Assembly (NCBI RefSeq): GCF_036321535.1
Contig: NC_087444.1
Span: forward strand, 69,068,001 to 69,132,000
Source of the DNA: Camelus dromedarius
Lineage: Eukaryota
Direction of reading: 5' to 3'
Length of the DNA: 64,000 nt
This document shows positions 1 to 64,000 of this stretch, one piece after another (the stretch's first letter is position 1; every line of letters starts with the position of its first letter). The translations under genes and the position numbers were made by a program. The notes beneath the pieces are model-generated. The model worked only from the letters and a program-made list of their open reading frames with translations, was not told the DNA's origin and did no database searches.

Positions 1-514
1 CGCCAGGCCATGGGTCCGGTCCCGAACAGCGGCTAGTAGAAGGGCTGCCCTAACCCTCTAGTCCTCCTTGGAATCAATTCCAGACCCCTCTTGCTTCTGC
101 ATCTGATCTCAGCCCTTGAGCCTCCCAGGAGTCAAGCCCAGACCATCTTTGCCAAATTGTTTGACAACCACTGGCCCAGGAGTTATCAGAGGAGCTGCCA
201 TGTACTTTCAGTCCCATCTGTGGTCTCACCCAGACTCCTCTCTTGCTCCCATGGCTGGCCCAAACTTCCAGTCCTCTCTGCTGTCTCACCCAGACTCTTG
301 CCACACAAGTTTGATGACCATAGCCACAGAGGTGGCAGACAGGCTGCCCTGACTTCCAGTCTTACCTGGGGTCTCACTCAGAGCCCTCTTGCTGTGACAA
401 CCCCCGCAGCTGACCCCCAAGCTCCTGGTCCTCTCTGAGATCTAGCCTAGATTTTTTTTCTTGATGTGGCAGCCCCAACACTGACTGCCCTCCTCGCCCC
501 CCCTTCCCCCCTAC

Positions 515-871
515 CTTGGTCTCAGCCAGGTAGTCAGCCGAGGACTTAAGCTGCCAGGGGTTAGTGGCATCAAGGTGGGGATTGCGCTTGAAGAAGTGGT
601 GGGCCTTGCGGGCTGCGTGCAGCAGGTGGGGCTTGGGCAGGCCCTGGGTCTCACAGATGTAGCGCACCTGGTCGTACTCATTGTTGCCCGGGTAGAGGGG
701 CCAGCCCAGGTGCAGCTCAGCCATGATGCAGCCCAGCGACCACACGTCCACCTTCTCACAGAAGGGCAGCCCCAGCAGAATCTCAGGGGCTCGGTAGAAG
801 CGTGACTGGATGTACGGCTCCTTCACATAGCGCACCTCACTGAATATACTGGCCGAGCCAAAGTCGATCAC
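515..871 (-). CDS. HIPK4: HIPK4 coding exon 2 (kinase subdomains VII-X)
   Basis: Encodes [34 protein letters not shown]...DYLAETK, with DFG and the HIPK4-type EPY activation loop. CAG acceptor at 874-872, GT donor at 514-513. 357 nt, phase 0/0. Later exons lie left of the window. Confidence 0.96.
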
Positions 872-1479
872 CTGAGCAGTGGGGAGGGAGGCACATGGGC
901 CAGGAGGGCCGATCTGAGTCTCCCTTGGCATCTCTCGCCAGGGTCTTCCTTCATCAGCCATCTGACTGTCACTGCGTCTGTGAGTCTTATCTCTTGTTAA
1001 TGCTCCTGTCCATCTCCTCCAGCCCTTGTCTCTGGTTTGCGTGTTTGTCTCTCTGTCTCTGTTTCTCTCCACTAGAACTTACACCCATTAGGGTCAGGAA
1101 TCCTCTCTCCTCTCTCACCTCACACTTTGGCCATCAGCCAATCTTGCTGATTCCTCCTGCTGTTCTGCCCACTCTGCATCCTATCCACGGCCCCACCCTG
1201 ATCCTGTCCTCTCATCCCCCTCCTGGACTAATGTAGGGGCCTCCTTGCCGGTTTCCCTGTTTCTCCCCTCCACCCCCACCTTCCAGTTTGCCCCTCACAT
1301 GCAGCCCGAGGGTCCCTGTGACCACCTGAGTCAGACAACCTCCCTCCCCTGCGCAGAATCTTCCTGTGGCTTTACCACATCCTGTGATAAAAGTCTTCAC
1401 CCAGGCCCACAAGCCTCCAACAATCTGCCCGGTCCCCTTGCCACCCTCACCCTCTCCCACCTTCCCCCTCACTCACCCA

Positions 1480-1900
1480 GCTCCAGCCTCATGGGCCTCT
1501 CGCTATTCCCTGAACAAGCCAGACACATTCCCAGCTCAGGGCCTTTGCACTGGCTGTTCCCTCTGCCTGGAATGCTCTTCCTCCAGATGTCCACATGGCT
1601 CCCTCTCTCACCTCAACTCTTTACTCAAATGTCACCTTCTCAGGGAAGTCTTTGCTAACCATCCTATCAAAAACAGCACAGCCCACCCTTTCTATCCACC
1701 CTGCTGGCCCTCTGCTTTTCTCCATAGCACTTAACGCCATTTCACATACTATATGCTACCTTTGTATGGAGTTCATTGTTTCTCTACTCAACTTGGACAT
1801 CAGTCCCATGAGGGCAGGGATTTTGTCTGTTCACTGCTGCATCCCTAGATACCTGAAAGAGCGCCTGGCACACAGCAGGGGCTCAGGAAAGAGTGAATGA
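1480..1900 (+). mobile_element. L2 LINE 3' fragment
   Basis: L2-type text (gggcctttgcactggctgttccctctgcctggaatgc ... cctggcacacagcagg) ending in the gaatgaatg tail. Boundaries approximate. Confidence 0.7.
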
Positions 1901-3356
1901 ATGGGCTTTTTTACCCCATCATGCTCTTTCTTTCTGTGTCTTCTTTGTCTCTCTCTTTTCTTTCTTTGCCTCTTCATCACTTGTCTGTCTCCCATCTCTC
2001 AGTCTCTCTCTCCATCTCTGTGTCACCTCCCTGAAGCCCAGGTTCTATTCTGTCTTCATCATCAAGCACTTAGTGACACCCCACACTGGCCCTTGGCACA
2101 TGCAGGTGCTGATGAACACCTGTTGCACTAACGTGGTGAATGCCGGAAGGTCCTTGTCTCTCCCGATGCCTCTCGGGGGAGCAATCTGCCATTTTCACTC
2201 TGAATCTCTGTGATCCTGTCTCAGTCCCTCCCTCGGGATCCCTCCTGGAATTTCTCTGCTTCTGATTCAGCCATCCCTCACCTTCTGTGTACAGAAGGCA
2301 GTGTGACAAAATGGTTATTAACCTGGACTCTGAACACAGACAGCTGAGGCCTGAATCTTAGAGAGCTTGAATGACCTGATCACTCAGTCCATTTTCATGG
2401 AATTCCTTCATTCATCCCACAAATGCAGCCAGGAGACCAGTGCTGGCCAGGTGTCATGGATCTGTCCTGTCTGTCTCCTGCTGTGTTTGTGAGAATCTCT
2501 GCTTCACTGGGTCTCTGTCCCTCCATCTACTGGGGCAGAATGATCTCCCTTTTCCTGTCTCAGTATCTCCCTGTATCTCTGCCATTCATTTAGCACTGAC
2601 TACACGACAGCACTAGGCTGGGAGATGCTGAGGAAACAGTGGTGACCTAAATGCTCCTGGCCCTGCCCTCACTATGCCCCTAGTTCAGACCCATCACCAG
2701 ATAGTAACAAACCCAAAAGCAGACAGAGGGGTCAGAGCCGGGATTGGGGAACCTAGGGACTTGTGACAGCACCGAGGAGGTGCCTGTGTGCCCAGCACAG
2801 GGTCAGGCCCAGAGCATGCATTCGGAAAAGGTTTATTGATGAACAAACTCAGGATGAAGCTGCCATCCTTCCAGTCGCTTAGGACAGCAGGCTTTCATCC
2901 TCCCTCAAGCCCTCTCCTCCTCTCTCACGCTTCACATAAGATTTACCAGCAAGTCTTGTTCCCAAATCTACCCAGAACTCACCCACATCTCCTCTTCTCA
3001 CTACCCTGTCACTGGTCCCACCCACCCATGTCTCCCACCTGGCCCACTTCTCAGTCACCCCTCACTGTCTTTCTGCTCCTGCCCCTTACGGGGGTCTTAG
3101 CTGAGCTAAGACCTGACAAGGATGGGGAGACCTCAGGTCTTGGAGGGAGACGATGTCAGAATTGGGATAGAGAGATGCAGAGGATTTCAGAGCCAGGAGG
3201 TGGGGAGAGGCATCAAGGCCAGGGAGGGAGACCTCAGGGCTGGGAGACAAGTGAGGGACAAGGGAGACTTCAGCGTCAGGAGAGCATCCAGGGCTGGGGG
3301 AATCTGGGAGAGGACAGGAACAAGGGACACTGCCACACCTGGGCAGTCGCACTCAC

Positions 3357-3821
3357 CTTGACCCTGAAGGGGCAGCGGGTCTGGTCTACCAGCATGATGT
3401 TCTCAGGCTTGAGATCGGCGTGGATGATGGCCAGCTCCTTGAGCCGGGCCAGGGCTCTGAGCACCTGCAAGGTGACCGTGCGGATGTGACGGGCGGGGAG
3501 GGGTGCGAAGTTGTTCTCCTTCTGGAATTCGAAAAGGTTTTGCTCCAGCAGCTCGAAGACCAGGTAGAACTTGAGGGCGTCGTGGAAGAAATCAAGGAAG
3601 CGGATGACGTGGGCCTCCTCCGGGTCCAGGCCCCTCATGCAGCGCAGCAGCTTCAGCTCGTTCTTGATGATGCGGCTGCGGTAGGCGTCGTTCTTCAGGA
3701 TCTTGATGGCCACCATCTCGCCAGTACTTCGCCTCCAGCCCTTGGCCACCTCCCCGAAGGTGCCCTTGCCCAACACCTCAATGATGTCGTAGCAGTCAGT
3801 CTCTGACTGGATGGTGGCCAT
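3357..3821 (-). CDS. HIPK4: HIPK4 coding exon 1 (kinase N-lobe and catalytic loop)
   Basis: ATG at 3821: MATIQSETDCYDIIEVLGKGTFGEVAK...VAIK...HADLKPEN...PFRVK. Donor AAG|GTGAGT at 3356. 465 nt, joins exon 2 in frame. Confidence 0.97.
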
Positions 3822-6265
3822 GGTGCCCCTGTCGCTGGACACTGCCCTGCCACCACCCCTGCCCCACGGGCTCTGCCTCCGGAGCCTCCTGCCCCGACGC
3901 CGGCCCTGAGGCTCCCCCAGTGGGGGAAAGAGAACTGCGCTCGTCCCTAGCCCTGTGAGGTTCACCCCTGCCTCCCTGGCAACCCCCAGACCTCTGGGCC
4001 ACACAGCGAGTCTGCCAGGGGCTGCACCCCTCCCCCCGAAGCCCTCCTGGCTTGGGACGAGGGGCCCCAGGCCCCCCCGAATGGGTTCCAGTGTTGCTGA
4101 GTGGCTCTGGTTCTGTTGTTGGAGACCCTCAGCCCACGCTGGAATGGGGGGTGGGGTGGCAAGTAGTGCCCCCTCCCCCATCCAGGGGCGGAACACTGGA
4201 GAGGCTGGGCAGGTGAAGGAGAGGAGAGTCTGATTGTGGACCTAGGGCAGAGAGGAATGGGACATTCCCAAACAGGTGGGGAGAGGCTGTCTTCCCAAGC
4301 TAGAGGATTTGTGTGTGTGTCTCTGCTCAGAAAACACTTGCCTCTGCCTGTGGCTGCCATGGGGTAGGTCTGACTGATATGGGACCAGGTTGCAAAAGGT
4401 CTTGAATGCCAGGCAAAGGAGCTTGGACTTTGTTCTGAGGGCAGTGGGGAGCCACAGAAGGACTTTGAGCAAGGGAGGGCAGGGTCAGATTGGAGCATCA
4501 AAGCTACTGTGTGAAGAAAAGTGGATTCGAGGAGGCAAGAGTGGAGGCCCAGAGCTTGCAGCAGGCTCAGGTGGGAGAAGTTGGCGGAGGTGGGGGAAGA
4601 GGCAGGTGGATGAGACACTCAGGAGGCCAGGAAGACAGGCCCTGCAACTGGCAGGTATGGGGGAAAAGAGGGAGCTGTGCAGGATAAGGCTCTGGCCTGG
4701 GTAACGATGGGATGGTTTCTTGAGACGTGAATAGGAATGGGGAGCAGTTTGGGGAAGAGGATGTTAGGAAATTTACATTGAAACATTTAAACACATGTTG
4801 AGGCCTTTAGAAGTCTTATCTGATCCTTACAACATACATCTTAAAATTGCCATTTTATTTTTTTTAATATTGCCATTTTATAGAAGAGAAAAGAGGCAAA
4901 AAAATGTTTAAATGCCTAAATCACCTAGCTGGGTGCCAGAGGCAGGTTTTGACGCTGAGCAGTCTGGCTTTAGAGCCAAGCTCTGAACCACCACCCCATA
5001 CAACCTCCCAGTATCCAGGAGACATCAAGGGGTGTGTGCAGAGGCCACTGGATGCCCCTGTGGACCCAGGAGGGAATTTGGGAACTGTCAGCACAGAAAT
5101 GAGGTCTGGGAGCCATGGGGAGGGTGACATGACCCAGGGAGGGTGTGGGTGTGGAGGGCCTGGGAGGAGCCCTGAGGGCCCAAGGGGTGTGAGGGGGAGA
5201 GAGGAGGGAAGAGAGAGAAGAGAGAGTTTTGGAAGGAGGAAGGAGCCCTGAGAAGTCAGGACACATGAGAGAGAAGCCCTGAGAGCTCATCGAGCCCACG
5301 GACTGATCAGCGGTGGTGAGAGGAAAAGCCCAAATGCTGGGAGCCTGGGCAGAGGGTGGACACGAGGAATGTAGGTCACTCCTGCCATGTTTGGTAGGGA
5401 TAAAGAGGAACATGTGGTGCAGGAGTGACCCAAGGGGGGCCGGCTTGAAGGGAGAAGGTGCTGGAGTAAGTGGGGCATCTGTGACCTCTCAGGGCACAGC
5501 CCTCCACCCTTTAGAGCGGGAAGGTGGAGATGTGATGAGGAGTGGAGGGGAAGCTATCAGGGGCCTCAGAGGAGATGTGGGACTAGAGAGCTTGTCTAGG
5601 GCATCTCAGAGAGACATGGGGGATGCTGGGGCTTAGATTCTGAGTGGGGATGGGTCCCTGGGGACTGAGTCCCAGCCCCAATAGGAGCTGCAGACCCTGG
5701 GACTTAGTCCCAAAAGGCAGCCGGGGGTCTGGGGTGGAGGTTCTGACCCCGTGATCCTGGAGAGGGGATCAGGAGGGGCCTTCCTGGGTGGGGCTGGGGT
5801 GAACCGGGCAGTCCAACCAGCCAGACAGGAAAGGGATGGGCCAGAATGCAGAAGTGCTCTTGGAGGTGACGAGGCGGCCAGCAGAGGGCAGGTACGGAGC
5901 AATTGTATGCCGCTCTCTTAGGGATCCTGGGGTAATCCTGGCAGGAGTGGGTCACCCATGACAGGCAGAGTCCCGGGCAGAGGGGTCCTACAGCTGTGCT
6001 CTGCTGGGGAACTTCCCGGCTCAGAGGACCCCGTGGGAATCCTGAAGGGCTAGGGCAGTCCCTCCCACCAGGCCCACCCCAGGGCCTCCTTGATTCTCCT
6101 CAGACCAGGGGTGACCTGCTTCCCTGTGCACAGGATCCCCTCAGGCCAAGTCCCCCCTCCTTAGGGACTCTCTCTGCACTCGCCCCCCCCACCCCCTCCA
6201 CTGTCCCGTCCCCCCAGTAAACACACTCACAGAGGAGACCTGACCCAACGCTACCTCTGGATTAT

Positions 6266-6271
6266 TTTATT
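6266..6271 (-). terminator. PRX: PRX polyadenylation signal AATAAA
   Basis: tttatt on + strand, about 180 nt past the PRX stop. Confidence 0.8.
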
Positions 6272-6450
6272 CACATGGTTTGGCAAGATACAGGCAGTCC
6301 TGCCAACGAGCTGGGCATGGCCTCCTCGCCCTGCCCTGGTCAGTCGCCCACCTCCCAGCCCTCTGAGGGTTAGTGCTAGTTATCTCACACACAAAACAAG
6401 GGGTCGGGGGGGGGGGAAACAGGAGGGGAGCCTCCCTCTGCCCAGGGCTT

Positions 6451-9400
6451 TCAGATGACTGCTGTCTGAGCCCCCTCCATCCTCGTGGGGCCTGGAGGCC
6501 CTGTCTCCGAAAACCCCACGCTGGGTATCCGGACCCTGAATCCACCCTCTTCCTGGTCCCCGCTCCCGCTGTGGGTCTTGGGGCTTAGGGACACCCGGGG
6601 GAAGCGGAACTTGGGTGACTTCTCCCCACCAGGGGACTTGGGGGCTGCCTCGCCCTCCTGTCCCCGAGATGCCTTGGAAGTGGTAGCCAGGCCCACGCGG
6701 GGCAATCGGACTCGGACGCGGCCTCGACGCCCCGAGGCCCCTTCCCCACCACCTTCCTCTTCCTCCTCCTCGGGACTGGGGGAGCCTTCCCTGGTGACTG
6801 CCTCACTCTGGCTGAAGCCCACACGGGGCAGCCTGAGTTTCGGGCTCTTGGCCTTCTCACCCTCCTCAACCCCCTCCTTGGCCCAAGCCAGGCCAAATCG
6901 GGGCAGTCGCACCTTGAGTTTGTGTCCGGCATCCCCCTCACCCTCTGCCACCTGGTACTCGGCATGGCTGCCCACTGCAGGCGGTGAGATCTCCACGTCG
7001 GGCAGTGAGAGGTGGAAGGTACGCTCGGCCCCTGGGGGCTGGTCCCCAGGCCCCCCTCCCCCAGCCCCAGCTTTAGCCCCCAGTGTGGGCATCTTCAGCC
7101 TCAGCCCACCCTCACCTGTGGCTGCCTCACCCACCTGCGCCTCTCGGTTCAGTCCCACATCCAGCTCAAGCTGGGGCACTGTCACAGCGGGCATCTTGAA
7201 GACACCCTCGCCCACCAATAGTTCACCACCTGCCCCCTGGGCTCCAGGTAGAGACAAGGTCACCTGAGGCACCTGGACCTTGAAGCCTGCTGTGCCCTCT
7301 GCTGGAGGGGCTGTACTTTCGGCCTGCTGCCCTGGGGTGGTACCTAAGCCAACATCCCCAAAGCCACTCAGCTCCACCTGGGGCAGGGAGATGCCCAGCG
7401 GCATTCTCAGTCCCCCATCCTGGCCCTCAGTGCCCACCTGCCTGGTTGTGGACACCTGCAGGCCTGATAGCCGTCCTCCACTGACAGCTACACCCTCTTC
7501 TGCCCCCCCTTCCTCCTGGGCCCCCAGGGTGACCAATTCCACCTCAGGGATCTTAAGCTGCCCAGCCGTGGACTCTGGCTTTTCCCCAGGGCTGACACGC
7601 CCACNNNNNNNNNNNNNNNNNNNNNNNNNNNNNNNNNNNNNNNNNNNNNNNNNNNNNNNNNNNNNNNNNNNNNNNNNNNNNNNNNNNNNNNNNNNNNNNN
7701 NNNNNNNNNNNNNNNNNNNNNNNNNNNNNNNNNNNNNNNNNNNNNNNNNNNNNNNNNNNNNNNNNNNNNNNNNNNNCCTGGGCCCCTTGAGCTTGACATC
7801 GGCCCCTGCCACCTCCACCTTGCCAGTGGGCAGATGGGCATCCAGGCTGACCTGTGGGATGGACAGATCGAGGGCAGGCAGCAGGCCTGCCTCCCCTGTC
7901 CCTTTGGCCTCTGCCTCGGTTCCCACCTTAGCCTTGGGGAGTGAGATGGAGAACTTGGACACCTTCTTGGCAGCTCTTCCAGCCCCCTCTGCCTCTGCCT
8001 TGGTCACCTTTGGCCCCGAGAGTCCAAACTTGGGCAGGGAGAACTTGGAGGAGTGCTTGACTTTCATCTCCATGACCTCTACTGGCCCTTCCTCAACCTC
8101 CACTGTGGGCATCTGTGGAGTGACAATCTCAACAGATGGCAACCGGAAAGCAATTTCGCTGACCCCTGCTGCCACCCCAGGGGCCTCTGCCCTCTCCACC
8201 TTGCCCACTTCGGCTACTGGGACCTGCCTCTCCAGGCTGAGGGCACCTGGCAGATCTAGTTCCACTGAGGGCAGTGTGAGAGAGGGGACACTCACACGAG
8301 CCTCACTGTCCACTTCTGGCTGTAAACAGGGAAGTGTCACCAGCTTCCCTGAGACCTCAGCCCCTGCCTCACCTGGCTTGCCTCTCGGTGGGGACCCTGC
8401 TCTCCCTAGCTTGGGCATGGTCATCTTGGGCATCTTGAAGCCAAATTCCATCCCCTCTGCCTGCTCTGCCCTGGCAGCTTTAAGCTGCACCTCTGGAGGC
8501 TTGGGCAGCTTCACCTCGGGTGCCTTCGGCAGCTGCACATCTGGGACTTTCGGCGCCTGCACTTCCGGCAATCGCATCTCTGACACCTTTGGGAGCTGCA
8601 CTTCTGGGAGGTGTACATCCGGCACGACCATCTCGGGCACCTTGGGGAGTTTGATCTCCGGAAGCTTCATCTCAGGGAGTTTCATCTCTGAGACTTTTGG
8701 CAGCTGCACCTCTGGGAGTCGCACTTCTGGCACAGCCACCTCGGGTACCTTCGGGAGTTTCACCTCAGGGAGTTTCATCTCAGGAACTTTCGGGAGCTGC
8801 ACTTCTGGGAGATGCACATCCGGCACGGCCATCTCGGGAACCGTCGGGAGTTTCATCTCTGAGACTTTTGGCAGCTGCACCTCCGGGAGTCGCACCTCTG
8901 GCACAGCCATCTCGGGCACTTTAGGCAGTTTCATCTCCGGCACTTTTGGGAGCTGCACTTCTGGGAGCTGCACATCCGGCACAGCCATCTCAGGCACCTT
9001 CGGGAGCTTCATTTCAGGGAATTTCATCTCGGGCACTTTTGGCAGTTTCATCTCCGGGACTTTCGGGAGCTGCACTTCTGGGAGCTGCACATCAGGTACA
9101 GCCATCTCCGGCACCTTTGGAAGTTTCACCTCAGGCACCTTCGGGAGTTTCATCTCAGGAACTTTTGGCAGCTGCACCTCTGGGAGCCTCACATCCGGCA
9201 CAGCCATCTCCGGCACCTTTGGGAGTTTCATCTCTGACACTTTTGGGAGCTCCACCTCTGGGAGTCGCACATCTGGAAGGGCTGCTTCTGGCATTTTTGG
9301 GAGCTTGACGTCCGGGGCCTTGGGGAGCTTCACCTCAGGTCCCTTGGGCACCTTGACCTCAGGCGGCGAGACCCCAATGCCAAAGGATGGCATCTTGATG

Positions 9401-10266
9401 GTGGGCAACTTCAGCTTGCTCTCAACGGCTTCAGGTGCAGTGGGCCGGGGTTCCAGGAGAGAAAGCCCAAAGGTGGGCATTCGAAGTTTTGGCCCCTTCA
9501 CCCTGGCCTCGGGGCTGGGCTTGGCCACCTTGGCCTCAGCAACTTCCTTTGCTCGAGCCCCAAAGCGGGGGAAACTGAGGCGGGGCATCTTAAGGGCCAC
9601 CTCAGGAGCCTCTGCTCGGGCCTCCACCTCTGCACCAGGCAAGGCCAGGTCCACCCTCACTGTAGGAGCCGCCACATCCAGGGTGGGCACTGTCACTGCC
9701 ACAGCCCCTTCCCGGGTCTCCAGGCAGGGAAGTGTGGGCAGAGCCGGTAGCGAGGGCAAGGTGGGCAGCTCCACTTGGGGGATCTGGATCCCTGCAGCCG
9801 CAAGCTCCACGGCAGGTGCAGCCGGGGCTCCTAGCCCAAGGGTTGGCAAGTGGAGGGCAAAGCCGCTGACTGCCTCTGCTGCGGGGGCTGAGACCTGGGG
9901 GACACCCACCTCGGCACCTGGGAGCCGGGGCGCAACCAACTCCACCTGGGGAGCTGTGAAACGTGCTCCTGCTGCCACCTCAGCCTCTGCTTTGGCCTTC
10001 CTTGGGGGAGGAGCGGCGGCGGCCAGCCGAGCTGCCTGGGCCTCTTCGGCCACTTCTCGGACACGCAGCCGAGGCAGCTGGAGGCGCCGGCGGGTGGGGG
10101 CAGCTGGGACAGGACCCTTGACAGCCTCAGCTTTGAGGCCTCGACGCAGACGGGAGAACTTGGGAAAGGAGAATTCGACGTCAACAGGGGCCAGGTCTGC
10201 AGGGGCCCCCAGGGCCCCGGGCATCACCATCTTCTTCTTCTTCACAGGGGACAGACTCTGGATGTT
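6451..10266 (-). CDS. PRX: PRX (periaxin) last coding exon: basic NLS, pentapeptide repeats, AHNAK-like and acidic regions
   Basis: Acceptor CAG|AAC at 10267/10266. [12 protein letters not shown]...[13 protein letters not shown] repeats...EEEEEE...[12 protein letters not shown] at 6453-6451. 1271 codons plus stop, counting through an N-run at 7605-7776. Confidence 0.97.
8490..9350 (-). repeat. PRX: Coding tandem repeat of periaxin (KLP/QLP/AVP pentapeptide-type units)
   Basis: Recurrent units such as [18 protein letters not shown] and [11 protein letters not shown] recurrences of gggagtttcatctc and ggcagctgcacctc. Confidence 0.9.
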
Positions 10267-10811
10267 CTGGGGAGAGAGGAGAGAGGCGGGAGGCGGTGGG
10301 ACAGTGGGAGGCCTGGGGTGGACAGGGGGAGCCCCACGTGGTATTGTACCATGCTGGGGGTGTGCTGGATTGAGCATCTTGTCCCCCAAACACCATCCCC
10401 CACTTTCTGCCTGTCATTTCACCATTACTGCCCCTAGAAGGCAAAGACTTTCCTTTAGAATCTAACAATCAACAGCAGTGTAGAAACTGGAACCCAAGAC
10501 TTCTAGCTCCTCATCCAGGATTTCCCCCAATACCCTCATTTTAGAGATAGGGAAACTGAGGCCCAAGAAGGGAAAGTAACGTGTCCAGGGTCACTCAGTA
10601 GTAAGAGAGCAGCACTCAGGCTTGAATCTGGCCTGTCTGGTCCAGAGTCCCCTGATTCAGGACCCCTGGTGAGGGTTTGATCTGGGCTGAGTGGGTCCCC
10701 CTCCCCAGGGAGGAGTTTAGGAACAAAGAAGAGGAGGCAGAGGGTGGGATTAGCACTAGGTTAGTGACAAGACAGAGGGCAAGGCTGGCCCACGGTGTGG
10801 GGCAGTGGGGT

Positions 10812-10874
10812 TCACGGCGCAGAGACGGGATTGCTGGGGCAGTCCAGGGCCAGGACCGGGCTAAGCACGCGTAC
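10812..10874 (-). CDS. PRX: S-periaxin C-terminus from retention of the last PRX intron
   Basis: Read-through gives [20 protein letters not shown], matching the recalled short-isoform tail. Confidence 0.8.
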
Positions 10875-11071
10875 CAGCTTGGCCACCTTGGCCCGAGGGC
10901 CCTTGATCTCGTAGCCGGCCACGGTCCCAGGCCGCAGCGCCAGATCCCCAGTGGGCACAGTGCGCTTCAGGCAGAAGGAGACCTTGTAAGGTTCGGCGCA
11001 TTGCAGCAGGCGTAGTGCGTCCTCGTACTTGAAGTTGTCGAAGAACACGCGGGCGCTCAGCAGCTGGTCCC
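10875..11071 (-). CDS. PRX: PRX coding exon (PDZ domain C-terminal half)
   Basis: (G)[37 protein letters not shown]...AKVAKL. CAG acceptor at 11074-11072, GT donor at 10874. 197 nt. Confidence 0.96.
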
Positions 11072-11403
11072 CTGCAGGCCAGGTGGAGGTGGGCAGGGCG
11101 TGGGCATCTCTTGGCTCCGCCCAGGCCTGGTTCCGACCCCACTTCCCTGGAGCCAGTACAGCGAGGCACCGCCCAAAGATTTGGCCCCGCCTATACCCGA
11201 GCACAGGATTGAGATTCAAAGTTCCTCCCTGTTTGAGGTTCTGACACTTAAGAATAAAACCACGCCCCATTGCCTTAGCCCCGCCTCCTTCACAGACCCT
11301 TCAGGCCACGCCCCTCCCCTTCTCACTCCCCTCCCCTATCCTCACATTTCTGATACTAACTTAGCTTGTTTCATTGAGAACAGAATCAGAAGATAACTTC
11401 CAG

Positions 11404-11519
11404 GGAGGAGGGTATAGCTCAATGGTAGAGCGCATGCTTAGCATTCACAAGGTCTTGGGTTCAATCCCAGTACCTCCATCAAAAGTAAATAAGTAAACCT
11501 AATTACCTCACCCCACAAA
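11404..11519 (+). mobile_element. tRNA-Ala-derived SINE (Vic-1-like) with TSD
   Basis: ggagggtatagctcaatggtagagcgcatgcttagc...ggttcaatccc, A-rich tail, flanked by aagataacttccag on both sides. Confidence 0.88.
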
Positions 11520-11559
11520 AAGATAACTTCCAGAAGCTCCCACCCCATTATTCACCCCC

Positions 11560-13232
11560 CTGTTCCTGTGGCTATTTACTCCACTCTCCACTTGTTCCTA
11601 GGGATCAACTGCCCCCACTTCTAGCTAGGGGTCAATCCCTCCACTACCTTCTCAGGGACATACTCCAGCAATTCTTCCTTCTCTCTCCACATTATCAATT
11701 TATTATTCTCTTCTACGACATGCCATTCTTTCTTGTTCTCTCTCCCATAAGAAAGGTTGTGTGGACCTCACTCCTCCTGGAGCTCCTGCCTCATTTATCT
11801 GTCCATCTTAATGGCAAAATGCATTGAGTTGTCCAGCTGCAGTGTTTCCACTTCTCTAATCACATCTCTGACACTCCCTCCCAGAGCCTTGAACTGCTCC
11901 TCTCAAGTTCCCATGCAGTGACCTCTGTGTAACTAAGTCCCATGGTCAAGTCCCAGATTTCATCTGCTTGAACCTCTACTTGAGACCCAGCTTCACTTTC
12001 TCTCCATCACTTGCTTGGCTTGGCTTTCAGGGTGTCACACCCCCTGGAATCTCCCTGGAGGTTCCTTCTCAGCTTCCTGGGATGGTTCTTCTGCATCTCC
12101 CAGACCGCTTAAAGACACAGTCCCAGAGCTTTGGCCTTGGCCCTCTTCTTTTCTCCATCTACATGCTACACTCATCCCTTTGGGAAGCTCATCCAGATTC
12201 AGAAGTTTAAAGATTATAAATATGCTGACAACTCCCAAATGTACATCTCCAGCGCACCACTCCCCCCTCCATCCTAGACTCACATATTCAACTATCCCTC
12301 TACATTTCCACCTTGGTGTCCACCTGTCATTTGACAGACCCAAACTGTACTCCTGGTCTTCCTTGACCCCTCTCTGTCCATTACACCCCATATCTATTCT
12401 TGGAACTCTCTTCCTTCAAATTACATCCAGAATCCAAATCTTCTCTTCACCTCCAGTAATACTGTTCTGGCCTCAAGCATCACCATCTCTTACCTGGATA
12501 ATCACAGTAGCCTCTTTGTTGGTCACCCTGTTGCACATCCTGCCCCACAACAGTCAACTTCTAATACAACAGTTCAACACAGTCAGTTCATGTCGTTTCT
12601 CCGCTCACAAACCTCCCAAACTAAAATTGAAAGTTCTCACCATGATAAAGCCCTCTAAAAACTGCTCTTTCTCTTATCTCTCTGGCCTCATATCATATGC
12701 TACTCTTCTACTAACTCTATTCCATCCATATTGGCTTCCTTGCTGTTATTCCAACAAGCCAGGCACACTCCCATCTTGGGGCAGTTGTGCTAGCATCTGT
12801 TCTTCCAGATAGACACACGGCTCATTCCTTTACCTCCTATGCCTTTCTGCCCTTCCTGGCTCATCCTATTTGAAAATGCAGCTTCTGGGGGAGGTTACAG
12901 CTCAGTAACAGAGTGCATGCTTAGCATGTACGAAGTCCTGGATTCAATCTTCAGTACCTCCATTAAAAAAAAAACCTAATCACATCCAACACCCCCAAAT
13001 AAAAACGCTTTAAAAAATGCAGCTTCCATCCTGGCATCTGTAAGCATATACTGCTTTTTAATTTACTATGTATTATGTATTTTACATATTTTGCTTAAAT
13101 ATGTCTCTCCCCACTAGAATGTAAGCTCCATAAGTGCAGAGAGTGTTGTCTGTTTTGTTCACTGCAGTAGCCCAAGCACCCAGAATAATATCTAGAAATA
13201 GAAGGCACTTAGTAAATAGTTATGAATGAATA
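11560..13232 (+). mobile_element. L2 LINE fragment interrupted by a SINE
   Basis: Pyrimidine-rich L2-type body ending ...ggcacttagtaaatagttatgaatgaataaa. Boundaries approximate. Confidence 0.7.
12887..13014 (+). mobile_element. tRNA-Ala-derived SINE (Vic-1-like) with TSD
   Basis: Same head and tail, TSD aaaatgcagcttc. Confidence 0.85.
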
Positions 13233-13651
13233 AATCATATCAGCCTCATCCATGTTACCTAAAACGTCCCTTACTAAGTTCTCCTCCCCACCCCCTCCAG
13301 GTTGTTAACTCCGCCTCTATTCTTCAGCCCCAACAACAAAACAATAACTAGCACTTAACACGGCGTTTACCATGTACCACTTAGCTACTAGCTGTGTTTT
13401 CAAATACTGACTCATTTAATCCACATAATAACCCTATGAGGTAAGTACTAGAATTGCTCACATTTTAGAGATGAGAAAACCGAGGCATAGAAAGATCACA
13501 AGATAGTAAAATGCAGATCTGGGAGTCAAACTGAGACAACCTCCAGAGCCCCTGCTGAGAGCAACCACAAAGCTGACACAAAGCCCTGCCCCAAGCCCTT
13601 AATCCCGCCTCCTGATCCCCGGCTGCGCTCTTGACCCAGGGCAGATTCCTA

Positions 13652-13888
<237 letters not shown>

Positions 13889-15947
13889 CTAGGGCCCGAC
13901 CTCGCCCAGAACCCGCCATCGCACTTAAAAGCCGCTCTTAAACGGGTCCTCAGGGCGCAGGCTCCTCGGCGCGGCTCAAACTGGTCGTGCGGACCCGCCC
14001 TTTCCGCCATCTCCCCTTTAAAAGGGCGCGAGGGCTACTCGTTCACTGAGACCTCGGAAGAGTTCAACGGCTTTGCGAACCCACACTTTGGGGAGCATCC
14101 TAGGGCTGCTGTTGGGAGGGGCGGGGCGAGGGGCAGTGTCGTAAAGGAGGGACGAGGTAGGGAGGCCAGAGGGAACCTGAGTTGTGACTGAGAGGTGGGC
14201 CTGATAGTGAGGGCGAAGCTGTGCTTTCCAAGGGGGCGTGACCATATCGAGAGGGCGGGGTTAGGATTTGGAGAGCACAGGTGAATGGAGGAGGACAGTG
14301 GCCAGTGAGGAGCGGCCAAAGAGGGGTATGGCTAGAGTGAATCCATGGAAGTACTGAGGGGGCCCATAGCCTTAAGGACCGGACTGAAAGGAGATACCGA
14401 GAGGGGCTTTAATAGTAGAACAGGAGTGGTGATTGAGGATTGGGTCCCGAAGAAAGGGCTGACCATTAAGTGGTGAGGTATGGAGGGGTAGGGGTGGGGC
14501 TGGCCTCCTTGAAGGCTTTAATGTGTGTGAGACTGTGCCCTATTGTGGACTCTCTGACCCCAAGACCTGCATAACGCCCATGGGACAGGGAATCCAGTGG
14601 AGAGGGGTGCGTGGGTAATGAGTGGTGGACCAGCAGACGTGGTATTCCTGGTATTTACTGTAAATGGTGCTGACCTGGCCCTGGTCCAGCAGCACACTGT
14701 GGGGTCTGCATCCCGGCTTCCCAGGAGAGTCAGTGAAAGACCTCAGTTCTACAGCCATCTAGGAACCCAACCTGCTGCGTGCCTCTGGGGGAGAACTTTG
14801 CCCTCTCTGGTCCTGCTTTCCTATTGTAAAGTTGGGTAACGTGGGTGTATACAAGGAGTCTCTGATTGTGAGCTGAGACCTGAAGCAACAGGGATGCTAT
14901 GGGATGCTGTAATGGGCAGTGCATTGAGGCTGGCACAGACTGAGGTTGAGCTAAGGTCTTGGAGAGGGGAAAGTGGGTTTGGTCAGATGCCCCACAGCTG
15001 TGGCCCCAGGACTAGAGAGAGTTGGGCAGAGCATGGTGAGAAGGAGTAGAAAGAGCTGCGGTAGGGGCAGCAGGGGAAGCATGAGTGTCAGCACTGGTCT
15101 TAGGCCCTAGGCTAAGCATTTTATGTGTGCCATCTCATTTCATCCTCCCCACAGCTTGGGCAATCACATGGAGGACATAAAGGTCCAGAAAAGTGAAATG
15201 ACTTGCCTAATGCCACACAGTAATTTAAACAGTGGGGCCTCAACCTCAGGTCTGTGACCTCAGAAACCATAGGCTGTCCTGTAGGCAGTGACCTCCTTGT
15301 ACTTTACCCCCTGCTTGCCACCCCTCAGCCTCAGCTTGGCTCCTGTAAAAGTAGACCCACTGTGTGCCTGGAGTCTAGTAGGATGCAGTCAATGCTAGTG
15401 TTTTATCTCCATAATAGTGAAAGCTGCTAACATTCAAGGAAGTTTCCTAGGTACCAGTCCCTGTGCCAATGACAGAGTGTGAGTCTTCAACACCCTCAGA
15501 GCTGGGGACCATTGCCCATTTCACCGATGGGGAAACTGAGGGTTAGAAAGATCAAGTCATCTGTTCAAGGCTGCACAGCTGAAGTGGTAGGGTTGGGATT
15601 TAAGCCCATGGGTCCAAAGCCCATGTCTTTAACCCCTACACCATCCTGCTTCTTCTGATGAATGGTTTCCACTCTATTTTCTTTAGCTTCTTATTAATAA
15701 AATTCCATTATGCTCACTGAATTAGCTTCTTTGAATCTTATTCTGTGCCAGGTACTATGTTAAATACTTTACATTTTTAATTTTTCCCCCTCACAGTGAC
15801 CCAGAAAATAGGCCCTGTTGCTATTTCCATTTCACAGATGGGGAGACTGAGGCACAGAGAAGTCAGGAAGTATCTCCTTGCTTCCCCGGCCTGTGCCCTC
15901 CACCAAGGTCCCACAAGGCCCCCTTGCAGTACGTGTACGGTGCTCAC

Positions 15948-15974
15948 CTCAGCACTCCGGCTCCTGGCCTCCAT
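15948..15974 (-). CDS. PRX: PRX canonical start exon, coding part (MEARSRSAE); full exon 15948-16073
   Basis: GCC ATG G at 15974. Donor GAG|GTGAGC at 15947, acceptor CTGCAG at 16074. 126-nt exon. Confidence 0.93.
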
Positions 15975-16199
15975 GGCACTGCTGGGAGTCACCTGGGCCC
16001 CAGGCTCCTGCTTCCTCTCTCCCTTCTGCTGCAGGACCAGCTTCAGTTCTGCATGGAGCAGCTGCCTCTGAGCCTGCAGGGGCAGGGATGAAGGCTTGAG
16101 GCCAGGAGAGCATGAGGGGAAAAGGCCAGGCTTCAAGGGAGAGGTCATGGTGGGTATGAGAAAGGGAGAAGGGCCCCCCAATCCCAGCTGTCCTCTCAC

Positions 16200-16298
16200 C
16201 GCTGCCTGGGCACCAGCACCCCCTCCTAACCGGAGCCCAGCCTGGGATGCCGCACAGTCGTCTGTGGGCCTGGTGCCCTTCCTCTGGGGTCTTGCTGC
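16200..16298 (-). other. PRX: PRX upstream exon (99 nt)
   Basis: ctctccctggCAG| acceptor and GCG|GTGAGA donor. Confidence 0.8.
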
Positions 16299-16381
16299 CT
16301 GCCAGGGAGAGACCAGGTCGTGAGGCTCCAGGTGGGCCCGGGAGGGGTAGGGAGGGGCATGTGGCACCAGCCAGTGCTCAC

Positions 16382-16425
16382 CTCAGGGTCACCTCCAGCT
16401 CCTTGGGCCTCCTGGATCCCGGGCT
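16382..16425 (-). other. PRX: PRX upstream exon (44 nt)
   Basis: ttattcttctTAG| acceptor and GAG|GTGAGC donor. Confidence 0.8.
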
Positions 16426-16769
16426 CTAAGAAGAATAATGTGAGCATTACTGTCAGCTGACCCCGCTGCTGGCTTCCTGAGTGCCTGACCCTTCCTGCAC
16501 TCTGTCAGTGCTCTATCCCTATAGCGCATGTAGGGAAACGGAGGCTCAGAAGACCTTTATCCAAGGTGACACGGCTGGACCACAAACCTCATAGCCAGAA
16601 CTGACTCCTAGGCCTGTCTGACAGCAAGCCCCAACACCAACAACCTCGGCTGACCCAGGGGGCCAAATTCACTATGAAATCATTATAATCACTGCCATGT
16701 ACTCCCTGTGAGCAAAACACCTCACCTCTCTGTGCCTCAGTTTCCTCATCTATAAAGTGGGGAGGCGAA

Positions 16770-16853
16770 AGAGGGTAGAGCTCAGTGGTAGAAGGCATGT
16801 TTAACAAGCACAGGGTCCTGAGTTCAATCCCCAGTACTTCTACTAACAAACAA
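16770..16853 (+). mobile_element. tRNA-Ala-derived SINE, 3' end hidden by Ns
   Basis: gagggtagagctcagtggtag...gagttcaatccccagtac. Confidence 0.8.
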
Positions 16854-19800
16854 NNNNNNNNNNNNNNNNNNNNNNNNNNNNNNNNNNNNNNNNNNNNNNN
16901 NNNNNNNNNNNNNNNNNNNNNNNNNNNNNNNNNNNNNNNNNNNNNNNNNNNNNNNNNNNNNNNNNNNNNNNNNNNNNNNNNNNNNNCACCTTACTGTGCT
17001 GCTCAGAGGGCCAAGTGCATCTGTAAATATAAAGGGCCAGGCACAGGGCAGGCGCTTCATGACTGCTTGATACGATTATTACTAAGAACATCCTGTGGTG
17101 CTGATCTTGTGTCGAACATCCCACAAAGGTCATGGCATGTGGTCCTCAGAACACCCTTGTGAGGTCAATACCACAACTGAGCCCATTACAGAGACACCTG
17201 AGGCTACAAGAAGGGCAGTCACTTGCCTGGGTCACAAATGGCCAAGCCAGGACTTGAACTTGTCTGAAAGCTCCAGCCACTTACATGGATAATAATATCT
17301 AATGGGCATTGAGTGGTGACTCTTTGCCAGTCCTGTGCTAAGACTTTCAATTTCCACCCCAACGCAGAAAACCCTAGCCCCTCAGAGAGGCCAAGAACCT
17401 TGCTCAAGGTCACACAGCATAGAGAGAAGGAGGCAGAGCTGGATTCAGGTTCAGCCCCTCCAACAGGTCCTTCTGGGGGAAAGAGAATGGAGACTGTCTC
17501 TCTCCGCTACCTACTTCCTGGTCTCTGGCCTTGTCCTCCCGGCCCCCACGGGGCATGCCAACCCGCCAACCCCGAATCCACAGAGAAAGGTCAGGCCTCA
17601 CGCGGCACATTCCCTCAAACAATGGCCCATCTGCTGTGCCCAGTCACATTCCGCCGCTGCCCACCCATCCCCGGCTGCACAATGGCCCTTCATAGCCCAC
17701 CATGGGCCAGGAAAGAGGACACAGGGACCCCCTCAATGCTCCAGCCATACCCACTCCACTAGTTGCCTGCCCCCTACCATTGTCAGAGGGTGCCTCTCTG
17801 GCTCTCCTAGCGGTCCTGGTCTTCGTGTCCTTCCCTGGCCTCCTCTATGAGCCCCCAGCCCCTCCAAATAGGGTTGGCTCCCACATCTGGGGTATTTCCT
17901 CTGAACTGGGCCCTATGCTGGCACCATTAAGCCCCAAAATCACAATGGATGTGGTGGCTGTTTTAGGGTTGGAAATAGGCTCAGAGAGGGGAGGTGACCT
18001 GTCTGGGAGTACACAGCTAGGACCCATGCCCTTGACCCCAATTTTGCACCTTAACTTGCTTTGGCGGCTTTGAGCACTGCAGGAGCCCCAAACAGCAAAA
18101 TAGCCAGGGCAGGAGTTGGGCTGGGCAGAAGGTGCCATAAACAGGCATTTTTAGAGGGACCTCCTTGGTGCCAACCTGAGGCCAGGTGGCACTTTATAGA
18201 TGTGGCCTCATAGTACCCCATTTTACTGATGAGTAAATGAAGGTTCAGAGTATCACAGTGACCGAGTCAGGACTTGAACCTAGGTCTGAAAAGCTGAGTC
18301 CCTGGCACAGTGTAGCATCCTGAGCTGGGGGTGAGAGAAGTCTGGTACTTGTAGGAGTTGGTGGAGGTGCAGGGGAGGATTTCCTGGGCCACAAGCTCCC
18401 TGTTCCAGGACAGGCCAGAGAGGGTCACACCCAGAGGGTGGCACAGGAAGTCTAACCCGGGGTGGGGGCAAGAGAGAGTGACCTCCTTCTTCATCCCTGC
18501 CCGGGACAGCTGCCCAGCCCAGGTTATATTTAGCCCAACTGTGCCCTTCCTGAGAGACGTACCCAGCTCCTGGGGTGGAGTCGGGTGGGGTGGGGTGGGG
18601 GCAGCTTCGGAAGGAAGCCCCCCGCCCCGAACCCCGGGAACTCTGTGTTCCCAGCTCTGCCTGTCCCACTAGGCAGGGGAAGGAGGGGTGGGGAGAGATG
18701 CCCAGGGTGGGGGATGGTTCCTGATTTGTTTTAGAGGAAGATCTAATGGGGCCTCCCTGGTGAATCAAGGCCAGGCGGGACCCTCCAGAGCCCAACAGCC
18801 TATTTCTTGGCTCTGTCCTGGTATATTCCTGAGCTTCCAGAATTCTGAAAGTCCCCATTTCTTGAGCACTTACTATGTGCAAAGATCCTTCCCTGTCTTG
18901 ACTCATTAAACACTTAAACACCTCTCTGGGGAGGGCACAACTTAGATGCCTGCTTAAGATGTCACCCACACCCTTCAGGATGTCTGCGGTGAAGGGTTGT
19001 CATTTGTGCCTTGGGCCCTTCAGCAGAGCTCAGCCTGCTGAGGACTCCCCCAACTTTGCCTCACTGCACTGTCTTTCCCCCATGGCTGGCGCCAACCTCA
19101 TTTAGGAATTCTCCCCACTCAGAGCCTCAGCCCCCGAATCACCAGTGATCTGGTGCTCTTAGTGATGGGAGGGGGTGTTGATCTGACTCATCTGGGCCCC
19201 TAGACATGATCTGAGGAGGGGGAGGTTTTTGGCAGTGGCCTCCAGCTGCCTCAGTGAGTCCCTTCTCCAGCACTTCTCAAGTGTGAATACTCAGGTAAGA
19301 TATTTAACTTCTCAGTGTCTCAGTTTCTTCATCTGTAAAATGGAGCCAACAAGAGTGGCTTTGAGGATTTGAGAGATAATAGCAGGTGCTTAGAATATTC
19401 CCAGTATATAGTAAGTGCTCAAGTAATAGGAAGTAATCTCTGACAGCAAGAGTCGGGGGGTCTATGCATCTCAAAGTGTCTCATGCCCAGCCTTTGCTCA
19501 CAGTGGCCCCACTTTCTCCTCTACCCAAGAGAACCTTTGTGTGAGGGACAAAATCCAGCTCGAGCACCAGCCTCCTACCAACAGAATCAGCGTTGTCTCC
19601 CCAGCACTTTAGTCCACAGATCAAAAAAAGCCTGTCCCACCGTAGGCATCCTGCCCCAGCTCTCTCCAAGCAGCAACCACTTAGTCTCGCATCAGCCCTG
19701 TGAGGTAGCCTCCATCAGCCCATTTTATAGATGGGAAAGCAAAGGCACAAAGGGTGAAGGATCTTGCCCAAGGCTACATAGTCAGAAAGAGAAGAATGTT

Positions 19801-19964
19801 GGGATTTGAATCCAGGGTCTGGCTCCAAAGTCTGTGCCTTTAACTCCTACCCAACTCTGCCTCCTGAGCCCCAGGCAGCCTCCCAGCACCTCCCAGGATC
19901 CTGGGTCTCATTTCAGCGGCTTCTCAGCCTGGCCAGGAAGGAAACTGGCCAGCTGATCTCTTAC

Positions 19965-20023
19965 CACTGGGCCTCCAGACACCTCGAGAGCTCCCCGTCC
20001 GTCTGCTCAGCCCCAGCCCCAGG
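19965..20023 (-). other. PRX: PRX upstream exon (59 nt as an internal exon; may also serve as a first exon)
   Basis: Strong polypyrimidine acceptor ttccttttccccccAG| and donor GTG|GTAAGA. Sequence GAGCTCTCGAGGTGTCTGGAGG resembles the recalled human PRX 5' leader. Confidence 0.75.
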
Positions 20024-21237
20024 CTGGGGGGGAAAAGGAACGGGGAGGGGGAGGAGGGGGAGACCCCAGCCATTGGCTGCCGAGGCATGACATCACCAGG
20101 GAGTGGGTGGTGGGGGAACAAACATCCCCCTCTCCTAGCTACATCCACTCGCAAGAGGGTGGGAGCCACAGAAGAGAAGCTGAGACAGCCGCTGCTCCTG
20201 TGCCTGGGCTGAGACCTCCACCAGGAGCCCCACACTCCTGGGATCTGCACTTGCAGGTGCCACTTCGAGACTCACCCCACCAGCACTATCTCCTTGTTTC
20301 CAGACCCAGGTGTGGCCCTACTGGTTCCTGGGGCCCCTAAAATAAACTCCTTCCACTCCCTCTCCCCGTCAGTTTGGGTTCAAATCCCAGCTCAGCCATG
20401 TCCTAGCTGTGTGACCTTCGGCAAGTCACAGCATCTTTCTGGGTCTGTTTTTTCATTTCTAAAACAGGGAGGGTAAAAGTGCCCAAATCATGGGTTTGTT
20501 GTGAAGATAAAATGAGTTAAGAGGCTAAAATCTTTAAAAAGCACCTGGCACAGAGTGAATGCTACTCATACTATTTTGTATTATTCACACAAATTAGAGA
20601 GCCAGCTAGACTTGTCAGAGGACTTTTGGCCTGAGTGAGACTGGGCACAGAGGAGCCCCACTTCTCTGTTTAATGAAGTTGCATTTTGGGGGACACCTAT
20701 CACATACTAAATACTGTGCTGGGCCCCCAAAGCTCGGCTCTGGGAATTAAGGATGCAAGAGAGAAAGATTATGTCCAGTTTTTAGCTACACAGACAGAAG
20801 GTGGTGGAGCTGGGGTCCAACTCCAGTTCTGTTGGACCCCAGAGACCCTGCAACACTCTTCTGTCCCCTTCATATAACAGATAAGGAGGCTCAGAGAGGG
20901 TAATGACACCCAAGGACTCCCATAGCACTTAATTGGTAGCACCAGGATTTGAACCCAGACCTGCCCAACTCCCAAACCAAGGACACCAGGCCTCACCCTG
21001 ATCCCCTGGCCCCCAGCCCCCAGCCTGCCCTGACTCACCAGACCCCGGGGGGCGGCACAGGGAGCACAAGTACCCCCACATGCCCCTCACACCCGCCAGG
21101 CCGCTGCCTCGGATGCTCCTGGCTCTCTGAGTCGGGGCCTGGGGCCGGGGCTGGGATGAGGTTGGGGATTACCCCCAAAATGCACGTCAGCAGCTTCTGC
21201 CCCATTGTCTAGCCTAGTGCAGCCACCAGGCCCTCAC

Positions 21238-21320
21238 CTCAGTCGGCACCCTCGCCCCTCACATCCGCTCTGCTGGCCCCTCTGCGGCCCCCTCCCCATC
21301 CCCCTCCTGAGCATTTGGGG
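21238..21320 (-). other. PRX: Candidate distal first exon of PRX with in-frame ATGs
   Basis: Donor GAG|GTGAGG at 21237. ATGs at 21314 and 21299 are in frame with all downstream exons. 5' boundary unknown. Confidence 0.5.
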
Positions 21321-24300
21321 CCTACTCCCGAGGGCACAGGGGACCAGGAACTAGTTGGCAGGATCCCAGAATGCTAGGGGACTCCTCCCTTCTCTCTGAA
21401 ATGCCCCCTGCCCACTCTCAGCCACCGGGGAAGGCAGGAATGTGCTGAGCTCTGGAAACTGCCTTCCAGGACTGGCAGCCAGCAAGGGCTGGGGTGTGGC
21501 CGGAGCCCAGCCAGAACCCTCCTCCTGGGAGGGGTGGAAGGGACAGTGTGGTCAGGGCAGCTGATGGACCTGAGGAGAACTTCCCCCTATTGTAGGCTCT
21601 CTCTCTCTCTCTCATTCATTGATTGATTCAAACATTCATCTGTTCATTTATTCATTCAACATTCACAGGCCCTTGATGGCAGGCCTTTGGCTGGGCACTG
21701 GGGACACTGACAGAGCTAAATCAGTATGGGGGGGCAGGTTCAGGACAGGATTTCTGGAGGAGATGACATCTGAAGTCAAACTGGAGAGCTGAGGAGGAAG
21801 GAGCTGGGTACAAACGCAGGGAAGAGGCTTCCAGGAGGGGGTGGGGGGGAGGTACACGGGCAAAGTATCAGAGCACAGAGAGGGAGCAGTACTTCATCCA
21901 GTGTCAGCAAACAGTTAATGAGCACCTGGATGGTGCTGGGGACACAATGTGACCAAGATAGCCCGGGGCTGCTTTTACAGACTTCACAGTCCAACAGGGA
22001 GCCAGACTCAGAGTGGCCAGGTTTGTGATGGGGGAATCTCAGGCAGAGAGGTCAGGACCTTGCTGGGGAAGCCCAGGAAAGGTAGCTGCTTCAACTGAGG
22101 AAGGGAGGTCGGGGAAGGCTTCCTGGAGGAGGGGACATGTGAGCTGAGAATTGAGTGGCCCACAGGAACCAGGCAAGCGAAGAGGGAGTAGAACAGCTTT
22201 ATGGGCAGAAGGGACAGCCTGTGCAAAGGATCTGAATCCAGACAGAGCTCAGCACATAGGAAATTTCCATGAGCTGAGAACTGTGTCCTTGCTCGTGGCT
22301 GTGTCCCTAGGGCCACAAATGCCCCTTCCTTTGTATCTCCTCATTTATACATTTATTCACCAGTTATTCACAGACACCTCCGCTGTAATCATCCCTGGGC
22401 TGGGCAGTGCTGGGGACACAGCAGTGACTGTGACGGTGCCTTCACAGAACTCACAGTCCAAGGGGGGTCAGACGTTAAAGAAGCGACCAACAAAACGAGA
22501 GTGTAATTACACACTGAGCTAAGAGCTATGAGAAACAGAACCAGATCTATAAGAGGGGCCTGGCACGTTGATATTATCAGAAAGAGCAAGGAGGGCTTCT
22601 TGGAGGAGGTAACATTTGAGCTGGCACCTGAAGGATACATAAGAGTTCATGCTGGTGGTGGATAAATGAGAGTAGGTTGCAGGGTGAGGAGAAGCTGTGG
22701 GGAGGGCCATAGTCAGCAAGGCCCTGAGGAGGGGCTGAGACTTTGTCCTGAGAGCCTTGGGTACTTCCAGGAGGGACAATCAGATCTGAGTTTTAAGTAT
22801 TTGAGGGGGAAAGAGTCTGACTACAGGCGAGGCTAGAGCCGGGAGGAAAATTCACCCCTCCCTGCTCAGGGTCCAACAGACAAGGAGGCTGTTACAGGCT
22901 CTCCTGTCTCTCTCCGTGTATCAGAGGACAGATATCCTTGCTGGTTCCCAGTCTTTGGGGACAAGCATTCAGTCTTTTGTCAGGAAGTAAGATGTTAACT
23001 GTACATTTTTTGTAGCTGCCCTCTAGCAGGTGCAGGAAGCTTCCTTTCCGAGTTTGCTGTGAGCTTTCTGTGGTGAATGATGTGTTTCCCTCTCTGTCTC
23101 TGTGTCTCTGTGTCCTTATTCCTTGTCTCTCTCTCTGTCTGTGTCTCTGTCTCATTCTCTCTGTGTCTGTTTCTCTCTTTTTCTGTCTCTCTCTCTCTCT
23201 CTTGCTTGTCCTCACCCTAGGGGGTGTGGCCATGGGAAGCTGAGTTTAGGGGGTGGCACCAGTGTCCCGGTTCCGGCCAAAGCCACCTCAATAAACACAG
23301 GACATCCTGCAGGGCTGGGGAAGGAGATGGAAAGCTCTCCTCAGGGACCACCCTCTCCCCACCCAGTTGGAGTCGGGCAGGAACCGGCTTCCACCCAGTG
23401 CAGCCCAGGGAAACTGGTATCTCCCTCACCCCTGTCCTTTACACCTGTTCCTGCCCCCGTCCTCTCGACTGAGCTCCCGGTCCCAGGGGCCCAGCAGCCT
23501 ACATGCCTTCCCCTGGGTGTCCCCCCAGCCCCTGGCACCCACTGTGTCCCTTTCTGGCCTCGGTGTCAACCCCAGACCTGCTCCTCTTCCGGGCCACCAT
23601 CCCAACATGGCCCCACCATCCCCAAGCTCCCTGGCTAGAGCCCTGGGTCTTGTCCTAGGCCCCTCCTCCACTGCACCTCATCACCCCACAGCCTGTCCTC
23701 TCCAGCATCTCTCATGTCCCCTCCACTCTTCAAGGCTGCTCTGTCCCTCCCTGGCCTCCCCTCTGGGCTCCTGGCCTCCAGTCTCACCCTCTCACCACCA
23801 CATCCACATGGCAGCCAGAGAGACCCATTTACTTCTAGATTCCTTTACCCTACTGCCTTCAGAGGAAAGTCCCCATCCTTGTGTGCCCTGGCCCCTGCCA
23901 ACCCCTACAGCTCCATCACTTCCCTTACTGCAGTTTCTCTCTTTCCAATCAAACCCAGCAGCTTACAGATCCCTGAAAAGATTGTAGGATCCCTCACTTC
24001 CTAACTCTTGCACCTGCTGTTCCCTCTGCCTAGAACACTCTCCCCTCAGAACAACAACCCTCTGAGGTGGATACTGTTACTGTCCCAGCTTACAGATGAG
24101 GACCCTGAGGCCCAGAGAAATTAAGTATCTGGCCAAGAGTCACACAGCCACAGAATGGCAAAGCAGAGGTTCAAATGCAGGTGGTCTGGCTTTCAACACA
24201 ATCTCTCTTTATTGAGTTAATAATCATTGACTAAGTGTCATTAGGTTTCCGCACCAGGACTGCAGACCGCAGGTGTTCAGTAAATGTTCACTGAATGAGT

Positions 24301-26688
24301 GAATGGGACAGGGGTGGAAGGTGAGGGTTCAGATCCCCGAGGACCAGGATAAACTCTGAGGGCCCAGAGCAGGGGAGAGATGTGGTCAGATTTGCCTTTG
24401 GGTAGGTACCCATGATTCTTTGCTGAATGAGGGAAGGAAAGGAGGAAGGAGGGAGAAGACCAAGGACATCTCTCCCAGGTGATGGAGGAGAGAAGTGTTT
24501 GTGTGATGGTCCCTGTGAATGCCCATGGAGAGGAGCTAGCCTGGCGAGTGTCGTAATGGGAACACAGAGAGGCTCTGTGAAAAGCAGTAGCAGCACCAGG
24601 GCTGGCAGCTCAGTTAGGAATGGTGTGGGCCCTGGAATCTGCTGGCTGAGGTAGCCTGGCCTCCTGGGGTTGAGCCTGAGGGCGGAGGGGCACACCAGAG
24701 CCAGGGAGCCTGCACAATTGTCCCGGGGGTCAGACATGAGGAAAATGGGGCAGGTCTTCAGGCACTGGCTGTTCATAAACCTAAGGGCACTGGTGGTGGT
24801 GGGGAACCAGTGCTGATCAAGCCCATATGGTGCTTTTGTGCAAAAGGCATGCCCCTTCCCCAAGGCACTTGACCTCCATCTGCTGGGAAACTGTTGTAAT
24901 AAATATGGAAATGCATGATGCCTAAGACGTGTGGTAGTCCCCTAAATACGGAGCCTATGCGCAGTGCACAAGCCCTGCAACTGTACGCAGAGGTTCTGGG
25001 AAAAGGGGAACATTGCTGGCCCAACAGGCACAGGGGCAGATGGGAGCGTCGTTGACAGATGGGTAAGCTGTCTGCTTCAATAGGTATCACAGGTTATCCC
25101 CCAGTTTGGCACCCAGAGACATCAGAAACAGGTCTTCAGGGTGTTATGAACAGAAGGCATTGTTGAGCCCACACAGGGGACTCCTTGACCACTGGTCAGA
25201 TCTCTAGGGACTCTAAGACGATGGCATGACAGACCCCAAGACTAGACACCAGGGGGCATTGCTGAGCTCAGCCCAAACTCCCAAGGTCCGGGTCTGGGTC
25301 AAAATCGAGTCTGAGTCCCATTGCCCAGCGTCTGGAGTCACTAGGTTTTGGAATCAGGCACCCAGAAGCCCCTCAGCCTGGGCACCAGCTCCCTTTGGGC
25401 CATTTTCACTCCCCTCCCCGGGCCACCTCAGCCACTTCCAGAAATGGGCACAACTTCCTCTGCTCCTCCAGGAAGCTTCATTCTGCCCGCCCCTTCCAGG
25501 CCCGAGGGGCTGGCCGCAGTTGCCCGCCTTCCCCCGCCCCCGCTCCCCCCTCCCCAGTTCCACCCCGGCTTCAGCCTCCCTGAAGCTTCCGGCCAGAGTG
25601 GAGGCGCCGGGGCCCCACAATTTTTATGTCCCTTTGCCGGGGTTTCCCGCATTCGAGGCCCCGCCAGTCCCTCAGGTCACCCACCGTCTGAACCTCTGCT
25701 CCTCCCTCTAACCCCCCCTCCCCCCCGAGGCAGCGTTCACCGTGCCCCTCCCCCCGCCCAGTACCTCGGGCTCTGCCCTGCCCCCACGGCCGCCAGGAAG
25801 GACGCCGCCTGGGTCCCGTGCCAGGCCTCTGAGTGTGCGGCCCCTCCCTGCCGGGCCAGGAATGCGGCTGGACGGCGGGGGCGGCGCAGACACCCGGCGC
25901 TCAGGCCGGCCCCATCACCCAGGCTGTCAGGCAGGTGGCCCCAGCTCGCTGGGGCCTAAGTTTCTTCTAGAAGGAAAGCAGGATCGCCTGCCTTTCCATC
26001 AGGCCACCAAACTTGGTGGCTTTATTTCGGAATCAGCCTCTAAGCTGCCTTATCCCTTGCCTGCCCAAAGAGAGATTTGAGGCCCGGAGTGGATTTTATT
26101 TTTTAAAACTTGCTGGAGTCTCCCTTTTTTCACCATTTTCCTGGAGAGCTAGCTCTCAGTGCTCCTTGGAGAGACTCCATCTTGCCTTCAGCTTTGTGCT
26201 TTTATTTCCGGCTCATTCTGAATTCAAGCTCCCTTTTGCCTCCACACCCAGCTCCCAAGACACAGGTACACCCCAGGCAAGGACTAGATTTCATTTTTAA
26301 AAAGTGGCCTGTGGCTTCTCCTCCACCACCACCACCACCACTATGTATACACACAGGCACATCAGGGAAACCTGGTTGAGTGTATGCCGGGGGTTTTCTA
26401 GAGGACCAGTTACCAGACCTAACTGGACTGCTTCTCAGACCAAAAAGCAGTAAAGTTTGAAACCTATCTCAAGTGATGACCTCTTGCAGCCTCAACTTTC
26501 TCAACAATAAAATGGGGATAATAATAATGTCCATCTTCTTAAGAGGATTAAATGAATTAACACACATCAAATGCTTAGAGCCACGCTGGATGCACAGTAC
26601 CCGGTGGATAAATGTTAGAGGTTATTATATCACCCTCACCTTAGCCCAGAAACAGCAATACACAGACTTGAGACGTCCCAGGACTGGC

Positions 26689-26694
26689 TTTAAT
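26689..26694 (-). terminator. SERTAD1: Probable SERTAD1 polyadenylation signal ATTAAA
   Basis: tttaat on + strand, about 310 nt after the stop. Confidence 0.55.
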
Positions 26695-27001
26695 TTCAAA
26701 AACTGGTTGGGGTCTCTCCGTACATCAGGAAAAGTGTATACCAGGCTATGACCCCCAGGGATTCAGCACTGGGCCTGGTCCAATCCCATTCCAGCCACCA
26801 GGCCCTGTCATTTCATCATGAGGGCCAATCCCAGACTGCCCCCATCAGCCAGAGACAAGAGGTCGGAGGTGAAATTGCCCAGGACTGGATTCTTTCTCTC
26901 CAAAGCCCCTCTCTAGGGAAGCTAGCTATGTCTTTCCAAGGAGAGTTGCTCCAGCCATCAGGCTCAGTTTGGACAGAAGATCAACATCCCAGCCCTGGGG
27001 G

Positions 27002-27718
27002 TCAGCGCCCTGGCCCTGGTGGCCGCTCCAGTGCCTGTGTGCCCACCAGCACGTCCATGAGGTAGTCCAGCTCGGCCTCATCCAGCTCTGGAGCTTCCTC
27101 CTTGCCTGGCCCATCCTCAGGGCTGGATTTGTGGCCCTCAGAGACTGGTGCCCAAAATTCACTGTCATACATGGAGGTGTCAATGTCCTCGAATAGGCCC
27201 TCAAGCCCATCGTCCAGCAGACAGCCAGTGGCTGGTCCCAGCAGGTCCAAGGCACCCAGGCTGGGTGGGGCTGCCCCACTGGGGCGGCCTGGCGGCCCCT
27301 CGTCTACCAAGGGTTGGGGGGCCTGGCTCAGGCCCTCAATATGGCTGAGGTCCTCCAGGAGGCTGGCCATGGAGGCTGAGAGGGCGGCGTCCGAGCTGGC
27401 CAGCAGGTTATCAGCTATGCCAGGGGCTGTAGGTGGGCTGGGCGCAGGCGGCAGGGCAGCTGCTGGTGCCATGGATGCCTGGATTCGCCGCAGTGTGTTC
27501 ACTACCAGCACCAGGTGCCGCAGGTCTGGCTCACTCTGCCGCAGGCTGTGGTGGAGCTTGAGCACTGAAAGGTCAAAGAGGGAACTGGAGGCCACAGCCG
27601 GGGGTGCTTGTGCCACTGCTGGGTGGCCAGGTTCCAGCCACCAGGCGTCAACTGCCAGGGCTTCCTTCTCCTCCTCCTCCTCCTCCCGCTTGCGCTTCAG
27701 GCCCTTGCTCAGCATCAT
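27002..27718 (-). CDS. SERTAD1: SERTA domain-containing protein 1 (TRIP-Br1/p34SEI-1), single coding exon
   Basis: (M)MLSKGLKRKREEEEEEKE...SSSLFDLSVLKLHHSLRQSEPDLRHLVLVVNTLRRIQ...ELDYLMDVLVGTQALERPPGPGR*. Acceptor CAG immediately before ATG ATG. Confidence 0.97.
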   Translation of the reverse strand: MMLSKGLKRKREEEEEEKEALAVDAWWLEPGHPAVAQAPPAVASSSLFDLSVLKLHHSLRQSEPDLRHLVLVVNTLRRIQASMAPAAALPPAPSPPTAPGIADNLLASSDAALSASMASLLEDLSHIEGLSQAPQPLVDEGPPGRPSGAAPPSLGALDLLGPATGCLLDDGLEGLFEDIDTSMYDSEFWAPVSEGHKSSPEDGPGKEEAPELDEAELDYLMDVLVGTQALERPPGPGR

Positions 27719-28779
27719 CTGTGGGGAGGGAGAAGTCATTCAGTTATGGAAAGCCAATGTGAAGTTCTCATGCCTGTGTGATCTTGGGCAAATCACTTAG
27801 CCTCTCTGAGCCTAGGCTTTCTTAGGGAAACTTTGAGAGCTGAATGATAATTGTATCTATTTCATAAAGTTGTTTTAAGGAATAAATGAGATAATATACA
27901 AAAAGCACTTTACAACGGTGTCTGGCACATAGCAATTACTCCTATGAATAAGTATTATTCATAATAACTATGATTATTTATTTCTTCAATGAACCATGTG
28001 AAATGTCCAATATTTAACCTTTTTTTAACCTACAAAAGCAGCTGTTTCATATGGTTTAATCTAATATTTATTGACTGTCTAATTGTATCAGACAATAAAT
28101 AAATAAACAAATACAGGAAATGTACAGATGGTGCTAGGAAGATACTAAAAGGTTCTGGAGAGTCGTTAGGGAAGGCTCCTCTGAGGAGGTGACATTTGAA
28201 ATGAGCCCTCAAGTACGAGAAGGAATCAGCCCTGGAGGAACCGGGGGGAGGCATTCTGGGAATAAAGAACGACGGCAAAGGCAAAGAGACCTAGAGGCTG
28301 GATGAGCTTGAACTGAAAAAAGACTCCATGGTCAGTGCGCAGAGCGACACAGTATGGGGTGAGGGGGCAAGTTTGAGAGTAGGCAGAGGCAAGGAACTTG
28401 GATTTTAAGCAGGAAGGAATGCGGTGTTGTGGACTGGTTAGGTTTCCAGAATATCCCCTTGGCTGTTACGAGGAAGTGGGGAAGGTTGTTGGGAAGGTGG
28501 GGAGTCCATTCTGAGGCTACTGCACTCTGGGGTGGGCGATGGTGGAGACTTGGGAGTATAAAATAGTAGTGGACGTGGAAGGAAGTTGGATTTAGGATTT
28601 ATTTGCGAAGCAGAGTGGACAGAGCTTGCCGGAAAATCCTGATGGGCACGGAGGTCAATGAGAGAAGTTTGAGGACCCACTTTTCCCGGGGAGGGTGCCC
28701 CTGGCCCAATCTGCTTTTTAAAAAACAGACAGCCTGCAGGGTACAGTACCTAGACCCTTCATTTGGAGTGACCCTTCAC

Positions 28780-29700
28780 ACTACTCAAAACTGGGTCTCC
28801 CCTCCTTCCTAGCCGACCCGGGAGTCCGGAACCACAGGAATTCAGCCCCCACCCCCGACTCCGCCCCCTGGTCCCGGCGCCCCCTAGCGGCGCCAGGCCG
28901 TCTTTCCCCCGGGGATTCCGGCTCCTCAAACCCAGGGACCCTTTACACTGCCCGGCGGGACGCGGTCGTTCTTGCCTGCCGCTCGGGAACTTGAGGGCCG
29001 GGATCCCCGGAGGGCTGTTCTGCCCTCTTGGCCTCCGCTCACTTCCGGAAGGCAGTGGAGGCGTCTCCTCCCGAAGCGGCTGCGGCGGCGGCGGGGGCGG
29101 GTGAGTCACGCAGCCGGAGCCAGGGAGCCGGCGCCTCCGCCCCCTTCCCCGGCTGCGGCGTGATTCACCCGGCCCAGCCGGGGCGGGCGGCACATAGAGG
29201 CCCGCGCGTCTCGATCCCGGGTAGCCCTGGCGCGCACCTGCCGGACCCGGGGATCGAACCTGCTAAAGGACCCCGTGGCCAGTACCTCTACTTTCCCCAG
29301 GCCTCTTCCCTTTATTTACATACCCAGCTCACCAGTTGCCAATCAGAACGAAGAGGGAGCCACCCGCAGCCAATCAGGAAGCGGTGGCGGCAGCATTGCT
29401 CGCTCACTCTCCTTCAGCAACCGGCACCTGGGTCGAGAGACGCAGTTCTGACTTCGGCGCACGACTCCAGGCTCCTGACTCCCTTTAGCTACCGCCCACT
29501 TTCGTGGTGGCTCCGCCCTCCACCCAGGGATTGGTCCTAGACGGTGATGGGCGGGGCCTATAGGGGGCCGTTTCGAAGAGAGAAGTTGGCTTCAGGGCGC
29601 ATGTTCCGGAGACTTAGCGAGGGGGAGAAAGTAGAGTAACTATTTGTCCTGTGGGATAGTGGCGGGTGGGGTTTTTGTCTCTCGAGGCGCGGGCCCCTTA
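28780..29700 (-). promoter_or_regulatory. SERTAD1: SERTAD1 CpG-island promoter and non-coding first exon region
   Basis: CpG-rich. CCAAT boxes at 29339 and 29370, AP-1 TGAGTCA at 29102, ETS CCGGAAG, GC boxes. Exact exon 1 limits not resolved. Confidence 0.75.
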
Positions 29701-30479
29701 CACCTGCCTACGCACCTGCCAAACCCAGCACTGAACTTCGTACGAATCCAGCGCCAACAGAGGCCTACACTCTAGGCCAGATAGGCCTAGGTTCAAATTC
29801 TGACTCGATGTGTGACCTTGGAAAAATGTTTGACATCTTTGAGCCACACAAAGCATGTTAAATGGGATCTTTTTAGCCTACTTCTTGACAGTTAGGAAAA
29901 TTAAAATAAGGTCGTATCAGATTCAGCAAATGCTGGGCGGTTGGACTCAATCTTGGTTACAAGTGGGACTAGGAGGGTGGGGGTGGGATGCCACTGGAGT
30001 CCCATCCTGGGCTCCATTTCCTGAGTAGCTGTGTGACCCTGGGCAAGTGTTTTAATCCCTTAGGAGGGTCTCAGTTTCCTTACCTTTAAAAGAAGAGAAA
30101 CAGCGTCTGGCTCAGAAGATTGTTTTGAGGATTAACTAGAACAATTCGTACAAAGTACTCAGAATGGTGTGTAACATATCCTTTTGTTAGTAGTAGTGGC
30201 TGTTGTGGTAATAGCACAGGCTCTTAGTTCAAGGGCAGACATGCAGGGTGGGCTGCAGGCAGACGGGAATTTAATACTTGTCCCATAAACTGACAATGGG
30301 ACTTACCTGCAAGTAGCTCATCTGCTAACTCCTCTGGTGCTTTGGGAAGAACTGTTTGTGAATAAAGCTCTGGACCAAAGTAAGCTAGCAGAAATGCTAA
30401 CCAGACTTGCTGAGTCAGGCAGCCATTATCAATGGATGCTCAACCCTTAGGGTGAAAAGTTAGTGGGGAACAGAATCTT

Positions 30480-31290
30480 GATAGCTTCCAAAGCATCAAT
30501 GCATAGATGACTTGCTAACTGCAAAGAGGGAAATGTCCTTTTATGATGTGGAAATGTGGTGCTCACCACCTTAACCATGTAGTGAAACTTTGTATCCACA
30601 GTAGTGGGATACCCTGACACTGGGTAGCACCTGATACAAATGCATTAGGAAGTACAAACATTCCTGGTGGAGCCTCCATGTTAAATTGCATGAATTGAGT
30701 CTCATCAAGTGTCTAGACCCAACCTCAGCTTATAGGGAACAGAGTAACAAATTAAACACAAGCACAATCAGACAAATACAGAACATGAGATATCTACAGC
30801 ACAACTGTGTTGTTCTAACCAAAAATTCAATTTCAAGAAGACACAGGAAGGGATTGCTAGGGTTGAGGAGGGGAGAGGATGTTGCAGAATAAAAGATACT
30901 GTAAAATTTAATTATTAAACCAAATAGGCATGTGAATCTGCATTAGATCCTGATTTGGGGGGAAAAACTTCTATACAAGATATTCTTGGGGAAATTTGAA
31001 TATAGACTGGATAGTAGATGATATTATGGAATTTTTGTTTCTCTTAGATGTGATATAGTTTTGTGGTTTGTAGGTGAGTGTCCATCTTAAGAAATGCCTG
31101 CTGAGCTATTATATTAGGGGTAAAGTGTCAAGATGTCTGCACTTTACTCTCCAATAGTTCAGCAAAAGAAAAAATGTGCATATACACATATACATATGCA
31201 ATTAAAGGAAACTTAAAATGTTAACAATTAAACATAGGTGGGAGAGTATTCAAATCTTTTCTATGTGCTTGAAATTTTTCATAATAAAAA
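30480..31290 (+). mobile_element. Old L1 (L1MC-type) 3' fragment
   Basis: gggaaatttgaatatagactggatagtagatgatatt...aagatgtctgcactttac...aaatttttcataataaaaa. A related copy lies at about 41580-42530. Confidence 0.65.
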
Positions 31291-34200
31291 GAGGGTCAAA
31301 TGCTAAGTAGAACCAGGCTCCTGCTAGGCAAATTCACATAATTTCCCTCATACCCTATCTTTTTGGCCTGGGAAAAGGGAGGCTCACAGTCTCCCAGTGG
31401 CTCTTTCCAGGTCATACAGGGAAGAAGAACTCACAGAAGTCTGAGGAATTCAACATGTATTTATTGAGCCTACTATGTCCCGGGCACAGTTGCAGACAAT
31501 GAGGGCACAGCACTGCATATGCTTCACGGAGTCTCTCTCCTCACAGATCAGGGGAGAGAGGCGGAAAGAGAAAAGAAACATGAAAACAAACGAATCAAGC
31601 AATTTCTATGGGCCAGGCACTGTTTAGGCACTGAAGATATAGCAGTAAAATTATAAACAAAAATCCCTAATGTGAGGAGGTGGACAATAAACTTAATAAA
31701 GCAATTATTTAGTATCTTAGAAGGTGACAAGTGAAAAGGAAAAGCAGAGCTGGAGGAGAGTGATGAAAGGGTGTGCACTTTGGACAGGGAGCTGGTGGGG
31801 ATCGAGGGGTCTCTGAAGAGGTGACATTGAGTAGAAACCTGATGAAATGGGAGTGGTAGTAAAGCTCTGTAAAAAGAGTGTTCCAACCAGAAGGAGGTAT
31901 CAGTGCAAAGGCCCTGAGGCTCAGGGTGCTACCTGTCTTTGACCCACAGCAAGGCCAACGTAGCCGGACTGTATGCTGCCGGGGAGGAGGTCGGAGAAGT
32001 TTCTAGGACCTTTGGAGCACCCTACGGACCTTTGTTTTTCATTCTGAGTAGGATGAGGAATCCCTGGAAGATGAATAAATGAGGCAGATAATTTCTGCTT
32101 CTGTTCAGCGACTTGAAGAAAACAAATAGGACGGGAAAACAGAGAGGTCAGGGGAGAGGTACCTGTAGCTAGGGTGGTCCGGGAGAGCTTCCCAGAGGAG
32201 GTGACATTGGAGTTGGGACCTGAAAGTGGAGAAGGAGCCAGGAATTCAAAGGGTTGGGGGAAGGGACAAAGAGAGAGCCCAGGCTTCGGGAAATGAAACC
32301 AGAAGCGAAGCCACCGGCCTGGCAGGCCGGGGGAGGAGCCTCCGCCAGCTGGGGAGGGAGGGGGTTCGGGGAGCGCCCCTCCCGCAGCCGCCCGCCCCAC
32401 CCGGCCCCTGGGGAGGGAGGAGGCGCCGGCTGGGCTCCCGGGTCGGCAGCCTGCCTGCCAGCTCGGGGCGGAGGGTGAGCAGGTGGGAGGGACCGAGGTG
32501 GCCAAGGCCCATCCCCCACCACGGGACGGCGGGGGAAGGCAGGTTTGGGAACGTGGACTCTGCCCTCAGGACCCGGTTTCCTCTGCGGGGCCAGCCTTTC
32601 TACTTCTCTCGCCAGTTCCCTGACTTCTCTCTCTGGGCCTCTCTGAACCTCAGTTTGATCATCTGGAAAGTAGGGGTGCATCTCATACTGGCCTCACTGA
32701 TACTAACAGGCTCGGCGATCCCGCTTCTCTCCTGTATCTTTAGGGCAAAGAGAGCCTATGTAAAAGTGACTCAGGTCTCCTTCCTCCACTGCTCAACACC
32801 CTCCCAAGCCTCTCATTTCACTCAGGGTAAAGCTCAAGTCCTCCCTGTGGGACTCCCACAAGACACTACATGATTTGTCTCCCTCAACTCTTTCACCCTA
32901 TCTCCTAGGACTCTTCCCCTTGCTCCCTTTACTCCAGCCACACAGACCTCCGAAGGGTCCCTCAGACATTCCACTCATCCTCAGACCACCGGGCCTTTGC
33001 ACTGGCTGTTCCTGCTGTGGGGATTGTTTCCCCACAGATTCACACGTCTCACCTCTCACTTCCTTCCAGTCTTTCTCAAATGTCATCTTGTCAGGGAGAC
33101 CTTCTCTGGCCATCCATCTAAATAGTGACACCCCCATCACTTTCCTGCTTTCTTTTTCTCCACACCATTTATCACCACTTGACAGACTATACACTTTACT
33201 GTCTATTTTAGTAAACAGTACACACTCGTGTTTATTTCAGCCTTCTCCCACTGTGATACTTTCCAAGAGCAGGGACTCTGTTTTGTTCATGCACCTGGGA
33301 GAGTGCCAGGTCCACAGTAGGCACTCATTTTGAGCAATTATTGGAATCCTTGGTGTGCAGCAGGCACCCTCTTACACACTTTGCATGCTTGCTCAGTGAC
33401 GCAGGTACTACTCCAGGTCTTGAGGGTGGGACATGGTGCGTTTGAAGAACGGCAGAGGATGGTGTGAGGAAGATGAATTCAGAAAGGTGGGATGGAGGGT
33501 TGGCCATTGCAAGGTTGGGAGTTCATCTTCTCAACAACAACAGCAAAAAAAAATTGTTTTTAGTGCCCCTCTCATTGGTCCCAAGCATAGTTCTATGCAC
33601 TACAACATGACCCTCTCAGAGATTCCAGCAGACCAGGAGGCTAACCATAAAGAGGTCATAAATAATTTGAGATTGGTAAGAAAATCAAACAATATGAAGT
33701 GGGATTGGGGATAGGCACCTCAACACGTTGAGCCAGGAAGGGCAGGGAAGACCTGAGAAGGGGACATTTGGATTGGTGAAACTATGGAGAAAGTGTCCTT
33801 TGGGCAGTTAAGAGCAAGTACAAAGGCCTTGGGGTTAACTGGAGTCACATGAGGAAGGAGAGAACTGAGATTACACTGGGGAAGTTAGGAGCAAGATTGC
33901 CAGGCCTCACAGGCCTTGGTGAAGTTGGGGTTTTTATTCGGAGTGTGAGAAGTCACCAGATGTTTTAAGTGGGAGGAAGACATGATCGAATGGGCATCCA
34001 CACTGAAATATGGACCTCATGTGCCTTAAGATCTCCTTGACCACCTCCTCCTCTCTCTCCAGATTGGCACCCACCTGTTAGTTACCTAGCCGATTTTAGA
34101 TTTAGAGGCAATGCTCCTTTCAGGGTGAGAATTTTGCTTCGAGCCAGAAAGCAAAGGCAAAACTCCCTCTCCTTTCCCTGTCTGTGGGCTACACCCAGGT

Positions 34201-34542
34201 ATGGTTCCTCCTTACAATCCTTCCAGAAAAGTCCCTAATGCTGTGTAAACTTACCTGCTACCATGTCTTCAAAGGTCTTTGTGGGGGCCTAGCCACTGCA
34301 GCAGCGTATCATAGCGCATCTTCCCTGGCCTCCTGTCTTTCCCCCTCACTCTCACCACCCTGGGCTTATACCTCCTAATCATCTGAAACATTAACTTAGC
34401 TGGGCTCTGCTTCTTAGCCAACAGTTTTCTAGAAAGATCTGCTTTTAATTCTGGGGGTCTTTGGGCACTTTTTCTCCTCTGGGCCTCAGCAACACATTTC
34501 ATACAATGAAAGATTTGACTTTTTAAGTGCCAGAGCCCCCCC

Positions 34543-34630
34543 TTTTTTTTTGAATGGAGATACTGGGGATTGAAGCCAGGCCCTTGTGCATGGTAAGCAT
34601 GTGCTTTACTACTGAGCTATACCCTCCCCC
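34543..34630 (-). mobile_element. tRNA-Ala-derived SINE
   Basis: Reverse complement gggggagggtatagctcagtagtaaagc...ttcaatccccagta. Confidence 0.85.
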
Positions 34631-35094
34631 AAAAGAGAGCCCTATCCTTTGACTTTAATTCACGTGACCCAGTTTCTACCTCCTGTGTCCACCTGTGTCT
34701 GGGGAGTCTAAGTCTACCAAGAAACAACAAATAAAACAGTTAAGTAGGCTCTGGAGGTAGACTGAATTTGAGTTCTAGCTCCTTGGTACTCACTCTTCCT
34801 AGCTGTGTGACCCTGAGCAAGTGACTTGGCCTCTCTGAACCTCAGGATTCTCCTATGTAAAACGTGGTTAACAGTATCTATTTCTATATAATCATAAGGA
34901 TTCAATGACTTAATTCAAAGAAAGTAAGTAGAACAGTGCTCTTAACAAGCATTCAATAAATGTTACATTTAATAATATACCTGCCTCAACTTTGACAGGG
35001 AAGGGGTACAGGAATCCACAGAACTTACTAGGTCTCTCCCATTGACCCACTGAAGTTTAGAAAATTTAGACAACACCATCCCTTCCAAAATACT

Positions 35095-35100
35095 TTTATT
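35095..35100 (-). terminator. SERTAD3: SERTAD3 polyadenylation signal AATAAA
   Basis: tttatt on + strand, about 600 nt after the stop. Confidence 0.7.
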
Positions 35101-35706
35101 AGAAAAAAAATCATTACAAACAAAAAAACCCACCACAAAACCCGCCTTTCTTTTAAATAATGCGGCATGGAGCAGTTTGGTTTCCACCCTATTGCACGTG
35201 GTCCGGCCTGGTCATGAATCAGGAGGCTGCTGGGACTGGGGTCCTGTGAAGGAGGTGGGGTTCAGTCTGAGGGGAGGAGGCCAGCCCCTCCCATGCCCTG
35301 GAGGTGCCAAGAGGCAGAGGCTGCATTTCCATAGCAACCAGGCAGCACATACCTGTCATCCTTTGACAGGCCCAGCTTATCTTCCCTGAGGCCCCAGTGG
35401 ACACAGGGGAGTAGGAACTGGAGGGAAAGGCAAGAAGACATGTGGAAGTGGGAAATCAGACTCCCAGAAACAGAGTCTCATTAAGGCATTTGGAACAGAT
35501 AAATTAATTCAGGAAGACCCACCTTCACAGAAGGCTGCAATAACCAGACACACACACACATGCAAGACAGTTTGTGGAACCCTGAAATGGGAGAAGGGAG
35601 GCCACAGTCACTGTTTAGAGCCCCTGTCAAAACATACCCACAGAATTGCATCCAGGGGTTCAGCCCACCAAGGCTCAGATGAGGAAGGAAGCCCCCTCTA
35701 AAAGTT

Positions 35707-36303
35707 TTAGGATCCTAGAATGATTTCCATGATGTGATCTAGTTCATTCCATTCCCAGGACCCTGGGGCACAGAAAAGGTTGTGAGGAGGCTCTGCTGGT
35801 GCCAGTGCGGGCTCCTTCTCCACTGTGGATGTGTCAATGTCCAGAAAGAAGTCATCCAGGCCAGAGTCCCCCAGGTACCGGGAGCTCAGAGCTTCTAAGA
35901 AGACTGGATCAGGCTGGGGCAGCACTTCATTCTGGGAGCCGGGGGGAGCCCCTGGATTCTGAGAGGGCTCGGTCTCGTCCATGGAGGTCTCGAGCTCCCT
36001 AAGAATAGAGCCGATGGTGGCTGACAGGGAGAAGTCCTCCTCACCCAGGAAGAGGGGCTCAGGAGGCAGGGCAGGTGCAGGAGTCAGGCAAAGAGCAGCT
36101 TGGAGCTGCTGGAGAGTGTTGTGGATGAGGACATGTCTGCGAAGGCTGGGTGCTCGGGGGCCCAAGCTTCGCTGGACTTTGTCTAGGGAGATGCGGAGCA
36201 GGGCTTGCTGGTAGCTCCGCAGGCCTGCCGGGCCCCAGGCCCACTTCTCATCCTCCTCTTCCTCCTCCAAATCCGAGTGTTTCCTCTTCAAGCCTCCTAC
36301 CAT
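35707..36303 (-). CDS. SERTAD3: SERTA domain-containing protein 3 (RBT1), single coding exon, 198 aa
   Basis: MVGGLKRKHSDLEEEEE...QALLRISLDKVQRSLGPRAPSLRRHVLIHNTLQQL...WNELDHIMEIILGS*. Acceptor CAG|GGCATC ATG at 36310. Confidence 0.97.
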   Translation of the reverse strand: MVGGLKRKHSDLEEEEEDEKWAWGPAGLRSYQQALLRISLDKVQRSLGPRAPSLRRHVLIHNTLQQLQAALCLTPAPALPPEPLFLGEEDFSLSATIGSILRELETSMDETEPSQNPGAPPGSQNEVLPQPDPVFLEALSSRYLGDSGLDDFFLDIDTSTVEKEPALAPAEPPHNLFCAPGSWEWNELDHIMEIILGS

Positions 36304-36999
36304 GATGCCCTGTGGAGAGAAGAGGGGCAAGTCAGATACAGCAGGGCGAGTTCAAATCCCGAATCTCCTGTATGGTTGTTGATTTGTAATGATCCAAATC
36401 TCAGTTTTTGCATCTATAAAATGGAGACAGTATGAATCCCACAAGGCTAAGGAGGAGAGTAAATGTATGTGATTAAGAAAACAAGATCTGGACTTAAACA
36501 TAGCTGGGTTTGAATCCCACTTACTTGCCTGTGTGGCCTCAGATAGTGAATTTACCTCCATGAGACTCAATTTCCTCATCTACAAAATGAGAATCCTAAT
36601 TCAAGCCCCTCTAAGTCTTAAAGCTAATCTTCCCACAATACTCTTTTCTTCAAATGGGACATACACAAGATAGGTGTTGGGTACAGAGACCTGGCCTGAA
36701 AGTAGCGAATCCTAGTTTGAATTCTGCCCTTCATGCTGCTCAGCTGTGGGTCTTGGGAAGTGATGTAACGTAACCTCTCTGGGCCTTAAGGGGATTGTAA
36801 AAATGCTCACCCCCGTTAGAAGATCCTAAGAGTGATATGCATAGACAGCGTCCACCACACAGGAAACACTTAATGAACAACAGTTAACTGCCATTTATTC
36901 ATTCAATATTTCTATTTGAGAGTCTACGATATTCCAGCCACCTGGAACCCTGTTAGGGTACCTATCTGTGGAGACTCTCCTTTCACAGGGAAGATTATC

Positions 37000-38900
37000 T
37001 GCTCATGCCCTCTTCCTAACTAACTGGGAGCGCTCCCAACAACCAGGAAGGGGACTTCCTCATTCCCTCTGTGGGTGCCTTCAGGTTCCCTCTGGCCGCG
37101 CCCCACAAGAAAACTTGCGGGAACACGACTCACGCCAAGTCCCGCCCCTACCGGCCCATCCCAACCAAACCTCGGCACCCTGAAAGGATTCCCCGCTCGG
37201 CACCCAGACACGCCACAAATTGGCCCAGGGACTTCTGGGAAATGTGGGTCTATAGCCACCAGGCACGCGCACTGACGTTGAGCGTGCACTACAATCCCCG
37301 GAAGGCTCCGCACGCCTCAGGGACGAACCTTCCCCACCCTCCCTCAGGGCATGCGCAGAGGAGCCTGGGGTGGGTGGGGGAAGGGAACCCGGACGTCCAG
37401 CTGCCGGACGCCTGCCGAGCCCCGCCCTCCTTTGCCTCCAGGGCGGTGAGTCTGAGCTCCACGCCCTGAACACCCCTCCCCCACCCCAGACTCTGGCTCT
37501 AAAACTGCTTTCTCCCGGTCCTTCGGACCGCAGAAGGTCCTGGATTCTTCCCGCAAACTGCCCCCGGGTTCAGAGACCCAGGCCCCAACACGTCGCTCAA
37601 AGACTTAACAATACTCTCCGACCCACTCCGTTCGGGACACTAGGTATCTCAATTTTGAGACCTTCCTCCGTCAATTTTCCACTATTCTCCCGTCTTTCAA
37701 ATGCCTCTCGACTTCACCTCCAGTCTCCCCCTCTGTCTCCAAGACCTGACAGGGAACTCTCCCCATCACCCCATCTCCGCCGCTGGGAGATCAAGAGTCC
37801 TTGCCCCCCCAGTCCTCTTGCTTCTCCAAATATCCGGGATCCCAGCCCAAACCTGCACACCTTTTCCAGAACACTGAAGCCCCGAATTCAGCCCGTCTCG
37901 GAGACCCAAAGTGTCCTAATCTCCAGATTCCCTGCCTCAAAAGTTCCTTCTCTAGTTCTCTCGCTTCTCCAAACACCCCATGTCTCAGCTTCAAACTCCT
38001 TCCCTTGAAGATCCTGCCCACCCCCAACTTCGCCTTTCGTCCAGGATCCCGAAACTCAGTCTCCGGTCTCTAACCTTCCCCCCAAACCCTATCATCACCC
38101 TTAATCTGCGCCCCTCAGTCCCGCCGATATCCCGCCTCCACAACTCTCGGGGGCGCGCCTCCACCTCCCCCAACCCAAGGCAGATCCCAAGCCAGGCAGC
38201 CACACCTCACCTCAACTGCCAGATTCGCAATGACCACCTCCGGGAACGCCCGCAGCTTTTCGACCCTCCAGCACTGAGCAGGAGCCTTGCTCACCTCTCC
38301 GGGGCCTCTCGGTCTGGACTCAGGCTCACCCAGCTTCGCCCGGGAGCCGAACCGCGAGCCACGATTGGCTAGAGCCCTGCCCGCCGCTGGGGGCGGATTG
38401 GCTGGGCGGAGCCACCCACTGGTCTCCAGTAGACGCCCGACTCGCCCTTCCCTACAGTGCTCCGCGGACCATTTAAAGAATTCCGACTCGCTGGGAGTTG
38501 GGAGGCCAAGTCTCTAGGGTCGGGGGAGTATCAAAACTGTTTTCTTTCAACTCAACTATTGTCCTTGCTCCAAGATCGTCATCGTGGCTCTCTGCGATCC
38601 CTTTATACCAGACCTGGACCCCATAGCGGAACAAGAGTGGCTGGCACTCCCCACCCGTACCGCTTTCCTGGAGGGCGGGGCTGAGCCTCTCGCGGATGCC
38701 GCGCCCCTTGGTTTCCGAGGGCGGACGCTGCGGGGCGGAGGAGGATGACGTACTGAAGATCAGCCAATAGAGTGTCGCGGCCTATGTTGCTTGGGCGACT
38801 GCAGCCCCGCCCTTCGCCTCCCCTGTCCTCCCGCCCCCAGCGCTTCTCCCCCGCAGCTCTCTTCTTATAAGGACTTCTCCTTAGCGTGTCTTCTGGTAGT
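37000..38900 (-). promoter_or_regulatory. SERTAD3: SERTAD3 CpG-rich promoter region with candidate first exons
   Basis: Donor GAG|GTGAGC at 38294, CCAAT boxes at 38364 and 38397, GC boxes, NRF1-like GCATGCGCA at 37349. Confidence 0.7.
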
Positions 38901-40817
38901 TCCTCCTACCTCCTCCTGACGTCCCATCTCTCTTTCAGGTTGGCACCCCTGCTGCTAGAAACTCGTTCGTGGCTCCTCACTGTCCTGGGGACAAAGTCCA
39001 TACTCCTAATTTTTGCGTCAGACCTTCAGGTCTGGGCTGATACACACTCCTTATTCCCTACAGTCCTGCCACACAGATTGACTTTAAGTTTTTCTAAAAT
39101 GACTTCAAGTGTTCTCCACCACCATGAACACAGAAATTCTGTCTTGTTTTCTTCCCTGCCTTATCCCTGGTGCCCACAAGACACATAGCAAGTACTCAAA
39201 AATGAGAAAAATAAAAGGCTTTTGGATCTTTAAACTTGTTTCCCCATCCTGAAAATACACCGTTTCCAAGATGCCTCTCATCAGAACTGATCTCAAAGGA
39301 TTCCTTCTCTCAGAAGCCTTCTCTGAGGATTTAAGGTAGGTTAGGACCCATTCTGGTCTCCCATGGTGTCCTGTACTTCGTCCAACGCGGCCTTGACTCC
39401 TCTGCCCGGGCCTCCCCCATCCTGGCCCCGGGCTGTCACTGTCTGGACTGTGGGCCCCCTGAGGACATGTACCAAGGTTATCTGGGTCTCCCACTGCTTG
39501 GTTCCCAGCATCACCCAGTACAGAGCTGGACACAAAGCAGACGACCAGTGAAAGTTTGTTAGATGCCCAGACAATGTGACAGAAATAAAGAGGGTGGAAA
39601 TATAAGTGCTAGTGTCTCGAAAGCCTGAACCAGTATTGCCCCACCCCCACAACAAGTTCTCACCAAGGGGAGGAGGATGATTTTCTCCAGGCCACTCCTG
39701 AGAAGGCTCCTCAGACTAGTTCTCACCGGTTGGAATTTGTCAACCAAGTTGTCCAGGTGTTTGCAGAAGCAGTAGATGATTGGAATGAATTCTTTGGGGG
39801 GGGGAGCATTGGGGGCTTAGGTGGGGGGAGGCTGGAGGTAGAGAGAGAGAGGAGTGGCTTGCTCAGGTCTGGGAAAGGTGTCTCTGGGGAGTAAAGGTGG
39901 GGGAGAGTAGATTCCTAAGAGGGGCATAATTAGGAAGAGACAATTCTTCCTCTTTCCCCTCCCAAACTTGCCCCTCCAGGGTTCTGGTCTCCCGGTGGCC
40001 CCACTGTAATCCCATCTCCAGGATACAGCCCCAGGCTTCTTTCTGGATGCCTTTCTTCCTTCCCCAACCAACTGTCCACTCAGGCTCCTCCCACTCTCCT
40101 TTTTCTTCCTCAAGCCCTTTGGGCCCTCCTGGGTTCCCAGCCTCTACTCTTTCATCCTTCCATTCACCTTCACACAGTAGCCAAGGGATGTTTTACAAAA
40201 CACAGACCTGATTGTGCCCCCTCTCCAGCTCCACTCCTTGCAGAAAACCTTTGACTAAAGCTCAGACTTTTTACAACGACCCTGTACAGTTAAGAGTCCA
40301 TGGGAACAGTCTCTTGGGGCTGATCGCTCCTCTCCTCTGAGCAAAGTATTATTAACTGTGGGGATAGATTTTAGTTCCTCAGAGGGGCCGTGTGCTCTCC
40401 TGCCTCCTGACCTTTGCTCACATGGTATCTTCTGCCCAGAATGCCATCACTCCTTAGAACTTCCTGGTGGAGTCTCACCAAACCAGGTTTTGGGTGGGAC
40501 ATCCCCTCTTCCACAGAACCTTGTTTGCTCTTCAAGCTGGGCGCCTCAGCCCTCTGAGCTTCCTCCATCAGAGCCCTGGCCACTCTATGTTGTCACTGTT
40601 AGAGGCAGGGCTGTCTTTCCTGCTGGACTGTGAGATCCTTGAAGGCAGAATCACCACTGGGTCCCCAGCACAGAGCCAGGTAAGTACATGAATGAATGAA
40701 TACCCAGAAAATCTTACACGGAGGAAGACAGAGACACTGAGAAGCCCAGACAGAGCCAGAGAGAGGAAGAGTCACAGAGTTACTCCTCTGGAATAATTTG
40801 AAGCTCTTGGCTCCAGA

Positions 40818-40823
40818 TTTATT
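40818..40823 (-). terminator. BLVRB: BLVRB polyadenylation signal AATAAA
   Basis: tttatt about 60 nt after the stop. Confidence 0.85.
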
Positions 40824-40882
40824 GCTCCCTTCCTTTGTTCTCTACTTCCCAGGACGCTGTCCTCCCGGACAGGGCCAGAGCC

Positions 40883-41071
<189 letters not shown>

Positions 41072-41785
41072 TCAGATGTCCCTTCCCCCTCCCCCAACAT
41101 GTGATCACTCCAATGACCATCCCAGGGTGTCTGCAGTGTGCCCAGCCCAGATGGTTTAAGAGCTAACAATGTATGAAGTCCTTCCCACGTGCAGGGCACT
41201 AATCTGTACCCTTTACTTCATTCAGTCGACAAATCCTTACCGATGACCTATTATGTGTCAGGTGCTGGATACCCAGCAAGGGACAAAACAGACATGAGGG
41301 CTAATCCTGCCCTCAGCATGCAGTCACTAGGAAAAGGCAACTGATAAGAAAGTGAAATAGGTAATATGTCAGATGGAGAGAAATAAACCAGAGACTAGGC
41401 TAGGAACTATTGTTAATTCTATTTTACAAGTGGGCAAATTGAGTCTCGGAGAGAGGAAGTCACGTCCCAGGGTTGCAAAGGGTCACTTCCCAGTGGCAAA
41501 GGCTAGATTTGCTCTGCTCCCCAACCCCCTTCACCTAGGCATGACCTGGCTGCTACCAGGGCATCCAGTATCTGCATTATGATAATTAAAAATACCATCT
41601 GACAGTGACCAACTAAATTTGGGGGTCAAATGCAGGATATCAATTCAGGGACAACCTGGAATCATGTTCAGTAAGAAACACATGCCCTCACCCATGTGGC
41701 ATTTCAGCCAAAAGTGCTTAATCTGTGTCTGTGAGAAAACCACCAGAGAAATCCAGATATGGGATATTTAAAAAGACACCTGACA

Positions 41786-41935
41786 GGGGGAGAGTATAGT
41801 TCAAGTGGCAGAGCACATGCTTAGCATATACAAGTTCCTGGGTTTAATCCCCAGGATGGCCTCTAAAGATAGACTGATAGACAAACAAACAAACATACAA
41901 AAAAACCAAACAAACCTAATTGCCCCCCCCCCAAA
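41786..41935 (+). mobile_element. tRNA-Ala-derived SINE inserted in an old L1
   Basis: SINE head, aaac-rich tail, TSD aaaagacac. Confidence 0.8.
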
Positions 41936-42546
41936 AGACACATGGCCTGTTATATTTCCTGTTATGAGGAATATTAAAAATAAAAAAGATTTGGAGGATT
42001 GTTCCAGGGTAAAGTTGACATGGCAACTAAACACAACACATGATCCTGGACTGGATCCTGATTTTGAGGGGAGGGGGAGGAGGAAAGACTTTTTTTTTTG
42101 GCAATTGGGAAAATTTGAATATGGAGTGGATACTAAGTGATGTGGCAGAGTTAATGTCAATTCCCTTGGTGCAGTGATGTTACTGTGGTTCATACCCAAA
42201 TATTTCTTCTTGGGAGATGCCTATCAAGAGGTTCTAGGAGTAGAGTGTGCCAGTGTCTGCAATCTACTCTCAGATGGTTCAGAAAAAAAAAAATACACAC
42301 AGACATACACTTATTTTAAAATATATATATAATACATACATATTCACATATACGCACATACACATTAGATGCATGCACAGATGAAAGATAGAAAGACAGA
42401 TAAAGGAAGCAAACAGGGCAAAAAGTTAACAGGTGAATCTAGATAAAGGGTCTATGGGTATTCTTAAACCTTTAATTTCTTCAGCTTTCCTGGAGGTTTC
42501 CAAGTTTTCAGACACATACAAAAAAAGCAAAACTAAAAAGTAATCT

Positions 42547-42648
42547 GGGGAGAGTAGAGCTCAGTGGTAAAGCGCATACTGGTAGCATGCATGAGGTCCT
42601 GGGTTCAATCCCCAGGACCTCCATTAAAAAAAATGAATTAAAAAAAAA
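42547..42648 (+). mobile_element. tRNA-Ala-derived SINE
   Basis: ggggagagtagagctcagtggtaaagc...gggttcaatcc, near-TSD aaaaagta(a/c)tctg. Confidence 0.85.
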
Positions 42649-43610
42649 GTACTCTGTGTTAAATAATTAAATTTTAGGCACGATCTCCCTGGATATTCAC
42701 TTCAAACGTGGGAGATCAAGAAGTAACATCATGAGCCCTGTTTAAAGATGAGGAAACTGAGGCTCAGAGGCCACAGGCCTGAGTCCAAGCGGTGCTGGGG
42801 CTGGGACTTTTACCCAGCTTCTCCACCATGCAGCTTTATTGCTGACTCAAAGCTTTGGATTCTCGTCCCAGTAAGGTCCTGAATTGAAGCTAAACCCTGA
42901 AGCTTAAACTTCTGGAAGGCGTGCAGGCCTCCTCTTCCTGCAGGCAGAGGGCACAGCAGAATCACTGGTCCCGCAGGCAGGCAAATGCAAAGGCGATGTA
43001 AGTGCCGGGCTCCGGCCTCTGCCCTGCAATTCCCTCATCCCAGGATGTCCTCCTGTCCCCCAGACACTCACCCGATTCCCTCTCTCCCTGCGCCAAGCCA
43101 TCTCCTTAGAGATCCTCTGCTGTATAAGCAGCACCCCATTGCTCCCTTCACCGAGCTTTATTGTTTCTTCATTCATCACAAGAATAGAAATCATCTATCT
43201 CTGGTTTGTCTCCCCTGCTAGAAACGTAAGTCTCATGAGAGCAGAGATTGTATCGTCAGTACTTGTCATGGGGGCCCGACACACACTTCCCCTGCCAGAG
43301 ACATTTGTAAATGAATGAATCTCTCCATCCTTCAGTCTTCCTCTGTATCTCTCTCAATGTGGATTCAAAACCTGGGAGGGGAAAAGAGGGTGTGGTTCCC
43401 TCCGCAGCACCCCCTGGACGTGAGGCATCTTCCTCCGTATTAGTTCATCGGACAAATATTTACTGAGCACCTACTACCTGCCACGCCCTATTCTAGGCAC
43501 TTGGGACACAGCTGTGATCAAAACAAGATAAAACTCGTGCCTTCAAGAAACAAAATTTCACATTGCAAAATTCTAGTGAGGGAGACACACACTAAATAAG
43601 ATAAAGAAGC

Positions 43611-43702
43611 GGGGTGGGTATCGTTCGGTGGTAGGGTACATACTTATTGTGTGCAAGGTCCTGGGTTCAATCCCCAGTACCTCCATTAGGGAAAAAAAAA
43701 AA
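43611..43702 (+). mobile_element. tRNA-Ala-derived SINE (diverged)
   Basis: B-box ggttcaatccccagtacctcc and poly-A. Confidence 0.75.
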
Positions 43703-43911
43703 AGAATTAAGGAAAGAAACCATGTGATAGATGAGGTGAAGTGTAAGTCTCCTTCCCTTGAATACAGGCCAGTCCCAGCATAACTCACTTCTAATAGAGA
43801 ATACGGTGGAAGCAGCCCTGAGAAATCTCATGCTAGGAGAGGCCGTGTGCAGCCATTCCAGCATCAACCACCCTCTTTGCTGTGAGGAAGGCTTCCTTCC
43901 ACAAGGCTCTA

Positions 43912-44427
<516 letters not shown>

Positions 44428-45576
44428 TCACTACTGCCCTCCAGTTGCTGCAGGCAGAAATGTGGGAGCCGTCCTGGCCTGTCTTTCTCTCACAGCTCAC
44501 ATCACTGGACATTACCTCCTGGCTAGACCAAAACAGCAGCCTCCTCCCTGGTCTCCCTGCCCTGGCCTCCCACATTCTGTTCCTCCTGCACAGCCAGAGG
44601 GGGCCTGGGAACATCCAGAGAGGTTGGATCTCATCTGTGGCCCCACTTACTCCAGGTAAAAGCAAAGGCCCCATCGGGTCCACGAGGCCCCACCTGATCT
44701 GTCCACATCAGACTTCTGATCTCACTGCCCAACCATCTCCCCTTCACTTGCTCTGCTGCGGCCATGCTCCTGCCTCACAGCCTTTGCAAAAGCTGTGCCC
44801 TCTACCTGGAGTCCCCTGCTCTCCCCACACCTCCCTCATGTCACTTCCCTTCCCTGGGAGGCAGTGGGAGAGATGAAACAGAGGTGAGGAGTATGGACTG
44901 TGGAGACAGACAACCTGGTCCCACATCCACACCCCAGCTCGACCAGCCACAAGCTGTGTGACCTCTGGTAAGCTGATGGGCCTATCTGTGCCTCCATTTC
45001 CTTAGCTATACCAGGAAGGCAATAAGAACAGCTACTTGTTACTGAGCACCTACTATGTACCACTATAAATAGAACTCAAAGGAGTTTTAAGAGAATTAAG
45101 TGGCATTCATCTGTAAGGTGCTCAGATGGTGCCTAGTACACAGTAGGTGCTCAATAAATGCCAACTGTTGGCATTAACTGCTCCTGGTACCCTGCAGCCT
45201 TCCTTTCAGATTATTCGGGGCAACCATTTGTTTAATGTCCACCTCCTCGTAAACTGGGAGCTCTGTGAGGGTGGAGATCTGGTCTGTGTATCCACGGCTC
45301 TGTCATGTCCTCTAGGATGCTCTCCCTGTCTCAGGGTGGGTCAGACACCTCCTCTGGGCACCCCGTGTCCTCTGGGCTTTTTCCATCTGAGCCCTGATCC
45401 CTCTGCCCATACTCCCCCTCCCCATCATCCTGGCCCTGACTACTCTGGCCAGTCACTGTTTGATAATGGCTCTGTTGCCACTTCCCTCCTATCTGTGAGA
45501 CCCAGAGTGCAGGGCCCAGGGCTGTATTGTGTCCCTGGCATCACTCAGCAATGTTCAGGCGAGTACTTGGTGCTCA

Positions 45577-45783
<207 letters not shown>

Positions 45784-45918
45784 TTAGAGGAGACAGAGAG
45801 TGGCTGTCACTGGTGGGTGGCGGCGGTGGTGGGGGTGGCAGGGGCGGGGCCGGGGGTGGGGGTGGCACCGGGGGCCGAGGTGCAGGGGTGGGCCGTGGGC
45901 ATAGGGGGGGCCTAGTAC

Positions 45919-46083
45919 TAAGGTCATTGCGGGTGCCCAGCAGCACGATGACGGCGTCCTGTCCAGCCACGGTCTTGTCCACATCAGCTGCCTGCCGAAC
46001 ATCACCCACTATCACATGGGCTGGCTGGGGCCCCTCTGAGGGCAGCCTGGAAGCGTCCCTCACCAGCACTGTCACCTCATAAC
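45919..46083 (-). CDS. BLVRB: BLVRB exon 2
   Basis: (G)[54 protein letters not shown]. 165 nt. Confidence 0.96.
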
Positions 46084-46654
46084 CTGCAGGCAGAGAGGGG
46101 CAGAGAGGGGCAGAGAGGCAGGTCAGTGGCTTTGTGGCTGGCATTCCCAGGTGCCAGGGGCTGGGTCCTGGAGGGTGCCATGAACACCCAAATCCATCCC
46201 CTAGATCCCTTTCTCTGGGACAATGGTCTTCAGACATTTTTGCTGGCATACTCACAGTTGATATCCAGATGGTTATTAAAATAGGGTGATACCTTTATAA
46301 ATAACCGGCTCTGATGCCCCCAAGGGCCTCCTCTATGTACCCCCCTGCAACGCAACTTCTCCACCCTCCAGAAACTAAAGGGTTAATGCCCGCATCACAC
46401 TGGTCTTTGCCCCCCATCCATGGTCCTGGAGGAAGCATGAGTTGCCCAAAGGTTGTACATTGTTGGGTTTGGTCCCCCAGGCCTTCCTTACTTCTGAAGG
46501 GCTGGGCCCTGTCTTAGTGATCATTAAAGACTTTGAACATCACCTTGGCATGCCACCTACCCAAAGAACTTTGGATAACTATGTTCCCCCACAACACACA
46601 CATACACCCCCTTTTTAAAGTTTATAGCCAACATATTTCTTCCTTTGTTTTAAA

Positions 46655-46797
46655 TACCTCAGTGGTAGAGCACGTGCTTAGCATGCACAATGTCCTGGGT
46701 TCAATCCCTAGTAGTTCCCTTAAAAAATAAGTAAATAAATAAACAAACCTAATTACCTCTCCCCACCAACCAAAAAAAGAAAGTGAAAAAAAAAAAG
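46655..46797 (+). mobile_element. tRNA-Ala-derived SINE (5' eroded)
   Basis: ctcagtggtagagcacgtgcttagcatg...cctaattacctc tail. Confidence 0.8.
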
Positions 46798-47023
46798 GAG
46801 ATAAAGAGTTAATAGGAAAAAATGGTAAAGGATATTAATGTTTGTGTATACTGCAAAAAAAAATTATTANNNNNNNNNNNNNNNNNNNNNNNNNNNNNNN
46901 NNNNNNNNNNNNNNNNNNNNNNNNNNNNNNNNNNNNNNNNNNNNNNNNNNNNNNNNNNNNNNNNNNNNNNNNNNNNNNNNNNNNNNNNNNNNNNNNNNNN
47001 NNNNNNNNNNNNNNNNNNNNNNN

Positions 47024-47234
47024 AGAGGAAAACCAGAGCTCTCTCTCCTTGTGTGAGCACACAGCAAGAATGCAGCCATCTGTAAGCCAGGAAGAGAGAC
47101 TTCACCAGAAACCAAACCTGTCGATACTTTGCTCTTGAACTTCCCAGTCTCTAGAACTGTGAGAAATAAATGTTTGTTGTTTAAGCCACCAGGTCTACAG
47201 TATTTTGTTATAGCAGCCTGAGCTGGTTCAGACA
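47024..47234 (+). mobile_element. MaLR (MLT1-type) solo LTR 3' part
   Basis: gccatctgtaagccagg...ttgaacttcccagtctctagaactgtgagaaataaatg...gttatagcagcctgagc...gaca. 5' part probably in the N-run. Confidence 0.8.
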
Positions 47235-47944
47235 GCCTCTAAATAGCATTCTCATGAAAAATGAACCAGAGCTCCTTGAAGAAATGGCTGCTTGCTGGGC
47301 TGGGGCAGGGAGGGGACCAGATGAGCCTGGAACATCTTGTACCACCAGCTGGTGAAGCAGTGCTTAAAGAGTGATGGGGTGATGACAAGAGAACACAGAA
47401 GCCACTTGAAGGGGTTTTCACTGGGCAAATCAAGGGCAATATGATTTGTCCAAAAGAATACTGATGGCATGGCAAAGAAGTGAAACATCAAATATACAAT
47501 AAAAATTCTGGGAGTTCATAATGATATTAAGAAACTTCATTGATCATCATTAGTATCTATCAGAAGACTAATCCATTACCCTGAAAATGAAAAAGGAAAA
47601 GAAAAACAACAAAATTGTTCCATTTCTTTTGATAGCTGTCATCCTATATTTGAAAAACAAATGATTCAAGATCTGTACACTCTGGGGTGATGATGATGAT
47701 GATAATGACACGTAATATTTATAGAGCACTCACTATGTGCCAAGTGCCTTGCATTTATTAGCATATTAAATCCTCAAAGTAACCCTGGGTTTGACCTCTG
47801 GCCCTACCACTAGCTAGCTGCATGACACTGGGCATGTCACTTAACCTCTCTGGGCCTTAGGGCCTTCATTTGTCAAGTGACACTAATAATAGTCTCTACC
47901 TTATAAGGTTGTTGTAGGTTTAAATAATATATCTAAAAGTTTAA

Positions 47945-49225
47945 TTGAGTAGGGTGATTTTTGATAAGAATGCCAAGATAATNNNNNNNNNNNNNNNNNN
48001 NNNNNNNNNNNNNNNNNNNNNNNNNNNNNNNNNNNNNNNNNNNNNNNNNNNNNNNNNNNNNNNNNNNNNNNNNNNNNNNNNNNNNNNNNNNNNNNNNNNN
48101 NNNNNNNNNNNNNNNNNNNNNNNNNNNNNNNNNNNNNNNNNNNNNNNNNNNNNNNNNNNNNNNNNNNNNNNNNNNNNNNNNNNNNNNNNNNNNNNNNNAA
48201 AAGCAACAAAAGAAAAAGTAGATACCTTGGACATCACCAAAATTNNNNNNNNNNNNNNNNNNNNNNNNNNNNNNNNNNNNNNNNNNNNNNNNNNNNNNNN
48301 NNNNNNNNNNNNNNNNNNNNNNNNNNNNNNNNNNNNNNNNNNNNNNNNNNNNNNNNNNNNNNNNNNNNNNNNNNNNNNNNNNNNNNNNNNAATATTAAGA
48401 ACTGGGCAAAAGATGTAAAGAGACATTTCTCCAAAGAAGATACACAAATGGCCAATAAATACATGAAAAGATACTCAATATCTTTAGCCATCAGGGAAAT
48501 ACCAGTCAAAACCACAGTGAGATATCCTTTCATACCACTAGGATGACTATAATCAAAAGACATAATAAACGTTGGTGTGCATGTGGGGAAACTGGAACCT
48601 TCCTAGACTGCTGATGGGAGTGTTGAATGATGCAGCTGCTTTGGAAAACAGTCAGACAGTTCCTCAAAAGNNNNNNNNNNNNNNNNNNNNNNNNNNNNNN
48701 NNNNNNNNNNNNNNNNNNNNNNNNNNNNNNNNNNNNNNNNNNNNNNNNNNNNNNNNNNNNNNNNNNNNNNNNNNNNNNNNNNNNNNNNNNNNNNNNNNNN
48801 NNNNNNNNNNNNNNNNNNNNNNNNNNNNNNNNNNNNNNNNNNNNNNNNNNNNNNNNNNNNNNNNNNNNNNNNNNNNNNNNNNNNNAAGTAACAACACATT
48901 GATACATGCCATGACATGGATGAACCTTGAAAAAATACATATTCTTTTTGCTAAGTGAAGGAAGCCACATAGTGTATGAGTTCATTTATATGAAGTGTCC
49001 CCAAGAGGTAAGTCCATATAAACAGAAAGTAGGTGAGTGGTTGCCTAGGGCTGGGGAAGGGGTTGAGCAGGAAAATGGGGAATGACTTCTAGGGGTTTAT
49101 TTTGTGGTGATAAACATGCTTTAAATTGATTGTGATGATGTTTGCATAAGTGTGAATATGTTAAAAACCACTGAATTATATGGTATGTGAATAATATGTT
49201 AATAAAGCCCTTATAAAAATGCAAA
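47945..49225 (+). mobile_element. L1 (L1MA/MB-type) ORF2 end and 3' UTR, partly masked
   Basis: agacatttctccaaagaagatacacaaatggccaa...aaaccacagtgagata...tggatgaaccttgaaa. Confidence 0.85.
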
Positions 49226-50357
49226 ACAAACAAAGGAAAGGGTGAGAAGCGTCTGGCATAGGAAAGAGAGCTAAATGGGTGTTGGCTGTTTCTGTGTTAT
49301 ATGTTACTGTGTTATATGTCACTATGTTAATCATCTCACAATTTTATTTCCCATTCTGGTCTAGTCCTCCCCGGGCTCCTGGCCCATCTGGACCCCTCCG
49401 ATCCATATTCCACATGGCAGCTAGAGAGAGCTTTCCACAGTTACTGCAAAGCGCCCCCAGCTCAGATCCCTCCCATGCCACCCCTACCCCCCGCCAGTGC
49501 CCTGAGATAGTCAGGCTCTTGGTGCCAGCCTTCTAGTTCCCCCAGGATCTGGCCTCTCCTCTCCAGTCTGCGCTGGAGCCACTGCCCTTTTCACCCACTG
49601 AGCTTCTTTCACTTCTTCAAATGCATCATGCTGTCTCCTGCATCCTGTAGGCAGGAGGCACGTGCCCCTCTGCCTGGAGCACCCTTACCCGCTTTCTCCA
49701 GAAGCCCCAGCTGATCATGCTTCCTCTGTCACGGCCCTACTTATGTTGACCTGGAATAAAGCAAGGGCCCTGTGGGTCCAGGGACTGTGTCATACTCACC
49801 ACCACCTCCCTGACTTCTTATGAACACAAGAGCCCAGGCTTTACTGCCCCAGGGACCTGGGTTCAAACTCTGGCTCCACCTCTTACTAGCTGAGGAACCT
49901 GAGGAGACACCTTGCCTGACTGGCCCTCAGTTTCCTCTCTAAAGATCAGAATCCCCAGCATCCCCATCCTATGTGACCACCTTTTATAAGGGAATGAAAC
50001 AAACCTGTGCTGCCCTCACACACATCGGGTGGGGGGCAATGGGGCTTTCAGGGTGCCAGTATAGGCACTGGTTAACTACCACTGTATTAGTTAAAACAGA
50101 CCGTAGTAAACTGTGGGTATTTTGGGGGAGAAACATGTTCTCACAGACCCTGAGAGCTCTGACACAAGCCTAGCAAAGGAGTACCCATCAGTGTTACATC
50201 ACTGATAATTAGTGACATTTATCGAGTCTCCTATGTGCCAAGTGCTGTGCTAAGCTTTTCCCACAGATGAGTTGTTTTCCCCAAAATTTTAACACAACCC
50301 ACAGTTAAATTTAAATAGCCACATGTGGCTAGTGGCTACTGTACCAAACTATAGTTT

Positions 50358-50490
50358 TATTATTTATTTATTTATCTGTTTATTTGGGTGGGAGGTAATT
50401 AGATTTTCTTTTTTAATAGAGGTACTGGGGATTGAACTCAGGACCTCATGCATGCTAAGCACACATTCTACCATTGAAATATACCCTCCC
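50358..50490 (-). mobile_element. tRNA-Ala-derived SINE
   Basis: Reverse-strand head gggagggtatatttcaatggtag... and (taaa)n tail. Confidence 0.82.
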
Positions 50491-52632
50491 TGCAAACTAG
50501 ATTTTTAGAATTCACAGATTTTACCCTTTACAAAGAACCAGAGCATTTGTAAGGCTATTTCCAATCTTTTTGTTGTTGTTGTTAAAAATCCCTTACTTTA
50601 TTTATATTTTCCTGTTAATTTTTTATTTTGAAATAAATTCAGACCTATACGAAAGTTGCAAGACCTAGATTCTCACATTTCCTTTATCTTTCTCTCTCTC
50701 TGTGTATATAATATATACACATAACATATATAATTATATATGTGTTCAGAGTTTTCTAGTAACTGTGGGAGAGTAAGTTGTAGAGATCATGCCCCTTTTA
50801 AGTTTTTTTTATATCAATCCTGAATACAAAATAGATTTCACAGCCTAACCTATTATATGCAAATCCATACCTATATAACTGAAACTAAAGTTTCATAAAA
50901 TCAATATTTAACATGTGATACATTCTGACACTATTGTGACCAGTTAAATATATCTCAGAACTCACTATGACCCCACAGTTTGAAAAGTACCAGACTGCAG
51001 CAACCCCACAAGGTAGGTTGTGTTCTATGCCCATTTTTGAGGATGGGGAAACTAAGGCAATTTGAGTGAACTGGGCCAAGATGACACAGCTATAATCTGA
51101 GTTCATTCAGCCATGGAGTGCTTATTGAGCACCAACTGTTTCCTGGATATGGTTCTAAGCATTTTCCACATATCATCTCATTTTATCATCACGAGAGCCC
51201 CAGGTCAAGTTCTATTAGTTTCATTACGACTTACACGGATGACAAAGTGTTTGACCACACAGGTGGTGAGTGGCAGGGCTGTGGTCTAAATGCAGGTACA
51301 GGGCCTCCAGAGTCTGTGCCTGTCAGGAGTCAGTCCTGAGAATCACTGAGTAAATAAAAGCCCAGCTCATTCAAGCCCCTCCTTTTTCTAAGGGGGACAG
51401 CGAGGCTCAGGCTCACTGTGGCTCTGAAGAGACTTGTCAGAGCCCCAGTTAGAAGGCAGGGGGTTCCCCCTAGGTCTCAGCAATCCATTCCCCTAGGTGC
51501 AGTCCCAGCTGTGACCAGCAGGGCGGATGAATGGAATTTCATAGAATCCACGATTAAGAGAAAGGTAGCTACACCCGAATCTGGATCCTTAGGGTGACTC
51601 AGCATCTCTAAACTTCTCCCTCTTACTTCCTCCCCTGGAAATGTTTATCAGCAAATTTGTTTCTCCAGTCCCCATAAGTCAAGATCCTCACTATGTCTTC
51701 CTGGAGAGGGAAGGAGAAGTGGGCTTAATGGGGAACTTTCAGGCAGAGTCCCTCCAGCTGGGCTGAGAGACAGCAGAGAGTGGGATCCTGGAGGCCTCCA
51801 CCCTTTTGGGGCACCCAGATAGTCAGTATCTTCGGAGTCACTGAGACCAGCCAGGGTGGGGCCCTCTATCTGGGAGTGTCAGGCTCCACTGGGGGTTGGT
51901 GAAGTCTGGACAGTGGGGGCAGGGGGCTCCTGCGAGATACTTACTCCCTTTCCTGGAGCAACTCTGAATTTTCAGGCCTCACTGACTTTCCCAGGACCCG
52001 TGTTCTCAAGTCTTCACCCTTATCTCTTTCCATCTTCTTCTTTCCATTAGGTGTTCACAGCAGCCCACCCCCCAGCCTTTTCAGCTTTAAGCTCAGGTGC
52101 CCAAACCAAGAGTCAGTGGACTTCTGGTGATTAAGAGCATGTGCTGGGTACAAACTCTTAGCACTGCCACTTTCCAGCTGTGTATCTTTGGGCAAGTCAC
52201 TCAGCGGGCTTCAGTCTTCTCATCTGTCAAGTGAGGTGATACTAGTTCCCACCCCTCTTGAGTGCTTTAAGGATTCAACTAAACACATGAGAAGAGAGGG
52301 CAGAGCTGGGAGGCAAGCCCAGTGCCCGGCTTAGTTAAGCCCTTGCTGGGTGTGCAAACAACCACCACCACTGCCAGCACCACCGCCACCACCACCACAA
52401 TAACAACTACATTTCATAAGAGCACTGGATTTAAACCTGTCCCTGAAGTCCCCCAGCCTCCCAGGGCCAGGGCCAAGGCCAATTCCTGTTCCTTGGACTT
52501 ATATAAAATTGGATCTCATAGTATCCTCCATTTCTGCTGCTGTGGCCATCTGCTTTGCCCCCTATGTCCTCACACGCTAAGGCACTGAAAGCCCCAATCA
52601 ACCCCCGCCCGGCCCCATGATGCCCCTTCCTA

Positions 52633-52905
<273 letters not shown>

Positions 52906-53239
52906 TCAGGTTTAGGCCGGGGGCGGGGCCAAAGGCCACGCCTCTAGCTAAGGACGGGGTGGGTGGGACGCGAGTCCGCTCCCCTCCTTCGCCTGCGGTC
53001 CAGCACTGCCCTCTCCGCCCGCCACTTAGGCTGGGAGGCGTGGCCGTATCCGGCCTTCTACGAAGGCGGACCCAGTGCCCCGCCTCCGAGCTCTAACCTC
53101 CCAGGGAGGGGCGGGGCGAGAGTGGGCCATGCCCACCGCTCTCTCTTGGCTCACGCCCCCTCTGTCAGGGCCAAGAGGCTGATCCCGGACTTAAACACTA
53201 CACCCCAGGGTCTCCTCGAGGCTACCAGGGGAGAATGTG

Positions 53240-54150
53240 AGGGAGGATAGTGTAGGTGTGTGAGTGCTACATGGTGTAACTGCGTATCTGTGTGCCCATG
53301 TGACCCTGTGTGATTCTGTGAATAACTCTAAGGGAGAGCATGGTTGTGGATGACACCATGTGCCACCCTCTGTGTGTAACACTGTATTACAGTGTAAGAC
53401 TATGTGTGACACCACGTGTGGCAGGCATTGGTGCTGTCCTTGTGTTACCTTGTGGTGACACTGGATGACAGTGTGTCAATCTGTGACGCTGTAAGCATCG
53501 ATGATGCTGGGGGATATGGTGTGAGTGTGGGACATGTGAGATGCATTACATGGGAGCGTGTCACTGTTGGACTGTGACAGGGTGTGACATTGCATGTGTC
53601 ATGTAAGGTGTGTAACACTATAACACCATTTGAGTGTGGCTGTAGGTGTTACTGTAGTTGTGATGCTATTTATGACCTGTGACTCTGTGATGCATGAGTG
53701 TGACAGTGCAGGACGTATGACCCCCATGTGAATGTGTAACTGGTGTAATAAGTTTGTGTATAAAAGTGTGACACTGTGTGATGGTGAAGCCGTGGTGATG
53801 TGTGAGTATATGACACTTTGTGACCCCATGGAAGTGTGCGACTGTGTGTGACACATGTGTGCTTATGTATGACTCCGTGTGAATGGTGGTGGCACTATTT
53901 GAGTGTTTTACGTTGTGTGAAGCTGTCGGGCACAGCTTGAGTGTGGGAACTAGTGTGAGCTTGTTACTGCGTGAGACAGTTTGAATATTTGACCCTGTGT
54001 GACCCCAAACGAGGAGGTGACTGTGTGTGTGGATGTGGATAATGTTTGTGACGCTGTATATGACCCCGTGTGTGTGGCAGTGTGTGACTGTGTGTGACGT
54101 TACCTCCGGCCCCTGCATCTGTGCATCGCACACCGTGGCCGAGTGTGTGT
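53240..54150. repeat. Degenerate TG/CA-rich low-complexity tract
   Basis: Many tgtgac, gtgtga and tgtgt units over about 900 bp. Confidence 0.8.
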
Positions 54151-54289
54151 CCGTGCGTGGGCCAGCGCTGCAGGCGGTCGGGGTTGGCAGGGGACCGCGG
54201 GCGGGAGGGGGTCCCGGGGGCGCGCCGAGCGCGGCGTCCGCGCGAGCGGGAGGAGGCGCGCCGGCGGCGGCGCATGCGGATCTGGCCGA

Positions 54290-54417
54290 GCGGCGGGGCA
54301 GGTGGGGCCGGGCCGAGCCGAGCCGGGCCGGGCCGGGCCGGGCCTCGGACGCCGACAGGGAGGGCGGTCGGGCACGACGAGCAGCGGGGACAGCGGCACC
54401 AGCGGCCGCGGGCCCAG
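54290..54417 (+). other. SPTBN4: SPTBN4 non-coding exon 1 (5' end approximate)
   Basis: GC-rich exon ending CCCAG|GTGAGC at 54418, inside the CpG island upstream of the coding exon. Confidence 0.7.
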
Positions 54418-56610
54418 GTGAGCGGCGTGGGGGCGGATAGCCCCTCCCTTCAGCATCTCCCCACCTGCCCGAGCATCCCTCCCCCGCGCGCCGTGGGCAT
54501 GGCCTGAGCCCCCAGGGTCTCCCCGGCTTGGGGAGGCAGAGGGTCGAGGGCAGAATCAGCCCCTACCCCTCAACCCAGTCCAGCCTGCGCGCCATACGTG
54601 GGTCTTCCAGACAAGCCTGTCCTTTCCAGGCCCCCCTCCTTGGGAACGGTGACTAGACTGCGGAGAGAGAGAGGCGCGGCCTTGGAAGGGTTAAAGAATC
54701 CAATCCTAGATTCCAGCCCTAGCCTCGCGGAGCCAGCCTTTTCTGGGGCCGCAGGACACCCCTTTCCACCTCCCCCACCGCTCTCCCTTCTCCATTGAAT
54801 CACGTAATGGCCAGGGCTGTTCCCCCGCCGGCCTGACTGAGAGCTCACCAAGCGCTAAGTGCCTCCCCATCTCCAAGTACCCTCCATTGAGGAAACAGTT
54901 GTGCTCACCGTTTAACAGAGAGGGAAACTGAGGCACAGAGACGCCAAGTTAAAGATAATCGGGTTTAAAGATACAGCAAGAATAAAGCAGGACTTGGAAC
55001 TCATTTCTGTCTGACTCCAGCACAGGCACTTTGATTTGCTAAGGTATGTGACCAGAGGATGACTAATAATAGCAAGGCTGGTGTTTTGAGGACTTACTGT
55101 CAACTGGATACCATGTTTCCTGCATTATTAATTCTCTCATTTTCAAACATGCCCCAGGAAATGGGTACTATTATCATTAATTAACATTTTACAGATGAAC
55201 AAACTGAGGCCCAGAGAGGGGAAGTGACTTGGCCAAGGTCACACAGGTGGTAAGTAGCTATGTGTCCACTTACAGCTTTCCATGGAAGAAGGGAATAATA
55301 ATAATGGATTTTGGAGTGTCCACTGAAAGGGACAGCCTCTGCTACACTGACCAAGACCTAGATCCTGACTTCCTAAAATCGGGTGGGTTGACAACTATCT
55401 GAATATTTTGAGGAGGACATTGATCTCTTCCCAGTTCCCTCCTTTCTTAGTCTTAGAATCAGGTTTGGGGTCCCAGAGGGTGGAAGAGTTATATCTAATA
55501 TCTCTCATCCCCTTAATTTTCATATTTACAATCTGGCAGTGTTCTAGAACATAGCTCTGGAGTCAGACAAAATGTCAGTTAGCTATTGCCACAATAATGC
55601 TGGTTATTGCCACAATAACCACCCCCCCCAAAAAATAAACTTAAAAAAAACACAAGAAACCACCCCCAAACTCAGTGTCTTAAAACACTAAGCATTTATT
55701 TAGTTTCAAGTCTGAGGTCAGTGATTTAGGCTGGGCTCATCTGAGATTATTCACAAGTTGCAATGGCTAGGGGGATCCTGACTGTTGATTGCTCTAGCTG
55801 ACCTTGGCTGTGATAAGGGCCTTGGACCTGGACTAGCCTAGCAGTGTTTTTCTCATGGCCACTTTCAAGCACTAGAAAAAGCATGCAAGATCTCCTGAGT
55901 CCTGGGCTCAGAACTCACCAGCACTTCCATCTAATTCTGTTGGTCAAAGCAAGTCATGTGACCAAACCCAGAGTCAAGGGGTGGGGCATATCTCCCCACC
56001 TCACTCTCCCACTCCTCCCATCCCCAGAGTAGAACACTGATTTAAGTGGGAAAGGGTGTGGCTATAAGGATGAAGAATTGAGGGCATCAGTGCAATTCGA
56101 TCACAGTGCCAAGTTTGAACCCTGGCTAGTTACTAGCTGTGTGACCTTAGGCAAGTGAATTAACCCCTCTGTGCCTCAGTTTCTTCCTCAGTAAAATAGG
56201 CTTAATAATACCTTTCTTTAGGGAATTAAATTTGTAGGAATTAAACAAGATAATGCATATAAAGTTCTGAGCATAGTCCAAGTGCTCAATAAAAGTTAAT
56301 AATTGTTATTATTGTATTTTAGATTTCTATTGATAACAATGTTATCATTCTAACAAAAATAACAGTGACAATTTGCCCAGCCTCTACCCTGTGCTAGGTG
56401 CTAAGCTGGGTGCTTGACCACAGCCCTACAATGTGGTCAGGGTAAACATTACTGTCATTATTATTATGTCCCTTCTAAACACAGAGAAACCAACGATGAG
56501 AGAGGGGACAGGACTCACAGCCAATCACTGTTAGAAGTGGGACCTCTGAACTCAGGCCCTGTTTCTAGCCCTAACATTGCCTCTCCCCATCCCCAGGCTC
56601 ACCTTCCCTG

Positions 56611-56782
56611 ATGGCGCAGGTACCAGGGGAAGTGGACAACATGGAGGGGCCCCCAGCCCCTAACAATAACAACCCTGCATCCCGCTGGGAGAGTCCGGAT
56701 CGGGGCTGGGAGCGGGAGCAACCAGCTGCTTCCACCGCGGGCGCCTCACTCTTCGAGTGCTCCCGGATCAAGGCCTTGGCAG
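56611..56782 (+). CDS. SPTBN4: Spectrin beta, non-erythrocytic 4 (betaIV) first coding exon
   Basis: MAQVPGEVDNMEGPPAPNNNNPASRWESPDRGWEREQPAASTAGASLFECSRIKALA. Acceptor at 56596, donor GCAG|GTACCT at 56783. Later exons lie right of the window. Confidence 0.93.
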
Positions 56783-56927
56783 GTACCTGGAGGAGAGCTG
56801 GGGTGGGAGGGCGGTTAGGGAGGGAGGATGCTGCTGTGGTGGTGACTCTGTACCTCAGTGCCTGAGAACCTTGATGGCCTGCAAGATGGGAAGAAAGTTA
56901 CAGACATTTAGAACTTGAATCTTTAGA

Positions 56928-57123
56928 CCAGCCAATAGAACTTTCCACACTGATGGAAACATGTTCTCTATCTGTGAAGTCCAATATACTAACCACTAGT
57001 ACTTGTGGCTGTGAGCAGTGGAAATGTGCTACTTGAGGGACTGAATTTTTAATTTAATTTCTTTTTAATTAATTTAAATTTAAATAGCCACATGTGGCTT
57101 GTGGCTGCTGTATGGAGCCAGAG
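56928..57123. mobile_element. MER3/MER33-type hAT-Charlie MITE
   Basis: ccaatagaactttc...atttaaatttaaatagccacatgtggc. A second fragment lies at about 50305-50345. Confidence 0.75.
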
Positions 57124-57662
57124 AACCTTAGAAATGTACAACCCCAGAAATGTGGGACTTTGTAAGCATACTTCCTTAGAATCCTCGGATCTTAGGACCT
57201 TGGAACGTCACACTCAGAAATTCTTTGAACCTGAGGGCTTTGAGAATGGAGACTCATGGAAAAAGACTTTCGTAATCACAGACCTTAGAAATTTTAATCA
57301 TTGGCTCCTAGGATCTTAGAACCTTAGAAACCGAAACTCTTATACAGATAGATCCTTAGGGCTTTATAATTCTAAACCTTTAGAATTTCAGATTAGAAGC
57401 GTGGATCCTGAGAACTTTGAGATAAAATGACCACACCTTCATGCTTTTTGCACTGAAACCCTTAGTCTTGGGACAACTGGGATGGTTGGTCACCCTGCTT
57501 TGATGTTTTAAAACAATATAAGCGAAGACCAGAGCACTGTATACTTACAGAATCTTCAGACCTTAGACCTTTGAAATTGTAGGCCGTTGATCCTTAGGAC
57601 TTTGTATTCCTGGGGCTTTAGAACCTCAGAGGTGTTTAATCATCAGCATTAAAGCTTTATGA

Positions 57663-58093
57663 TGTAGCTGGAGATGGTCATACTATGTGAAATAGGCCAG
57701 AAAGAGAAAGAAAAATGCCATATAATATCACTTATATGTGGAATCTAAAAAAACAAAAAGAGAGAGGAAAAAAGGACTCAAATGAACTTATTTGCAAAAC
57801 AGAGACAGACTCACAGACATAGAAAACAAACTTACGGTTACCAGGCAGGGAAGGGGGTGGGGAGGAATAAACTGGGAGTTCAGGATTTGCAGATACTAAC
57901 TACAATATATAAAATAGATAAACAACAAGGTCCTACTCTATGGCACAAGGAACTATATTTAATACCTTGTAATGGCCTATAATGAAAACCAATATGAAAA
58001 TGTACATATATGTATAAATGAATCACTATGCTTTAAACCAGAAATTAAGACAACATTGTAAAATGACTATAATTCCACTTAAAAAATGAAAAA
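57663..58093 (+). mobile_element. 5'-truncated artiodactyl-type L1 3' end with 12-bp TSD
   Basis: cacttatatgtggaatctaaaa...acagactcacagacatagaaaacaaactt...A tail. TSD aaagctttatga at 57651-57662 and 58094-58105. Confidence 0.88.
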
Positions 58094-58568
58094 AAAGCTT
58101 TATGAGCAAAGGCCCTTCAGAGACATGTAACTCCATAGTCATAAGCCTTTAAAACATTAGACCCTTAGCACATTGACCCTTGGGAATGTTACTATCTCAA
58201 AATCATGGAGTGTTATACACATAAAATATATATTGTCATAGTCATGAAATCTTAAAATCCAAAAGTCAGAATCAATTCCCTCAGCATCTCAGAGTTTTAG
58301 TAACTCAACATCTGACAGTCATTGGCTCTACAATACTAAGATCCTTAGAATTTTATAAGATGTCAAGCAGGTTGTTTTATAAGATGTCAAGGGTCTCTGG
58401 GAAGCAAGGGACATACACAAGTGAGTGGACTGGGGACCATGGTCAACTGGAGAACAGCACCCTGGTCGCTGGCTCTAGCCATGGGGAAATACAGGCCCAG
58501 AGCTGCTGGCTCTGATGTTTATATGCAGTTTCCCAATTAAAAAAACAAAAACAAAAAAACTGAATGTA

Positions 58569-58725
58569 GCAGGGAGGGTATAACTCAAGTGGTAGAGTGT
58601 GTGACTAGCATGCACCAGGTCCTGGGCTCAATCCCCACTACCTCCTCTTAAAAAAAAAAAGCCTAATTACTTCCCTCTCCCTACAAAAAGAATTCAAAAA
58701 CCAAGATAATTAAAAAAAAAAAAAA
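58569..58725 (+). mobile_element. tRNA-Ala-derived SINE
   Basis: gggagggtataactcaagtggtagag...cctaattac, A tail. Confidence 0.82.
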
Positions 58726-59223
58726 CTGGAATATGACACAAAATCTTAACCAGATTCAACTCATGGTTGGCTATCTTCCTGTGGTTGAGACACCTCAAAT
58801 GATATAAACATATACTCATGGAAACTGAAAATTGAATTTCTAGTCTTGGATTTGAAAACTTGGGAACATATCAACCTTAGAATTCCTAGAATTTCTTATT
58901 TCATCTACAAAATATTCAGTGCCTGCTCTGTGTTTGGCCTGTACTGGACAATATAAGGGACATACTGGTGAATAAGGCAGCTCTGGTCCTGCCCCTGCAG
59001 GGCGCCCAGTCCAGCGCGAAAGTTAGATCCAGCCAGATCGTGATGCTACAGAGGTATCAGGGCTGAGATGTGGGAGGCAAAGGTGGAGGACTGTAATGTG
59101 GAAGCCTGGGGACTGTAGGAGCCCAAGTGAGGGGCCGGATCCAGTCTAGGGAATCAGAACGCTTTCTGGAGGTGGAGATGGCTAAGCTGAGCTCTAAAGG
59201 ATTAACAGGAGTGAACCTTGGCA

Positions 59224-59363
59224 GGGGGGTGGAAATAGCTCAGCAGTAGAGTGCATGCTTAACATGCAAGTGGTCCTGGGTTCAATCCCCAGTACCTCCA
59301 TTAAAAAATAATAAGTAAATAAATAAATAAACCTAATTACTTCACCCCCGTCTCCAAAAAAAA
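59224..59363 (+). mobile_element. tRNA-Ala-derived SINE
   Basis: Head, (taaa)n tail, TSD gtgaacctt. Confidence 0.85.
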
Positions 59364-60169
59364 GTGGTGAACCTTAGAGTCGAGAGTGGAAGAATATTCT
59401 AGAGAGAGGGAACAGCAGAGGTAAGATTTCCAGAAGTTGGGAGTGGCTGGAGTGAGGTGGTGAGTAAATAATGATGAGAGAGGAGCCAGTGGATTCCAGA
59501 TCTGGAAGGGCCTTGTACATTCTGGAGAGTGTGAGGCTCCCAGGGAGCTACAGTACGATTTGAATGCAGAGGTGGGATGTAGTAACATGAGGATCAAGGA
59601 CTATTCAACTCTTAGAACCACTGATTCAGAGAACACCAGCCCTGGATGACACCTCAGACAGCATCTGGTCCAGAGAAATGTAGGAACCTCCTTTAAGGAA
59701 AAAAAATTTCTTAAACTGTTAGAACTATGGTTTTCTTAAATGCACAAAACCACACAACTCTGTTTATATCTGTTATTGCCTAAATTCTCTACAACTAAAA
59801 CACATCATTTGGATTCTAGACCCAAACCACAAAACCAATTGACTTCAACATAACAGTAACTTTGTGATGCTGCTATCCTGTTGTTCAAAATGCTAATAGG
59901 ATGTAGACAACTAGGGCGCATTTTCTTTTGGGTCCCTTTGCCCGCTTCTCTCATGGTTTTTGTCTATTCAAACTAAGGCCAAACCTCTAAGCAGAGTTCT
60001 CAGTAACATGTTTTTGCATGAAGACAATTAAAAAATTTGTCTGGATCCCATGCTCAAAGAGTTCCTGTAATCATGCTCCACAGTGTGTGGCTTGCTGTTG
60101 TCTGGCGTCTGTGTGAGTCCTCTTGCCTCTTAACCTACTCATTTATTCTGTTTTATTCCCATATGTCAC

Positions 60170-60670
60170 ATCAGTGCCCTCTCTCCTATATGCAACAACT
60201 GTTTTTTTCCTTTTTCTCCCCTGTGTATTTGTTTTCATGTTCTTTTTCATTAAAGGTTATTGCAGGATATTGAATACAGTTCCCTGTGCTATACAGAAGA
60301 AATTTTTTAAAATCTATTTTTATATATAGTGGCTAACATTTGCAAATCTCAAACTCCCAAATTTATACCTTGCTATACCCACTTTCCCCCGGTAACTGTA
60401 AGATTGTTTACTATGTCTGCGAGTCTGTTTCTGTTTTGTAGATGAGTCCACTAGTGTCCTCTTTTTTTCTTTTTTTAGATTCCATATATGAGTGATATCA
60501 TATGGCATTTTTCTTTCTCTTTCTGGCTTACTTCATTTAGAATGACAGTCTCCAAATCCATCCATGTTGCTACAAATGGCATTATTTTATTCTGTTTTAT
60601 GGCTGAGTAGTATTCCGTTGTGTAAATATCCCATAACTTCTTTAGCCAGTCATCTGTCTATGGACACATT
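60170..60670 (-). mobile_element. Artiodactyl-type L1 3' fragment
   Basis: Reverse-strand relative of 57663-58093 (ttttagattccatatatgagtgatatcatatgg). Confidence 0.82.
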
Positions 60671-61248
60671 TCCAATTGTTTTAATGCGGATCTTTTCCTT
60701 TGCATGTGGATGACTGTGAAATGTGCATTGCTAATTAGTGTGCATGTATCCATATATTTTAACTCTTTATTAAAAGTATTACATGCATATAGAAGGGCAG
60801 ATATAGTGTGAGTGTCCAGGATTTCCACAATTAGTGCCCCTTTGTAACTAGCACCCAGATCAGGAAACAGAATTTGACAGCCCCAGAGAAGCCCCACTCA
60901 GGCTGCCTCTGTATCACTACACCCCAGAGTAAACACTGTCCTAACTTCTAAGAGTGTACATTGAATTTGCTAGCAACTGAACTTTATATAAACAGAATCA
61001 AGCAGTGGGTACCCTTCTGACAACTGGCTTCGTTCACTCTACACTTCCTCTTATGAGATTCAATTCATCCATGTCTACCTCTACTTGTATATCATCCCTT
61101 TTCATTGCTGTATAGTATTCCACAATGCGAATGTGCCCTAACTTATCTGTTCACCTGTTGGTGAGCATTTGAGGTGGCTTCGAGTTGGGGATATCACAAA
61201 CTAGATTACTACAAACTGGTAATTAGTAGTATTACAAATTGTTGCGTT

Positions 61249-61282
61249 GTTTCCATAGTGCAGTGGTTATCACATTCGCCTG
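61249..61282 (+). pseudogene. Retrotransposed 5' half of tRNA-Val with TSD (tailless retropseudogene)
   Basis: GTTTCCATAGTGCAGTGGTTATCACATTCGCCTG matches the recalled tRNA-Val(AAC/CAC) nt 1-33 at 30/33. Flanked by acaaattgttgc at 61234-61245 and 61283-61294. Confidence 0.88.
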
Positions 61283-61664
61283 ACAAATTGTTGCCGCTCT
61301 AAACTTTCTAGTACGTGTTTTTGGTGGATATAAGCACTCATTTCTGATGCTTAGACCCACCTGGGAGTGAAATTATTGGGTCACAGGGTAGGTGTAAATC
61401 TAACTATAGAAGAAACTTCCAGTTTGTATAATTTTACTTTCCTCCAACAGTGTATGAGCAATTCAGTTGCTGTATATCTGACCCTTGATGGGGTCAGTCT
61501 TTTAAATTTTAGCCATTCTGACAGGTGTGGATTCTATTGTGGTTTTAATTTGCATTTTCCTGATAGCTAATAACATTTAATGAGGTGGAGCACCTCTTCA
61601 TATATTTAGTATTTGGATATTCTCCTGTGAAGTCTTGTGCTTGTTTTCCTATTACTATTCTTAC

Positions 61665-61710
61665 TTTTTGTTTTGTTTTGTTTTGTTTTGTTTTGTTTTG
61701 TTTTGTTTTG
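61665..61710. repeat. (TTTTG)n microsatellite
   Basis: About 9 perfect units. Confidence 0.95.
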
Positions 61711-62959
61711 CAGGAGTTCTTATATATTCTGGGTACAAGTCCTTTGTCAGATACACTTGTTATGAATATTTTCTCCTACGATGTGGCTTACCTTTTCATT
61801 CTTTTAATGTTGCCTTTTGATGAACAGTATTTCTTCATTTACAAGTAGTCTAATTTAATAATTATTTAATAATTATTTCCTATTTGGCTAAGATTTTGTG
61901 TTTTGTGTAAGAAATCGTTGACTACTCCAAGATCCTGGAGATATTCTTTGATGTTTTCTTCTAAAAGCCTATTGTATCCCTTTTGTACTTTATAAGCCAA
62001 ATGGTATTTACTATATTTATTACTGTGTACAGCATGGGTCAAGGTTCTTTTTCCCCCCATGTGGACATCCAGCTGACTCAGCTCCATTTATTGAAGACTT
62101 CCCTTTCCCAACTGAACTTCAGGTTCACTCTGTCACGAATCTGGGAGCCCCCTATGTGTGGGTTTGTGAATGCAGGCATTGCTAATTGATGCGTATTTTA
62201 CTATATCTTTATTGCATTTTTTGCATTATTTTCTCATTCAGCGTTATGCCTTCTAGCCTCAAGACTCACCCCTGGGGCTCTGTGTGCCTCTACTCTGTTG
62301 CTGCTAACTGCTGCATGGAGTCTGTGGTGTGCATTCACCATGTTCCACTTTCCCAGTGATGGAGACCAGGCTGTCTCCAACCCCCAGCCTGCCCTGCTCC
62401 CTCCCCGCAAATAGCACTGTATTGAACAACATCATACATGCTCCTTGTAAACCAGTTTGGAAAAGTTTACGGGACAGATACATAGGGAAAGAATTGCTGG
62501 GTCATGGTGGGTATATGTTGATTTAATTTGACTCAGATCACCTTCTGAATGGCTGCCCTAGTCCAGAACTCCCACTGGCAGACATGAGGGTTATGATGGC
62601 CCCACATTTCTAATAATACTTGGTATCTCTGGCTTCCTAACTTTTCCCAGACTAATAGCCAAACATATCATTTACATATGAAGTCTCACTCTATGCTTCC
62701 TTCTTAACCAGTAGTAGAGAAGGGAGTAGCTATTCCCTGCTCCATGAAAATCTCAATGTATTAGATATGAAAAAAATCTCAAGATATAAAAAATTAAAAC
62801 TTTATTCTAAGGAAAAGCATTTCACTTCTGACTGGTGACTACCATAGTGGAAAAGAAAATATAAATGCTAAAATAACTCAATATGAGCACAGTGGCAGAG
62901 GTAGGACCATGATCTTTTGGCTTGGAGTCTTGACAGCTTAAAGGTTTGTGTACCAACTT

Positions 62960-63360
62960 GAGTGCCAGGAAGAAGTGGATAGCTCCCTCAAAGGGGTAAA
63001 ATTAAGGTGAGTTTAATGAAAGGATGATTTACAGAGGTGTAGGCAGGGTTGTGAGAGCTTACAAGGGTGATGGAGACCTCTAGGGCCTCGGGCAGGGAAG
63101 GGAGTGAGAGGGAGGAGCACGGAGTAGAGAGAGACACCAGGCCCTGGCAGAAGATGGTCAAGCAGGGAGGGAATAAGTTGCTCAGCCACTTCTTTCTCCT
63201 CTCATCTCTGGCTAGCCAAACCCAACCGACAGTCTAAGGCCTGTATGGGCCAGGGAGCCCATTCACATGGTCTACACCAGACAACTCCCCTGGGCCCAGA
63301 GCAGGTGCAGAAGAGTGGAGGCGGCACCGGAGGGGCAGACGAAAGATACCCAGCAAGGCA
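62960..63360. mobile_element. ERVL/MaLR-type LTR fragment
   Basis: ...cccctgggcccagagcagg...gaggggcagacgaaagatacccagca resembles old LTR ends. Family not determined. Confidence 0.45.
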
Positions 63361-63878
63361 GCCAAACACTCTCACCAACGCAGTAAACATTCAGTGTCAT
63401 CTTATATCAGAAGTGGCACTCTGGGACATATTTGGTTTCAGCCCCACTGTGTTTTATAAAAACATAAATCAGTTGCCAACGTTTAAAAATAGGGAGATTT
63501 TGTCTCCAGATTTTTGGCTCCTCGTGGACTATAATATATTATGGCAACACTGAGCCTTTGTTCCTGGGAGGCTCTGTTCTCCGGGGCCGTGTGGCCACTG
63601 CCCCACTTCAGGAAGGCCTGGTTGCCTGGCCCCTGTGGGCATTTCAGCTCTGGACCCCAGCTCTGTGTTAATGAATCACAAAACCTGAACGCTCACAGCA
63701 TAGTCCCCTCTATGAAGTCACCATCCAGATGGTCCAGGATTTGTTTCTATTAATTTTCCTTGGGTACCATTGAAATGAAACTAAAAATTAAAAATATTCT
63801 CATGGATCCTTGTCTTCCAAGTATGAATTGCCAAACGTCCAGGGTCCCCCAGAACCCACTGACAAACCTCTTATTGAT

Positions 63879-64000
63879 TTTTTTTCTTTTTTGGGGGGGA
63901 GGAGTGGCCAATTAGGTTTATTTATTTCTTTATTTTTAATGCAAGTACTGGGAATTGAACCAAGGACCTTGTCCATGCTAAGCATGTGCTCTACTACTGA
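63879..64000 (-). mobile_element. tRNA-Ala-derived SINE cut by the window end
   Basis: Reverse complement tcagtagtagagcacatgcttagcatgg...ggttcaattcccagtac. Confidence 0.82.

What the first reader, a model, noticed from the sequence alone, without database searches (positions are those of the whole stretch)
61234..61294. Fossil 5' tRNA-Val half inserted with a TSD, possibly recording inosine-34
Seen: acaaattgttgc + gtt + GTTTCCATAGTGCAGTGGTTATCACATTCGCCT-G + acaaattgttgc. The insert matches the recalled tRNA-Val nt 1-33 with 3 mismatches, two of them CpG decay. It stops in the anticodon loop and has no poly(A). tRNA nt 35-37 (ACA) equal the first three TSD bases, consistent with microhomology priming. 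Position 34 is G, whereas Val genes with this body have A or C. Known: A34 of tRNA-Val(AAC) is edited to inosine, which reverse transcriptase reads as G; L1 can make tailless retropseudogenes; angiogenin-type cleavage yields 5' halves. Inference: germline retrotransposition of a mature, edited tRNA or tRNA half into an old L1.
Basis: partly seen in the sequence, partly recalled or inferred. Interest (0 to 1): 0.7.

Follow-up and report, generated by a model that had tools for sequence, protein, structure and literature searches.

The report
Camel tRNA-Val retrocopy with inosine footprint
A 34-base copy of the front part of a valine tRNA was reverse-transcribed into an old LINE-1 remnant in the camel lineage; it belongs to a class known since 2004, and its one notable feature is a G at the wobble position that probably records inosine editing of the RNA.

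Summary
Window 61249-61282 (+) is nt 1-34 of the tRNA-Val(AAC/CAC) body. It differs from published sequences at positions 7 and 26 (both CpG decay), 13 and 34, and is flanked by exact 12-nt repeats.

I fetched orthologous loci. Two Camelus species carry the piece. Nine other mammals lack it: three whales, bison, deer, zebra, rhino, fox and cat. It is therefore a camel-lineage insertion into a LINE-1 ORF2 remnant (minus strand) shared across Laurasiatheria.

One complication is new. The outgroups carry two tandem decamers where camel has its "TSD" copies, so the gap is 39 nt, not 49. A true 12-nt TSD then needs an extra 10-nt unit loss. I favour that reading by at least 40:1, but it is not settled.

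The anatomy fits the known "tailless retropseudogenes" (Schmitz 2004; Noll 2015). It has a TT/ACAAATT nick site, no A tail, an end in the anticodon loop and 3-nt target complementarity.

G34 as an inosine record is probable (about 0.8). Of 117 genes with this exact 5' body, none has G34. Eukaryotes lack Val-GAC genes, and reverse transcriptases read I34 as G. One locus cannot prove it.

First-stage readers of this scan noted three similar tRNA-part retrocopies elsewhere in this genome, all unchecked. Verdict: a new member of a known kind, of modest interest.

The parts
61232..61240 (+). L1-endonuclease-like target, TT/ACAAATT, with the nick between 61233 and 61234
   Evidence: Read. It fits the TT/WAAAAWW consensus for tailless retropseudogenes (PMC5322556) except for C at +2. 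That C coincides with tRNA C36.
61234..61245 (+). Upstream copy of the 12-nt direct repeat (presumed TSD)
   Evidence: It sits where outgroups have the first of two tandem decamers.
61246..61248 (+). Three extra bases (GTT) at the 5' junction: either a short pre-tRNA leader or untemplated addition
   Evidence: They are absent from the outgroups together with the tRNA piece.
61249..61282 (+). tRNA-Val(AAC/CAC body) nt 1-34, with substitutions at positions 7, 13 and 26 and G at position 34
   Evidence: against the sequences printed in PMC5639113 and PMC4928997.
61282..61282 (+). Wobble position 34 reads G, the candidate inosine footprint
   Evidence: There are 0 G among 117 genes sharing the exact 33-nt body and 0 hits for the G34 34-mer. 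The same G is present in Camelus ferus.
61283..61294 (+). Downstream copy of the 12-nt repeat. Its first three bases (ACA) equal tRNA nt 35-37, giving priming microhomology.
   Evidence: It is orthologous to the second tandem decamer plus GC in the outgroups.
61037..61775 (-). Decayed LINE-1 ORF2 C-terminal remnant that hosts the insertion
   Evidence: Minus-strand stop-free pieces are listed. The piece 61548-61775(-) matches human L1 ORF2p residues 1036-1101 at E=1e-3. The remnant aligns at 71-76% identity with orthologous DNA of whales, ruminants, perissodactyls and carnivores.

Best explanation
This is a tailless tRNA retropseudogene. In the germline of a camel ancestor, LINE-1 endonuclease nicked the bottom strand at TT/ACAAAT inside an old, dead L1 ORF2 remnant. 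This happened after Tylopoda split from the other cetartiodactyls and before dromedary and wild Bactrian camels split. [quoted passage not shown] The template was most likely a full-length molecule primed internally, possibly still carrying a 3-nt 5' leader. L1 reverse transcriptase copied back to the 5' end, so nt 34-1 plus GTT became DNA, without any A tail, between 12-nt target-site duplications. The first base copied was wobble inosine-34, which templates C, so the sense strand reads G where every gene has A or C. Later decay hit two of three CpGs and one other base. The piece keeps the A box but has no B box, so it is inert.

Shown: the insertion, its borders, the nick-site motif, the microhomology, the absence of G34 genes, and lineage specificity. 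Inferred: L1 as the enzyme, internal priming versus a pre-cut half, I34 as the cause of G34, and the TSD reading.
For: The tRNA match is 30/33, with none expected by chance. The alignment runs to nt 37 with only position 34 differing beyond the three decayed sites. The 12/12 direct repeats are exact. The target is TT/ACAAATT and there is no A tail. These features match the class defined in PMC5322556: a TT/WAAAAWW target, 3' ends in loops, 2-18 nt of target complementarity, and 647 human tRNA cases. About 29 of those are Val-AAC/CAC rows; the eight read directly are 34-38 nt long.

The orthologous site is empty in Bison, Cervus, three toothed whales, Equus, Diceros, Vulpes and Felis. It is filled in C. 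dromedarius and C. ferus. Runs labelled with three organisms hold 98% of the sampled 31-mers across the site, whereas an empty allele would lose about 7%.

For G34: the G34 34-mer has 0 hits in the metagenome collection. The 117 copies of the 33-mer are all full-length genes, with A82, C33, T2 and G0 at position 34. Eukaryotes lack GNN genes in the eight inosine boxes, and Val-AAC is an ADAT2/3 substrate (PMC8007984). Most cellular Val-AAC carries I34, which is read as G by reverse transcriptases, and pre-tRNA-Val(AAC) is also edited (10.1101/277079; PMC4446420). A simple likelihood model gives a posterior of 0.63-0.998 that G34 comes from I34.
Against: This is a single locus, so a plain A>G substitution after insertion (roughly 1-5%) cannot be excluded. 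The body is shared by Val-CAC genes, so the AAC origin is itself inferred from the G. G34 is the first base polymerised after a 3-nt primer match, a step where L1 reverse transcriptase might be error-prone.

Outgroups show two tandem decamers at the target, and the alignment gap is 39 nt, not 49. The 12-nt TSD therefore requires an additional 10-nt unit loss in the camel lineage. Fox shows a parallel A>G in both decamers, so coincidences do happen at this spot.

No alpaca, llama or pig locus could be fetched. Camel Val genes were not available to test for a Val-GAC gene or for a GTT leader.
Confidence: 0.75

Rival explanations
1. It is the same L1-mediated retrocopy, but G34 is an ordinary substitution after insertion. 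That would be A>G from an unedited Val-AAC template, or C>G from a Val-CAC template. It would not be a record of inosine.
For: Three of the other 33 positions have changed, and C. ferus has a fourth change, so the copy is old enough to have random hits. Val-CAC genes share the identical 33-nt body, at 33 of 117. I34 is less complete on early precursors (PMC4446420).
Against: Outside CpGs only 1 of about 27 insert sites and 0 of 24 repeat sites changed, so a specific A>G at one named site is about 1-3% and C>G under 1%. Most cellular Val-AAC is I34. The G is shared by two camel species.
Confidence: 0.15
2. There is no target-site duplication. The piece, with five extra 5' bases (GCGTT), was inserted exactly between two pre-existing tandem decamers of the L1. 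The route could be a blunt or endonuclease-independent L1 event, or capture of a tRNA cDNA during double-strand-break repair. The 12/12 identity would then be descent plus chance.
For: All nine outgroups have two tandem decamers in exactly the positions of the two camel repeats, and the alignment gap is 39 nt. This needs no extra indel. One whale shows the same C>T that would make the decamers more alike. Fox shows a parallel A>G in both decamers.
Against: It needs three specific substitutions, including a parallel A>G in both copies. It also needs a 1/16 coincidence that the insert starts with the same GC that follows the second decamer, and a TSD-less insertion, which is the minority outcome. 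My rough likelihood ratio is 40-900 to 1 for a true TSD plus a slippage loss of one unit (reasoning). Tandem units are prone to such loss.
Confidence: 0.07
3. The template was a pre-cleaved cytoplasmic 5' tRNA half (angiogenin-type tiRNA), not a full-length tRNA primed internally.
For: 5' Val halves of 33-34 nt are among the most abundant small RNAs in an artiodactyl tissue, with 224,679 and 126,835 reads (PMC5639113). The copy ends in the anticodon loop.
Against: The ACA match implies the template reached at least nt 37, which is longer than the dominant 33-34-nt halves; it includes a C that is unusual at +2 of an L1 site. The extra GTT at the 5' end fits an unprocessed nuclear precursor better than a half cut from mature tRNA. 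For 5S rRNA and U2, Noll et al. looked for and did not find truncated RNAs or A-tailed truncated copies, and argue for internal priming (PMC5322556).
Confidence: 0.25
4. It is a DNA-level copy of a genomic Val-GAC gene or pseudogene fragment, by segmental or gene-conversion transfer, with no RNA intermediate.
For: None was found. ARAGORN calls a 'tRNA-Val(aac)' 2 kb upstream.
Against: That call is the head of a SINE family with five copies in the window and is unrelated in sequence to the fragment. The copy starts within 3 nt of the mature 5' end and stops in the anticodon loop at a TT/A site with flanking repeats. No gene with this body has G34.
Confidence: 0.02

Closest known systems
Tailless retropseudogenes (Schmitz, Churakov, Zischler, Brosius 2004, Genome Res 14:1911; Noll et al. 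2015, GBE, PMC5322556)
   Same: It is a tRNA-derived copy with an intact 5' end and a 3' end in a loop. It has no oligo(A), is flanked by direct repeats, and sits at a TT/W-A-rich target that is complementary to the last bases of the copied RNA. Optional leader bases occur at the 5' end. Human Table S2 lists Val-AAC/CAC copies of 34-38 nt, the same size as this one.
   Different: This copy is in a camelid. The target lies in a pre-existing tandem decamer, so the TSD is ambiguous. The searchable text of Noll 2015 never mentions inosine or the anticodon. The 2004 paper was not available to me, so I cannot say whether G34 was noted there.
A-to-I editing detected as A-to-G in tRNA cDNA (ADAT2/3 wobble inosine; PMC4446420, 10.1101/277079)
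   Same: The molecule (tRNA-Val-AAC), the position (34) and the read-out (G) are all the same.
   Different: There the reverse transcription is done in a tube on living cells' RNA. Here it would have been done by L1 in a germ cell millions of years ago and fixed in the genome.
5' tRNA halves / tiRNAs (angiogenin cleavage in the anticodon loop)
   Same: The length and end point are similar to the abundant 33-34-nt Val 5' halves (PMC5639113).
   Different: This is DNA, not RNA. The template seems to have reached nt 37 and may carry a 5' leader, so a half is not required.
tRNA-derived SINEs (the CHR-2-type family present five times in this window)
   Same: They are tRNA-like sequences spread by LINE machinery.
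   Different: The SINEs keep both A and B boxes, have their own body and A-rich tail, and amplify as a family. The Val piece is a one-off dead copy.

Membership tests
Tailless retropseudogene (Schmitz 2004 / Noll 2015) | Derived from a small cellular RNA with its 5' end intact, at least 30 nt long | tested here: met
   tRNA-Val nt 1-34(37), 30/33 identity, 0 expected by chance.
Tailless retropseudogene (Schmitz 2004 / Noll 2015) | 3' truncation in a loop or single-stranded region, with no oligo(A) tail | tested here: met
   It ends at nt 34-37 in the anticodon loop, and the repeat follows directly.
Tailless retropseudogene (Schmitz 2004 / Noll 2015) | Flanking target-site duplication | tested here: inconclusive
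   The 12/12 direct repeats are exact. However, outgroups already have two tandem decamers there, so a true TSD needs an added 10-nt loss. I favour a true TSD by at least 40:1.
Tailless retropseudogene (Schmitz 2004 / Noll 2015) | Target resembling TT/WAAAAWW and complementary to the last 2-18 nt of the RNA | tested here: met
   The target is TT/ACAAATT, and its first three bases (ACA) equal tRNA 35-37 (consensus from PMC5322556).
Tailless retropseudogene (Schmitz 2004 / Noll 2015) | Derived insertion: absent at the orthologous site of outgroups | tested here: met
   It is absent in nine species of Cetruminantia, Perissodactyla and Carnivora, and present in two Camelus species.
Genomic record of wobble inosine (I34 read as G) | G34 is not encoded by any gene with the same body | tested here: met
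   There are 0 hits for the G34 34-mer. Across 117 gene copies position 34 is A82, C33, T2, G0. Eukaryotes lack Val-GAC (PMC8007984). Camel's own tRNA gene set was not available.
Genomic record of wobble inosine (I34 read as G) | The source is an ADAT2/3 substrate (A34 gene) | tested here: inconclusive
   The nt 1-33 body is identical in Val-AAC and Val-CAC genes, so the AAC origin rests on the G itself.
Genomic record of wobble inosine (I34 read as G) | Recurrence: independent retrocopies of A34 tRNAs show G34 far more often than A34 | not tested
   There is only an unchecked first-stage note of a tRNA-Ile copy with G34 in this genome (s1-170768). No whole-genome access was available.
Angiogenin-type 5' tRNA half as template | Template cut from mature tRNA (no leader) and ending at the cleavage site | tested here: inconclusive
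   The three extra 5' bases and the pairing through nt 37 argue against it but do not exclude it.

The most novel reading that the evidence does not exclude
The extra 5' bases are a pre-tRNA leader. On that reading, the locus is a germline fossil showing that a 5'-unprocessed nuclear pre-tRNA-Val(AAC) already carried inosine-34 when L1 copied it. More generally, tailless tRNA retrocopies would form a genome-wide, datable archive of ancient tRNA editing and modification. I34 would appear as G, and possibly m1I37 of tRNA-Ala or G26 methylation as misincorporations. Such an archive could be mined across mammals.
Probability: 0.3. Interest if true: 0.55.

Novelty: new member of a known kind. Interest (0 to 1): 0.4.

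Why it matters
By itself the locus is a dead 49-bp (or 39-bp) insertion in an intron-side L1 remnant and has no function. Its value is as a worked example. The class of tailless tRNA retrocopies is known. In the literature I could search, nobody has used these copies to read out wobble inosine, which reverse transcription must convert to G. If a survey confirms G34 in copies of the eight A34 tRNA families, the retrocopies would tell two things. They would show which form of the tRNA L1 grabs (edited or not, with leader or without). They would also give a time-stamped record of tRNA editing in mammalian germlines. The ortholog comparison carries a caution for anyone scoring TSDs automatically: a tandem repeat already present in the target can imitate or blur a TSD.

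Tried and rejected
- Rfam cmscan did not see the fragment even at E<=10 on 181 bases, as expected for a half tRNA. tRNA identity therefore rests on published sequences.
- No paralogous L1 copy in the window covers the insertion site.
- Schmitz 2004 (PMC524414) is not held.
- Literature searches that combined tRNA and inosine with retropseudogene, retrocopy or retrotransposition terms found nothing on I34 in retrocopies.
- Three ortholog look-ups gave nothing. The fin whale locus gave no ortholog hit, perhaps because its gene model is partial and the flank did not reach the site. The mole locus gave no match. The horseshoe bat protein was not on record.
- No alpaca, llama or pig protein with a contig on record appeared in the lists.
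- Human BLVRB entries appeared in the protein lists. I did not fetch or compare any human locus.
- I used the 112 metagenome loci only to tally the base after the 33-mer. I took none of them for human and did not pursue them.
- I rejected chance similarity, a nearby Val gene as source (the ARAGORN 'Val' is a SINE head), and a bacterial or contaminant origin.

Full report
**What is in the sequence**

Window 61234-61245 and 61283-61294 are an exact 12-nt direct repeat, ACAAATTGTTGC. These are the only two exact copies in the 64-kb window. Between them lie GTT (61246-61248) and 34 bases (61249-61282). ARAGORN and Rfam do not call this piece, so I took reference sequences from papers. The 33-nt tRNA-Val 5' half is printed in a buffalo small-RNA table (PMC5639113), and the full human Val-AAC-1-1 is printed in PMC4928997. 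The 33-mer matches 61249-61281 with three mismatches, and none of 100 shuffles gave a match.

The mismatches are at tRNA positions 7 (G>A), 13 (T>C) and 26 (G>A). Positions 7 and 26 are the G of a CpG, and the third CpG is intact in this genome. Position 34 is G, where the AAC gene has A. The next three bases, ACA, equal tRNA 35-37 and are also the start of the downstream repeat. There is no A tail.

**Surroundings**

The 'tRNA-Val(aac)' that ARAGORN reports at 59228-59300 is the head of a SINE family. The window holds five copies with A-rich tails, and they are unrelated to the fragment.

The host sequence is a decayed LINE-1. On the minus strand, stop-free pieces read like the ORF2 C-terminus. 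The piece 61548-61775(-) matches human L1 ORF2p residues 1036-1101 (E=1e-3). The L1 is therefore on the minus strand and the tRNA piece is antisense to it.

BLVRB exons lie on the minus strand at about 43.9-46.3 kb. The site is about 6.9 kb from the CpG island near 54.3 kb. It lies inside the range annotated for the spectrin gene next to BLVRB (SPTBN4 by its domains and position), in the sense orientation.

**Ortholog test**

I used an exon-bearing ORF of BLVRB as a handle to find named BLVRB proteins and cluster members. I then fetched their loci with 10-kb flanks. Human entries were listed, but I did not fetch them.

- The dromedary locus is 100% identical to window 60900-61900.
- Camelus ferus is 99.3% identical. 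It carries the insert with the same G34 and one further CpG decay at tRNA position 30.
- Bison, Cervus, three toothed whales, Equus quagga, Diceros, Vulpes and Felis all align through the L1 remnant at 71-76% identity and all lack the tRNA piece.
- Runs labelled with three organisms hold 98% of the sampled 31-mers over the site. An empty allele would lose about 7% of them.

The piece is thus a derived insertion of the camel lineage. It arose after the split from the other cetartiodactyls and before the dromedary/wild Bactrian split. The L1 host predates the split of the carnivore, perissodactyl and cetartiodactyl lineages.

**A complication in the TSD**

The outgroups do not show one copy of the 12-mer. 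They show two tandem decamers, for example ACAAACTATT followed by ACAGATTATTGC in whales. These sit exactly where camel has its two repeats, and the alignment gap is 39 nt (GC + GTT + 34), not 49. Two readings are possible.

- H1: the camel lineage lost one decamer, a 10-nt slippage deletion in a tandem repeat. This could have happened before, after or during the event, and the 12-nt repeats are a true TSD.
- H2: the piece, with five extra 5' bases, went in between two old decamers without a TSD.

H2 needs three specific substitutions, including a parallel A>G in both copies. It also needs a 1/16 coincidence for the GC and a TSD-less insertion. H1 needs one unit loss and one substitution. My rough ratio is 40-900 to 1 for H1. 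It is not settled, because fox shows a parallel A>G in both decamers and one whale shows the C>T that H2 requires. Under either reading the 3' junction is a TT/ACA site and the tRNA part is the same.

**Mechanism**

The anatomy is that of tailless retropseudogenes. PMC5322556 describes tRNA and other small-RNA copies that lack A tails and end in loops. They have flanking TSDs, a TT/WAAAAWW target, and 2-18 nt of complementarity between the target and the end of the copied RNA. The authors argue for internal priming on full-length RNAs rather than pre-cut fragments.

Their Table S2 lists 647 human tRNA cases with about 29 Val-AAC/CAC rows; the eight I read span 34-38 nt. Here the target is TT/ACAAATT. 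The unusual C at +2 coincides with tRNA C36, which suggests that pairing with A35-C36-A37 helped choose or use the site. It also implies the template reached at least nt 37.

The extra GTT may be a short pre-tRNA leader or untemplated bases. Both are compatible with the class, since Noll's screen allowed up to 20 nt for precursor sequence. A pre-cut 5' half is possible, because such halves are abundant in an artiodactyl tissue, but it is not needed.

**The G at position 34**

Several lines bear on this base.

- In the JGI metagenome collection the 34-mer ending in G has no exact match.
- The 33-mer has more than 112 loci. The 117 copies I could read are all full-length tRNA genes, with A (82), C (33) or T (2) at position 34 and never G.
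- Eukaryotes lack GNN genes in the eight boxes served by inosine, and Val-AAC is an ADAT2/3 substrate (PMC8007984).
- Most cellular tRNA-Val-AAC carries I34, which reverse transcriptases read as G (10.1101/277079).
- I34 is already present on pre-tRNAs, including pre-tRNA-Val(AAC) (PMC4446420).

In the priming model above, position 34 is the first base copied, so C opposite inosine gives sense-strand G.

I ran a simple likelihood model. It uses the non-CpG decay seen in the insert and repeats (2-8%) and the A:C:T gene mix, and lets the edited fraction range from 10% to 95%. It gives a posterior of 0.63-0.998 that G34 comes from I34.

I put the probability at about 0.8. That allows for unmodelled causes: error at the first polymerised base, an unknown camel G34 pseudogene as source, and the fact that the AAC origin is inferred from the G itself. 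One locus cannot prove the point.

**Comparison with what is known, and novelty**

The object is a new member of a described class. I found no paper in the searchable library that links inosine to tRNA retrocopies. The founding 2004 paper was not available, so I cannot exclude that it mentions G34. The footprint follows directly from known chemistry, so a specialist would find it neat rather than surprising.

First-stage readers of this scan noted three more tRNA-part retrocopies elsewhere in this genome: Ile with G34 (s1-170768), Val-CAC with a 7-nt leader (s1-188302) and Gly-GCC (s1-193405). They are unchecked and I could not read them. They do suggest that the survey proposed under next steps is feasible.

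**Limits**

- No lamine or suine ortholog could be fetched.
- The camel tRNA gene set was not available.

Noticed in passing
window 59228-59300, 58574-58646, 11408-11478 (+); 50417-50488, 34555-34626 (-): Five tRNA-like hits are heads of one SINE family, each followed by an A-rich stretch and a shared CCTAATTAC tail. ARAGORN labels one of them tRNA-Val(aac), which could mislead annotation as a Val gene 2 kb from the fragment.
   Followed up: yes
window 61225-61300 and orthologous loci L113, L115, L117-L122, L124: The L1 target carries an old tandem decamer pair. Position 8 of both decamers is A/A in whales, ruminants, perissodactyls and cat, but G/G in fox and camel. This is a parallel change in both units in fox without any insertion.
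   Followed up: partly
L123 (Camelus ferus) about 1150-1190, orthologous to window 61249-61282: The wild Bactrian copy has one more CpG decay (tRNA position 30 G>A) than the dromedary copy. G34 and the other three changes are shared.
   Followed up: yes
window 61274 (tRNA position 26) and 61261 (position 13): Position 26 is usually a methylated G in eukaryotic tRNAs, and position 13 lies in a UGUAG context that resembles a pseudouridine-synthase motif; both statements are from my own knowledge and were not tested. G26>A is most simply CpG decay, but a reverse-transcriptase misreading of a modified base cannot be told apart from decay at one locus.
   Followed up: no
window 61668-61705: A (GTTTT)n microsatellite interrupts the L1 ORF2 remnant and reads as a KQNKT repeat on the minus strand.
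   Followed up: no
window 43909-46255 (-) and about 54000-54500: BLVRB exons lie on the minus strand. A GC-rich island near 54.3 kb appears to be the shared divergent start of BLVRB and the neighbouring spectrin gene (SPTBN4 by its domains and position). The tRNA piece lies in the spectrin gene's 5' intronic range, in the sense orientation.
   Followed up: partly
window about 47950-48960: Runs of N (1036 in the window) lie inside an AT-rich repeat region.
   Followed up: no
paper PMC11353709, methods: A commercial qPCR target called 'tRNA-Val' (an RNAcentral entry) is printed as the 33-nt Val body followed by G and then CC. It shows the same G after nt 33 and then leaves the tRNA sequence. This may be another retrocopy or an edited read. 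It is a human entry, so I did not pursue it.
   Followed up: no
The stretch is not part of the finding and was not used afterwards.
   Followed up: no
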